DNA of 62,302 nucleotides, filler included, from Rhabdomonas costata (GCA_019059605.1; 33 parts of 33 records of this genome joined end to end with filler, not necessarily neighbours in it); one strand, 5' to 3'; shown: positions 1-62,302, numbered from the whole stretch's first letter. Made by a program: numbers and translations. Notes: generated from the letters alone by a model not told the origin.

Positions 1-259
1 TGTGGGTAGTGGGATGGAGGACCCAAACCCAGCAGGGCAATAGCGCCCAAAAAGAAGTGTACGAGCGCGGAAGGTTGGGTACCCACAAAGAGATCTCTAA
101 ACGCGCCAATCGGGGTTCCCAATGCCCCGCGTACACAGTGGATCAGGGGTCACATGGGGTAAACCAACCCTACGTGACAAGACCGCGGGACAAGGTACCA
201 TGGGCTGACAAGGGTGTGAGGCCCGATAGGCCCATGCCCCATCGAAAGGTGGGAGCCCA

Positions 260-1793
260 GTGGGGAAGTGGACCTCGAGTCCTCCCCAGAAAAAACTCAT
301 CCTTGCCAAGTGCACCAAGTGTGTGTTTGAACCCCATTTTGGAGACCAGCGGCTCCCGTACCCTTGGAGGCATGTGGAGGGATGGCGGAAGAAATCAGCC
401 CCTTCCGAAAGAAGTTCTTGGTCCTGGAAGCAGTGTGCAGATTTTTCCAGGAGAATTTGGACAGAGGGTCCACGAAAGCAGCAACTGAGGGAGATATGGC
501 AAAAGTTCCGGTCAGCTCAGTTGCAGTGGAGAAGCGAGGGAAACGGATCGCGGATTCCGCAGTGGAAGCAGCCAGGAGTGGACGGAATACCTGAGGTTTA
601 TTGCATGTATCATATGCCAACATCCAAATCCTATGTGGGCATGGCCTACAGAGGAGCCCTCCAGCGTCAGCAGACACATTGGAGAGCGAGATTCAGGGAA
701 AACGACCCGTGTCATCTACTGATGAGAACAAACAAGACGCCCCTTGAGTGGGTGATGTGGCCGATTGCGCAATTCCCTCAATGCAAAGGAAGAGGATATC
801 AGAGCTTTCACCGGAGAGCAGCGCCAACAGAAGGAGAATGGGCCAATCACTTGGACACGTGGTGGCCGCGTGGGTTGAACATAGCGAGTACGGGACGAGC
901 CCACAAACCCCTCACGAGGGCACATTGGAACCGCAAGAGGGAACATCTAATGCGGGAAGCGCGCTTGGCAGCAGAGCAAAGCAGGCACGCAGGTGAGCGA
1001 AAAATTGCAGAAGTGTTACAGCGCATGACCAGTGGAGTCCAAGTTAAAGATGCGATCAGGGATCTTGGAACGGAGGAGAAAAAGGCAATGCTGCAGCACT
1101 TATACATCGGTAAGGACCCCGTTCAGGGTCCCCGGGCGCGCTTAGAGCGCGCCCTGAGAGCAGCGGTCCATATGGAGCGGCAGAGGAGACGAAAGCCCGA
1201 TGGAGACTTTGTAAAAGTGCTGATGACATCATCGGTGGCGAGAACTTTGAAGTTGGGATCGATTCTCAGATCCGAGCGCATTTCTCAGAAACACCCAGTT
1301 CCCGAAGAAGCTAAGCTGCTCTGGATATGTGAACGCAATGTGGCACCGTTATCCCAGATGCTGATAAACGTGCAGAAAGTGGCAGAGGAAGCCTCAGAAT
1401 CGCAGGATGAACTTCGTGAGGTGGGCGATCATGAAATCGTTAAGGAGTGCAGCTGCATGGGTCAAGTTAGAGGCGTCACCTCTGCGGACACCTGGAAGGG
1501 TCACCTGTGCACAGCAGAGATGCGCAGGTTCAAAAGCCCTATAATCAGAGCGGCGCTCAGAAAAGGACACAAGTTCAAGATCGATATGGGTGTGGAATCA
1601 CTGCGCACCGAAGTGGAGGAAGGTCTGAGAAAATACATCAATTTCTGGGCCAGCAAGCGAAAGGCGGGAGAGCAGGTACTCAAGAAGCTGGAAGAATGGA
1701 AGCGCGTGGTCCTAGAGGAAGTCCAGAAGACGCTCAACAAGGAGTGGCACGCCTTGTATCCCAGAGGCAATAACCTCCAGCGAGAAGCGGAAC
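260..1793 (+). mobile_element. Penelope-like retroelement ORF with N-terminal GIY-YIG endonuclease (3' truncated before the RT core)
   Basis: Intronless open frame of over 500 codons. It contains a GIY-YIG-type VYCMYHMPTSKSYVG (about 593-640), then R..QTH, then the PLE-type endonuclease end EGEWANHLDTWWPRGLN (to about 880). Downstream are CSC...GHLCT...LRKGHKFK (about 1448-1579), resembling the CxC..H and L.KG.KF motifs that precede the RT in PLEs. Confidence 0.75.
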
Positions 1794-1893
1794 NNNNNNN
1801 NNNNNNNNNNNNNNNNNNNNNNNNNNNNNNNNNNNNNTTAATTAATTAANNNNNNNNNNNNNNNNNNNNNNNNNNNNNNNNNNNNNNNNNNNN
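1794..1893. other. Artificial contig linker N44-TTAATTAATTAA-N44 (first of 32 identical linkers)
   Basis: Identical 100-nt spacer with stops in all six frames. It recurs at 3686, 5578, 7468, 9359, 11250, 13150, 15042, 16934, 18831, 20723, 22612, 24503, 26394, 28285, 30176, 32067, 33965, 35856, 37751, 39642, 41533, 43424, 45315, 47206, 49096, 50987, 52853, 54743, 56633, 58523 and 60413. The intervening contigs are all about 1.8 kb, consistent with a length-sorted concatenation. Confidence 0.99.
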
Positions 1894-3793
1894 TGTTGTC
1901 GGGGAGAAAGAGAGCTGGGAGAGGGTGGGATGCGCCCCAGCCCACCGGGCAAAGATGGCCATTTGCCGAAAGTATTGGGTGCGCGTGGAGACGGCGACCG
2001 ACCAGTGAACGAGACTCTGAAGGGTGTGATGGGGGGCTTGCGGAGGTTCGTTGGCCTGCTGGAGATATAATTGGAGGCGCTCAACGAATTTGGGAGAATT
2101 GGAGGGGTGGGTCTCGAGAGGGGAAAGGGATTGATGGTAGGGGTCTGGTGCTGAGGTGGGAGGGTGTGTTGGTGTCAGAGGGAGCTGGAGCAGCATACAG
2201 GAGTGTCGTGAGCCGTTGTCACCTTTGAGGCCACATCCCAATACCTCTCTACCTTGGTCTTATTCTTCTTTGGTCGGCTTTTCACGTTTCTGGTTGCGAA
2301 CGCAGCGTCTTGTCTCAGTGCCCTCAATCCCTTCGCACAACACACACCTCCCGCCGGGGGCATCTCTCCCATGGTCCTCGGGTTGAGCTGGCCATGGTCC
2401 CGCCCGCCACAGGAGGAGCGTCTCCCCTCGGACACCGCCGTGCTGCAGTACTCCGCAGCACTGCTGGAGCAGTGGCTGGCGATGCACCCCTCCCCCGCGG
2501 TGCCCTCGGGGATGCGCACCGCAGCGGTAGCGGGCAAGAGTAGGCTGGGGTTCTACCACTGGCCCTACCCCCGCACCATTCGCTCCGCGGACGAGGACCC
2601 CAACGAGGTCTTTGATTCTTTTGTCGACCAGGAACCAGAAACCGACCAGCGTATCGCACTGGAAAGCCCCCTGGCCGGCTCAGTCGGCAAAAGGCCACCC
2701 GCGCATCATCCTGCCACCGCAACTTTCTGGTCTTTGACAAGCGAAGGCCATCGCACAGTCAGGACCACAGTATCCTCCTGAGCCCTGGCAGGGGAGTGCC
2801 TGAGGCCTCGACCGACTCGGTCGGTGTAGCAAAACATTTGAGTCGGTTCAAGGATGCATTCAGCATTTCCATACTCACCAAAGACTTTCTGAGAACTGTG
2901 CTTTTGATGGAACCCAGGCAGATGACGGTTGCCTCTTAATTAAAAACTGACAATATCCAATTGATGTTCTGGGGGCAATGGTCATCAGTTTCGAACGAAG
3001 GTTTACAATATCCCACTTATTTGGAAGAAGTGGCGTAACCAGAAGGGTTTCTTAGCTGTTTCGTGAAGTGGAGAATGTAGAGTCCGAGTATTGGTATACA
3101 CCCTCCAGCTTTTTGGCCAACGTGCAATATCCAGATTCAAGTATACAGATACAAGTGTACTTATGCAAAGACCAATTGTTCCCTTTGCGAACCCCGATTT
3201 GGTCCGGAAACATTTGTTGCGGTAAGTGCAGTAACCAACACCGAAACCCGTGTTTTCGCATGCCAGTGCTTTCATTCGTCTCTTGGCTGGGGCCTGTGCC
3301 TGTGTCTCGGAAATTGAATCTTTTTCTGATTGTTTTCTGGTAATAATCGGTTTAGGGTGAAGCGGGCGGGAGCAGGCCCCCCTAGCCCTGGTCAGCGTTC
3401 ATTCGCCCACTCAATCAGGTCAATCCCAACCCATCCATGAGTATGCGGAGGCTCGGACAACCCCCTGGCTCACCCCCCGATGCTCGGCAATCCAGTTGTG
3501 AGGCACCCCAAAGTCCCACGCCGCGAAATCCCCGGGCCGCTGCAGCAAGAGGGTACGAGGCTCCTCCTGCGGAGAGCGCGGCGCGAAGCTGAGCCGGAAA
3601 CTCCCTGAGATCAGCACGGACATCGTGCGGGCGTGGGTGTTGGTGGCGAAGCCCCGGTTGGTCTCCCCCTTGCGGTGGACCCCCCNNNNNNNNNNNNNNN
3701 NNNNNNNNNNNNNNNNNNNNNNNNNNNNNTTAATTAATTAANNNNNNNNNNNNNNNNNNNNNNNNNNNNNNNNNNNNNNNNNNNNTGTTTTGG

Positions 3794-4073
3794 GGATCGC
3801 TGTTGAGATGATATAAGGGCCATTTTCTTCAGCGAGTTTATATGTGCGTCAGCTCCGCCTCCCTGACCGCCCACGCCTTCTTCTGCTCCGTGAGCTCCGC
3901 CCGGCTGGCCTCCAGCTCCCTCTGAAGCGTCGCGAGGCAGTCCTGGGAGCTCTGATTGAGGCAAAGCAGAGAGGTAAAGCGCAGCAGCGTGTATGCGCTC
4001 CGAGGCACACACGGTAGACTCACATATAAACTCGCTGAAGAAAATGGCCCTTATATCATCTCAACAGCGATCC
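3794..4073. repeat. 53-bp perfect inverted repeat at contig start (probable fold-back artefact)
   Basis: 3794-3846 is the exact reverse complement of 4021-4073. It interrupts the third repeat exon of the ART gene. Confidence 0.9.
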
Positions 4074-5577
4074 TGAAAACCCGAAAAATCTTCATTCGGG
4101 CAAATGCTGGCCATGCTGCACCATCAAGCACTCTTGGGCTCTTTGACTCTTAGGGCGAAAGCAAAAGATGCGAAAGTTCGGGCTCATGATATGCACGCAG
4201 CACCCTTCAAGTTGCTATAACTGAGCGTCCGCATGAAGCCAGCTGTCAGCAAAACTCAACTCAACCGTCCCAACCGGCCAGTCAAGCTCATGGTGGGATG
4301 TGTGAGCTGTGCCAAGTTCTCCCTTCCGGCCCTGCTTCGGGCTATTGTCCCAAGGCGCCCTTGTGGCAAGACACCCAGCGAATAGGACGAAGATTGGACC
4401 CAAAATAAGGCGAGGAGGCAAGCAGGAGAGGAGTGGAGTGGCCGACCGCGCGGCGGGCGAGGGCCTCCTTCAGCTCCGCCCGGCAGGCCTCCAGCTCCCT
4501 CTGAAGCTTCACCACGGACTCCTGCAAGCTCTGAATGAGGCAAATCAATTCACAGAGAGTCGTCATGAGCGTAGGGATATGCCCCCAGAGGCACGTACGG
4601 CATGCAGTCACAGCCGGTGCACATGTTAACCTACTTGCTTGCGCATCGCAGCGGGTGGCACTCGCAGGGCAAGGACCACACAGGTGTGCGTGTGGGTCTC
4701 ATCCCCCACCCCACCCCCTCCAGGAGAGGAGCTCAGGAGTGGGGTGGACGACCACGTGGCGGGCGAGGGCCTCCGTCAGCTCCGCCTCTTTCGCCGCCCA
4801 GGCCTTCTTCTGCTCCTCCAGCTCCGCCTGGCTGGCCTCGAGGTCCCTCTGCAGCTTCGACACGGAGTCCGCCGAGCTCTGAATCCAATATGGCAAACCG
4901 GAAAAAAACAAATTGTGTTCTTCGTTATTTGGATCCGACCTTCATGTACCAAAAGAGTCCACACTCATCTGTAGAAAAAACCCGCCAAAGCAGGACTGGG
5001 CTGCGCAACCCTTGCGGGTTTTCCTAATTCCTGAGCTCTGGACAATGGTTTCGGTTCTTGTCATGACACTGAACCGCGACCTCACCATCGCCAGGACGGC
5101 GTTGCAGGCAACAAAAGCGAAAGTCATAATGCAAACGAACGGCTTAACTACCTCATTTCCGCTGAGAAAGGCAACCGAGGCCTCCCGGTTGTACTTCCCC
5201 ATCACACTCACCAGCCCGGCGTGTACCTCCCCCGCTCCCACCGCTCCCTCGTGACGGTACACATAGTTCACATCCACCGCAACCCCGAACTCCGCAACAA
5301 CCTCACATTCGCTGTGGTAGCACGACAGTTCCCGAACATCGTACCCCCACAGCCCATTCACCTCGTACACCGTCCGAGGCCCTGAGCCCGCTGCCCTGAA
5401 GCGCGCGAGGACCTTCGAGTCGGTGGTGAATGAGGTCAGGCTGTAGAAGAAGATCCGAACATGCGAAGGCCCGTCCTCGTCCTTGAGGGACTCCTTCTCG
5501 CCACCTTCCGCACGGTACACCTTCGTCGCACTGACCCGAAACCGCGGCGGAAGGCTGCGCAGGCCCACCAACACCAC
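3847..5577 (-). CDS. ADP-ribosyltransferase (R-S-E clade, ExE) domain fused to coiled-coil repeat exons (partial)
   Basis: Exon 5577-5176 reads KVYRAE...FYSLTSFTTDSKVLARF...TVYEVNGLWGYDVRELSCYHSECEVV. It is followed by phase-0 exons 4878-4753, 4530-4447 and 3951-3847, each preceded by tcAG and encoding LQR(D/E)LEA..AEL repeats. Confidence 0.75.
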
Positions 5578-5677
5578 NNNNNNNNNNNNNNNNNNNNNNN
5601 NNNNNNNNNNNNNNNNNNNNNTTAATTAATTAANNNNNNNNNNNNNNNNNNNNNNNNNNNNNNNNNNNNNNNNNNNN

Positions 5678-6970
5678 GTCGAAGATCGTCAGGCGGTGGT
5701 AGGCGAACCGGGTGAAGGCGTAGCGGATGGCGTGGGGCAGGCTGTCGTCCATGTGGGTCACGTCATTCTCGGGCATCAGGCGGGTGGTTTCCTTGGCCTC
5801 CTTCACGGCCCTCACAGGAAGGTCCAGGATGTCCTGTGGTGGTGTGTGCGTGTGGGCTCGTGTGTGCGTGTGGGGCCCACAAGGATTTGCATGGGCGCAA
5901 ACCACCAACCGTTGCTCTATGCGACCAAGGGGCGTGACACGCAGGCAGAATGCATGTACAGTGAAAAATGGGACAAGAAATCAAAGCAAAGTCAGGAACG
6001 AATGTGCGTGTGCAAGAGCACGAGAAGAGGCAGGAAAGGAGCCAGTGAATGGTGAAAAAGAGAGAAAGAGGGGAGAGGCGAAAGAGAAGAGGGAGAAAGG
6101 ATCGGAACTTGGTGTTAGCTGTAGATTTCGGACCCAACTTGAGAAATACAGAAAACTGGAGAAAATAAAAGACAAAAATATATTGCTCTATTGCTCTCCA
6201 CTTAGCCACTGTTTCTGGCCATGCTTCCGTGCCAACCAAGCTGCCGAATGCAAAGCCTTCGTTGACGCTGAGGAAGCCGTTAATCGGCTTCCCAAGGGTT
6301 TCTCCAGCGTAGTCGTTTCCCAAGTCATTCAGGTTCAGGTGCCGTTCAGAACATGCAAAAAGTCCAATTGAAAAAGCCACAAAAGGCACAGAAATTCTTG
6401 CATACCACCAAACAGACCGATTGAACAAAAAAAGAAAAAATGCGAGGAAAACGGTATCAGTCGCATATAGGTGAGTGTGTGGTGGGCGTCTGGATGCGTC
6501 ATGCAAAGCGTCAATGGAAAAAATGGAAAAAGGAGGGGACAAACCAAATCAAAATCGAATAGAGTATATCACTTCTTTCTGAAATGAGACATATACTGGA
6601 GAAGCACAGAACGGTGTTCTTTGCAAGCGACGTTGGAAACAAAATAAAGAGAAGAATGCCTCTACAGTGGGCAGCAAACGGGCACAAAGGGAACAGCGCA
6701 GTGTCTGTCAATAACAAAGCGTGCATAAATAGGTGCAGGAAGAAGGGGCAGGAAGGATCCGAAAAGTTGTTGGTTGGGTGGTGGGACAAGGGCGGAACAT
6801 ATCACATACTTAATAAACCAAGTCACCGAAACAAGGGTGCTGGGGGCAGGGGATTCGAGAGAGCAGGCATGCCTTCAGAACAGCGCTCCTGTCAAGGTCT
6901 TTGTCATCGGCGACGTTCCCAACGCGCTCCACCAGCATGTTGGAGATAATCATGATGTCCAGCATCCCGT
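5678..6970 (-). CDS. Putative multi-exon gene, unknown product
   Basis: GC-rich exon after accacAG reads DILDLPVRAVKEAKETTRLMPENDVTHMDDSLPHAIRYAFTRFAYHRLTIFD (to 5678). Coding-like segments also occur at about 6230-6340 and 6875-6970 (MLDIMIISNMLVERVGNVADDKDLDRSAVLK). No family recognised. Confidence 0.4.
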
Positions 6971-7127
6971 GGTAAGTCTCCTAAACAAGTGTCGACATCA
7001 GTGACCTCCCGTGCGTTTGCCTTCACAGTAATTCTCACAGGCACAGGACCAACGGCCCAAGGGAATGGTGCGGGCACATGCTGACGACCTCGGCATGCAA
7101 ACACTTCCACTGCCGTACACCCACCAG

Positions 7128-7198
7128 CACACACTGAGCTGGGTGTAAAGGGAGAACGCTGGTACGGATACTGGCTCGAATCCATATCATGGTAACAC
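7128..7198. repeat. Copy 1 of a short dispersed repeat family
   Basis: Shares CTGGGTGTAAAGGG exactly with 20228-20241, and TCGAATCCA.ATCA.GGT with 32948-32965. Confidence 0.65.
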
Positions 7199-9714
7199 GC
7201 TGGTCTCCATTAGGCGTAAGGATGAAGGCAACTCTAGCCCCAGGGAGTCTGGAGCAGTCGCGAGACTTAAGATGACGACTGAGAAAGGTCTCTCGCTCTC
7301 TCTCAAACACACGGCATTCTTCTGTCCGCCCCTGTCTATGGCTCCTTGGCAACTGAACTGCTTTTCGCCTTGTTTGCCTTTGAACACCATGCCTCTTGTT
7401 CGGGTGTTGTTTCCTCACCTACTAAAGGGGCCGGCACTCAGGCTGCTGCAGGGTGATCCCCCACACCNNNNNNNNNNNNNNNNNNNNNNNNNNNNNNNNN
7501 NNNNNNNNNNNTTAATTAATTAANNNNNNNNNNNNNNNNNNNNNNNNNNNNNNNNNNNNNNNNNNNNCCGAGGCGCTTCGGCTTCCGCCCCCAAGAGTGT
7601 GTTAAAACATGGAATTCTCTCATTTCATCTTTTTATTTTAACTCGGACATGAGTTAATACAGCTGGCTTAAAACCTCACAGAAACTGGGGGCAGGGTTGT
7701 GTAAAGGTTCCTCTGGTGAACTTCGCAAAAAGCTGGATTGACAAAAGAGACCGATTTTACATTTTGTTCGAAACTCGCTCTTATGAGACCACTTCACATG
7801 TGGCTCTATTCAACTGCTTTATTTCCAGTATTTGATGACACTGTCCTTTATTTTACCCGTTTTCAACTCCAATTACATCCCTTTTACACTTTGCAGCATG
7901 ATGTTCATTGGTTTTTCACGGAAGGATAATTCACAGGAAAAGCAGAAAATGTGGGAAGAATGTGCGCAGGAAAATGAAAGTATGCCTGCCCCGTGGTTGT
8001 CCGAGGAATTCCTGCCCTTTATGGTTGGTGGGCGCCAGTAAGTGCGCGAAAGTACCCGTGCGGATGTGCTTGGACTTATGTGTGTTGTGTGCTGTGGAGG
8101 GCGGAGGGGGGGCCTGGGCAGTTCGGCAGCCAACAGCGGTCAAGGGCTCTCTTCCCTGTGTTTTTGTGTGAAACCGCACTTGTGTGGGGACCGGGCTGTG
8201 GAAAAGGAAAACCAGGCACTCAACCCGCCGTCGCCTTGATATTCCTCCCCACGAGCAATCCGAGATTCTCAGGTTCAAACTCACAACGTTTCCTTGTTTG
8301 CGATTGAGTTTGATATTCTGCCCGAAGTTTGTCTCTTTGATTCACTCCCCCCCCCCCGACGCGCACACTTCCGATTTCGCAGAGCGTGTGGACCCTGCCT
8401 TCAAGCGGCCTGGAGCCCTTTGGGGAGGCGGACAGCACCAGTAGCCGGAGGTACCTGGTGAGCGCCATGCTGTGGGACAGCGGTGGTGCCCTACGCCTAT
8501 TGGTGGGTAATAGGTTGGGTTCATGATTTCGGATAGGCTGATTTTCAAAATGATTATCTCGACAGATAATTGCAAATGCAATGACTCTCGAAGGGCAAAA
8601 AAGGGGGGACTGGGTGGTTTTTCATACAAAACATACAAACGATCATTTCGAAAGAAGGAAAATTGCTTCATTTGAGGATCTTTTCCGAGGGTCTGGCCAT
8701 CAATACTGTTGGTAGTGCCAAGGAAACGGGCAGCGTTCAACTCAAGTATTATTGTGTCCGCGCGTGGAGACTTGTTGAGATCTGCTGTTCGTTTGCGTCT
8801 CGAATTGCGAGTGGAAAAGGGGATGTGAATGGAAATCGGGTGTTTGTGAGCTTTGTCCAAACAGGATTGTGTGTATGTGTGTATTTACGTGGCGGCAGTG
8901 TCAGAAACCGAGTTTGAATAAATAACAGGCATACCTTCAGTGTACCTTTTAGGGGACACGTGCATCGCCTCCTAACCCCATGCGAGATGAAATATCCGGA
9001 TATAGGGGGCACGTGCTTTTGCTTCGTCACTGACGAAGCAATGCTCCAAGACATCATAAAGCGTCAACGTGAGCAATGAAAGGAACCTTGGAAAAAAGGC
9101 AGAAAGGCAAATAACATAAGGTTCATGTTGTCGGTCGCAATCCTGTTATCCTCAGAGGCAGTGCCTCCAAGACACCAGACCGGCGCATAAGCACGGGCGT
9201 AAATAAATTCTTTTCAATTCCAAACGCGCGGGAACCTGGAAGAAGCCAGTCGGCCACAAAGTGCCGGGCAAGAATGTGAAACAGACAGGATTTCTAGAGG
9301 CCGCTGGTCCGTTTTCATTTTTGAGATATCATGGTTACCAATCCCAGACCCCAAAACCNNNNNNNNNNNNNNNNNNNNNNNNNNNNNNNNNNNNNNNNNN
9401 NNTTAATTAATTAANNNNNNNNNNNNNNNNNNNNNNNNNNNNNNNNNNNNNNNNNNNNTGTGGGGTGGGGGTGCCTCTGCTACAATGTCGCGTTTTGTGC
9501 GTCGTCCCGCTGGGACGCTGGACAGTTGTTTGTCACAGCGGCGTTCTACACGTGCACTTTTTATGAAAACTTGTGGTGTGGTGTTCTGAGGGTGACCATT
9601 TTTTCGGTTCGCTTCAATGATGACCTTGCCTTTTGTTCATTTTTTTTTGCCTCGCAACCACGCTTGAGTGAGCCGAACGAGCAATCACCAGAGGAAGGTT
9701 TAACACGGGGCTAC

Positions 9715-11249
9715 CGATGATTCCTACGAGCAGCTGGGAGGCCTTGTGGTCCACCCCGACGAGAAGGGAATAATCCATTACGTTGAGCTTGGAGAGCAGC
9801 AGAGTGTCGTTGTGGATGCTCATGCTGAACTGGTCCTTGTCCTCCTCCCGCACAAACAGCCACTTCCCACTGTCGTACAGAGCTGAGAAGCAGGAAATTA
9901 AACCCACTTGCATCTCGAAGCGTGCTCCAGGCTTCCTGGCTTTTCCTCAGGGCAAACGTCAGACGTCAAATCCACCTCCCTGATCAACTATTCAACTGCC
10001 TAGCGGCACTTTCCGCCCGTTCTCCATTACCGCTCTTCAACTTTGGCCATCGCCCGCTGATTTTTCCCGTCTAAACTGCAGACGACTTCATCCACTGTCT
10101 GCAAGTTGACTGCTGCAAACTTATTCTGTCCATGCAGACGTCTCTCCGCGCAGCTCCATAGCTTAACTATGCAAAGAGAACCTCAGGGCATACTTCCATC
10201 CTGCTGCAGGCCGCTTGCATTTGATCTTTGGTGATGGCGGGGACGAGTTATACCTCTTTCCCCTTCTCAAAAGCTCTCACAACCCTTGACGATGGGAGCT
10301 GATCCCGTATCGAACCTGAACCTGGAGATGGCAACAAAGGAAGGCCAAGTGGTGGGGGTGGGTTAGGGAACGCCCACCTTGCAGCAGGTTCTCGTCCATC
10401 AGTACGGCGCTGCCCTTGGCCTGGAAGCGGTTCCTCATGCTCCCCTTGAGGTCATAGATCTGCGCACAAGGCAGCGCACCCCCACACAAAGGGGCTGCGT
10501 GTGAACGGCAGAGTGCCGCAACCAGAGCGGCTTTCCAATAAGAGCTGAGGGGGTGAGTAGGGAAATGCAACTCAAACAAGAGCCTCCATCCGATTCCAAC
10601 CATCGGGAGATTCGTTGCCTTGGTTAGGGGTTGTTTTTGTGCGCATGTGTGTGGGTGTCTGGGTGCTCTCTCAATACTCAGACTTTTGATTTCCTTTGTA
10701 CTCCCGAGCGTTAGGAGATAGCCACGCTCGCAGGCTGCTAGTCATTCAACTGACACGAGGCAAACCCATCCAGTCTGCTTTAGGGGGATAATCCAATGCC
10801 GAGCTTATTATAATTTGCCCCAGTGGGGATCCTGTATATACCTCGAAGATGCCTAAAGCGATCCCACAGTGTGACTCCACACTGTTTCTCGCTTATAGCG
10901 TGGATTCAAACGGGGTGCACAGCACCGTAAAATCGAGGGCATATGCGAGCAACCGCTCCTATTACGTATTGAGGCACGTGATAATGCGTCCACACGACAC
11001 ATACAAAAAGTTGCTAAGGTCAGTGCTGCTTAAGGGCACCTCCACAGATGTTCGAATCGCGAGGCAAGACCAAAACCCGAACCCAAAAACGGATTCCAGC
11101 TGACGGGACGTACCGGGTGAGGTGAAAGAGAGAGAGAGAGAAAGAGCGAGCAGTGTTTGCCTGGTCCACTTGCTGGTTGTAAAAGAGATTCTCCATGAGG
11201 ATGTAGTTCAGCACCGGTGGGGCGGCGGACGACCCCGCGGGCTTCACGG
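9715..11249 (-). CDS. FAB1: Fab1/PIKfyve-type PI3P 5-kinase catalytic domain (3 exons, partial)
   Basis: Exons 11249-11161 (YILMENLFYNQQVDQ), 10459-10378 (IYDLKGSMRNR...VLMDENLLQ) and 9882-9715 (SIHNDTLLLSKLNVMDYSLLVGVD...LLVGII). Phases join in frame. The first intron is GC-AG. Confidence 0.9.
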
Positions 11250-11678
11250 NNNNNNNNNNNNNNNNNNNNNNNNNNNNNNNNNNNNNNNNNNNNTTAATTA
11301 ATTAANNNNNNNNNNNNNNNNNNNNNNNNNNNNNNNNNNNNNNNNNNNNTTCGTGGGAAGGGCTCTGGGGCTGGTTGTGCTCGGAGTGCTGTGACTAGTC
11401 CGCAATACTGCTTTCTTGGTGGCCTTCTATTGTATTTTCACAAAATAGATTTGGGGGTTCACATAACACTTTTGTGGGTGCGTTTTTGAACTAACGGGGA
11501 CCAGCCAGCCAGCTCCTGTCGTGCTCTTATGCTTTTTCCTGCTTGGGGCTGGAAAGGCCATCGGGAACGGAACTATGGGGTCGCCCTAATCGGTTGGGGT
11601 TTTGGGTTTCGTGACCTTCTTGATTTGCTAGCGGTGATGGGCCACCTGCCACAAACCCGCTCTCCGGCTTCGTTTCAG

Positions 11679-12752
11679 GACTACGTCCGTGTGGTGTGCA
11701 AGACAGCCTGGACGGAGATCCCCACCCCGGGCAAGAGCACTGCCCTGCTGTACTTTGCGGGCTCCTTCTTTGTCATCAAGACCACCACCAAGGAGGAGAG
11801 CAAGTTTCTCCGAAGGGTGTGCGCCCGCGATCCTTGTTTGGCTCTCTCGCTCTCTCTCTTGCAGACCACAGGGGTATCCATGAAAAGCTTACCTGTGGGG
11901 GGTTTGCGAGCTAAAAATGGGGGAAGACGATAATCTTGACATTGCAGCATGGATGGACTTTGTTTCTGCCTCACTGCAAGTTGCCTGTTCATGTCTGTTT
12001 ATCATTGAGCAGCGTCTTTTCTTTCTTTTCTTTCTAATGGTTGCTCATCTGTCCTATCAGCGCCCTTAAGGATTCTTTGTTGTTGTTGTTGTTGTTGTTG
12101 TGGTGGTGGTGGTAGATGATCCTGAGATGTGTGTGGCGGTGCCCTTTAGTTTATGTTGGTTTGGTTTGGTTTGGTTTGGTTTGGTTTGGTTTGGTTTGGT
12201 TTGGTTTGGTTTGGTTTGGTTTGGTTTGGTTTGGTTTGGTTTGGTTTTTGTTGCCGTGTTTGCTTGCTATGTCACGGAACTGCCTTTTATACTCCTCAGA
12301 TCTTGCACTCCTATCACGGCCACTGCTCGTCCACGCCCTGCACGCTGCTTCCTCACTTCTTTGGGCATCATGCGCTGGAGTTCCGACGGGGAGGGTTTGC
12401 TGCTGCCCCCCCACCCCACCCCGCGTTGTTTTTCTCTTCTACCAGGAGGTATACAAAAAGGGTGGAGGGTGTGTGCAATCCAAAATTGTTGGTGGCGCAC
12501 GGCAGAAGGGTGGGGGAAGGGCAATATGGATGCATTCGGCTCCTTCTTTTTGTCGGGACTCACCAGATGGCGAAACTTGTTATAATGGATTCCGGCTTCC
12601 AGAGAATACAGGATGAGCGCAGTTTTCTGACATCTCTTATGTCCACTGCCAAGGAAGCTGACCAAGATCCGTTTTCTGGTGATGAACAATGTCTTCCAAA
12701 CCCACAACGAGATCCACGTGAAGTTTGACCTAAAGGGCTCCACCGTGGGACG
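11679..12752 (+). CDS. Phosphatidylinositol phosphate kinase (PIP5K family), 3 exons, partial
   Basis: Exons 11679-11816 (TPGKSTALLYF..FVIKTTTKEESKFLRR), 12300-12394 (ILHSYHGH...TLLPHFFGHH) and 12654-12752 (KIRFLVMNNVFQTHNEIHVKFDLKGSTVGR). GT-AG introns, in frame. Confidence 0.88.
12077..12112. repeat. (TTG)8(TGG)4 microsatellite, intronic
   Basis: Read directly from the sequence. Confidence 0.9.
12156..12245. repeat. (TTGGT)18 pentanucleotide microsatellite, intronic
   Basis: Read directly. It produces the spurious WFGLV and PNQTK repeats in the ORF track. Confidence 0.95.
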
Positions 12753-13249
12753 GTGTGCCATCGAGCGATGCAGCTCCCTCCACCCTCGCTCCCCCTGTGA
12801 CCTCGCCTGTTGTTGTTGTCTCTGTCCAATGCACGGGTACCGGAGCAATGGAGCTTCTTTCTTCGCGAATGCTCCGTTTGCTTCGCTATGCTCTGCTCTC
12901 TCAGTTCTGTTGCTTTCCTGAGTCGAAGTCGATCTTCAGTGCCCCTTCACATTTAAGTGAGAAGCATTGCGACGTGTAATGACAGGCTACAGCAAGTTGC
13001 ATGACAAGGTTCCATTTTCGTAAACTCACAGAAGACATCCAAGTGGGGTCTCCCGTGTGGTACCGCGATCGCGTACGAATCCGCTCGCGTTTCTTCTTCC
13101 CATTTTTGCTGCAGCGCTGCTAGTGAGATGGCACGGCGCAGCCCCCAACNNNNNNNNNNNNNNNNNNNNNNNNNNNNNNNNNNNNNNNNNNNNTTAATTA
13201 ATTAANNNNNNNNNNNNNNNNNNNNNNNNNNNNNNNNNNNNNNNNNNNN

Positions 13250-15041
13250 GGTTTTGGGGTTTCGGAGCGAGCCTTGCGGCAAGCCAACGACAGCTATCGC
13301 GAAGTCAGGGCGACGGTGAGTGTGGATGTCACCTTCACCAATACCCTTCCAACTCTCAGCGGCGAGATCAACGCGACGCTTCTGGAGGACTCTCGTGGGG
13401 TGAACATCTCGATCAACGCCAGCGATCCTGATGGGGTGTTTGTGTGTCTGCGCTCAGCGTATTGAAAGATCGAAGTCCTTGGCGTTTTATTGAGTTTCCA
13501 GCATTCCCCGCTTTCAGAACCAATATCGAGGTTTTGTTCCGAAAGCTGAGAAAAGGGAAGATGAGGATATGAGTTCCTGCTCCGGTTGACAGAACTCAGA
13601 GTTTTTCCTCCTTCTGACGGAATTCGTGTGGGCCTTTGCGTTCAAAGAGAAGATCCCGGCATTAAGATTCAGGAGTGAAGCAACCCACCTAATGCTTCCG
13701 AAATGCGGTCGCCCTGTGTGCAGGCTTGGTTTACCGCGTGGACATTACTCCTGGTCCCTGGATCACCCAAAACCCTGTTTGACCATTCATGTGAGCCACC
13801 CCGTTTTAACCTGTGAGCCTCAGACCCTACTACCCCTACTCCGCCTTCCCTGCAGGACATTGCCACCGTTGTTGTGACAAGTCTTCCCTCGAAGGGCACG
13901 CTCTACCACAGAGGTCGTGCCTTGGCGTGGCTCTCTCCAGCCACAAATACCACCGCGCTGTACGCCTCCGCCGTGCTGGAGTTCAGCAGCGAGTACCCCA
14001 GCGAGCCCGCCACAGGGATCCTAGGGCCGCAGGAGGTGTTCACGTATGGGGACGATCCCCGGGCCTGGAGCACGTGGGCGAACAACTTCACATGCTTGGA
14101 CTCTCAGTTCTGTTACACGGAATTCATCACGGTCAAATTCGATTACAAGCTGTACCCCACGACGATGGCATTGGCCGAGGTTTGCGAGTGCCCAGTGGAA
14201 ATTGGAAAGTACCTTTCTTCGCCACTCGTGTTCTGGATTCGGGCAGTCGGTTTTGAACCAATCCGGGCGAAGTCTTGCATGATTGACCAGCTCTTTGTGA
14301 TCGAAACGAAAAGCGCCGAAGCGTGAAAATTAAAGAAATGAAAATGAGCGAAAAGCCCGCTCGCCAGCTTGAAAATGTCTGAGTGGACCTCAAAATATCA
14401 GCAGAAGATTTCAAATTTCCTTCAATTTTTGGAAAAGAAACGTGAAGAACAAACGCGAACCTTCGAACATTGCGAAATATACCATTCCCAACCTTTGGCG
14501 GCCTTCTCCCATAAATGGTCAACTGAGGTATACTATCCTTTATTTTCTCTGATCAGCCAGGCTTTGCCCTGTTCAGCAAATGACCTCCAGGTCTGAGTTG
14601 CGCGGTTAGCTGCACCAGATTCTGATATCAAATATGATGTGTCGCGCTGCAGCGAACTTATTCACTTTCGCTCCAGATTGCTGGACCTCGCTCACTTGTG
14701 CGTGTGCGCACTCCTAACCCCTATGCCTCGGGGCAGTGGCTCACACTTTGGATGGGCGCGACGCTTCCGGTTGACCCCAATGCCCCCCTCGTCCGCTCCA
14801 TTCCCATCTGCGCCACTCCCTTCCCCGTGGACACCCTGCGCCTGGAGTTCGACTGCAGCCAGTCGAAGACGTTCTTTGAGGTGGACATGGTGCAGCTGGT
14901 AGGCACGTACGATGCGCCGAGCTCGCAAGTGGGGCCTCCCCATGAGCTGTTCTACAAGCCCTACCCCCTGCACGATGGGCAGGACAGCTTCAGCTTCACC
15001 CTCTCGGACTGCCCGAACCAATTCTTGCAGATCACCACCAC
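13250..15041 (+). CDS. Extracellular protein: cadherin-like/Big_9-type Ig repeat containing a pappalysin/FBXL4-N-terminal-like beta-sandwich (3 exons, partial)
   Basis: Exons <13250-13435 (NTLP..LLEDS..NISINASDPDG), 13856-14179 (VTSLPSKGTLY...YASAVLEFSSEY..ATGILGPQEVFTYGDDPRAW...YTEFITVKF) and 14677->15041 (WLTLWMG...IPICATPFPVDTLRLEFD..FFEVDMVQLVG...FYKP..DGQDSFSFTLSDC). Confidence 0.6.
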
Positions 15042-16742
15042 NNNNNNNNNNNNNNNNNNNNNNNNNNNNNNNNNNNNNNNNNNNNTTAATTAATTAANNN
15101 NNNNNNNNNNNNNNNNNNNNNNNNNNNNNNNNNNNNNNNNNGTGGGGGGTGGCATTCAGAGCAAATTCCCAATACCCTTTGAACCATACAACGTATGCCC
15201 AAGTCATACGCGCCCTGTGGGTTTGTTCCAGCAAGGTTCGTTCCAGCAACAGAACCAATTCGTTTTTGGATGTTCAGCCCTTGTGTCTTTGTGTTTTGCT
15301 TGCCTAATTCAGGAGGTCGCTGGGGTGGCGGTGGCAGTGCGGATTGAGGGGGGAGGTCGTTAGCCGCCATGCCCAAGCTCGCACGCAGGGAAGGAGGTAT
15401 TTGGAATGACATCGAAAGAAAAGGCAACGGTAGAGAGAGAGGAGAATTCAACCGAAGGAGCAGAGGGGCAGGGACAACAAGGCGATGAGCACAATCCCAT
15501 CCCATCCCAACCCGCACAGAGCCCGAAAAGCAAGGTGAGCAACACAAAGCATACAGAAGGATTGGAAGGTGGCACAGTAAGCAATAAGCGAATGTCATTG
15601 GCAAAACAAAGGTCGCCAAGGACTGTTCCGACACTGTTCCGACACACAAAAAAACAAGCGAGGGAATGCAAAAACCAACTCCCTTTTCTGGAGAGAAAGG
15701 CATTGCCCGTTCCCCCCAACCTTCCGGCAGCGGTCGCGTGATCACAATCCTCTCCGCACCCCAGTCAGAAAACTTTGCAGGGGAGAAACGGAAAAGCAAG
15801 CCAGAGAAAACGCCCAGTGGCAGGCCATGTGAGTCATTCGGATGAAAAACCAGTACGACGCAACTGCAGAAGAAGGCAGTAAGTGAGGGGTATGTGTGTT
15901 TGTGCCAAGGCAGGGCTGTTTCTACCCTGTCCTGTGCAATCTCAGCATGCGCATTCGCAAGAGGGACCCTAAACATACACCCAATCTTGCTTTTCTTCAC
16001 CCGTGAACCTGGCAATCGGTGTGGGTTTGTGTGCGAAGAGGGGGGGGATAGGATACTACAAAACAGCGTTGCTCCAAATCACAAGAGCTCCCTTCCAACG
16101 GCACAGAGAGAGAGTGAGAGAAAAGGAAGATGCCACCTCGACTCCACCGCACGCTTCAGCGAATAACATTACGCTGCGCGCCCGACAGATCAGCCATAAT
16201 ATCAACCTCAGCCACCCCTTCCTCCACCGCGGCCAGCTGGTACGAGGGCGCTGCGAAAGTGCAACACCGTGCACAGCATGCATGCCAGAACTGGGGGAGG
16301 AAGTCATCAAACCCAAAAATAAGACGTTCAGAGTCGACAGAAAGAGTAGCGAGCGTTGCATAAGTATCGTAACGTAAATCGAAAACATAGGTCCGGCCCA
16401 AACGAAGGCGAAAATGTCCTGTCCGGATAAGGCGTTCCCAGGTTTAATTTGAAACTGGCAATATACCAAAGTTTGAGAGATTTGGGACCAACCGTACCCT
16501 AAGGGATAGTGAAGTCAAGGCTGAACCAACCTCGCACACAAACAAAAACCAGGTGCAGGAAGCCGCGGCTTTTCTTTTTCCTGTAATTTCAACAAAGACA
16601 ACTCAGAGTTTGCTCGGGTATGTGCGACGTGTATTGACTTCGGCAACCGTGCTCCAGCCCCCTGCTCTCCTACCGACTACAAACCGGGAGGAGGAAAGCA
16701 TGTACGCAGTGATAGCTTTGAAAGGGCATGATGTGAATGTAA

Positions 16743-16925
16743 TTTCTACCGCACTAGGAAACAACGACAACAAGGACGCATTTCACTGCATCGCAAATCC
16801 AAAGAGAGAGCAGAGGGTGGAAGAAGTCAAGGACCGCGGCCACCGGGGATGGGGTGGACTTGGCCGGAGGATGGTGCTGCAGTGAAATGCGTCCTTGTTG
16901 TCGTTGTTTCCTAGTGCGGTAGAAA
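16743..16925. repeat. 48-bp perfect inverted repeat at contig end (probable fold-back artefact)
   Basis: 16743-16790 is the reverse complement of 16878-16925. Confidence 0.9.
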
Positions 16926-17262
16926 CTACACCCNNNNNNNNNNNNNNNNNNNNNNNNNNNNNNNNNNNNNNNNNNNNTTAATTAATTAANNNNNNNNNNN
17001 NNNNNNNNNNNNNNNNNNNNNNNNNNNNNNNNNGGTTGGGTGGCGATGCATGGGTCCCCTGGGATTGCAATAGAAGCTTTTGCAGAGAAGCTTTTGCAGG
17101 GACTTAGGTGGCGATGCACCGTTCCCCGGATCCCAATAGAAGGGGGTTAGGTAGCGATACATGGCCCATAAAATGCACTTATGCCGTCGCCATTCGTTCC
17201 GCATTAGAAATTCCAGCTCCCCCACACACACCGCTGCCTCCCTCACGGGTACAAGCACATAC

Positions 17263-17569
17263 GTAAGGATGAGGTCCCACTTTCCCCAGAAGTCCGTGGG
17301 CTGCAGCCACACTTGCCGGATCAGCGGAGCGACCTGCTCCACAGATTGGCTGGTCAGCATCGCAGCCAGCACATCCATTGTAACCTTCGCCTCCGCCTTG
17401 ATCTGTGAAAGCACCAATGACAATCCGCGTCGAGGCTCACAAAGCACAGACCGGTTGTGTGGGAGACCACTGTCCCGAAGTCGGGACCTCACTCGATCCT
17501 TTTGAGGTACAAATCGCTTCGAGAAGTCTTCTTTGGAGTAAGCAAGTAAGCGCTGGTCCATTTCTCTAC

Positions 17570-17615
<46 letters not shown>

Positions 17616-18809
17616 ACAGCCCAGTGTGTCCATGGTCCGGCACATAGCACCAGGCAAAGCTGCAAAAAGAGGGAGAGTGTGTGGGAATGGAATACTAGGC
17701 GGATGCGAGGGGGAAAATGGAGTGCGGGTGTGGGTGTGTCTGTGTGAAAGGGATGGATGTCGTGAGCGCAAAGCAGAACCTGACAAGGAAGGAAAAGGAA
17801 TGTCAACGGTACACCAATTCAGGAACAATTCTGATGGAGGACAGTTCCCCCCCTCTGTTTACGAAGGCGGCACCTCTGCGCAACCCCTAACGCCCTGGTC
17901 CCGAGCATGCAGTTGACCTCTGCCAGGCTACAGGCGCACCACCGGAAGAGGTAGTTCAGGCCGTGGGTGGGATCCAACAGAACCGCAGGGTAGCGACTGT
18001 GGTAGGTTTTCAGCACACTAGGGTGAGGGTTGCTCCCTGGGCAGGACACAAAAGCGCGAAAAAAAAAAGCCACAGCAGGGCTATCTGCCATGTCGTCTTT
18101 TACTTCAAACACACACATTTTATCTCCATTCCCTTGACAAGAAGAAAAAGACGACTAGGGCCGGAACCAGAGCTTACCGATGAATGGCTGAAATGCCCCG
18201 TTCTCCCCAAATACCGTTGCGTCCAGGAAAGCCCAGAGGCTGGGCGAGGAAGTCATGGCCGTGCAGAAACGCCAGCGTCTCTCGGAAGACCTGCAGTGGG
18301 GGGGGGGGACAGAGAAAGACCCGAGATACATAAAGCGAGAAACAGATTTCCAAGGATAGCAGCATTGCAGGATACGCCATTGTCCTGAGCTGCGAAGGGT
18401 GCTAATCAGAAGGAAAGAGGAGAGTCTCACATTACGTAATGGGGGCGAAAGTAGGGGCAGATGCGTCGGGAGGAGGCGGGTGGTGTTCAAAAGAAGAAGA
18501 TCCAGGGTTGATGAATGCCGCCCAACTAATCACCAATTTGCATGCACAGCACCGCATCAAAAATCAAGAAAGAAACGTTCGGAGATGGGGGGTTGTTCCC
18601 GCGAACATCCAATTTCTCATCGTAAAAAAGAGCGGGCAAAAAGGCACTCTTGCGGAACGAAAACAAGAAAAATGAGGAAGATGCACCTGAACTGGACCCA
18701 TCAATTCGTTCAGAACACCTGTCCGCACCAGGTAGGCCACCAACACGGTGACGAGAAAGCTGTTCAGGGATCCAATTTGCTGAGCAAAGCCTCGCTGCTG
18801 CACCCAAAG
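17263..18809 (-). CDS. NOL6: Nucleolar protein 6 / Utp22 (Nrap), 4 exons, partial
   Basis: Exons 18809-18687 (LWVQQRGF..LNSFLVTVLVAYLV..LMGPVQ), 18290-18178 (VFRETLAFLHGHDFLAQPL), 18017-17918 (YHSRYPAVLLDPTHGLN) and 17402-17263 (IKAEAKVTMDVL...KWDLIL). They join in frame and follow Nrap motif order. Confidence 0.8.
17571..17615. repeat. (CAA)15 microsatellite in NOL6 intron
   Basis: Read directly. It is the source of the poly-L/C/T runs in the ORF track. Confidence 0.95.
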
Positions 18810-19039
18810 CTGCACAAAAAGCCATCTACGNNNNNNNNNNNNNNNNNNNNNNNNNNNNNNNNNNNNNNNNNNNNTTAATTAATTAANNNNNNNNNNNNNN
18901 NNNNNNNNNNNNNNNNNNNNNNNNNNNNNNGGGTGTTGGTAGATCACGTAGGTGAGAGAGCGAGAGCATATATCAGGAGAGAGAAAAGTGGGACAAAGGA
19001 GGCCGAAGCGGAGAGAAAGAGAGGCGAAGAAATCAACAC

Positions 19040-20492
19040 CCATCGAGGGGGTTCGAGGATGGGGTTGCGGGTCTTGAAGTACATTGGCACCCGCACCACA
19101 TGCAGCAGCCGAAGAAGGGCCAGCACAGAGAACGCCGTTGCACCGGTGTGCAGGCTGAGTGTGGAGGCCACCGAGGCGTGCTGCGCGGCCAGAGCAAAAA
19201 GATCCCAGGGAATCGTCACGAAGAGGTCGAACCTGTCGGGGGACCGGACCACCCAAGCCGACCACACCACCTTCCTCCTGGTAAAACTCTCAGACAATTG
19301 CTTTCCGTTTGTAAGGTGTTGCCTGCAATTGCTTATGAGCAGCGAGCCCATCAACCGAACTGACACATGCACCCATCCACCCATCTCCAAAACAGAAGTG
19401 AAGCAAAGCACTTGACGAGAAAAACAAACAAGCTTCGGATGCATTCTCAAAGGAGTGTCAGGGAGGGGGGGGGGCTTGGTTCTTGCTTATGATCCACAAA
19501 CGTTCCCCCTGCTCATTCTGGACAACCCGGAAAGCTACACCTGACAAACTACAGCAACTGAGCAGTCACCCACGAGGCGCAGCAGCCCTCCCCTCTTCCC
19601 ACGTGCAGAGGCATACACACCAGAACCACCCGTGGAGGTATTTCCGGCGGGAGAGCTTCACGCTGTCCAGGATCTCAAAGCTGTTGCGGTGCACCGCGGT
19701 GTTCAGGTTGAGCATCAGCTCTGTGGCCAAGAGCAGCGTGCTGGGCAGCAGGATCAGCCACACCACGGCCATGTACCCCCCAGAGTCCTGCAAACGCACG
19801 CCCCTCCCTCTAATAACTGGTAGCCAGACAATTGGTTGTAGATGAGACGATGGGACTGGGAACGGCAGGCACGGGTATGCGCACCGAAATCTCATCCAGC
19901 CCTGCGATATCATATGTGTGCAGCCATTTCACAGCAAAAACAGCTCTTTGCCATCTAAAACCATTCCTCTGGAGGGAGGGAGGCTAGCACCTCCCGCCTT
20001 GCTGCATCCTCTGCCAAAATTATATGAGCATATTCACACTCTCCTCATCCGATGCAATTAAGGGTGTCGACGATAGGCAGGTGGTGGCAGTGGGGAACAG
20101 CTGACACGCGGGTGGGTACGGGTGGGTCACGCAGACTATGTTGCAAAGGAGGTTCTGCCTTCCGCCCCCAGTGGGTCCGGTCTAACCGCTTCAGATGGCG
20201 CGCGCACACACGCCCATCCACACCAACCTGGGTGTAAAGGGTAAACACTGGAACCCATGCAGGCACCGAAATCGAATCCGTTCTCACAGTCTACCACACC
20301 GGTCTCCAAACTCCCCCTCCCCACCCAAAAAAAAACGCGCACAGCTCTCGCTTTTTCTCTCTCTGTCCGCACCGGAATGGGCTGCACCCAGCATCCCGTG
20401 ATCGCCAGGAACTCTAGCAGGGCCAACACAGACAGCACGGAGTGCAGCGCACCCCTCCAGGGGCTGTCCGCGTACAGCACCTGGTTCTGCGC
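19040..20492 (-). CDS. CNBD-family (KAT/EAG/HCN-like) cation channel, S1-S4 region, partial
   Basis: Exons about 20492-20388, 19787-19621 (LLATELMLNLNTAV..EILDS..RRKYLHGWFW) and 19232-19040 (FDLFVTIPWD...LALLRLLHVVRVPMYF). They match the LNF.T / YL..WF..DL...IP motifs of this family. Confidence 0.75.
20198..20297. repeat. Copy 2 of the short dispersed repeat family (intronic)
   Basis: Exact 16-mer GCAGGCACCGAAATCG shared with 32930-32945, and exact 14-mer shared with 7139-7152. Confidence 0.7.
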
Positions 20493-23400
20493 CTACCGTG
20501 GTCCATAACAATAAAGAGAGGAGGGATTCAACTTTGCCTCCTTTCGTCGGGAAAGGCTAAAAGAAGCATATGATGTGAAGCTTATTGCTATTTTCTTTCG
20601 GAGACGTGCGGTAGAAGTAGAGACTGCAGATACCGACACGCCACCGATATGAACCGTGTGGGCAGATCACACCATCACCATCACAAAGATGTTCATTGTC
20701 CAATGGTCCACGAAACACACAANNNNNNNNNNNNNNNNNNNNNNNNNNNNNNNNNNNNNNNNNNNNTTAATTAATTAANNNNNNNNNNNNNNNNNNNNNN
20801 NNNNNNNNNNNNNNNNNNNNNNGGGGTGTTGGAAAAACAGCAAGGAAAGGATGTGCAGGGGGAAAATGGGAGTTTTGGGGAGGGAAACTTTCGCGGCTCT
20901 TGGCCGAAAACAACAAAACCGAGAAAGAGATGCACAAAGCGGGATAAAGTTGAGGTGAGTGGAACTATCCCTGAGACACATGAGGTGGGTTGGAAACCCC
21001 CAACAGCAGTAACCTCGAGAATCAAGCCGAAAAATACGTTTGGATAATGTATGGATATACGTAACTTCCCCCTTCATCGGTGCCGCTGTGCGGCTGAGTC
21101 CATCCTTTCCGCCTCGCCCTATTACTCCCTTCTTTTCCGTCCCTTACCTTTCTGCTTTGCATCTTCTCCACCTGTTCTCCCCTGAGGAGATCCGTGACTT
21201 TTCTGAACTTAAAATAAACATATTGGTGCACAGCAATGATACTATAATATGGAAAACAAGAGCAGAGACTTCCTCACTGTACACCGTAAAGAATCCGTGC
21301 GTCCGTCCAACAGTCCCACTTGAAAACTTATGCAAAGAATACTATAAAATAAGGTGCTCGGCGTCAGATCCACATCAGGGTGGATCGCAATTTCAGCTTC
21401 TTGGGACTGGTGAGCATTACTAACTTGCAGGAACTATAACCTCAACGTTAACCCTGCACGGGAATCAAATATTCTATTGTTGGAATGGATTTTATCTCTA
21501 GCTTTGTCCCCCCCCCCCCTACCGAAAAAACAACAACTTCTGTTTCGAGTAAAAACATATTTACGATTTTTATAGGCAGGCGTCGCCCGAACTCTTCCCA
21601 GGCAATCCTTTGCGGGGAAGGTGGGGAAAGGGAAAGGGAAAAGACTTTGTTGCGGTGGTTGCGACAAGAGACCCCACTCCTCTATTCACAAGCGAGCAAT
21701 GTGAACTTCTTAGAAGCGATCGCTGGACAACATGGGAGTCTAACAGAAGATGACGCCGGGTGTTAGAGGGCGCGCAGGAGTCAGGGTATCCTCCGACAAA
21801 AGAGGTGCCCAGAGAACTGTGCATAGTGCCCTCTATTTTTCTATCTCCCGGCGCTTTCCTCATGTGGTTTGCCGAATTGCCGTTGCACTGTGCTGACTCA
21901 TGCTGCCGCAGTTGGACACTTTGACCACAGGGCTCCACGGTCCGAGATCCCGCTTCGGGCATCAGTGCAGTATTTCATCCTGGTTGTCGACCTGCGTTTG
22001 TGTATCTGTGTGTTAGGGTCCATTCAAGATCAGCAGGTTCGCTTCTGGTGATCAATACAAAAATCTGGCATCTCTGAAATCCCATATCTCTCTAAAAAGG
22101 GAAATGAGAGCTCCACGCTCACTGGCGTTCGTTCACGGAATCAGCGCAAAAACAGACGACAACACGACAACAAAAACTGCACAGCAACAACACAAGGCAC
22201 AACGCATCATAGCACAGCACAAGCGCAAGGCCAAAGAGAAGGAAGCAAAGAGAAGAGGGAAAGCCGCGTCGAAGACCTTCCTCGCCGCACGCACATGCTG
22301 ACACGGTCGATTTTGGGAGAAATTCCAATCCCACAGAGAGATGTCCAACTGAATCAGGAAACCGGGAAGACAGTAGCCCACACAGGCGAAGGGACGTGAT
22401 TCAAAAGGGAAAGGCAACGTCACCGCACGCGGGAGTATTTGAGGAAGATGATGGCGTGTTTGTATGTGTGCATGCTGATGCGAAGCTGTCGGCTGGAAGC
22501 TGTGTAAGTTCCATATGTGTATGTGTGGTGTGAGTCTCACCATTCTCATTCATGAGGGGAACGAAACGTGAAACACAGTGATGCGCTCCACAATTCCGCT
22601 CACCCACAACCNNNNNNNNNNNNNNNNNNNNNNNNNNNNNNNNNNNNNNNNNNNNTTAATTAATTAANNNNNNNNNNNNNNNNNNNNNNNNNNNNNNNNN
22701 NNNNNNNNNNNTACCATTAATATTTCGTAAATAATTTTCTGTATGCTAATGATACTATTGGACAATAGAATTCCTCATTCTCCAAAATCTTAACTACACT
22801 AAATACACTTTTGTTACTCTTATGTTTAAAAACATTCTCCGCAAATAATTAAATCAACTAAGTTTGAATTTTTAGATATGGTGCAATTTATCATCTTGCA
22901 AAAGCTCACCCAATAGAAAGTTGATCTAGAATTCTACTAAAGGATTTAAACTCCCCCATATCAACAATTAAGTAAATAAAACAGCATTACTAAAGCTGAT
23001 GCACTTTCATGAAATTTACAAAGGACTCAAACAGTCGAATTTTGAGCAACTGTTACGGGCGCTGCTGAACGTTTGGCTAATTGGCCATTTTATGCATTTG
23101 AAATTCAACAAATAACTCTTGATCAGTGAAGCCGAATGTGCGTAACATGCTGTAATCTGCAAGTACGTAAATGCGCTTTTGCTAAAAGCTGAAGGTATGA
23201 CACGACGGCGTGTAGGCATGTGACTTCGGAACAGAAGGCAGTGTAACAGGCGTGTGTGGAAGCTCCATCTCACATAATACTCTGCTACCGCCTTACCAGA
23301 AGCATTACGTGTTTTCACCATTTAACTGATGACTATTTGTTTTAATTGAGTTAAACTGCCTAGGTGTATCCAAGACAATCTTGACCATTCCATGGACAAC

Positions 23401-25032
23401 AATGCTATCATGCGCATATCATCCCAGGCCGGGAAAAAAGCTCTGGAAGCTCTCCAATAACTGCCAAACCTCCATTACCTGAGGACTCCCCACTACGTAC
23501 TTCTTGTAGCCCTACGTCGCGGCGGCGCAGCTACCTTGCACGTCATCTGTCCGCTGCCAGTTGGGGCGTTCCACCCGCACTTCAAATCCCACCGTTATGT
23601 CACCCAAACAATCAATCAGCGCCCATCACGTGATCCCCACACCTGCCGACATTTCAATAGGGCGGAACCTGTGGGCCCACTGATGTTACGGACCCCGCTC
23701 AGCACGTGAATCCGCTGTGACTGCTCCGCACTGCCTCTTGACTACCCCGCATGGTCTCCACACCGGCGAGACAGGCTACTTGTCTTGGCGTGGCCGCCCC
23801 GTCCGGGCCTTGGAATTGAACCCGCGACCTTGCGGCCACGAGCCCGCCACAGACCGGACATTTCTGATTCCTGGTTGTTTGTGTCAGCCACGCTCTCAAC
23901 CCCCTCCCACAGCTGCGGTCCGGTCATCCCATTCTAAAACGGGCACCGTTCAGGAGGCTGCCCAATTCTTTTGGAACACCACAGCTGTGTAAAATGACTT
24001 GAGCGGCACGCAATCACCTTCAACGCCCTTAGGGTTCCCGACGGCTCCCTTTTAGAATGTCCTGGATCGCATCATTGGTTCTCTTCTTCCCATGTTTCCT
24101 GGGGGGGACGAGCAGTTCATGGATGAAAGGCCGCTCATCGCTCAAAAACCGCGTGCTGGTTCGCATTCTGGTCCTTTCGATAGCTCGTTAGGCCAAAATC
24201 CGTGGTCATCCCCCCGCGGGGCAAGCCGCACAACGATCCCCAACGCACCGTATGTTTCAGTTGTACCGTTTCCGTTGTTGTCAATGCAAAGTTCGTTTTT
24301 TTGCGCACGCTTTCTGACTTGCACATCCTCATTTTCATTCCGCGAATGTTCGGCGCTTTCGGCGGACAAGCGAAACCCGCGCCACTTCCAGCGCGGAAAC
24401 CAATAACACACAAACATATGTCACATGCTCATCGCACACAAATTCCAGTCTTATTTTAATCATTTATATTTTGTGGCAGCCCCCCTTTCTTCCCCACAAA
24501 CCNNNNNNNNNNNNNNNNNNNNNNNNNNNNNNNNNNNNNNNNNNNNTTAATTAATTAANNNNNNNNNNNNNNNNNNNNNNNNNNNNNNNNNNNNNNNNNN
24601 NNGTGTTGGGTGTGGGTGGTTGTTTGGGGCACTGCAGCGCACTTTGTGCACTTCGTGAAGGCAAATTCTGAGGAAGACTCGACATTTGTCTTCCACCTTG
24701 GGCTCCACGCTGTATAGGCCCCATGGCCGACATTCAGGTCCACCATCCGGCCTTAGCTGGGTTCTGGGTTTGTGTGTACTCCCCAGCACTCCTTCCTGTC
24801 CACTTAGCTTCGTCATCGTCACATAGTTGTGCCTATCACTTTCTCACCTGCTCAATTTCACAGCTGCCTGACGTCTGCGACTAGGTTTCCAACCTCCAAC
24901 GGGCTCCGTCCCTTCTCGTGCCCCCACTCTACTTTGCTGCTCACCATTGCTGCTGCATCGTTTCGCCGACCGCCGTCACTGTTCGCCTGACCGGAAAATC
25001 ACCCAAGACTCCTCTGCCGCCCCACCACGTTA

Positions 25033-25880
25033 CCTTGGGCACGGTTGTTGTGGTGAGGTTGCCCCCAGTGGCCCCAGAATTGGCCGGCGCGGGCTGGAGC
25101 TGGGTGACTCGGCCGTCCTCGTACAGCACGGTCCACAAGGAGGCCGCCCTTTGGCCCACCCATACGGTCTCCACAGTGCCCTTGAGGTGCACCGCCTCTT
25201 CGAGCTCCTCCACCGCACCAAACTCCCGCAGGACATCCATGCATCGCACGTTGGACGCCCCCATCTTGGGGTTGGCCTGGCCACCCCACTCACCCCGCAC
25301 GCTCAGTTCTCACGAAAACAACAGACCGGCAAAGACGAAGGCATCAACAGGACAGACAGAGCTCCACAGAGCACCAGTGGACAGGAAACAAGATGAGGTG
25401 GGGTTTTAATGAAGTCGAAGTAGACGGCCACAATAAAAAGAAGCACAATCCTCCAGAACAATGGCGATCCTGATGAAGGACCCCCTGCCGTGGGTTGTGG
25501 AGGTGGGAACAGGGGGTCAGACAGGAACAGAAACTTTGCCACCCCCCCCTTCCATGGCGATCCCTGCCATCGCAGGGATCGGGAAACGCTGCCACCGCAA
25601 TCCACAACAGGCTACTTTGCAGACAGGAGTTAGGGAAAAAGGAACTTTTGCCCCCTCCCACAACCTATAGAATTTTTCCATCACACTCGCCCATTCCCCA
25701 CCGTCTTTCAGAAGCCCCGGAGGGGCACTCAGTGTTGTATATCGTGACAGGGTGGGGTGGGGGGTCAGGGGTTAGGGCGAACCTCCAGAAAGGCCAGAAT
25801 GGCGTGCACCCCCTCTACGGGCTGGTTGAGCACCTCAATGGCGTGCGCATAGGTCAGCGCAAAGGAGGCGTTGCTGGGGC
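25033..25880 (-). CDS. Putative multi-exon gene, unknown product
   Basis: GC-rich exons NASFALTYAHAIEVLNQPVEGVHAILAFLE|gt (about 25783-25880) and ANPKMGASNVRCMDVLREFG...TTVPK|gtaacg (about 25033-25277). No family recognised. Confidence 0.45.
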
Positions 25881-28387
25881 ACAGCTCCAAACACCGCCTG
25901 TGGAAGTCACGAGGGTAGCCGGTCTCCCACCCACACATTCACATGCATACATGCACTCACTCACTCACTCACGCACTAAAACACACATTCCAATGTCCCC
26001 CCCCTCCGACGCTCTCTTCCACGATCGCACAAGCACCACCAAGGGCCGCGGAGACACCTACCCGATACTGCCCATATTGCACAGCGAGGCCCTAACCCCT
26101 CACCTGGAATAAAACCCAAGCAAAAAACTGAGACCGAACAAAGTGGAAAAGGAGGAAAGGAAATACGGAACAAAGAGTTGTTTTACCATTTTGAATTAAC
26201 ACTGGTGAAAGATTTTGCTTTTACAACATTTTACAAATTTTCAAAATCCCACCCGTGTCCAAGAAAAGGGTCAAAAACAGATTGAAAAGCTCAGAGGAAG
26301 GACCTTGAATTTTTTTGCTTTTAGATGGTTTCTTTAAAAGCCCCAAACTACATTTTACATGTTACATTATCAGATATTTTGCACCCCAAAACANNNNNNN
26401 NNNNNNNNNNNNNNNNNNNNNNNNNNNNNNNNNNNNNTTAATTAATTAANNNNNNNNNNNNNNNNNNNNNNNNNNNNNNNNNNNNNNNNNNNNTGTGTGT
26501 GGTGAGCTTGTACAAGCCCAGAAATTTCGAATCTGTTGCATCAGAGTTCATCAGCCTGCAACGGGAGCACGCCAGAGCAGACAAAGAGGAAACCTAATGC
26601 TGGGAGAAGATGGCAAGAAATTTTGTGATACCACTTAGGTTCATGCACCAATGCACAGACCCTCCGCTCTAAAACTTCTCTTTGACTCTGCGGTACGGTC
26701 TGTGCGGTTTTTGTCCGCTTCAGGGTGCGCTTCCAGTCAATGATGAGCACTCTGGCACCGCTTGTGACCAGTACGGAGTGCGAGCCCGTTCCCTGCATTG
26801 CGTGTTTGCTCCCTCGGGAACACACTGGTGCCTCTCTCATTTCCGCCTCCACGGGCGTATGCTTCTGCCTCTGGAGCTCGTTGGAGTGTCACTCCCCGTG
26901 ATGTTGCTCGACTGATGGAGCTCCATGGGGATAGACACACACAGACACACGTGTGACTGCTTTCGGCCTTGGCCTGCACTCGTTCGCCTAAGGTGCAGCC
27001 CTCATGGAACTCCTCTGAATGTCTTTTTTGTGTGGGATGTATATGTTGCGTGCCAAGCTTCGAGTCTGTGGGTGTCTGCCGCTCGCTCGAGTCTTCCTTT
27101 GCGGGGCTTGACTTGAGCAGCCGCTGCTCCATCACTCCCAGTCGGCAACCGCGTTTGCAGTGTCCCCCGATAACACATCGGGCCACAGAGGTGGATTTGA
27201 GGCTGGTGTCGGCTTCCCATTTCAATACTGTTTTTCCCCATCTCGGATGACCTGCACTTGTACATTTGAACCGCGATTGCGGACCTTTGTTTTCTCACTT
27301 GTGCACCCCGACCCTTATTCTGAGCGTTTGCGTTTTGCATGGCGAAGCCGCTGTGTGTGTTGATAGCTCTGATAGCTCCGTTAGCTGTTGTGTGTGCACG
27401 TGTCCGTTTTGTTGTTTTTGAATGTTGTGTTCTGCACTCTTGCGTGAGGAACGCTATGCACTTCGGCTAGGCTCCGCTTACCTCGGAACTCCTTGACGTC
27501 CTTTGGTTGATTTTGAATCGATGTCGGCAGCGGGAAGAATGTCGTTGCCCTTTGAGCCTCTGATTTGCCCCGTATCAGAGCGGAACGCGGAAAGACACGT
27601 TCCATCCAACGGGAGAGGGCTATTTGAGGGCTATTTGATCTGGCAGCCAAGTGCACCCACAAGAAAGGAGGAAAAGGGGTGAGGGTGAGTGAAAAGCGGT
27701 GTGAGAGGGAGGCCGAGCTTAAAATGCGAGCTCCATTTGAGGAGTTGCAGAAACGGACAACGGGATTTGTGTGGGCTTGGGGACTGTAGACCGTGGGCGT
27801 ATTATTGATAGAATTGGTGAAAGGCTGAAGCTCCGAAGCGCGCGTGGGGAAACGGGTATGACCGCAAGAGACCTACTTTTTTACGCTACTTTCACCGTTC
27901 GTATGTCTGAGCCAGTGGGTTGGTACTACTGTGGACAGTCGTTTAAGGTGTGCTGTTTTTTTCCCGCTGGTTCCCTTGTAGGGCTACTTGCTTTGCTTCG
28001 CGCACGTAAATGGATGATGTGGGAAGATGGGGAAATAGCCATCGTGCTTGCCCCGCGTTGATTTGTGCCCCTTTTCACTACACGCCCCCCCTCCTCGCTC
28101 CTTTAGCCTCGCCGCTTTACCCACATCATGATTATACTGGCTGAGTCCAGCTCGTGAAATAATGCGATTAGGGAAGTCAACTAAATCTTCCCCTTCCCTT
28201 TTGTTTTGTCCTTTTGATTTTAGCGCCTCTTCTTCTCTCCTTGCAGGGTGCAAGGGGAGAAGAAGAGGCGCTAAAACCAAAAACNNNNNNNNNNNNNNNN
28301 NNNNNNNNNNNNNNNNNNNNNNNNNNNNTTAATTAATTAANNNNNNNNNNNNNNNNNNNNNNNNNNNNNNNNNNNNNNNNNNNNTTG

Positions 28388-28449
28388 TTTGTTTAGATAT
28401 GACCTTTCTGCATCCACTTATGGATGGAGAAAGGTCATATCTAAACAAA
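28388..28449. repeat. 29-bp hairpin (1 mismatch, 4-nt loop) at contig start
   Basis: TTTGTTTAGATATGACCTTTCT...AGAAAGGTCATATCTAAACAAA. Confidence 0.85.
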
Positions 28450-28646
28450 TGAACAGTAATCAAAGAATTCACGAGTTGGCGGTCCGGATGTGCGCGGATG
28501 GCAAGGGTGGGGGAAAGGTGCGGGCACCCGGGGCAAAAAAGAAATTGCCAGCTATCGTTCACATGCATATGCACCTGAGTGGGCTCCTCGGTTCCCTCCG
28601 GGTTTTGCGTCGGCTTCCCAACGCTGTCGTCCAGTTCACTCAGCAC

Positions 28647-30131
28647 CTGCAGCCGCACCGGGGGCTCCACGGCCAGCTTGTTGTAGCTTTGCGCGAGGGT
28701 TTCCACCTTGATGTGGCCCTCCTCCGTGGTGTTGGCCACGGTATCCATCGGGTGCATCTCCACCGCCGAGAATCTGCCCTTCTATCAGTAAAATCCGGCA
28801 AAAGACGCTTTAGGTGTCCTACCCACGCAAGAGCACACTTCACAAGAATGCGAGCCGCGGGAAATTAAGGGGGGGGGTGACTAAGTGACAAATTAGTCCA
28901 TAGTATTGCGAAATACCAACTTTACGACACGACACGAAGCGGTGGAAAAAACGCACAATACGACACAACACGACAACAAAAGAAACAAACACTGGGTAAC
29001 AGACACCTTCCTGCAGTTGTGGCACTTGCAGTTCCGACTTAGGATCTCCAGGACAAACTGGAACATCTCTGGGAGATTTCGGAAAACCGCCAAGTGAAGC
29101 AGGCTGTGATTTGAAGAGTCCTTGCTGCGGCTGCACGCGCCCTTGGCCAGAAGCAGCTGCGCCATCTTGCGGTTATCCAGCCCCACAGCGAAGAACAGGG
29201 GGTGCTCCCCCAGCCCACACGGCCCGTTGAGCTTGAAGTAACTCCCTTGAAAGACCAACAAAGCTTACAGATAGAGAAAATCATCGACAAGACCAAAGGT
29301 AGGACAGAACCTTACGTTTTTGGGCACCACCATTTCGAACGTTCTTTCCGATCACAACCCAATCCATCCATCCTTTCGTTTTGCTACAAGGCATCCGGGG
29401 CAAGCACAAAATAAAAACGATTAACTATAGTAAATATGGGGATTCCCCAAGAAACCCTTTCAAAACAACTCTCAAGGAGAGAGATGGGCATCCCTGCTTC
29501 GCTTTTTTTATTTTGGATCAGGATTAATATTAAGCGGTTACCCAGGATTTAGGCAGCCCCAGCCCCTCCCCCCCGGCCGACCGCACCCGTGGCACGGCCT
29601 TCCAGGAGGTGCACCGCACTGCACTTCAGCATCTCCTCGGCCAGGTCGAGGTTCCCCTGGGCCACCACAATGTGCAGGGCGTTCTCCCCTTCGTACACCC
29701 GCAGCTCCTCCGGGGTGTCCTCCGGGATGGAGTAGCGCTGCCGCAGCAGCACCTCCACGTCAACGCCCGCCACAGTGCTCGCAAAGGTGGTCAGGCTCTG
29801 GATCTGCCTCCGCAGCAGCTTCTTCAGAAACGGGGTGGCACCGATGCTGTCTGCCTTTCGCCAATAACTCTGCACGCAGAAGGCGTGGGGTACAAGACCT
29901 CTCTTCTTCCATCGTTTGACAGGTGAGTGGCGTTCTTGGTCTTTGTGACCATAGGCGGGGATGGAACCTCACCTCCTCCAGGAATTCGCATCCGCCTTTT
30001 CGTTTTCGAAGTTTCCTGTGCTGGAGTGTTCTGCAATCGTCACGTGCACCGCGATTTGTTTCGGCAGCCCTGAAGGCCACCTGGCGGACAGCAACTTCAG
30101 CGGTTCCAAATTTTCCGACCATGACGTCATC
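28647..30131 (-). CDS. TRPV-like channel N-terminal ankyrin region (4 exons, partial)
   Basis: Exons 30131-29973, 29869-29587 (YEGENALHIVV...LLEGRATG), 29245-29007 (SYF...GEHPLFFAV...LLAKGA..KDSSNHSLLHLAV) and 28781-28647. The YEG..ALH / ARATG.FF / GE.PL.FA series is characteristic of TRPV. Confidence 0.75.
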
Positions 30132-32715
30132 CTAGCGATAGTGCATACTCACCTGCGTACTTTTCTGAGCCACAANNNNNNNNNNNNNNNNNNNNNNNNN
30201 NNNNNNNNNNNNNNNNNNNTTAATTAATTAANNNNNNNNNNNNNNNNNNNNNNNNNNNNNNNNNNNNNNNNNNNNGGGTTGTGTTCAGCAGACCAATGGG
30301 GAACCATCAGGAGGGGTATGCAGTAGCTGTAGCTGTGGGTTTTCGCGGGCAACCGATATTGGAAAGGGGCTGCTGTAACGTCTGTTTGTCGTCCTTTCTG
30401 TCCGGTACTCAACTCGATTATTCCGTTTGGGGAGTAGGTTTTGCTAACCCTTTGGTTGGCCTGCCCCATGTTAGGCCGATGCCATTAGGCTGCGTGGCAG
30501 ACATCCAATGAAACGTTGGCGGGGATCTGTGGGTCGATAGCGGCCCATTTATTGCAGTGTCAGCTTGCAACTCTGGGTTCAGTCTCTGAGTGGGGATCAA
30601 TTCTCGTTTTCCACTCTCTGTCTTTCTTCTGTTGCTGTATTGCAAATGCTTCCCAAAGCGACAGGTGTCTTTCTTTTGCCTTTTTTGCCTGTTTGGAGCA
30701 AGGTTTCCCTGTGTTGTTCTGGGGACTCTGTCCCGCGGGAGCGCACTCTCACTGCTGACTGTAGGTCTGGGGAATACCATACCTAGAACCCACCGCGCCG
30801 AAGGATTGCCTGAGTTGTACCAATATATCTGTTCTGGAAAAGGGCCCAGGGACTCAGGCTGCACACACACACTCTGACATTGTACGGGAAGCCATTTCTC
30901 GACAGAAGGGCTTCCCCTCCCATTTCCCCTGGTCCCCTTTCCCAAAATGCGCTCCACAAAAATTACCGTGCATTAGCAGTCTCCTGGATGCTGGGGGGCT
31001 GCCCAAAAGGACGGCGCTCCACTGAACCTGTTCATGCCTTCCGGTTGCTTTCATTCAACTCACCCACCTGATTCTCTCTGCTCTGGTCTCCACTGTCTTT
31101 CTGTGTGTGCCCTGTGACGTTCTGCATGGGACGGCTCGGCGTTGTTCACGGGCCGTGCGAAAGAAGTCAAACCGGGTTTATTCTGCAGGGAGATGGAGTA
31201 ATTGGAAAAGCGCGAGCCTGGAATTTCTGGAATTGGGGCTGTTCTGGTTTGTCCCTATTCATCCATTGACAACGGGAGGCTTGGAACCCACGGACTGGGA
31301 TCGACACGTTTCACTCGAAAAGTGATACGATGTAAGGCGAAATGAATTGTAGGATCTTTTTATCAAAATTTTACCTTCAGTAATTTTGAAGACGTTTGAA
31401 GACGTGAAGCATGGACGTTGGAATCAAATGTAGAGAATTCCCGATCGTGCAAACAGGGGCGTTTGTACAAAATGTTCTGCAAGGACAACCTTTTCCACCA
31501 TTGAATCTCAGGTTTCGTACCCGGAGGGCACCCTGATCCGCCAAATGCCACCCCGGCGGTCCCAACAACTTCAGGCGCCAAATGCCGGGAAGCTTCTACT
31601 GGCCTTATGGTGCGATCATGCCCTTAATACAAAATCCCCGCCCCGCAGAATGGTTTAGGCTGAATGAGCGCCCGTGCCGGTCAACCGCCGGACTGCTTGG
31701 CGGGTTGGCGCGGACGGACGTGCCAGTTTCCGATGCCCCGACCCCGATTATAGAGAGCCCTGTGCTTTAATAAAGTGTTCAAAAGAACGTTGCGCTGTTG
31801 CCCGCTCGGCCCAATTGGGTAAACACCAGGCTGGATAGGAAGAAGTTGGGGAAACAAATCGGGGGCACAGGGTCCGAAGGAAGCGGTCGGAGGCACAGGG
31901 AAGGGCATAAAAAGGGATCGCGTGGTGCGGGCAAAAAGGGGGGGAAGCCGCAAGTCTCAACCAAGAAAAAACCAAAGCCCAACACGGCACTAGGGGAGAA
32001 CACCACACACAGAAGCAAGAAAGACGATGCACAAAAACACAGACACACCCAACACACCCCAAAACANNNNNNNNNNNNNNNNNNNNNNNNNNNNNNNNNN
32101 NNNNNNNNNNTTAATTAATTAANNNNNNNNNNNNNNNNNNNNNNNNNNNNNNNNNNNNNNNNNNNNTGTTGGTGGTAGGGGCATTTCTCAGATTTCCCAG
32201 TCGCCTATTTAATGGCTTTCTCTCTCCCTCTCTCTCCCTCTGCTCGCTGCGCTCTCCTCCTACCTCCTCCTCCTCCTCCTACCATTCGCGCTGCTTGGCC
32301 TTTCCTTTTCCTCGAGTCAAGTTTGCAGCGGCAGGCATCAAACGCACTTCCAATGTTCCAGCCAACACACCAGATCCCTTCGTCGCGCCCCCCAAGGACG
32401 GTGGGTACAGCTCACTTCTTATCCAGATATATCCCGCACCGAAGAAAAACGGTAAACCCAACACACCAAACAGAGCATCAAACAAATCTCGATCAATCGC
32501 CACCACAGCAGCCCGAAAAAAAAAGGGGGCCAAACACATGCGAGCACACCATACGGGAAAGGGAATAAGGATGCACCCCAACCAAAATGGTGAGGTAGGA
32601 TTAGCACCCGACCACCAAAACCACACGCACAGGAGAATGGTGTCAGGGGTGTGGCGAAAAAGGCACAAAAAAAAAGGCGGGGCAAGCGTGCATGTGCGGT
32701 GTGTTGATCATGCAC

Positions 32716-32857
32716 GATGCATCTGTGTGCATCGGGAATCCCGAAAATGCGGCGTGCGTTTGGCGCCACATGGATTTCACGGAGAGTTCCAGATCTGTGG
32801 CAGACCTGGAGCACCACCACCCAGCGCTCGCCCAAAAAAGGAGAGGGCGAGCGCGCG

Positions 32858-32898
<41 letters not shown>

Positions 32899-33710
32899 TG
32901 AGAGTGAAAGGGAAACACTGGGAATACTGGCAGGCACCGAAATCGGTTCGAATCCAAATCACGGTTCACCACGAGGTCTTGCTCAGGAGAAGGCGACTTT
33001 GCTCCCACCCCAACAAGGAATTCCCCTGCGAAACATGGGGGCCAGCAGGTGCCTCGTTGGGGACACAAGCCGCCTGAAGACTGATGGGAGTCTCGCACAC
33101 GCGAACACTGAGGTGATAAAGGTCTCTCACACATGCGCACACAAGAACACAAGGTCGTCCTGTCAAGAGTGGAGAAGGGTGGGAGGAAGGAAGCGCGGGG
33201 CGGAATGGCTGTACCGAGAGGGTGAATAGGCCGGGCTCGCCGCGGAGCTGCTCGCGGAGCACCGCCAGGTCGCCGCGGCTGCACACGACGGCGAAGCTGG
33301 GGTGGTTCTGGGTCAGCTGCTGCAGCGTAGAGGCCACCTCGGCGTAGATCGCCCAAGCTGAGGGCAGCATCCCGAACTGCACCATGGCGTGCCCTAGGCG
33401 GTCTCGAACCTGTGGTCCCCACCACCAGCATGCATACACATACATTATTCAAAACACATGTTGTTGTACGTTACGTTCTACTTACGTGCCATACGTTCTG
33501 CTTCTGTGCCATCTTTGTGATGCACGATCATTCACCCTCAAATAGCCAAGAAGCAAAGAATGCATTTCTTTTCTGCGGGTCAGAGCAAAACACCGGAAAG
33601 TAGTCTGTGCAGAAGTTCCACGTCGTGGGCTGCACCGCCCGTTTTTGAGCACTGCGGGTAGCGGCCAGCTCGGAGCTTTGGACCAGCGCCTCCAGTCCTT
33701 CCACAACGAG
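32716..33710 (-). CDS. TRAPP II subunit TRAPPC10/Trs130-like (4 exons, partial)
   Basis: Exons 33710-33594 (KRAVQPTTWNFCTDYFP), 33409-33215 (VRDRLGHAMVQFGMLPSAWAIYAEV), 33073-32970 and 32805-about 32716 (SATDLE..MWRQ). They resemble the WNFC.FF..KE.LA..F...L..DAL..YDEL and AT..D...LF.RQ motifs. Confidence 0.6.
32851..32969. repeat. Copy 3 of the short dispersed repeat family, including (CA)18 at 32859-32894
   Basis: Occupies most of a TRAPPC10-like intron, starting at its GT donor. It contains GGTTCGAATCC (32945-32955). Confidence 0.7.
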
Positions 33711-33846
33711 CTGAGAAAAGAGCACATGCGCGCGAGTTCTTTTCCGCTTCTATGAGTGACCAGAAGGGCCGTGCAGCTCGGAGCGATGCAAATGAATGAG
33801 GGAAAAGGCAGTAACATGCCATGATTTGGGCGTCGTGAACAGCGGG

Positions 33847-33958
33847 TGTGCGTATGTGTTACTGAGTTTAATCATTACTGGATGTAATCATTTTTCAGGT
33901 GTGCACCTGAAAAATGATTACATCCAGTAATGATTACACTCAGTAACACATACGCACA
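33847..33958. repeat. 55-bp near-perfect hairpin at contig end (probable fold-back artefact)
   Basis: Arms pair around CAGGTG-TG-CACCTG with one mismatch. Confidence 0.9.
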
Positions 33959-34268
33959 TCCCCCNNNNNNNNNNNNNNNNNNNNNNNNNNNNNNNNNNNN
34001 NNNNNNNNTTAATTAATTAANNNNNNNNNNNNNNNNNNNNNNNNNNNNNNNNNNNNNNNNNNNNTCAAAAATTTCAACCAGATGCATTTTCAGGAGGGAA
34101 TGTAAAATGCATTTTCGTTTAGCTTTTTTGCCGATGTTATCACGAAGACACTGGGCAGACGGTTGGGTCACCTCCAAAATATGGTTACCTTGGGTCGTTT
34201 CATGGAACGAGTGTGCCCCATCTGGGGAAAAAAAAGTTGTGAACCGCTTTATGGTGTTTGTTTTGCAG

Positions 34269-35855
34269 GTGTTTTCTTCGCTGAGCAATGAGGTTACTTA
34301 TGGGGCCACGTTGGTCGACGCCCTGTCTGGAACGGCTCTGATGCTGCTGCAGGGTGCGCAGATAGGTGGTGGCTTCTCCTTTGCCCAGATTTACAACGGA
34401 AGCACCTCCACGATGAGCATTTACGGGGTGGACCCAAAAACCTCGAAGGTGGTTTATCCAGAGAGCCGATGCTGCTTCGGATGGTACATGTGCAACGTTC
34501 CTTGGCCAGACCTTCGCCGGGGCCCGGAGTTTTTGTTGGCCGCCACGCTGCCCGCTGGGGAGATGGCCTGGGGCCCACTGTTGCTCTCCTTCCCTGATCA
34601 GATGTACATCAGCCTCGTGTCACCTATCAGAGAAAAGGTACATGTTCGGCTTTAGTTTATTTTCCATATTCCCACCACTTCACCTTTGTGTGTTACGTTT
34701 TCAACTGTGGGAGGGACGATCACGTGGTGCCAACGGGATGAGGAGGTTTCAGTTTCAACAAGCTCAGAGGGGGCGTGCAGCAGTTGCCAGCGTAAACCGA
34801 AGTTCGCTGGTGTATCTTGGATCCCCCCCTGGAAAATGGATCAGGTGCAACCTGGATCCCCCACTCCCTTCACATGCATACCCTGGGATTCCAATAGCTT
34901 TTGCATTTGGGTTTCGGAAGCGATGCATGCTTCCCTTCTAGTAGTTTGCAGGGTTTCGGAGGCGATGCACGCGTGCCGATTCATTCCGTACATCATCTTG
35001 AGGAAGGGAGGGAGGGGGGCGGTATCCGCTTCACCTCAAGACTATCCCAAATTGCACACCCAGGGTAGAAACTGCTCTGGTAACCCCGCAACTGAAGTCT
35101 GGAGCCAGCCAAATGGCTTTAGTAGTTTTTGCAGCCGTAGTAGCCATAGTAGAACTGCAGTCCAGGTGTAAAACGGCTGAGAAAAATAAAACTTTGCGAA
35201 GTTTGCCTTTTTTTCTACAGTTCTTGATTGTCCTTCATTTCCTTTTTCACCTGTGCTCTCAGGAGGCTCCGTACCGCCTGCTGGGGATGGTGGAGCGAAG
35301 CCTGTTCCTAGTCGCTCTGCACTCCCTGCTGGCTTCCGTGGTGAGCTCGACGGCGGGGCAGATGATGTACGTCTTGGACCTCTCCGGTACAGTGGTGGGA
35401 AGCAGCCACGGAGGCAACATGGTCAGAGCGCATGTCTTCTTCTTGCCTGTTTTGCCGCGTTAAGGAGACCGTTCAAAACAAGTCCTTCATCCCGAAGGGA
35501 AAAAACGTTCGTCTCATGGTTCGGACTCAATTGCTTCAAAGTTGTTGTGCGAAGTCAGAAAAGTTGGACCGCTTCTTCTGCCTTGCACGTCGAAAGGATA
35601 AGCTCGCTGAAAGGAACATTTCATGAGAAGATGCATATATAAATTGCCTTGGAATTTGACTTGCCAGGGTAGAAAGATGTCCGAGTTGTGAAATACGTTT
35701 CGTTTGCACAGAGCACTCCGATGATAAACGTTCTGAACTTTACCGAGCCCGTGGTGAGCCAGTCTGCTCAGTGGCTGCTGCAGCGCCACGGCAGCTGGTC
35801 TGCGGTGGCCAGCAATGCCTCGGGCTACAACTTTGTCCCCATCACCACAGCAAGC
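34269..35855 (+). CDS. dCache-like extracellular sensor domain protein (probable receptor), 3 exons, partial
   Basis: Exons 34269-34637 (DLRRGPEFLLAA...MAWGP...YISLVSPI), 35263-35421 (LLGMVERSLFLVALHSLL...MYVLDLSGTVVGSSHG) and 35712->35855. They resemble the dCache_1 D.R.RPWY..A...W / G...D..L..L / Y..D..G..VAS pattern. Confidence 0.55.
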
Positions 35856-36083
35856 NNNNNNNNNNNNNNNNNNNNNNNNNNNNNNNNNNNNNNNNNNNNT
35901 TAATTAATTAANNNNNNNNNNNNNNNNNNNNNNNNNNNNNNNNNNNNNNNNNNNNGGGGTGGTTTGTGATGGTTGAGAGGAGCTGGTCGGGTGGGATGGA
36001 AGGTGGTATTTGGGTATCGTTCAGTGCTGGGGTCGGTAGTGGGTGAAAGAAGGGAGTGTGATACATGCTGGGTAGAAGGATCC

Positions 36084-36270
36084 ATGTCTCAGCTCCATAG
36101 AGTGCGATTGGCCGGACGATGGACAGGAACATCAAGAATTTATCACCTGTGGGCAGCTTGGCGGAGTGCAAAGACAGCGTCCGCTTTTGCTAGTCGGTGC
36201 CGGCTTCGAGATTAGGATCGAATTTGCGGCGCGACCCAAGGTAGGTGGAGGTGACGTCGTCGACGTGGAA
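36084..36270 (-). mobile_element. Decayed non-LTR retrotransposon (RTE/LINE-type) RT C-terminal fragment
   Basis: Frameshifted pieces TYLGS / RHRLAKADAVF / KFLMFLSIVRPIALYGAETW match the LINE YLG..RI.KA..F..K..LY...VRP..LYG.ETW region. Confidence 0.7.
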
Positions 36271-36449
36271 GGCCCTGAGTTGTAGACCCGGAGGGTTAGG
36301 TGTCGCAGTGGCGCGCTAGGAGACACCTGCAACAACCGGGTAGCTCAGGGATGCCCGGGAATCCACACACTGGCACCCTCCCTCCCAGTTTTTCTCACCC
36401 CCTCTGTTTCCTGCACCTTTGTCATCCGCGCACACTTGCCCACGCATAG

Positions 36450-37691
36450 CGAGCTCAAGGAGCCCATCCTGGCCTGCCCCAACGACCCCGACGATGTCAA
36501 GCTGCTGTCTGATGTCAAGGGCACGAAGATCGACGAGGTCTGGGGCCCTCTCCTTCTCCGCATCCTTTCCTCGCCTTCCTCGCTGGGTGGGGGGGGAGTG
36601 CTTGCATCGTTTCTTTCTACGATTGACGCACAATCACACCCATCTACCCATCTACCCATTTGTGAATCCAGCCAGTTGGCATTGTTATTGGCTTCTCTTG
36701 CAACGATTTTTGGGTATGTCCCGATTTGCTCGAGGTGTGCCTGCGTGTGTGCCTTCTGTGTGGGCTTTCTGCCCTTCCCTTCCGTTCCCTCACCACCACA
36801 CAGGTGTTCATTGGATCGTGCATGACCAACATCGGGCACTTCCGCGCCGTGGCCAATGTGCTGGCGCAGCAGAAGGGTCCCCTGCCGACCCGCCTGTTGG
36901 TGGCTCCCCCCACGAAGATGGACGCTGAGCAGCTCAAGGCGGAGGGATACTTCGGGATGTTCGGCGACGCCTCGGCCCGGATGGAGATGCCTGGGTGCTC
37001 CCTGTGCATGGTAGCTCCCGCTCCCCTGGCCCGTACTCACAGCTTCAATTTGCGCTCACATGCACAAAAACAGGCACGTTTTAGTCCTTTCCGCGGAGGA
37101 AAGACCCTCGACGACCAGGAACGTTATCAGAAGTTCTCTTCAGAGTTTGCTCGGGCAGCATCCGTTCGTCTGGCCTCTTCTACGTGGCTTCAAACTTGAA
37201 GTAAGTCGCAAAAGGCCTGAACCTTGAGCAGTCGACTGTGTGTATGTGTGTGTGTGTGTGCAGAACAAGCAGCACAAGGACACGCCACAGCACACCGCGC
37301 AAAGGCGCCATGTGTGTGTGGCTGTGACGGGCTCATTGGCGGGTCCCTTTGAGAAGGTGTTCGAACTGAACTGGACGGGACGGGGCCATCATCGTGGACT
37401 GGAATTGGCCGGTTTTTTCGCAACATATAAGGGGGGGTACGTGCTGCTGTGAACTAAGCGGATTACAAAACCCATTTCACTTCAGTGGGCGATGTACGTA
37501 CAAGAAAACACTGGTCCCTCTTTCTCTCCCGGTAACAGGGCAACCAAGCCCGAGTGGCGCCCAAGGCCACCGTGGTGTCGACGTCGACCAGGAACTTCCC
37601 CAACCGTCTGGGTGACGGCTCCAACGTCTACCTCTCCTCCGCTGAGCTCGCTGCGGTGGCCGCGATCACTGGCAAGCTGCCCACTCCAGAG
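36450..37691 (+). CDS. acnB: Bacterial-type aconitate hydratase B, C-terminal part, 3 exons
   Basis: Exons 36450-36537 ([29 protein letters not shown]), 36804-37010 ([15 protein letters not shown]...PPTKMD..QL..EGY...MPGCSLCM) and 37539-37691 (GNQARV...[34 protein letters not shown]). Confidence 0.96.
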
Positions 37692-37857
37692 GTCATCTCT
37701 CCCCCCACCCCAATATAGAGTGCCGCACCACCCCCACACACACCCAACACNNNNNNNNNNNNNNNNNNNNNNNNNNNNNNNNNNNNNNNNNNNNTTAATT
37801 AATTAANNNNNNNNNNNNNNNNNNNNNNNNNNNNNNNNNNNNNNNNNNNNGTGTGGG

Positions 37858-37933
37858 TGTGTGCATGTGCGCCTCCCCTGTCCGAGGAACCCTTACAATG
37901 CCGCCTCGGACAGGGGAGGCGCACATGCACACA
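37858..37933. repeat. 30-bp perfect inverted repeat at contig start
   Basis: 37858-37887 is the reverse complement of 37904-37933. Confidence 0.9.
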
Positions 37934-39776
37934 TACGCAAACAAGCAGACACCCACACACCCACATGCGTTCGTGCACAAGGTGGGGGCGATTTTTTCTG
38001 GGAGGGGGGATCCTGAGGTCAACTTCGAGGCCAGGCGTGTGCGACCCTCCGCCGGATATGGGCTTATCGGGCCCCAAATCGTTCACGGCACTCTCTGTGT
38101 CTAACTGCGCCGCGTCGTTCACTCTTGTCTCGCAAGGATCGCCACCCCCTTGAGGGCGACGACGAACACGCGGGACCTAGGGGCTAGGGGACCACAATTT
38201 GTCGCATATCCATACACACGTACAGAGAGACTTTCCACGAGGCAGGGCACATCCACACTCACACACGGCACAAGGCGCGAGGATACCGGCAAAAACCGGC
38301 AAAATAAAAACAAGTGATCCCCACCACACAGTGGAGTACTGAACAAAAGAGCGTAACTAGGGCAATGCAGACAGAATTCGGGGGGTTGACCATCACTTAG
38401 AGGTCCGCAGGACGCCATCACAGGGCAGCGCTCCCGGTGCGGTGACGCACCCGCAGGCCTCGAGGAGCACCTCCGAGGGACCGTCCGAGGGCAGCACAGA
38501 GAGAACCTCCCGGAACCACTGCTGCGCCCGTCGGGGGTCGCACTCGATGTACAGCTCGATGCCCTTTTTGGTGCGAAGGCATCAGTAAACTACCAAAAGC
38601 CGAACATCCCCCGGCCTGGTCCGGTCCACAGTTGCACATACAACTCAGATATCCGGTGCCCGGCAATGCAGAAATCAGGAAATCAAAAAGCGGAACGAGC
38701 GGCAGGAGGGGACCCCGAAAAATTAAGTGGCGGGAAACACTTCACTGTTGGCCTGCTGAGCCCAAGGAAACCATTCACTTGCTGGCACTGGCAACTCGTT
38801 TCGTGGATTATCATACTGTTACAGTTTTTAAGGTTGTTTCCTTCTTCGTCTTGCGCTTTAAGGTTGTTGTCTTTCCTATACCCCTCACCCCCCCCCCTCC
38901 TTTCCCACCAAGTCCATGTCTGCTACCTCTTCTTTCTCTTGTCTTCTTAACCCAAGTGTTGACTTCCCGCTCCGCAAGGTCCAATGTAAGTATTGGTTGT
39001 ATTCCTTTTAAGGGGCTCATTGTTAACGCCTTTCGTGCCTGCTTTCCAAATTCCTTTATGCCGTATTTTTGCTCCCTCTGACGTACCAACACCTGAACAA
39101 TGCTGTGCGATGCGTCCAGAACTTTTGTTCTAATAAGGCTGATAAAGTGCATGCATCGTTAGTGATACTTTTTCATTTCGCTCTTCCTTTCGGGGGGGTG
39201 TATTTCTTGGTCGTCAAGTGAATGTGCGTTAAGGCTCCCATCTTCCGAACTCACTGGAAATCACCGCAATTGTGAAGAGTGTTCTGTCCTAAACGCACTA
39301 AAAGAAAAAGCCGCATTATAACAGTGCACGTCGAAAATAAATGAGAGCAACTGGAGGCGTTTCGCTTCAAAAGAAGTCGAAGAAGGAACGCCCCTGTATT
39401 CATTTTTTATTTTAAGGTGAGAAGGTCGGGAAGGGGTTTCCGAGAGCCTTCCATTGACCATTCCATCAATGAAGCACGAAAAGTTCGTATGTCCGTATAC
39501 GCAGAGCAGCTGGACACCTTCTCATATAGCTCGGCCGCTCGAAGCAACATGTCACGGGGGATCCAAGTCCAGTGGAACAGAAGGACGTTTCCCGACCCCA
39601 CACACAGTCAGTCAGTCAGTCCACAGTGGTACCCAACACCCNNNNNNNNNNNNNNNNNNNNNNNNNNNNNNNNNNNNNNNNNNNNTTAATTAATTAANNN
39701 NNNNNNNNNNNNNNNNNNNNNNNNNNNNNNNNNNNNNNNNNCCCTCCCCTGCATATTTGAATATTTTTTTACGCAG

Positions 39777-41144
39777 GTACTTCGTGGGCCTGGATCAGCA
39801 GCACCTCAGCCCCTTTCAGTCGAACGTGTACATGGCCGAGGAGCAGATTCTGTGCTTCGTATGGAAGGGGCCTTTTCGAGTTGGTTTTTTTTTTTGCATT
39901 TTTCTGAATTTTGGGTTATTTTGTTGAATTATAATGCTGTTTTGTGGCCAGCGTTATCTTCCATTACAGGAGCTGCTGGCGAGAAAAGGAACCGCCTACT
40001 CTCTGAGGTGGGTCCTAAGCCCTTTGCCCCACTTCCCCCGCCCGCCCTGTACACTTACTTTGTTTCTCTGCTGAGTTCTCAATCCGTGAACCTAAAAAAC
40101 CTGTGACATTCTTTGGCGTGCACTCGACACAACGGCGTCATCGTTACCCTCGTACTAGAATTGTGTGTTCGCGGATCCGAATATACCGGTAGCTTCGCGA
40201 GCACCCGCGCATGATCTCAAGGTAAGACCTGCAGTGTGTTGCTTAAAAAAAACAAGATTTGTTCTCCTTCCCACACCAATGTGCTACATAAGCAAGCACA
40301 TGCCCTTGCATGTTCTCAACGAATTTCGAGATTCCAAGAGGACAAAAGCAAAGGCTCCTCGGAGAAGGGACTGAGGGTTCGCCAACCCGCTTGCAGATAC
40401 CTTCCTGGGGCTGTTGCTGTGGCGGGCTGCCCCACGGCACTCCCTGAGTTGCTGGAGCAGCGGAAGCAGTGGTCCAACGGCAGCTTGTTTGCCTTATGTA
40501 TGTGGCTTCTCTCAGGACCTCCTTTGTGCTTTTTTTATGGTGCTCACGACAGTTCAACACAAGATTGTGGCAGGTTGTCCGAGGTTGAAGACAGTGCAGC
40601 CACTAGATACAATGAAGAAAGGCCAGAGAGGTGGCATAACAAGGTCTTTTATGTCGCTGACTTCCACTTTCCATCCAGATCTTTCGAGTTGCGCAGTAGC
40701 AATTCCACACACTCAACACTCAGACACTCAGCATCCTGTTCTTGCGATTCTTGTTTTTTGTAGTCATAGCATCGGCATCTCTTTTCTGGTTCCGCAGAAT
40801 GCCCTTCAGAGTGATGGTGACCTTTAAGCCTGAGGTGGCCTGCTGCGCGATTAAACCCGAGATATTCCTAGATGAGAAATTTCTTTTCTGGTGACGTTTC
40901 CGCGCACACTTCTGGATCAGACTTCGTGCAGGGCACACCATTCCGCCTGTGACCCTGTGACCCTCCCCTTTCCGGTCCCACAGTGTACGCCTTATTCCAC
41001 ACGAAGCAGTTCTTCACCAGCGGAATGACCCTACCTTGCAAGGTCGTTATCGCCGCGCAGATCGTCCTCACCGCCGTGCGCACTGTGCTGGGGCAGCTTG
41101 CCATGGGGCTGTACTTCGCATGGTTTGAGGCCACCGTGGTCCAG
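39777..41144 (+). CDS. Chitin-synthase-like GT2 protein with divergent catalytic motifs (4 exons, partial)
   Basis: Exons 39777-39858 (SPFQSNVYMAEEQILCF), 39970-40007 (ELLARKGTAYSLR), 40397-40497 (YLPGAVAVAGCPTALPELLEQRKQWSNGSLFAL) and 40984-41144 (LYALFH...). These are colinear with CHS NMYLAEDRILCFEL...YV..A.A.TDVP...QRRRWLNGSFFA. Confidence 0.85.
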
Positions 41145-41366
41145 GTCTTCATCCCTTTTCCTCGCTTCCCCCGATTCGATCAGCATGAGAAGGAACGTGC
41201 TTTTTGTCCCTTTGTCCCTTTGCCCAGTGCACCTTTGGAAAGGCTTTCTTTGGAACGCTCCGTCTCATTACGGGGCTCGCTTGTCAGCAAGCCAACCTGT
41301 GGAGCAGCCCATCTCTACGGCTGCACACTGCAAAATCCTCCTAGAAGGCCGCAAACCTTGGTTTTC

Positions 41367-41528
41367 TTGGTTTTCTAAAAGAGAACAAAGTGTAGGCTAG
41401 CACACCGTCCGCATGGATGCACGGTGGTTCGCCAGCAAACGCTTGAGTGTGCGTTTGTGTGTGTGTGTGTGCATCTCTGTGCTCAGACGGTGTGCTAGCC
41501 TACACTTTGTTCTCTTTTAGAAAACCAA
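41367..41528. repeat. 43-bp perfect inverted repeat at contig end (probable fold-back artefact)
   Basis: 41367-41409 is the reverse complement of 41486-41528. Confidence 0.9.
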
Positions 41529-42202
41529 CAAANNNNNNNNNNNNNNNNNNNNNNNNNNNNNNNNNNNNNNNNNNNNTTAATTAATTAANNNNNNNNNNNN
41601 NNNNNNNNNNNNNNNNNNNNNNNNNNNNNNNNTTGTGTTTGTTTATGAATTATCTTTTAAGCTTTTTTTTTTGGGGGGGGGGCGTTTGTCCAGTTCTGTC
41701 ATTTTCTTGATTCCTTGGGCCTGCTGTTTCTCGACACTGCACTAAAAGGAGAATAGCAGCTTCTCTTTTTTCTGCTTTCGTATATAAGTATTGCCATCCA
41801 GAAAGAAGGCAACTTGCACAACGTACACATGCAAAACTTGGGCTGCTGGGTTGTCTGCGCTGATGCATATGACATATTAAAAAAATTGACGTCTTCGGTG
41901 ACCTTAGTGTTTCGTTTTTTATCTCTCTTTTTTCTCGTCTTTGCGCTCTCAGCCTGAGAACATTCTTCTCGGTGTGTTTTGCGCTGCGCATTTTTTATTC
42001 ATTGCTTTTTGTTTACTTGAGTTGATTCCTGTCCTTTCATCAGCGAGCATCATTGAAAGGAAGCTTTTTTAAAATTCCACCTCGCACTTGCCATCATCGA
42101 CCATCCTTGATTCTTATTGACGTTCTGAGCAACGGGCAGGAGTTGCCTTCGGAATCGCTCATTCATGTGGGGAAGAATGTGCGTACGCACGCTCTTGTCC
42201 AG

Positions 42203-43294
42203 ATAAGCAGGACCACGCCAAACTGACGGACTTCGGGGTCAGCAGTGTGACAGGCGCCCCGGACATCCTCAAGACAACAAAGGGATCTCCGGCATACATG
42301 GTGCACCCCCACCACCCCTGTGTGTGGGGCCATTCAGTGAATTCCCTCCCCCGACCTTTGGCTTGCTCAGCTTTTTTTTTAAGTTTGTGCTATGATCTTT
42401 TTGGTTTCCTGTTTACCATTGACTGCAGCTGAGGAAGCCGTGCTCAGAGGTAATTTGTTCTCTGTGAAATGTGTTGCGTTTGGCCCACGTCCTGAAGAAG
42501 AGCCCTTTTCTTTGCTTTTGAGAAGAGAGAGTCTCGCACCTCATACGCCCATACGGTCGTAAAGAAAAGGATCCGCATGAATTATGGGTTTGCCGTATCC
42601 GTGCTCAGCAGTGGGGTTTATAAGACAAGTATTAAAGGGCAAGCGCATGTCTTGTGCTTCCTAATCATTGCACACCCACACACATATCAACGGCGCAGTG
42701 GGTATGTTCTTTGGCACAGCCCCCTGAGGAGTTTGACCCGGAGCAACTTGTTGTGGGCGAGAAGGCAGACGTTTGGGCCTTTGGAGTGACGGTATGCGTG
42801 GGGGGAATAGGAGGATTTTACGGGGGAATCGGAAACAGGGGCTCAAAGCCTTCAGTTTTCAGTGGCTTTCAAGGTGTAGCGCAACGTGCTGTGGTTTTCC
42901 GATGGTAGTCGGGAGACTTCTAATGGACTTCTCTTACTTCTATTGTTATTGCATAATGAAGGCTCGCTGAGCATCTGCAGAAGGTGCCCTTGCTTGGTTA
43001 CCTTCGTCATTTTAGCAGCTCACGCCATTCCTGAGTGAGAAGCAAATCGATCGCCAATAGTGACCGTTAGCACCAAAAAAAATAGAAACCCAACAAACCT
43101 TTGAATTGGTTTTCAGATCCCGATTTTCTGGTGTTGCTTCCTCTTCCGGGTGGTACTTTTAGGTGTACGTCATGGCGTTCGGGAAGCTTCCGTTCTGGGC
43201 CAGCGAGCTGTCCGAGCTGGGCGAGAAGGTAAGGTTTCAGGCTGTGGAGTACCCCCCTGACGCGGACAGTCAACTTGTCGATCTCTTGACACAT
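42203..43294 (+). CDS. Ser/Thr protein kinase, CAMKK/GRIK-like (3 exons, partial)
   Basis: Exons 42203-42300 (AKLTDFGVS...TKGSPAYM), 42720-42791 (PPEE..GEKADVWAFGVT) and 43163-43294 (VYVMAFGKLPF...LVDLL). Confidence 0.88.
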
Positions 43295-46200
43295 GTATGC
43301 TGTCTTGCCTGCTGCTGTGCCCAGAGACAAGCCACCTCATTTGCCCGCCTGTAAAAGAAACAAGTAGCGAATCCGTGGGACAGAAGTTGTGCAGCAAAGC
43401 GCAAGAAGAACAACCCACCCAAANNNNNNNNNNNNNNNNNNNNNNNNNNNNNNNNNNNNNNNNNNNNTTAATTAATTAANNNNNNNNNNNNNNNNNNNNN
43501 NNNNNNNNNNNNNNNNNNNNNNNGTGGGGGGTGACAGGGCAGGCGGTGTGTGTCTGCTAGAGCAAGCAGTCTCTCTCGCCCACTTCTCACTCTGCCGTCG
43601 AGCTTTGGAATTCGCTCTGGATGGCTGATCGCTGCGCTGCATGCTTTGGATGCCATAGGTGGGTTGGGAGACGTTCAAATTGGCTTTCTGAGCTTCCGCT
43701 GAGCTCTGATATTCTTTTTGAATGGCTCCCAAGCTCGTTCAGCAAAGCTTCGCTTGGTGATGGAAGCTTTCAACACCTTTTTCTTTGCATCTTTCTGGAA
43801 CAGGTGCCTGCTCACGTTCTCTGCGCAACGGGGCCATGCTGCTCGCCCGGCAGCCGCTGCTCGAGTGCGGGCCTTAATTCGCCGAAGTCGCCGAGCCGTG
43901 GCCGGCTTCCCAAGAAATCCCAAGCCCGGAGCCAGCTCTGCCTTGTTCTCACCGCGTCAGCGGCACCCTCAGTCTCAGCTGTGAGTGGTTCCCCTACAGC
44001 TGCCGCCGCCGCGACACTGGGGACGTTGCCCCGCCTGTCGACCACCCTTTCCGGCTCCCCCTCCCTCGTCCCGGCACACTCCTGCCCCAACTTCCGATTC
44101 TCCTCCCCTGAGCGTTTCTGAAGTAGCTTATGAGGAGGTGGTGGTGGGGTCGTCAGAAATTTGAACAACTATCCAGAAATGGAAAAGTTCTTACAACTGA
44201 CGACACTTTGGCTTTCTTTGGCTTACTCTTGCTTTTTTTTACTTCCCCTGCCCTCACCCTCACCCCATTTCTCGCATCTCTTTCACTCACCTCATCCGTA
44301 TCTTAGTAGGGCGTCGGAATTGTTTGAGCTGAAACGGTGCAGGCTTCCCGCAAAGCCTGCAGAAGAAATTCGTTCTCACACCCTCCCTCCTGCGCAATGT
44401 CCGATGCTTTTGGGTCCTTGCCGGGACCCGAAAAATTTTAAATGGTTTGATGGTTTAGATGGCACCGCACTGCAGTGCCCGAGAGTGAAAGGTCAGAAAA
44501 CCCTGACCCCTAGGATCAACCACGCAGCGTCTCGGGAGCCTACTGTGATACAAAGGACCCCCAGGGCTGCTTGGGCGCCCTCTGGTAGTGGATGTGTTTT
44601 TCTCTGATTGTTTTGGTTGGGTTCGAGCCTCTTCTGTGAGCATGGCAAGTGAGCGCGTTAGATGGTGAGAGTATCACTGTGGGTGTCTGGGTCGGGTCGG
44701 GTCGGGTCGGGTCTCTGGGTCTCTGGTTGCATTGTTTGTCTCCATTATCCGCATGAGCGATGCGTTTGTGCCGAGACAGATTCTCCACCCACCAGATTAC
44801 CAGATGTATTAGAGGATGGAGCCATGTTGTTTTCTTCCAGTTTAGTGGTTACGAGTCCTACTTTGTGTTCTGTGTTCTTTCGTGCCCAAGTGGTTGCGCT
44901 CTGCTTTATCAAAAATTATGTCCGGACACAGTGTGTGTGGAAAGCAGTCATCACACCATTGAAAAGGCCCCGTCGCAGTTCAGAACCAGGAAATCGGGAG
45001 ACGCACAGAGTCATTACTGTTTTTCTCACATCGCCTCCCATACTTCACTTTTTGAGCTGCGACTGCGCAGTGCTGTGCAGTTTTGCTCCGAGTTGCGGTC
45101 CACTGCTTCTCCATCGGCGCTCTTTGACAGTATCAGATAGCTGCACGAAGGTATGAACTGGGTTCATTCAGGGAAGAGTTTGACGCTCCCTCTCTCCGTG
45201 TCTGCGCTTCCTTTGTCCCGTCGGATTGTATTATTTGTGTGCCGTTCCCACACCCATCTTGCCTTCTTACTTTTTTACTTTTTTTTTGGGGGGGGGCGAT
45301 TTCTTTTACCGAAANNNNNNNNNNNNNNNNNNNNNNNNNNNNNNNNNNNNNNNNNNNNTTAATTAATTAANNNNNNNNNNNNNNNNNNNNNNNNNNNNNN
45401 NNNNNNNNNNNNNNTTTCGTGGTTTGGATGGTGGAGGTGGTGTTGACGTCACGGTTTGCGTTCTTGGTGGAGTTGGACGCGGTGTGCGTGACTTGGGTGG
45501 GTGAGGGTGACTGGGGTGACTTTGGGACGTGGGTGAGGATGTAGGTGGTGGTGGTGCGTTCTGACGTGTGTGTTTTTCTTGCGTGGGTGTTTGACGTCAT
45601 TGGTGATGTCGAAGCGACGAATGCCGGAAAGACCCTGGAAGCTTTACTGAGACTGCCATATCAAGCTGAGACTCTGTTGTGAACCCACCTCCCTACGGAC
45701 ACGTGAACTCACCGCTACGCTGGCAGCATGTGAGACCCACATGCGAGAGCCGTGATTCCTACTCGACCAAACACGACCATCGCATGAGAATGAAACTGGC
45801 AGGCTAGGCATATCAGCCGCCCCCACGCACGATAAGGCAACGGAGGAGTACGTTGGGTAGAAGGCCGTGAGACGAAGGCTATGCGTGAACAGCACAGGTT
45901 GCTCAGGAACCGAGTGGCATAGGGTGAGGCATTGACGCAAACCACAGGAAGGCACACGTCACATGGCTCTATGCGACCAGAGAATACAACACAATGGTTG
46001 TGTGTGTGGATGACCAACCCAGGGGCATGGTTATCCTAGTAGTAGTCCTGTACGCGTACCCATTGATTATAGTGGGGGTAGAGTCAGTGCAATGCTGATG
46101 CGCTACACCTGAGTACTCCTACTACATGGTGGTCGTGGCAGTGTAAGTGCCAACCTTGGTGCTAGCATCACACCTACACACAATGGTAGTAGTGTTACCA

Positions 46201-48441
46201 ACTACGTAAACCCACTGTGTATGAGGTGATGTTGGTGGCTGATGTTGGTACCGATGCTGTCAACCCACCTGGTGGTCATGGCGTGGTAACCTGGTAGTGG
46301 TGATGCCTGCCTACCGCCGGTGTTAGCCCTGAGGGTAGAAGTGCCAAAGTGGAGGTCGCCGAGACCGACATGCAGGGTACCAACACCTCAGTTGCGACAC
46401 TCAACGCATCAACCCACTGGCTGATGTTGGTAGGTGTCACCTTACCCGTACGGGATGATGACTCAGACGGTGGCCGCTGCGTTACTCCCTCTGATGTCAC
46501 TCCCTACCACCTAAAAGTTCGGCTTGGTAATTTTCGGGAGTGTCTTTTTGAAGTTGAGCAGAAAAATCCGGTCTTTTCTACTTGCGGTCGCCCCGTTTGG
46601 GTTGGGGTCTGTGCTGAGGGTATTTTCCATCCCGTGTACCCAAGCCCTTGGTAACGAGACTTTGCAACACGAAAACCTGTGCGAAAATCCCGAAACGATG
46701 CTAAATGGCGGTGAACACTTTTTAATGGGTGACCCACTCCACTACAATGGCTATACCTTACCCTACACTACACTAGAACCCTAGAAACGGTGCAACAACA
46801 CACGCTAAGCACAGCCACAAGTACAGAAGGCCTACAGACAAAAAATGCCACGTTACACCAAATAATACCATCATTACACCAATCAATATCAGTATTCTTG
46901 ACGCTACGTAACCACTTCCCCGTTTGTGAAAGGACCGGTATGAGAAACACGCTAACACTCTTACAATACCAAATGTCTTAAAATCACCATGTACGTGTAA
47001 AATGACCACCAAGAAAACATAAAAAGTGGCAATAAAAACACGTGCCTTTTGACAACTTTAGCCGTTTCTACCTGCCCTATCCTGTTTGATTGAAATATGA
47101 GATAAAAATATTCTTGATAACCCCTTCAATTCCGAGCCTAGTGAGAGGAAAAATTACATTAAAAAATTACATTCAACAAGAGAGCAGATGGTTCACCACA
47201 CCAACNNNNNNNNNNNNNNNNNNNNNNNNNNNNNNNNNNNNNNNNNNNNTTAATTAATTAANNNNNNNNNNNNNNNNNNNNNNNNNNNNNNNNNNNNNNN
47301 NNNNNTTGTGGGGGGCACAAACCAAACCGGTGACATGGACGCTGTTCTTACGGCAATGCAATCAGGCAAACAGATCTGGAACTTGCCTGCTCTCTCATGG
47401 TGACTGACCGAGGATGTGTGAGTAGGTTGTAAAAAAACTAGCAAAGCCTGGACCACAATTTCATTGGTGCGCAAAAGTCCTGCTGTTGAAGGGGTCACAT
47501 TGAGCAGCAGTAAAATCCAATAACCAACAAATAACGTAAAGCAATGACTTGGGAGATGATCCCAAGTCATCTCTTTATTGAATACCACTGACATCAAACA
47601 AGTTATCCGATATATTCGACAAGCTACACCGCAGCGGTGCTCGCCGCAGCCCAAAAACGAGAAACTCGGCCGAATGCAAAATTAAGATTAAACCTAGGTG
47701 GCTAGAAAATTGAATGACATCAACAGCCAAGACCAACGTAAGGACCGCAATTGTCTCCCACACTCTCGCCAAGAAAGAAGGCACAGTAGCACACAATGGC
47801 ATTGGGATCGGCCTTCTCGGTAAGCAAAGTGGTGAAAACCCTGGTGCAGATGGCAGACGCCGCTTCACCCTGAGCAGGTGGAATGAAAATAACAAATATA
47901 CTTGATGCTGGTCGACCGTCAAAACCCAACAGTTGCGAATGTCCGAGCCGGAACAAGCGAGCCTGGGAATACCGAGTCGCAGAGGCACCCGCAGTCAACG
48001 GCCAACAACGCCCACCCCACCTCTTGTAGCCGAACATATGTTTGCGTGTACACCGGGCAAGCACAAACATCCAGATCAATCCTGCAGCTGACTCCCAGTC
48101 TGGCATTTCATTGATCGTTTTGATATGAATTTCTCTTTTGGGGGGTGATTTGAACCATAATATGAAAAACCACAGGTCCTGACGAGCGCTAACGGTGGAA
48201 CATGAAAGAGCGCAAGTCCAGAGGACGTCCGTGATTGTGAGGACAATATCCCGGACAAGTGATCTTTCACACTGCGAAGTCTTGCCATAGGTCTGAACAG
48301 TCGCAGATGGGTACTGCAACGCCAAGCGAGTCAAGCGAGGAAAACCAGGAAAAAGGGATGCGATCCGGATTTATTGCTCGATGCCAGGATGCGGTTAATG
48401 GCGAGAGAGTGACTCTGGACAGGGAGGACGCTGACCACAAC

Positions 48442-48849
48442 CTCGCCAAGTTTATCAGCCGAGTACATCAGCGGGGTCTTGTTGTCTTTGTCCTTGGCAT
48501 TGATGTCGACCTTGCACTGGATCAGCTGCAGGGAGACGTCCGCGTAGTTGCGCTGAATGGCGTGCATCAGGGGCGTCTTTCCATCCTTGTCGGCCAGGTC
48601 AGGGTTGGCCTTCAGCTCCACGATCTTCATGGCGACCTCGGGGAGCCCCTTCTCAATCGCGCATATCACAGGGGTCTTGCCATCCACGCCGTCGGTGGTA
48701 TCCAGGTTCACGGGCTTGTCCAGCAGCTTGGCCACCTCCACTACGTCACCCTTCTTGATTTGCCCCAGGAGGGCCACCCCATTGTTCGCTTGCAGCTTCG
48801 CTGTCTCCGCTGAAGCGATCTCCTCCGGCACCTCGGCAAGCTCGTACAC
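48442..48849 (-). CDS. Ankyrin-repeat protein exon
   Basis: Exon bounded by tcgtAG and GTtgtg, with three D.DGKTP-type ankyrin repeats (DGKTPVICAI, DKDGKTPLMHAI, DKDNKTPLMYSA). Confidence 0.9.
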
Positions 48850-51800
48850 CTACGACAGAAATCTAATCCTCCTTAAAAGTAAAAAAGAAGTAAAATCCTA
48901 CATAACATAAGCAAACGTTCGGTACAGTACGACAAAGTACCTGCCACCCGGACACAATTCTCCGACCCGTCAACACAGCATCATATTTCCACCCAAAACA
49001 TACCAGAACGCAAGGCTAAGCGCCCACAAGCAACGAGCACCCATCCCCACGGGTTACGCTTTCTGCGGTCGTTGCTCTTTCATCTCACCCAAAAANNNNN
49101 NNNNNNNNNNNNNNNNNNNNNNNNNNNNNNNNNNNNNNNTTAATTAATTAANNNNNNNNNNNNNNNNNNNNNNNNNNNNNNNNNNNNNNNNNNNNGGCTT
49201 CCTCAGCACCCGGAACGGAAAGGAGGCCAGCCGACCTCCTGTTTCGCCAGTGGCACCACGGACGTGATCTGGCCGTGGGCATGACCATTCACTCCTCCAG
49301 CTTGCTGAGCGCCCCGACAAGAGTCTCAGAATCGGCTACCACCTCCCGCCTCGACAAGGCGGCTGCACACAAGGAACAGCTATCCGCCAAGCTCTGCGAG
49401 GGGCGGGCTGGTTCTTCCAGGCCTTCCCCGCGGACACGAGCCGCCGCCTGGTCAGTCGTGTGATCGCGAAAGCAATCAAAGCAAACCCCTTTGGGGACAA
49501 GGCCCGCGTCTCCTCCAGTATTTTGCGGGCTGTGTCCTCAGCTGCAGTGAGGCGGGCGGCGCGTCAGCTCGCAGAGTTGGGGGAGTATGATTCCCCCTTG
49601 GGACTACATTTGCAAGTGCTGGACAATCTCGCCCCAGGTCCGGTGAGCAGAGAACACGACAGCGCAGCACTCCTCGACGAGGAGGTTGATGACGGTTACG
49701 AAGAGAACATGGGCAGTTCATCTTTTCACCAGTCTTCCTTCATTGACTGCTTGAAAGCTTTTGTTATTGTTCCTCCCTTCAAACTTTACTGTTTTCCCGC
49801 ACTCACGTTCTCCTCTTCTCTTTGCATCTGTGTGGCTGTTGTGTGCGCCGGACTTTGAACACTGGACTTGTGAGGTTTTCTTTCTTTCATTTCGTGTCAC
49901 AGGCAATCTTGTATTTTGCGACTTGTCACCTGTTGGATAATGAGATGCTTTTCTGCATGTTGAAGTCCAGCTGACAAAATGTTCGCCTCGGTATCGCCTT
50001 GTACGTGGCCTTGTTATCTTTGTGTCTGCAACCAAGCCTTTCTAGTCCCTCCTCACCGTATTGCGTCCCGAAACCACCTCTAAACTTCAGGACGAATCTA
50101 CCCGGTCTCGGTGAATCTATTCATCAGCTACTGTCTGGAACTGTAAATCGTTGCCTTACACTTTCAATCGAACACTTGTCGCTGTAATTGTTGCATTTCT
50201 TCTCACTGTGTTTGTGTCGTTATCTCAAGTGTTTGGCTTCCATACTATGTATAATACTTTTATCGTGTTTTTCCAAGTCACACCGAAAAAATTGCGCCCC
50301 GAGTTTTCGAGTCCCCTTTTTGGACCCCTTAAACTGTCTGTGTCTGTGTCATCTTCCAGGTGTTGGGTAAGTATGATGCTGCTGGCACACCCAGCGGAGC
50401 GCGGGCACAAGTTAGCTCCTCTGTGAAGGGCCGCTCCACCGTGCCGGCCGCCCCTCGGCCCGGAGCCTCCGTCTCCAGGCGCAGGCACTTCCGCCGGTGT
50501 GCCGTTCTGTTTGTCGCTGCCTCCCTGCTTTTCCATAACTCATGCTTGAGGCACGGATTGGGTTGATGTTTGCTGACGGAGAATAGCGGAACTTAAGGTT
50601 GAAAAAAACCGGTCCAATGCGAATCACGTCCGCATGCTCCCGTTGTCCGCGGGGCACAAAAGCAAGAAGCAAATAAACCTCGCCATCTCCGGTCCACTTC
50701 CACTGACAGTGAGCCCTTCTCCATCACATTTTTTGGCTGCTTTGCCCCATGTCGACCTCCCAACACGGCACTTCTAACACACCGGCGTTTGGTGCCTTTC
50801 CCTTTACTTGTCTTTCGGTCTGGTGCTCTTTCCCGGCTAAATCCCTGTCACACTCCTCATTTCCTTTATCTTCACCCACCATTCGGTTTTCCTTCTCCTT
50901 TCCCTCCCTGAACGCCATCTTCCATGTGAAAGTCAACAACAATTGACCTCTTTGCCCTGATTCGAGGTGGCATCTACCCCCCACCCNNNNNNNNNNNNNN
51001 NNNNNNNNNNNNNNNNNNNNNNNNNNNNNNTTAATTAATTAANNNNNNNNNNNNNNNNNNNNNNNNNNNNNNNNNNNNNNNNNNNNAGTCACTTGGCGGG
51101 GACTGGATACTGTATGGATTGGGTGGGGGTACAAAGTGACCTTCGGGATTTAGTTGAGCCAAGTATATGCGCTGCCGGGGCGGGTCTACCTTGGGGTCGA
51201 AGGTTTCCAGTGCTGCATCAGCTCTAGGGTATCTCTGCGCGTGGAGCCCGAAAAGCTCATCCTGAATATGCAGCGGCGCGCAAGAAAGAGGTGTAACGGC
51301 AGCAACAAACCCAGGTCCTCCTTTTTGTTTTCTGCAGCCATATTCGCATTACCCAAATATCTTATCTCGTCGTACGCAATGAGATCGCAATTGCAAAGAT
51401 TTGGGGTGGAATGGGTGGAAGAATGACCGAGAAGTGATGCAAAGCGTGTGCGTACGGACGACCTTACTTAACCAATCGAACTCGTCTTCAGCAACCCCAC
51501 CGCTGCACTGCAGTTTGTTTAAGCAGAGGGAGCCTGCGATCTTACGGAGGGTTCACTTGAGCGCCAAATGGGTGGCCGCACGTGAGCATCGGTAGTAGTA
51601 GAGGAGAGGTCACCAGTGGCAACGGAAGCCTGATAACTTTGACTTCAAGTTGGGGATGCCAGGGAATGATGCCATGATGCCAGCGCCTCAATGTGTGCGA
51701 GGTAACTAGTCAAACTACGCCATCTTCCTGTTCCTGAAAGAGGTCGGTACACTCTTCAAGGGGTGCAGGTGAGGTGAGCGGCCTGCATGCGCGCAAGCGA

Positions 51801-54126
51801 TACCGTGGAGAAAATCACCCCGGGAGGGGGACGCGATTGGGAGAGCTTGTAAAAGGCAGCCCTTTGGGGGGAACTTTTTACCCCTTGCGATCACTACCAC
51901 TCCAAACTCAATACTTTGACTTGGCATCCTTGATACCTGGTACCCAGATGAAGCATTGTTGTTAGTCTGCTTTTTCTTGGGTGGTGTGACGGCCGTCAAA
52001 GCAAAGAAAACCTGTCTCTCAATTCCCCCAATGGCGGGACTATGCCCCTAAAATAGTGCTGTCCCGATCGACGCGCGAACTACCAAAAGTTGGACGTCAT
52101 AAACTTCTTAGCAAAGCTGCAGGTTAACGTCCCTCCCCCCGCAATACGTTCGTCACCGTTGCTGTTATCTGCAGGTTTCCTTTGCTGAAGATTTTCCCCT
52201 TTGCTCTCTTGTTCTTACTTGAGCTCGCACTTCAGTGAGGCGATAGCAGATGGAAAATGAGACCATAGAGATACACACCGGGATGGAGTCAGCGTCGACG
52301 ATACGAGCGCTGAGAACCAAATGCACCAAAGATGCCCGAATGCTCGCTGCAGAGCATCTCTCCTGAGGCTCCATTTGAACGTGGGCGCGATACCGCTTCT
52401 TTGCAAGTGGGCAAATGTGAGTGGGTGGGAAAGGGGGGACAAGGGGGATCACAATACCAAACACGCACACAAAAAAGCGGCTACCACAAAGCAAAACGGA
52501 AAAGTGGCAAACCAACCCAAGGGCCTCAGCTAACGCGAACAAAAAACTCGCAAAACAAGCCACTTCATTGGTACACTGCTTCGGTGCAGATGGACACTGC
52601 TTAAGATATCTTTTTGAAAGCAGCACTGGGTACAGTCAGATTCAGACCAACCGAGCAAGTGGGGGTAGGATGGCACGCGCCACGCTGCAGCCTTGAGAAA
52701 CAGAAAGCGACCAAACCATGTTCTGTGTGCGTCTCCGAAGTACAACATGACCAAGGAACGGGGATGGGAAGTTCCCAACAAGGGAACGCGAGGGGTGGAG
52801 GGGATGGGGCTGGCGGGCGTCTTGTAGAAAATAGAAAGGATTAGGGGGTGGGNNNNNNNNNNNNNNNNNNNNNNNNNNNNNNNNNNNNNNNNNNNNTTAA
52901 TTAATTAANNNNNNNNNNNNNNNNNNNNNNNNNNNNNNNNNNNNNNNNNNNNTTGTGGTGGTGCTAGAGTTGCCTAACTGTTTTTGGGCGTTAGCTGAGC
53001 AGGACTTTGGTGGTTGCCGGAGGAGATGTAATTGTGTCACTGTGGGTGTTCGTGTCTGGCTTTGTTCAGTTGTTTCCGTTGGTTCGGTCTTTCCCTTATT
53101 CATGAAAGCCACAGAACTAGTGAGATCCCACCTTCATTGGTCCAGTGGGGTCAGACTTCTTTGGGTGATCGGCCTAGTTGGTGCGCTGCTGCTGATGTAC
53201 ATTCCTTACACTTGTCACAACCTATGAGGGAACTGTGCTGTGGTTCAACAATCCAGACGATCAGCGGCTTTGGGAACTCCAGATTCTGCTAAACATCCCG
53301 CTAAGGTGGAAGCTGCAAGCCTCCAATGTGACTCCAAAGATGAGCTTGGGCGTGGTTGTTCTTGGCGACCGTGTGAGTTTAGAGGTTCGTTCCTTGTGAA
53401 TGGACGCGCACAGGAGAAACCTGTGCTCCATGACAACTATGGGCGCCATTCATTTCACAGTGACTGCAGAGTGGGTATACCTGTGCCTGGTATCTCCACC
53501 TCCGAAAGCTTCTTTTCGTTGCTTAACAGGAAACATTCTGCTGTGTGTCTCATTTCTTGTGAACGAGCGGTGACGGTATGGCGTTTGCTGTACCCTTGCG
53601 ATTGTCCGCTTCTGTTGGATGGGGTCGGGTGGGCGTCTGCTTGCCGCGTGGCCGCCGCTTCAGCTCGAAGATGGGCGCAGAGGTCTGTGCACGGTGCGCA
53701 CGCAGATGGTTCAGTTTCCGCTTTGGGGGAATGGGGGGGAGGTCGATGGCTCCGATTCTGCGGTAGCGGTGGTACAGCTACGCACCATATAAAGAGATTA
53801 ATCATGTGTGGTGCTGAGAGCCGCCCAAAGCCAAAACGGTGTGCTCTCTTCTGCAGCAGAGCGAGTACTGTTCGATGCAATTTCGGAACCGCCGTCTTTT
53901 TGTTTCTCTCACTACACGTGTTTGGTATCGATGAGCAAAACCTCTCAAGCTTTCTGGTTAGGGGAGTGAACAAAAACAGCACTTTACAGCAGCATAAGAA
54001 AGGCAGCCCCTGCGCAAGTAGGGTGCAGATGTGGTTGCCCCAGTGTGGGTCAACCGGTCTGTTTTCATCAATGACTGGCTTGTGACTCGTGTCGGATCTG
54101 CACTCCTTTCCTTCTCTGCACACAAG

Positions 54127-54685
54127 GAAATGATTGACCTCTGCAAGAAGCACAGCTTGTGGCCTTGGTCGGCGCAGAAGGCAGTCAACCCCATTCCCAT
54201 GGAACGGGCCGAGGTGCTGTCTGCTTGTCCTTCCTTTTTCCTGTGGCGCCTGACATCTCGCCTTGTTCTCCGGACTCCTGCGAATTGATGCTTTCATGAG
54301 GAGCAAAATACTGCTGTTCTATTGCGGTCAGTTATGTGAGAGACCTCGCAGGAGACCAATAATTGCTCCTATTTTTCTCCTATTTCTCCTATTTTTGACG
54401 CCACCTTTTGAGCTTGCTCGCACTCTGTTTTTGGTTTTTGCTGCTTTTTGCAACCTGTGTCTTCTTTCGTGTTGTGTTCAGTGGTACCTTAACTGTTTGC
54501 ACCATTCCTGACAAATCCTGCATCTGTGAGTGTGATTTTATGTGCGCAGGGGGTGTACTTTTGGGACGCGTATGGCAAGCGTTACCTGGACATGAACTCG
54601 CAGCTGATGTGCTGCAATATTGGTCATGGCCATCCCAAGGTGATTGCCGCGATCAAGGCGCAGGCGGACACCCTCACCTACGCCG
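54127..54685 (+). CDS. Class-III PLP aminotransferase N-terminus, bacterial-like (2 exons, partial)
   Basis: Exons 54127-54213 (EMIDLCKKHSLWPWSAQKAVNPIPMERAE) and 54550-54685 (GVYFWDAYGKRYLDMNSQLMCCNIGHGHPKVIAAIKAQADTLTYA). Confidence 0.88.
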
Positions 54686-54852
54686 GTATGCAGAGGAGTA
54701 AGCCGTTGGGTGTTTTGCCATAAAATAACATGCATCCACAAANNNNNNNNNNNNNNNNNNNNNNNNNNNNNNNNNNNNNNNNNNNNTTAATTAATTAANN
54801 NNNNNNNNNNNNNNNNNNNNNNNNNNNNNNNNNNNNNNNNNNTTGTGTGGGT

Positions 54853-54964
54853 GGGACTTTGAATCCAATGGGGTTCAACCAAAATTGACAGAATCACTGC
54901 GCAACTCTTGAGATGCGCAGTGATTCTGTCAATTTTGGTTGAACCCCATTGGATTCAAAGTCCC
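54853..54964. repeat. 51-bp perfect hairpin at contig start (probable fold-back artefact)
   Basis: 54853-54903 is the reverse complement of 54914-54964. Confidence 0.9.
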
Positions 54965-55323
54965 GCGCACACAACTGCCGCACAGGTACAATGAGGAGAG
55001 GAGATCAGGATAACACTAAGCTCCTATTTAACAGGCGTGTCAGCGTATGATACGGTGCATACTGACACTCCTATATGACCAATATGTCAGGCTACTTGAA
55101 GCGCATCGGGATTTGCAGAGGCCACGGGACTACATATACCGAGGAAAGGGCCACCTGCCCCTAAATAAGCATCTCACATTCCTCTCAACCTTTGGACAGG
55201 CCTTGTTTTGGAAGTGAAATGGGCTTCGGCACTTCCATTATGATATCATCCTTTTCTGAACAACCGAAAACTTGCCTTCTGCACCGACCGCGTTCGCGAC
55301 GAATACACGTAACGAATACACAC

Positions 55324-56166
55324 CCACAGGCATGCACACGGGGGAGCTCCAGCTGCCGTTGGTGCAGAGAAAACTCGATGACGGCAAGTAACCTGCGCAT
55401 GGACAGAAACCAACGCTGAAACGAAAGCCACGTAGATGCCGGGGAAAGCTAGAGGTCACACACGAGCTCTTTCGCTATGTTTGTATTCAGGAAAATGAAA
55501 GAGCTGCTTTGACTGATCAGAAGATCGGAGAAAAGTAGATGCGAATGCGAAAAAAAAAGTGCAGGCAGAAGCTGAAAAACAAAGCCCCGCCCAAAATCTC
55601 AACTGCACCTTCGGCTAACCGGAAAGAGGCAGCATGGAAGCTGGGCACCGCGTGGGCGTATGGTGAGATGAAACAAGAAAAAGAAAGCCAACTCCAAGCC
55701 ACGGCACGTCGGCACACCGGAGTTGCAGGTCGCTGCGCAGGCCCTACCTGAGGGCATTGGCACGGAGCACGCAGTGGCCCTCAGAGGGTCCAATGCCGCT
55801 GGCATTGTCGTGCATGGGTTGGAGGTAGAGTTCCTGGAATTCACTGGAGGATTGAAGAGGAAACAGAGGGCAACCGAAAATGTGCGATGATAGGGAATGG
55901 CATACAGCATGTGATGCAGCCCGTGTGACCGAGTCAACTAGGCGATACTACGCGAAGCAATGCTAAGGCAAGAGCAATTTACTCCTCTCCGAACAAAGGC
56001 GATCCCCAAGACACGAGAACATAGCCCCCACCCGACGTCGCCCTTTAGCCTGAGCAGGCACCAGAGCAGCAGTCGCCCAAGGCGCAGGTGGTGGAAGAGC
56101 AGATCGTGGACGTGGATTTGGCGGTGTAGCCCTCGGGGCAGCCGTATGTGCTGCAGGTCGGGTTCG
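55324..56166 (-). CDS. Cys-rich extracellular protein with sushi/CCP-like module (3 exons, partial)
   Basis: Phase-1 exons 56166-56062 (NPTCSTYGCPEGYTAKS..ICSSTTCALGDCC), 55843-55718 (NPCTTMP..ACS..SGRACAATCNS) and 55392-about 55324 (GYLPSSSFLCTNGSWSSPVC). Confidence 0.7.
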
Positions 56167-57626
56167 CTGGTAAAACGAAAATCGGAAAACGAAAGTCGCA
56201 GGACGACCTTATACAGCATCTCAGTTGAAGGCCTAGAAGCTGGTAGTGGACTACAGCTTTTCAGATACACAGCCATCTGGGCACGGCCATCGTACCCCAG
56301 CCCTGAACAGTCCGTACCCTTCTTACGCCGCTGACATGAATCCGTTACCATGGGCATGGCTATATATTTGGTTGAAGTTCTCTCGGGCTCAAATGAGAAA
56401 CCACGCTACGAAGAAGCCAAAGATGACAAATGTTAGAACCGACCCAGGGGGTTTCTTTTTCACCTGTCCTCTGCCAGAACAACAACTCACCCACTCTTCC
56501 TCGCAAAAGGTCCGAGGCACAAATACGACTCCCCTGGTCGTCTTTTCCCCAATTCTTTCATAGTAAAGCAGGAAAAATTACGAGAATCAGAGATCGAAAT
56601 TAGGTTCTAGTTCGGCGATGGCACCCCCCCACNNNNNNNNNNNNNNNNNNNNNNNNNNNNNNNNNNNNNNNNNNNNTTAATTAATTAANNNNNNNNNNNN
56701 NNNNNNNNNNNNNNNNNNNNNNNNNNNNNNNNGTGGTGGGTGTGGTTGGGTGTGGGGGTCAAAAAGGAAATCCCGGCACCAGCAGCAGGGATGCCACAGT
56801 GAAAAAGGAGAGAAGGGAGGGGGGGGGCAGAGAGCACAGGCTCCGAAGAGCCAGAAAAGCACGGGACTAACGCCTAGCAGACATTTTGGGCTTGTCAGGG
56901 ACGCCCGGCAAGCCTGAGGCCAAAAGCGAGCGGGAGTAGCGAAAAAAAGGAAAGCAGGCAAAGCACGACACTGCGAACCACCGGAAAATCCGCGGCAAGA
57001 ATAGGAACAATGGATCTCCAATGGAACGGGCACAACAAAAAGAGGAAAATATATGGAGCAAAACTGCGCTGGAGACTTAAATATGATTGGAGGTAGGATT
57101 TCAAACTACCGGACTTTCGGTCCACAAAAAAAGCGTCACTTTCAACCACTGGCAAAGTAATTCAAACGTGTGGTAACTCCCATGGTTGCAGAGCAGCCAT
57201 ATGCAACCGGGACACGTGCCTCGAGATATCGCCCATTTGCACTCCGTTTCAGTTGGGATTTGGATTTGGATAGTTGGTTCATAAAGGGGTGCACAGGCAT
57301 CCACCACTGGTCACTTTCAGGGTTGTTTCAGTAGCGTAGCGGTGGTAGCAACCTTGCCTAACACTGAAGCAGTTCGAGCCAACACCAACTTTCTACATCC
57401 TCTAATCGTCACAGGGAAACGCCAGGTTCCGCAGGTTCCGAGAACGCAGTCATGCAACACAGAGGGTATCTCCCCCGGCTGACTCACTCTACCCAGTGTC
57501 CACCTTCCAAAGGGGTGGAACTGAAGGCACAGGGACCGGCAGTGTGGGTTGATGCGTCGACCCAGGCGAGTCAAAGCAGCCAGACAGACGTTGCACAGCA
57601 GAGAGATCCAGGAGAGCGAAGCCGGG

Positions 57627-58348
57627 CTAGTTCTCTTTCCACTGCTCTCCACACAGCACGCACTTGTAGAACTCCGTCATGGGCTCGTCCGCAGAACGGG
57701 TCTGCATCTGTTGAGAGAATTCGAGAGGAGGAGGTGTGTGTGTGTGGACAGAAATGACAACAAGAGGAGAGGAATCCTTACAGGAAACCGAGAGCAGAGA
57801 AGAAGCAAACACTGTTATGAATTCACACCATCCACACCTGCCTAAAGTAGGCCTCCGTGCTGGTGCAGTCGCGGCGAGGACAGCTGGCTGAAATGCAAAG
57901 AAAAGAACACAGCCAAGGGAAGCTTATGGGTGGGCCACCGGTGGTATGTCCATGAAGCGGTAAGACAGCAGAACAAAGGCCAGACCTTTGGTCCGGTCGG
58001 CATCCTTCCAGGAGTCTTCTCCACCCATCACATCGTCCACCTGTGCGTAAAGTGACGTGAACCCCCACACTCGACAAATTGATATGATGTGCATCAAGGA
58101 TGGAACCAAGGGATGGGACTGTTGAGGAGGCCCGAGCAACCAACAAAGATAATGGCCAACCCCAATTGCATCACGACTCCCCTTTTGCGCCAAGAAAGGC
58201 GCGCCCGAGTGTCGCCCCGTTCAGAACGTCAGCACATACAACAGCATTCAACAAATCTGAGAAAGAACCCCCCCCCGAACACCTTTTTTCGTTTCAGCAC
58301 CATGCGCTCAGAAACGGTCTCCTTGACCGGGCAAACATAGGGACACGT
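57627..58348 (-). CDS. POLR3K: RNA polymerase III subunit C11 (4 exons, 5' partial, includes stop)
   Basis: Exons 58348-58283 (TCPYVC..LKRKK), 58040-57986 (VDDVMGGEDSW), 57887-57838 (CPRRDC..AYFRQ) and 57707-57627 (MQTRSADEPMTEFYKCVLCGEQWKEN*). Confidence 0.93.
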
Positions 58349-59266
58349 CTGAAGCAAAGCGGCGGCAGGAAGCACAGGAATTGCAGTTTGCACTGCTCAG
58401 GTGCGAAGTGGCAAAGTATTGCTTAAGAAGATAGGACCACGAACCTTTCTGGATGGAACCAACAACACACCTCTTTTCCACCCCCCCACCCACTCCCACT
58501 CCCACTCCCACTCCCAACCACCNNNNNNNNNNNNNNNNNNNNNNNNNNNNNNNNNNNNNNNNNNNNTTAATTAATTAANNNNNNNNNNNNNNNNNNNNNN
58601 NNNNNNNNNNNNNNNNNNNNNNGTGTTGGGGTGTTTGGTTTTGGTTAAAGGATGCAGAGGAAAGCTGAGAGATGGGTTTTTCTGTCAGTGTATGTAGGTA
58701 TCTGTGTGTACCTGACTGCTGCGTGGCACTTTTTTTTTTGCGGGTGACATGTACTTGCTCCTGTCCTTGTGCATGGTTGAGTGCTGCTCCCGAAACTCGT
58801 TTTGGGCGCGTCCCTGGAAACCACAATCGGGCATAAGCGGCTGGATGGGCAGTCTGTCAATTGTAGCTTATACTCCACACCTTCACTGCTGTTGGCGACC
58901 GGTCCTTCTGACCTTATCGCTCAAAAATATCGGTCTTTAACTGCCCCCCCCCCCGCACTTAATTGCGGCTAAAGTTGCGAAAGCCACCTGAGCGCAGTGA
59001 CTGGGGGATGAGGTTCATCGGGTGGGTCGCATTGTTCTGGTTCGGAAGCTGCCTAAATCGGTCCGAGGGAGACTCAGTCGGCAAGAGGTAATGGCGCTGT
59101 TGAATTAAAAGGTGTGTCTATCCCGACTTGCCTCCCATCATTTGCGCAGCGGTAATCTCCGCCCCAGAGCCGAGGGGGTATTTTTTGATTATCACTCGCT
59201 TCATGGATCGATTGCCTGCTAGCGTCAGGCTCCCTTTCTTTCACTAATTTCTGGGCAAAACGAAAT

Positions 59267-60412
59267 ATGACCCCGCTGTTTGTCTCTTTATCGGCGCTAC
59301 TGCTCTGCGCGGCGGTAGTGTGGTGGTGCAACGAATCTGTGGGCACCACCCCTGTCCCTGTTGTGGTGCCCGCCCATTTGCCACCAACCTCGCTCCCACC
59401 TTTGACAGCTGCTCTGCAGGGTAGCCTCAACCTCCCAAGACCTATTTCGCCCTCAGGCCACCCCTCACCTGTGGAACTGAAGCTGACAAAAGAGGTGAGC
59501 CCTCCGAGTGCAGCTCCGCTGCGGGCTGGAGCAGCGGTGGGAGTTCTCCTGCCCTGCGAGGACTGTGCGCGGTTGCAGGCGATGATTTCTGCCCGGCAGA
59601 ACCCCCAGGATTGCCGCACGGCAAGACTGTTGGTCTGGCCCCCTCGGTGTGGCCCTTCCGCTTTGTGCCCTGCGGGAATGAGGGAACGGAGGATAGAGGG
59701 AAAGAGAGGATGTAAACGCGAATTTGGCAATCAAGCGGGGCTTTGTATTCGCAAGGAATACGAGTATAGCGTGTGGGTATCTTGAGTGATGCTGGGTGAA
59801 GGGCAACACGTGTATTTGCCCGCAGGCATGTCCTTTTTCCCCTGTTTGTCACATGACGCGCGGAAACCCACCCCGTAAAGCTTTTTCCGTGCTTAAGATT
59901 CTTCTTTCTCCTCATCTCTTTCTCTTCATCCTCGTTCTCTTCATCTCCCCCAGCTTTCGGACCTTTTTTGTCTCTCCGCTTCTGGTTCCAGGTCGACCCT
60001 TCCGCCCGGTGTTGGCTTGTGATTTGCAGCGAGTGTGACTGTCTTTGTTCGCTGAACTATTGCGGTTTTGCATCCCGTTTGTGCAGGCATACCCTTTGAG
60101 GACATGTGCTTTCCGTGCCCACAGGATGATTCCTTCCTCTTGCGCCGGTCCTTTCTGAGCTATCTGCTATTTCTGAGGTTACCTTGACTTGGAAGTTTTT
60201 CTCAGTCGCTGCATCGTGATGAATGATGTTATTTGGCCGGCTTGTTTGGCTGGTTTAAGGGGTCGCGCCCTGGGTTTGCTCAGGTTTGGGTTCATGGGGA
60301 TGGCTGCCACTCTGATGCACATCACGGAGGCCTTGATGTGCGCGGTATGGGCGAACCACACCCTGGTCATCCCCCCGAACTGGCTGCAGGAGTATGTCAA
60401 CCCCACCACCCC
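59267..60412 (+). CDS. Type-II membrane glycosyltransferase, FUT8/GT23-like (partial)
   Basis: N-terminal hydrophobic anchor and Pro-rich stem, then LQAMISARQNPQDCRTARLL (exon to 59646) spliced to FGFMGMAATLMHI..ALMCAVWANHTLVI..W (from 60284). This parallels FUT8 QNP.DCS.A..L...CG.GC.LHH......RTL. Confidence 0.65.
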
Positions 60413-62302
60413 NNNNNNNNNNNNNNNNNNNNNNNNNNNNNNNNNNNNNNNNNNNNTTAATTAATTAANNNNNNNNNNNNNNNNNNNNNNNNNNNNNNNN
60501 NNNNNNNNNNNNGTTTTGGTTCAGGAGTCGGCATTTGCGGTTCAGCCCTGCAATTGCATGCAGTATGACGGCAATGCCCATTTATGTGGTGTAACGCAAA
60601 TTCCAGCTACGAGGTAGCCGTATTTAGTAGACAGTGTCTCGGTTTAGGCTAAGGATTCGGGTTCGGTTTCGCTTCTCTTGGTTCGGTCTTTGGTCTCGGA
60701 TTTGGGTTATCGATCAATGCGTGGGTTTGTAGTGGTGCTTTGGTTCGTTAGTTGTCAAGGGTGGAGCGTGTATACAGTTAAGACACTCACTGGTCCAGTA
60801 GAGTAGGTTGCAAGCCACCACGCTGATGTGATTGCAAGGATCTCTCGTGCGGAAGGTTTTCCGGTCAGCTTGGTGCAGCGTTGGTGTCATGGCGTCACTT
60901 CAACGTTATGGTACAGCGTCATACCATGGCGAGGCAGCTGGTTTGGATGGAGTGAGTTCGTTGGTTGGGCTCAGGTTGGTTGTTGGCACCACGTGTAGAA
61001 GGTGGGTTAGTCCAACATCAGCTAGTGTGCTGTCAGCGCTTAGTGCCATGCCTACGACAGTGGTGTCTGCATCTAAGCTGTCTGCCTTCCATGTCGTACA
61101 CATCTAGTAGAATGTCCGGTATAGTGTGGTGTGGGTAAGAACATGTGGTCATCGTGAGGTGGTCCAACGTTGTGGCATGGTTACCCAGTTAGCAGACAGT
61201 CACGTGGTGGCTATGTGTATAGTTGTCGTTATGAGAGGTTCCTCAATGCTTGGACTCACAGACCGAACATCTTTTGGACACCCTCCGCTACCGGACCTTA
61301 CGCATATCACACATGTAGCACCCTATCCCTAGGCATAGAGGTAGTACATATGGTGTGTACGTCATCAACGTAAGGTGTGTTACCCTATTATTACCCCATG
61401 TGCTACACCTTGGTGTTGGTGTTGGTAGCGTTGGTGGTCGTGGTACTATTTATGGTATCACCTTAACAGGTGTGTGAGTCCATGAGCTGTACATCTACTC
61501 TAAACATCACCTCATCAGCATCCTGGTATAGCATCACGTCCCCACACAATTCCTAGGTCACTCCTACACGCTTCCAACCTAGGTGTGTCTTACCTTAGTA
61601 GTAGAACGTTGGTGTGTGGATGGATATGTCGTGATGTGGGTGTCGTGACAAGAAGTGGTTGTGGTGGAGAGAGTGCACATGTTGGCATTCGTGGATCAGC
61701 GATGTTAGCCTTCCTGTGTGTTCACACTCTAACCTATTTCAAATTCTTCATGCTTAGTGTGCTCTATGCTATGGTGTCACGTGGTGGTGTGAATGCCTCT
61801 TGGGTCGATGTGCCGTAGTGGAAGTCGCTGATAGACATGAAAGTTACGTTGCGTCAGCGTCACTCCTTCCACCATACGTGATGTCATGGTGTAGCGTCAA
61901 CACGATGCCTCGATGTCAACATCAATATTGTGATGCGTCTCATGCTCCATTGTAGTGGCAGTGGAGCCCAGCATGCAACGTGAGATGGTGAATGCTACCG
62001 ACACTAACCCTACAATGTGAGCAAGTGGTACCGCATGTTGGCACTACACCCACTGCATTAACCCACTCTAAAGATGGATGGCAGGATGATTTGTGGTAAC
62101 GTAAGTCCAACCTCTGCAGTAATGTGACACCTGGATGTTACCGGTACTCTGAGGCCTGGTGATGCAAGGATGACCACAGTACGATGATGACCACCGACCC
62201 ACCGTACGAGAGAACTTGAGAAGCGTGACTATGGGTTGGGATGAAGTGCTGACGCCAATGTAACAAGATCCGTTCCTGAGGCCCAGATGTCACCCCCACA
62301 CC

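Follow-up and report, generated by a model that had tools for sequence, protein, structure and literature searches.

The chitin-synthase-like locus of Rhabdomonas costata described here is best explained as a native euglenid gene, seen here as an internal piece, that descends from a division-1-type chitin synthase and was kept under selection as a pseudoenzyme after catalysis had been lost, a reading to which we give a probability of about 0.4. It occupies four exons between positions 39777 and 41144 of the window, by which we mean the whole stretch of DNA that was analysed, 62,302 bases in length. The product is probably a relative of the chitin synthases that is either non-catalytic or altered in its chemistry. 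Because the two defining features that were tested, the EDR motif and the Arg of QxxRW, are both replaced, the predicted protein should be called a homologue only and not a chitin synthase in the enzymatic sense.

Locus architecture and coding signals

The context is not the one presumed in the initial annotation. The window consists of 33 unrelated contigs of 1,766–1,800 bp (~1.79 kb), arranged in order of length with N44-TTAATTAATTAA-N44 spacers between them, and sequence readings that span a spacer are meaningless. The chitin-synthase-like locus lies entirely within one 1,791-bp contig, 39742-41532, with artificial spacers on either side. As a result of this layout the gene is truncated at both ends and no neighbours are legible. 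When the remaining 32 contigs of the window were scanned by motif and by tblastn, no second chitin-synthase piece was found, and Rfam returned no matches over the whole window.

All features of the locus are on the plus strand. The contig begins with the 3' end of an upstream intron (39742-39776), which consists of a pyrimidine tract and a CAG acceptor in the context TATTTTTTTACGCAG. Exon 1 (39777-39858; 1 nt and 27 codons, GC3 0.89) encodes the EDR-motif segment, YFVGLDQQHLSPFQSNVYMAEEQILCF, and is followed by intron 1 (39859-39969; 111 nt, GT..AG, 35% GC). Exon 2 (39970-40007; 12 codons and 2 nt) encodes ELLARKGTAYSL plus a split Arg codon and precedes intron 2 (40008-40396; 389 nt, GT..AG, 51% GC). 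The QxxRW interfacial-helix segment, YLPGAVAVAGCPTALPELLEQRKQWSNGSLFAL, is encoded by exon 3 (40397-40497; 1 nt, 33 codons and 1 nt), which intron 3 (40498-40983; 486 nt, GT..AG, 49% GC) separates from exon 4 (40984-41144; 2 nt and 53 codons), a predicted hydrophobic segment past the QxxRW helix. The remainder, 41145-41532, lies after a GTCTTC donor and is presumably intron to the contig end. The acceptor is CAG in all four cases, and the donors of exons 1 to 4 are GTATGG, GTGGGT, GTATGT, and GTCTTC in that order. When joined, the four exons of the visible fragment give 127 codons without a stop, and all eight of the splice dinucleotides visible in it are canonical, in agreement with the initial annotation, which had described four in-frame exons with intact GT-AG sites.

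The exon 4 call rests on the open frame, the AG and GT sites, a GC3 of 0.83, and the hydrophobic stretch. Its 19-residue Kyte-Doolittle mean peaks at 1.76 over residues 20-38, and the segment is probably membrane-spanning. Searches of the protein database, the PDB, metagenomes, and the protein atlas gave no sequence match for this exon. The peptide is reminiscent of the Y-x-x-x-H / S-G stretch found after NGSFFA in chitin synthases of fungi.

The fragment has the codon bias typical of coding DNA in this genome. GC3 over the 127 codons is 0.795 (101/127), compared to a GC content of 0.35, 0.51, and 0.49 in the three introns (binomial p of 1.3e-12 against 0.49). Comparators within the window gave similar values, with a GC3 of 0.87 for the exons of an aconitase gene and of 0.78 for an ankyrin-repeat frame.

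Examination of composition showed that the contig, at 51% GC, ranks 12 of 33 by trinucleotide distance from the window mean, and the intron style of the chitin-synthase-like gene is that of the aconitase gene in the window. On the basis of composition and intron style the contig is treated as native euglenid DNA. Contamination as its source was rejected on composition, namely the trinucleotide rank and GC content.

Two repeats were observed in the contig. A 30-nt direct repeat, 80% identical between its copies, links the start of intron 2 (40011-40040) with the beginning of the stretch that follows exon 4 (41144-41173); it may support the intron reading of 41145 onward or may be a chance likeness of pyrimidine-rich sequence. 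A 47-nt inverted repeat with arms at 41363-41409 and 41486-41532 is 98% complementary, and its second arm stops exactly at the contig end. This repeat may be an amplification or assembly hairpin.

Other contigs of the window contain recognizable genes. A bacterial-type (AcnB-like) aconitase, identified by a Pfam match, is encoded on the plus strand at 36451-37691 by three GT-AG exons within the contig at 35956-37750. Its three exons together share 147 of 149 residues with EukProt RCo003529 of Rhabdomonas costata, which identifies the source as this species or a very close relative and agrees with the euglenozoan origin supposed in the initial annotation; the two differences, N for K and L for W, are both in the exon at 36804-37010 and could reflect allelic variation, a paralogue, or an error of assembly. 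For the middle exon RCo003529 was the best of 8,000 scored proteins at 96% identity, the next being 83% and most others 71-75%. A 172-residue open frame on the minus strand (48334-48849) contains ankyrin repeats (Ank_2, E 7.7e-22). A 521-residue open frame on the plus strand (230-1792) nearly fills its contig and matches no Pfam family; it may represent a repeat element or a gene confined to this lineage. A further plus-strand open frame at about 42200-42300, reading ...AKLTDFGVS...GSPAYM..., contains a putative protein-kinase activation segment.

Homology to chitin synthases and the state of the functional residues

Exons 1 and 3 were used as separate phmmer queries against 177,635 distinct PDB sequences with a threshold of E≤10. 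All six matches to exon 3 are chitin synthases (E 0.25-0.57), comprising three sequence variants of Phytophthora sojae Chs1, two variants of yeast Chs1, and Candida albicans Chs2. Both matches to exon 1 are yeast Chs1 (E 0.84-0.89). Taken separately, these single-exon E-values are marginal. At the same threshold no cellulose or hyaluronan synthase chain in the PDB was matched by either exon.

The alignments place the two exons on the same yeast Chs1 chain in a collinear and gapless manner. Residues 7-27 of exon 1 correspond to yeast Chs1 702-722 (10/21 identical) and exon 3 corresponds to yeast Chs1 741-767 (12/27 identical). Exon 2, together with the split Arg codon and the five residues that open exon 3, exactly fills the intervening gap of 18 residues in yeast Chs1. 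The best PDB match of exon 3 is P. sojae Chs1 515-546, with 15 of 32 residues identical, and this exon also aligns to C. albicans Chs2 626-654. Since the PDB matches are to chitin synthases only, fall on one chain, and are collinear with an exact 18-residue spacing, we regard the homology of exons 1-3 to the division-1-type chitin synthases (processive GT2) as established at the level of sequence. The assignment in the initial annotation of the locus as a chitin-synthase (GT2) homologue is borne out by these data. Pfam searches with the single exons (27-53 residues) and with read-through frames matched no family, including the chitin-synthase models. In the protein atlas, exon 3 retrieved sub-threshold GT2/chitin-synthase fragments (0.77-0.85), which served as a lead only and not as evidence.

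Chitin synthases carry further motifs, with TMYNE, DGR, KASKL, DVGT/DAG, QxFEY, and VLPGA located upstream of the region described here and SWG downstream. The positions of the upstream motifs from TMYNE to VLPGA and of the downstream SWG fall outside the 1,791-bp contig. The fragment would span the EDR strand, the loop with the Mg2+-ligand Asp, and the QxxRW interfacial helix, followed by a predicted hydrophobic helix.

Within this span three motifs differ from those of the solved enzymes. The exon 1 alignment places EEQ (39838-39846) at the position of EDR (yeast Chs1 E716, D717, and R718), and the exon 3 alignment places AG (40422-40427) at the position of TD (T744 and D745) and QRKQW (40458-40472) at the position of QRRRW or QRKRW. 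Translation together with the alignments thus reproduces the motif changes that had been proposed for the locus. In terms of yeast Chs1, the window protein carries the replacements D717E, R718Q, T744A, D745G, and R759Q. The Asp base and acceptor-site Arg that define the EDR motif are therefore both substituted, as is the Mg2+-coordinating Asp of the TD pair. At the QxxRW motif the phosphate-site Arg (yeast R759, P. sojae R538) is Gln, and the Q and W of the motif are retained.

The roles of these residues come from a yeast Chs1 study (PMC10409773), which names D717 as the putative catalytic base and assigns R718 to the GlcNAc acceptor site; D745 together with E457 coordinates the Mg2+ on the α-phosphate, and Q756 and R759 hold the phosphate. 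In the same text the R718L variant gave no complementation, and D745R and R759A only moderately impaired complementation in a growth assay (PMC10409773), so that two of the four changes would not singly be lethal to activity. For P. sojae Chs1, PMC9556331 describes Arg538 as touching the donor diphosphate in all ligand-bound states. This active oomycete enzyme has a natural QRKRW motif at residues 535-539 (PMC9556331). Of the QRRRW to QRKQW change put forward by the initial annotation, the Lys at the third position is therefore harmless, being shared with an active enzyme, and the R to Q change at the fourth position is the real one. A review (PMC12653383) gives the same residue roles for EDR and QxxRW. 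NodC and yeast Chs2 are inactivated by mutation of the EDR Asp or Glu, or by an Arg to Ala change in QxxRW, according to PMC4132801, in keeping with the requirement for the Asp base and the QxxRW Arg that had been stated for this family. The case is stronger than the one originally made for the locus, as two further residues have been lost, the acceptor Arg (yeast R718) and the Asp that serves as Mg2+ ligand (D745).

Residues retained relative to yeast Chs1 are E716, P747, P751, E752, Q756, R757, W760, N762, G763, S764, F766, and A767, which includes the NGS-FA stretch in exon 3. Of the 16 exon 3 positions that are identical in the oomycete and yeast enzymes, nine are kept and seven are changed, and the divergence of the aligned sequence is consequently general and extends beyond the catalytic residues.

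Proposed loss of catalysis and retention by selection, and alternative explanations

In the model that we favor, the gene would descend from a division-1-type chitin synthase (processive GT2) whose base (Asp to Glu), acceptor Arg (to Gln), Mg2+-ligand Asp (to Gly), and phosphate Arg (to Gln) have all been replaced. Because all four contacts are replaced, canonical polymerization of GlcNAc from UDP-GlcNAc is most likely impossible for the predicted protein. Selection would then have retained the gene after catalysis was lost, turning it into a pseudoenzyme of chitin-synthase descent. The Trp that stacks on the acceptor and the Gln are kept, and so would be the channel-side residues and the fold. 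Chitin synthases form dimers. A plausible role for the protein would be as a sugar-chain-binding or channel subunit, or as a non-catalytic partner in a dimer. A pseudoenzyme is a homologue of an enzyme that has its catalytic residues replaced and is nevertheless retained by selection, and the predicted protein fits the first part of this description.

We infer retention under selection from the open frame, splice sites, and codon bias, which outlived the residue losses. To this we added a drift model (Jukes-Cantor, no indels, equal rates) that starts from the present sequence and covers divergences of 0.05 to 0.4. The model scored the joint occurrence of changes at 4 or more of the eight annotated functional residues, 127 codons remaining open, and 16 splice bases remaining intact. 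The joint probability was at most 2.5e-3 at any divergence between 0.05 and 0.4, a result that is crude and post hoc. It suggests that selection continued to act on the frame as the catalytic residues disappeared. The word "maintained", as applied to this gene by the initial annotation, appears to be partly supported: the open frame, splice sites, GC3, and drift model speak for it, and the absence of the peptides from database proteins of at least 71 residues speaks against it.

That absence comes from a word-indexed protein search in which a 40-residue piece containing exon 3 gave 32 candidates among proteins of at least 71 residues, and exon 4 gave three candidates among proteins of at least 94 residues; none of the candidates scored. 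The same database includes an R. costata protein that is 96% identical to the aconitase exon. Since the R. costata transcriptome is 75% BUSCO-complete (PMC8219788) and proteins shorter than 71-94 residues lie outside the search, the absence is weak evidence. Scanning metagenomes yielded 353 pattern matches for exon 4 and 597 for exon 3 with 15 read-through residues, among which no relative was confirmed. A phmmer search with exon 3 against 1.84 billion representative proteins gave two matches, both spurious tandem-repeat proteins with summed scores. A close relative or orthologue with these motifs was thus found neither in the metagenomes nor among the 1.84 billion representatives, and a known GT2 subfamily sharing the motifs, which would have offered a different account of them, was found neither in the protein database nor among these representatives.

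The literature was surveyed in parallel. The word "chitin" has no occurrence in the available text of the R. costata paper (PMC8219788) and one supplementary file, and none in a comparative euglenozoan paper. Among the publications retrieved on Euglena, Euglenozoa, and Discoba no title or abstract pairs the taxon with chitin synthase, and for Euglena gracilis none pairs it with GT2 carbohydrate-active enzymes. Where euglenids are mentioned in the chitin-synthase papers that were checked, the mention is confined to the reference list or to a passage that deals with RuBisCO and is unrelated. According to a cell-wall review, euglenids possess a protein pellicle, and some have mucopolysaccharide loricas.

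Several of these observations would also be expected of a pseudogene or decaying relic, that is, a silent former chitin-synthase gene or a partial duplicate that is under relaxed selection and has as yet acquired no stop. Such a relic would be in keeping with the missing database peptides, the lack of any relative with the same motifs, the silence on chitin in the consulted text of the R. costata paper and supplement, and the change of seven of the 16 positions in exon 3 that are invariant between oomycete and yeast, and only a fragment of 127 codons is visible, beyond which the gene may carry stops or frameshifts. However, the fragment bears no mark of a pseudogene: there is no stop in the 127 codons, the eight splice dinucleotides are intact, and the aligned span is gapless against the solved enzymes. 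Its GC3 of 0.80 equals that of the recognizable coding exons of the window, with the introns at 0.35-0.51 GC, and the drift probability is low even before indels are counted. The peptides' absence from the database counts for little on the grounds of completeness and protein length given above. We therefore consider a relic rather unlikely. Errors are still less attractive as the source of the changes. The assembly consists of contigs that are very short, the hairpin-like inverted repeat runs to the last base of this one, and the 2/149 residues at which the aconitase exons differ from the database protein point to some error or polymorphism. Yet the six replacements (D, R, T, D, and R, with the harmless R to K) exceed this discrepancy rate of ~1%, and the inverted repeat is more than 200 nt downstream of exon 4. 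Foreign DNA from a contaminating eukaryote is opposed by the composition typical of the window and by an intron style and GC3 like those of the aconitase gene. Amplification or assembly errors appearing as substitutions, or a foreign origin, are thus very improbable.

The evidence for selection, from frame, splice sites, GC3, and the drift model, would apply equally to an active GT2 with altered chemistry, in which Glu serves as the base and the donor is held by different residues, such as the Lys of QRKQW, or through a new metal geometry. Such an enzyme might make another linkage or use another nucleotide sugar, possibly in the formation of mucilage or of a cyst envelope. In its favor, an Asp to Glu change preserves the carboxylate, E716, E752, Q756, W760, and the NGS-FA stretch are retained, and the D745R and R759A variants of yeast Chs1 are only moderately impaired in vivo (PMC10409773). 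Nevertheless, the base, acceptor, metal, and phosphate contacts are all four lost together, and the EDR Asp or QxxRW Arg mutants of NodC and yeast Chs2 are inactive (PMC4132801). Among solved processive GT2 enzymes chitin synthases alone were matched, and neither the protein database nor the 1.84 billion representatives contained a family with these motifs. To our knowledge, the Asp and the Arg are retained in every processive GT2 enzyme characterized so far, which also counts against an active enzyme. On balance an active GT2 of altered chemistry seems unlikely, and a selected pseudoenzyme remains the reading that we prefer.

Significance and comparison with known systems

The processive GT2 synthases of chitin, cellulose, and hyaluronan are defined by the Asp base and the QxxRW Arg. 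If the gene was selected after losing both, it would represent a non-catalytic or chemically different use of the GT2 fold and a natural experiment on the contacts that are needed for catalysis. We know of no described chitin-synthase pseudoenzyme and of no chitin wall in euglenids. The chitin-synthase family itself is already known. We tentatively propose that the locus is the first chitin-synthase-derived pseudoenzyme or processive GT2 of new chemistry, and the first chitin-synthase-family gene to be described in Euglenozoa. If true, the presence of such a gene in Euglenozoa would bear on the age and spread of the family in eukaryotes. Were it a silent relic, it would still testify to a chitin pathway that euglenids have lost, but would be of minor interest.

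Pseudoenzymes in general are enzyme homologues that selection has kept; if the window gene encodes one, it would be expected to be expressed and to be selected across species. They have lost catalytic residues and kept fold-level sequence, an open frame, and codon bias, and this combination is also seen in the window. The closest structural reference is S. cerevisiae chitin synthase 1 (PDB 7xs6; division 1, class I), to which exons 1 and 3 align with identical spacing and no gaps. It differs in that D717, R718, T744, D745, and R759 are replaced in the window protein, of which 127 residues are known here. P. sojae chitin synthase 1 (PDB 7wjm) has the third-position Lys of QRKRW in common with the window protein; in contrast, its Arg538 is Gln, and its T523 and D524 are Ala and Gly, in the window protein. 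Rhizobial NodC and yeast Chs2 share the same EDR and QxxRW elements, for which PMC4132801 proposes an inverting mechanism that uses an Asp as the base. These two enzymes lose their activity when the Asp, the Glu, or the Arg is mutated (PMC4132801), and the window sequence carries changes of this kind naturally.
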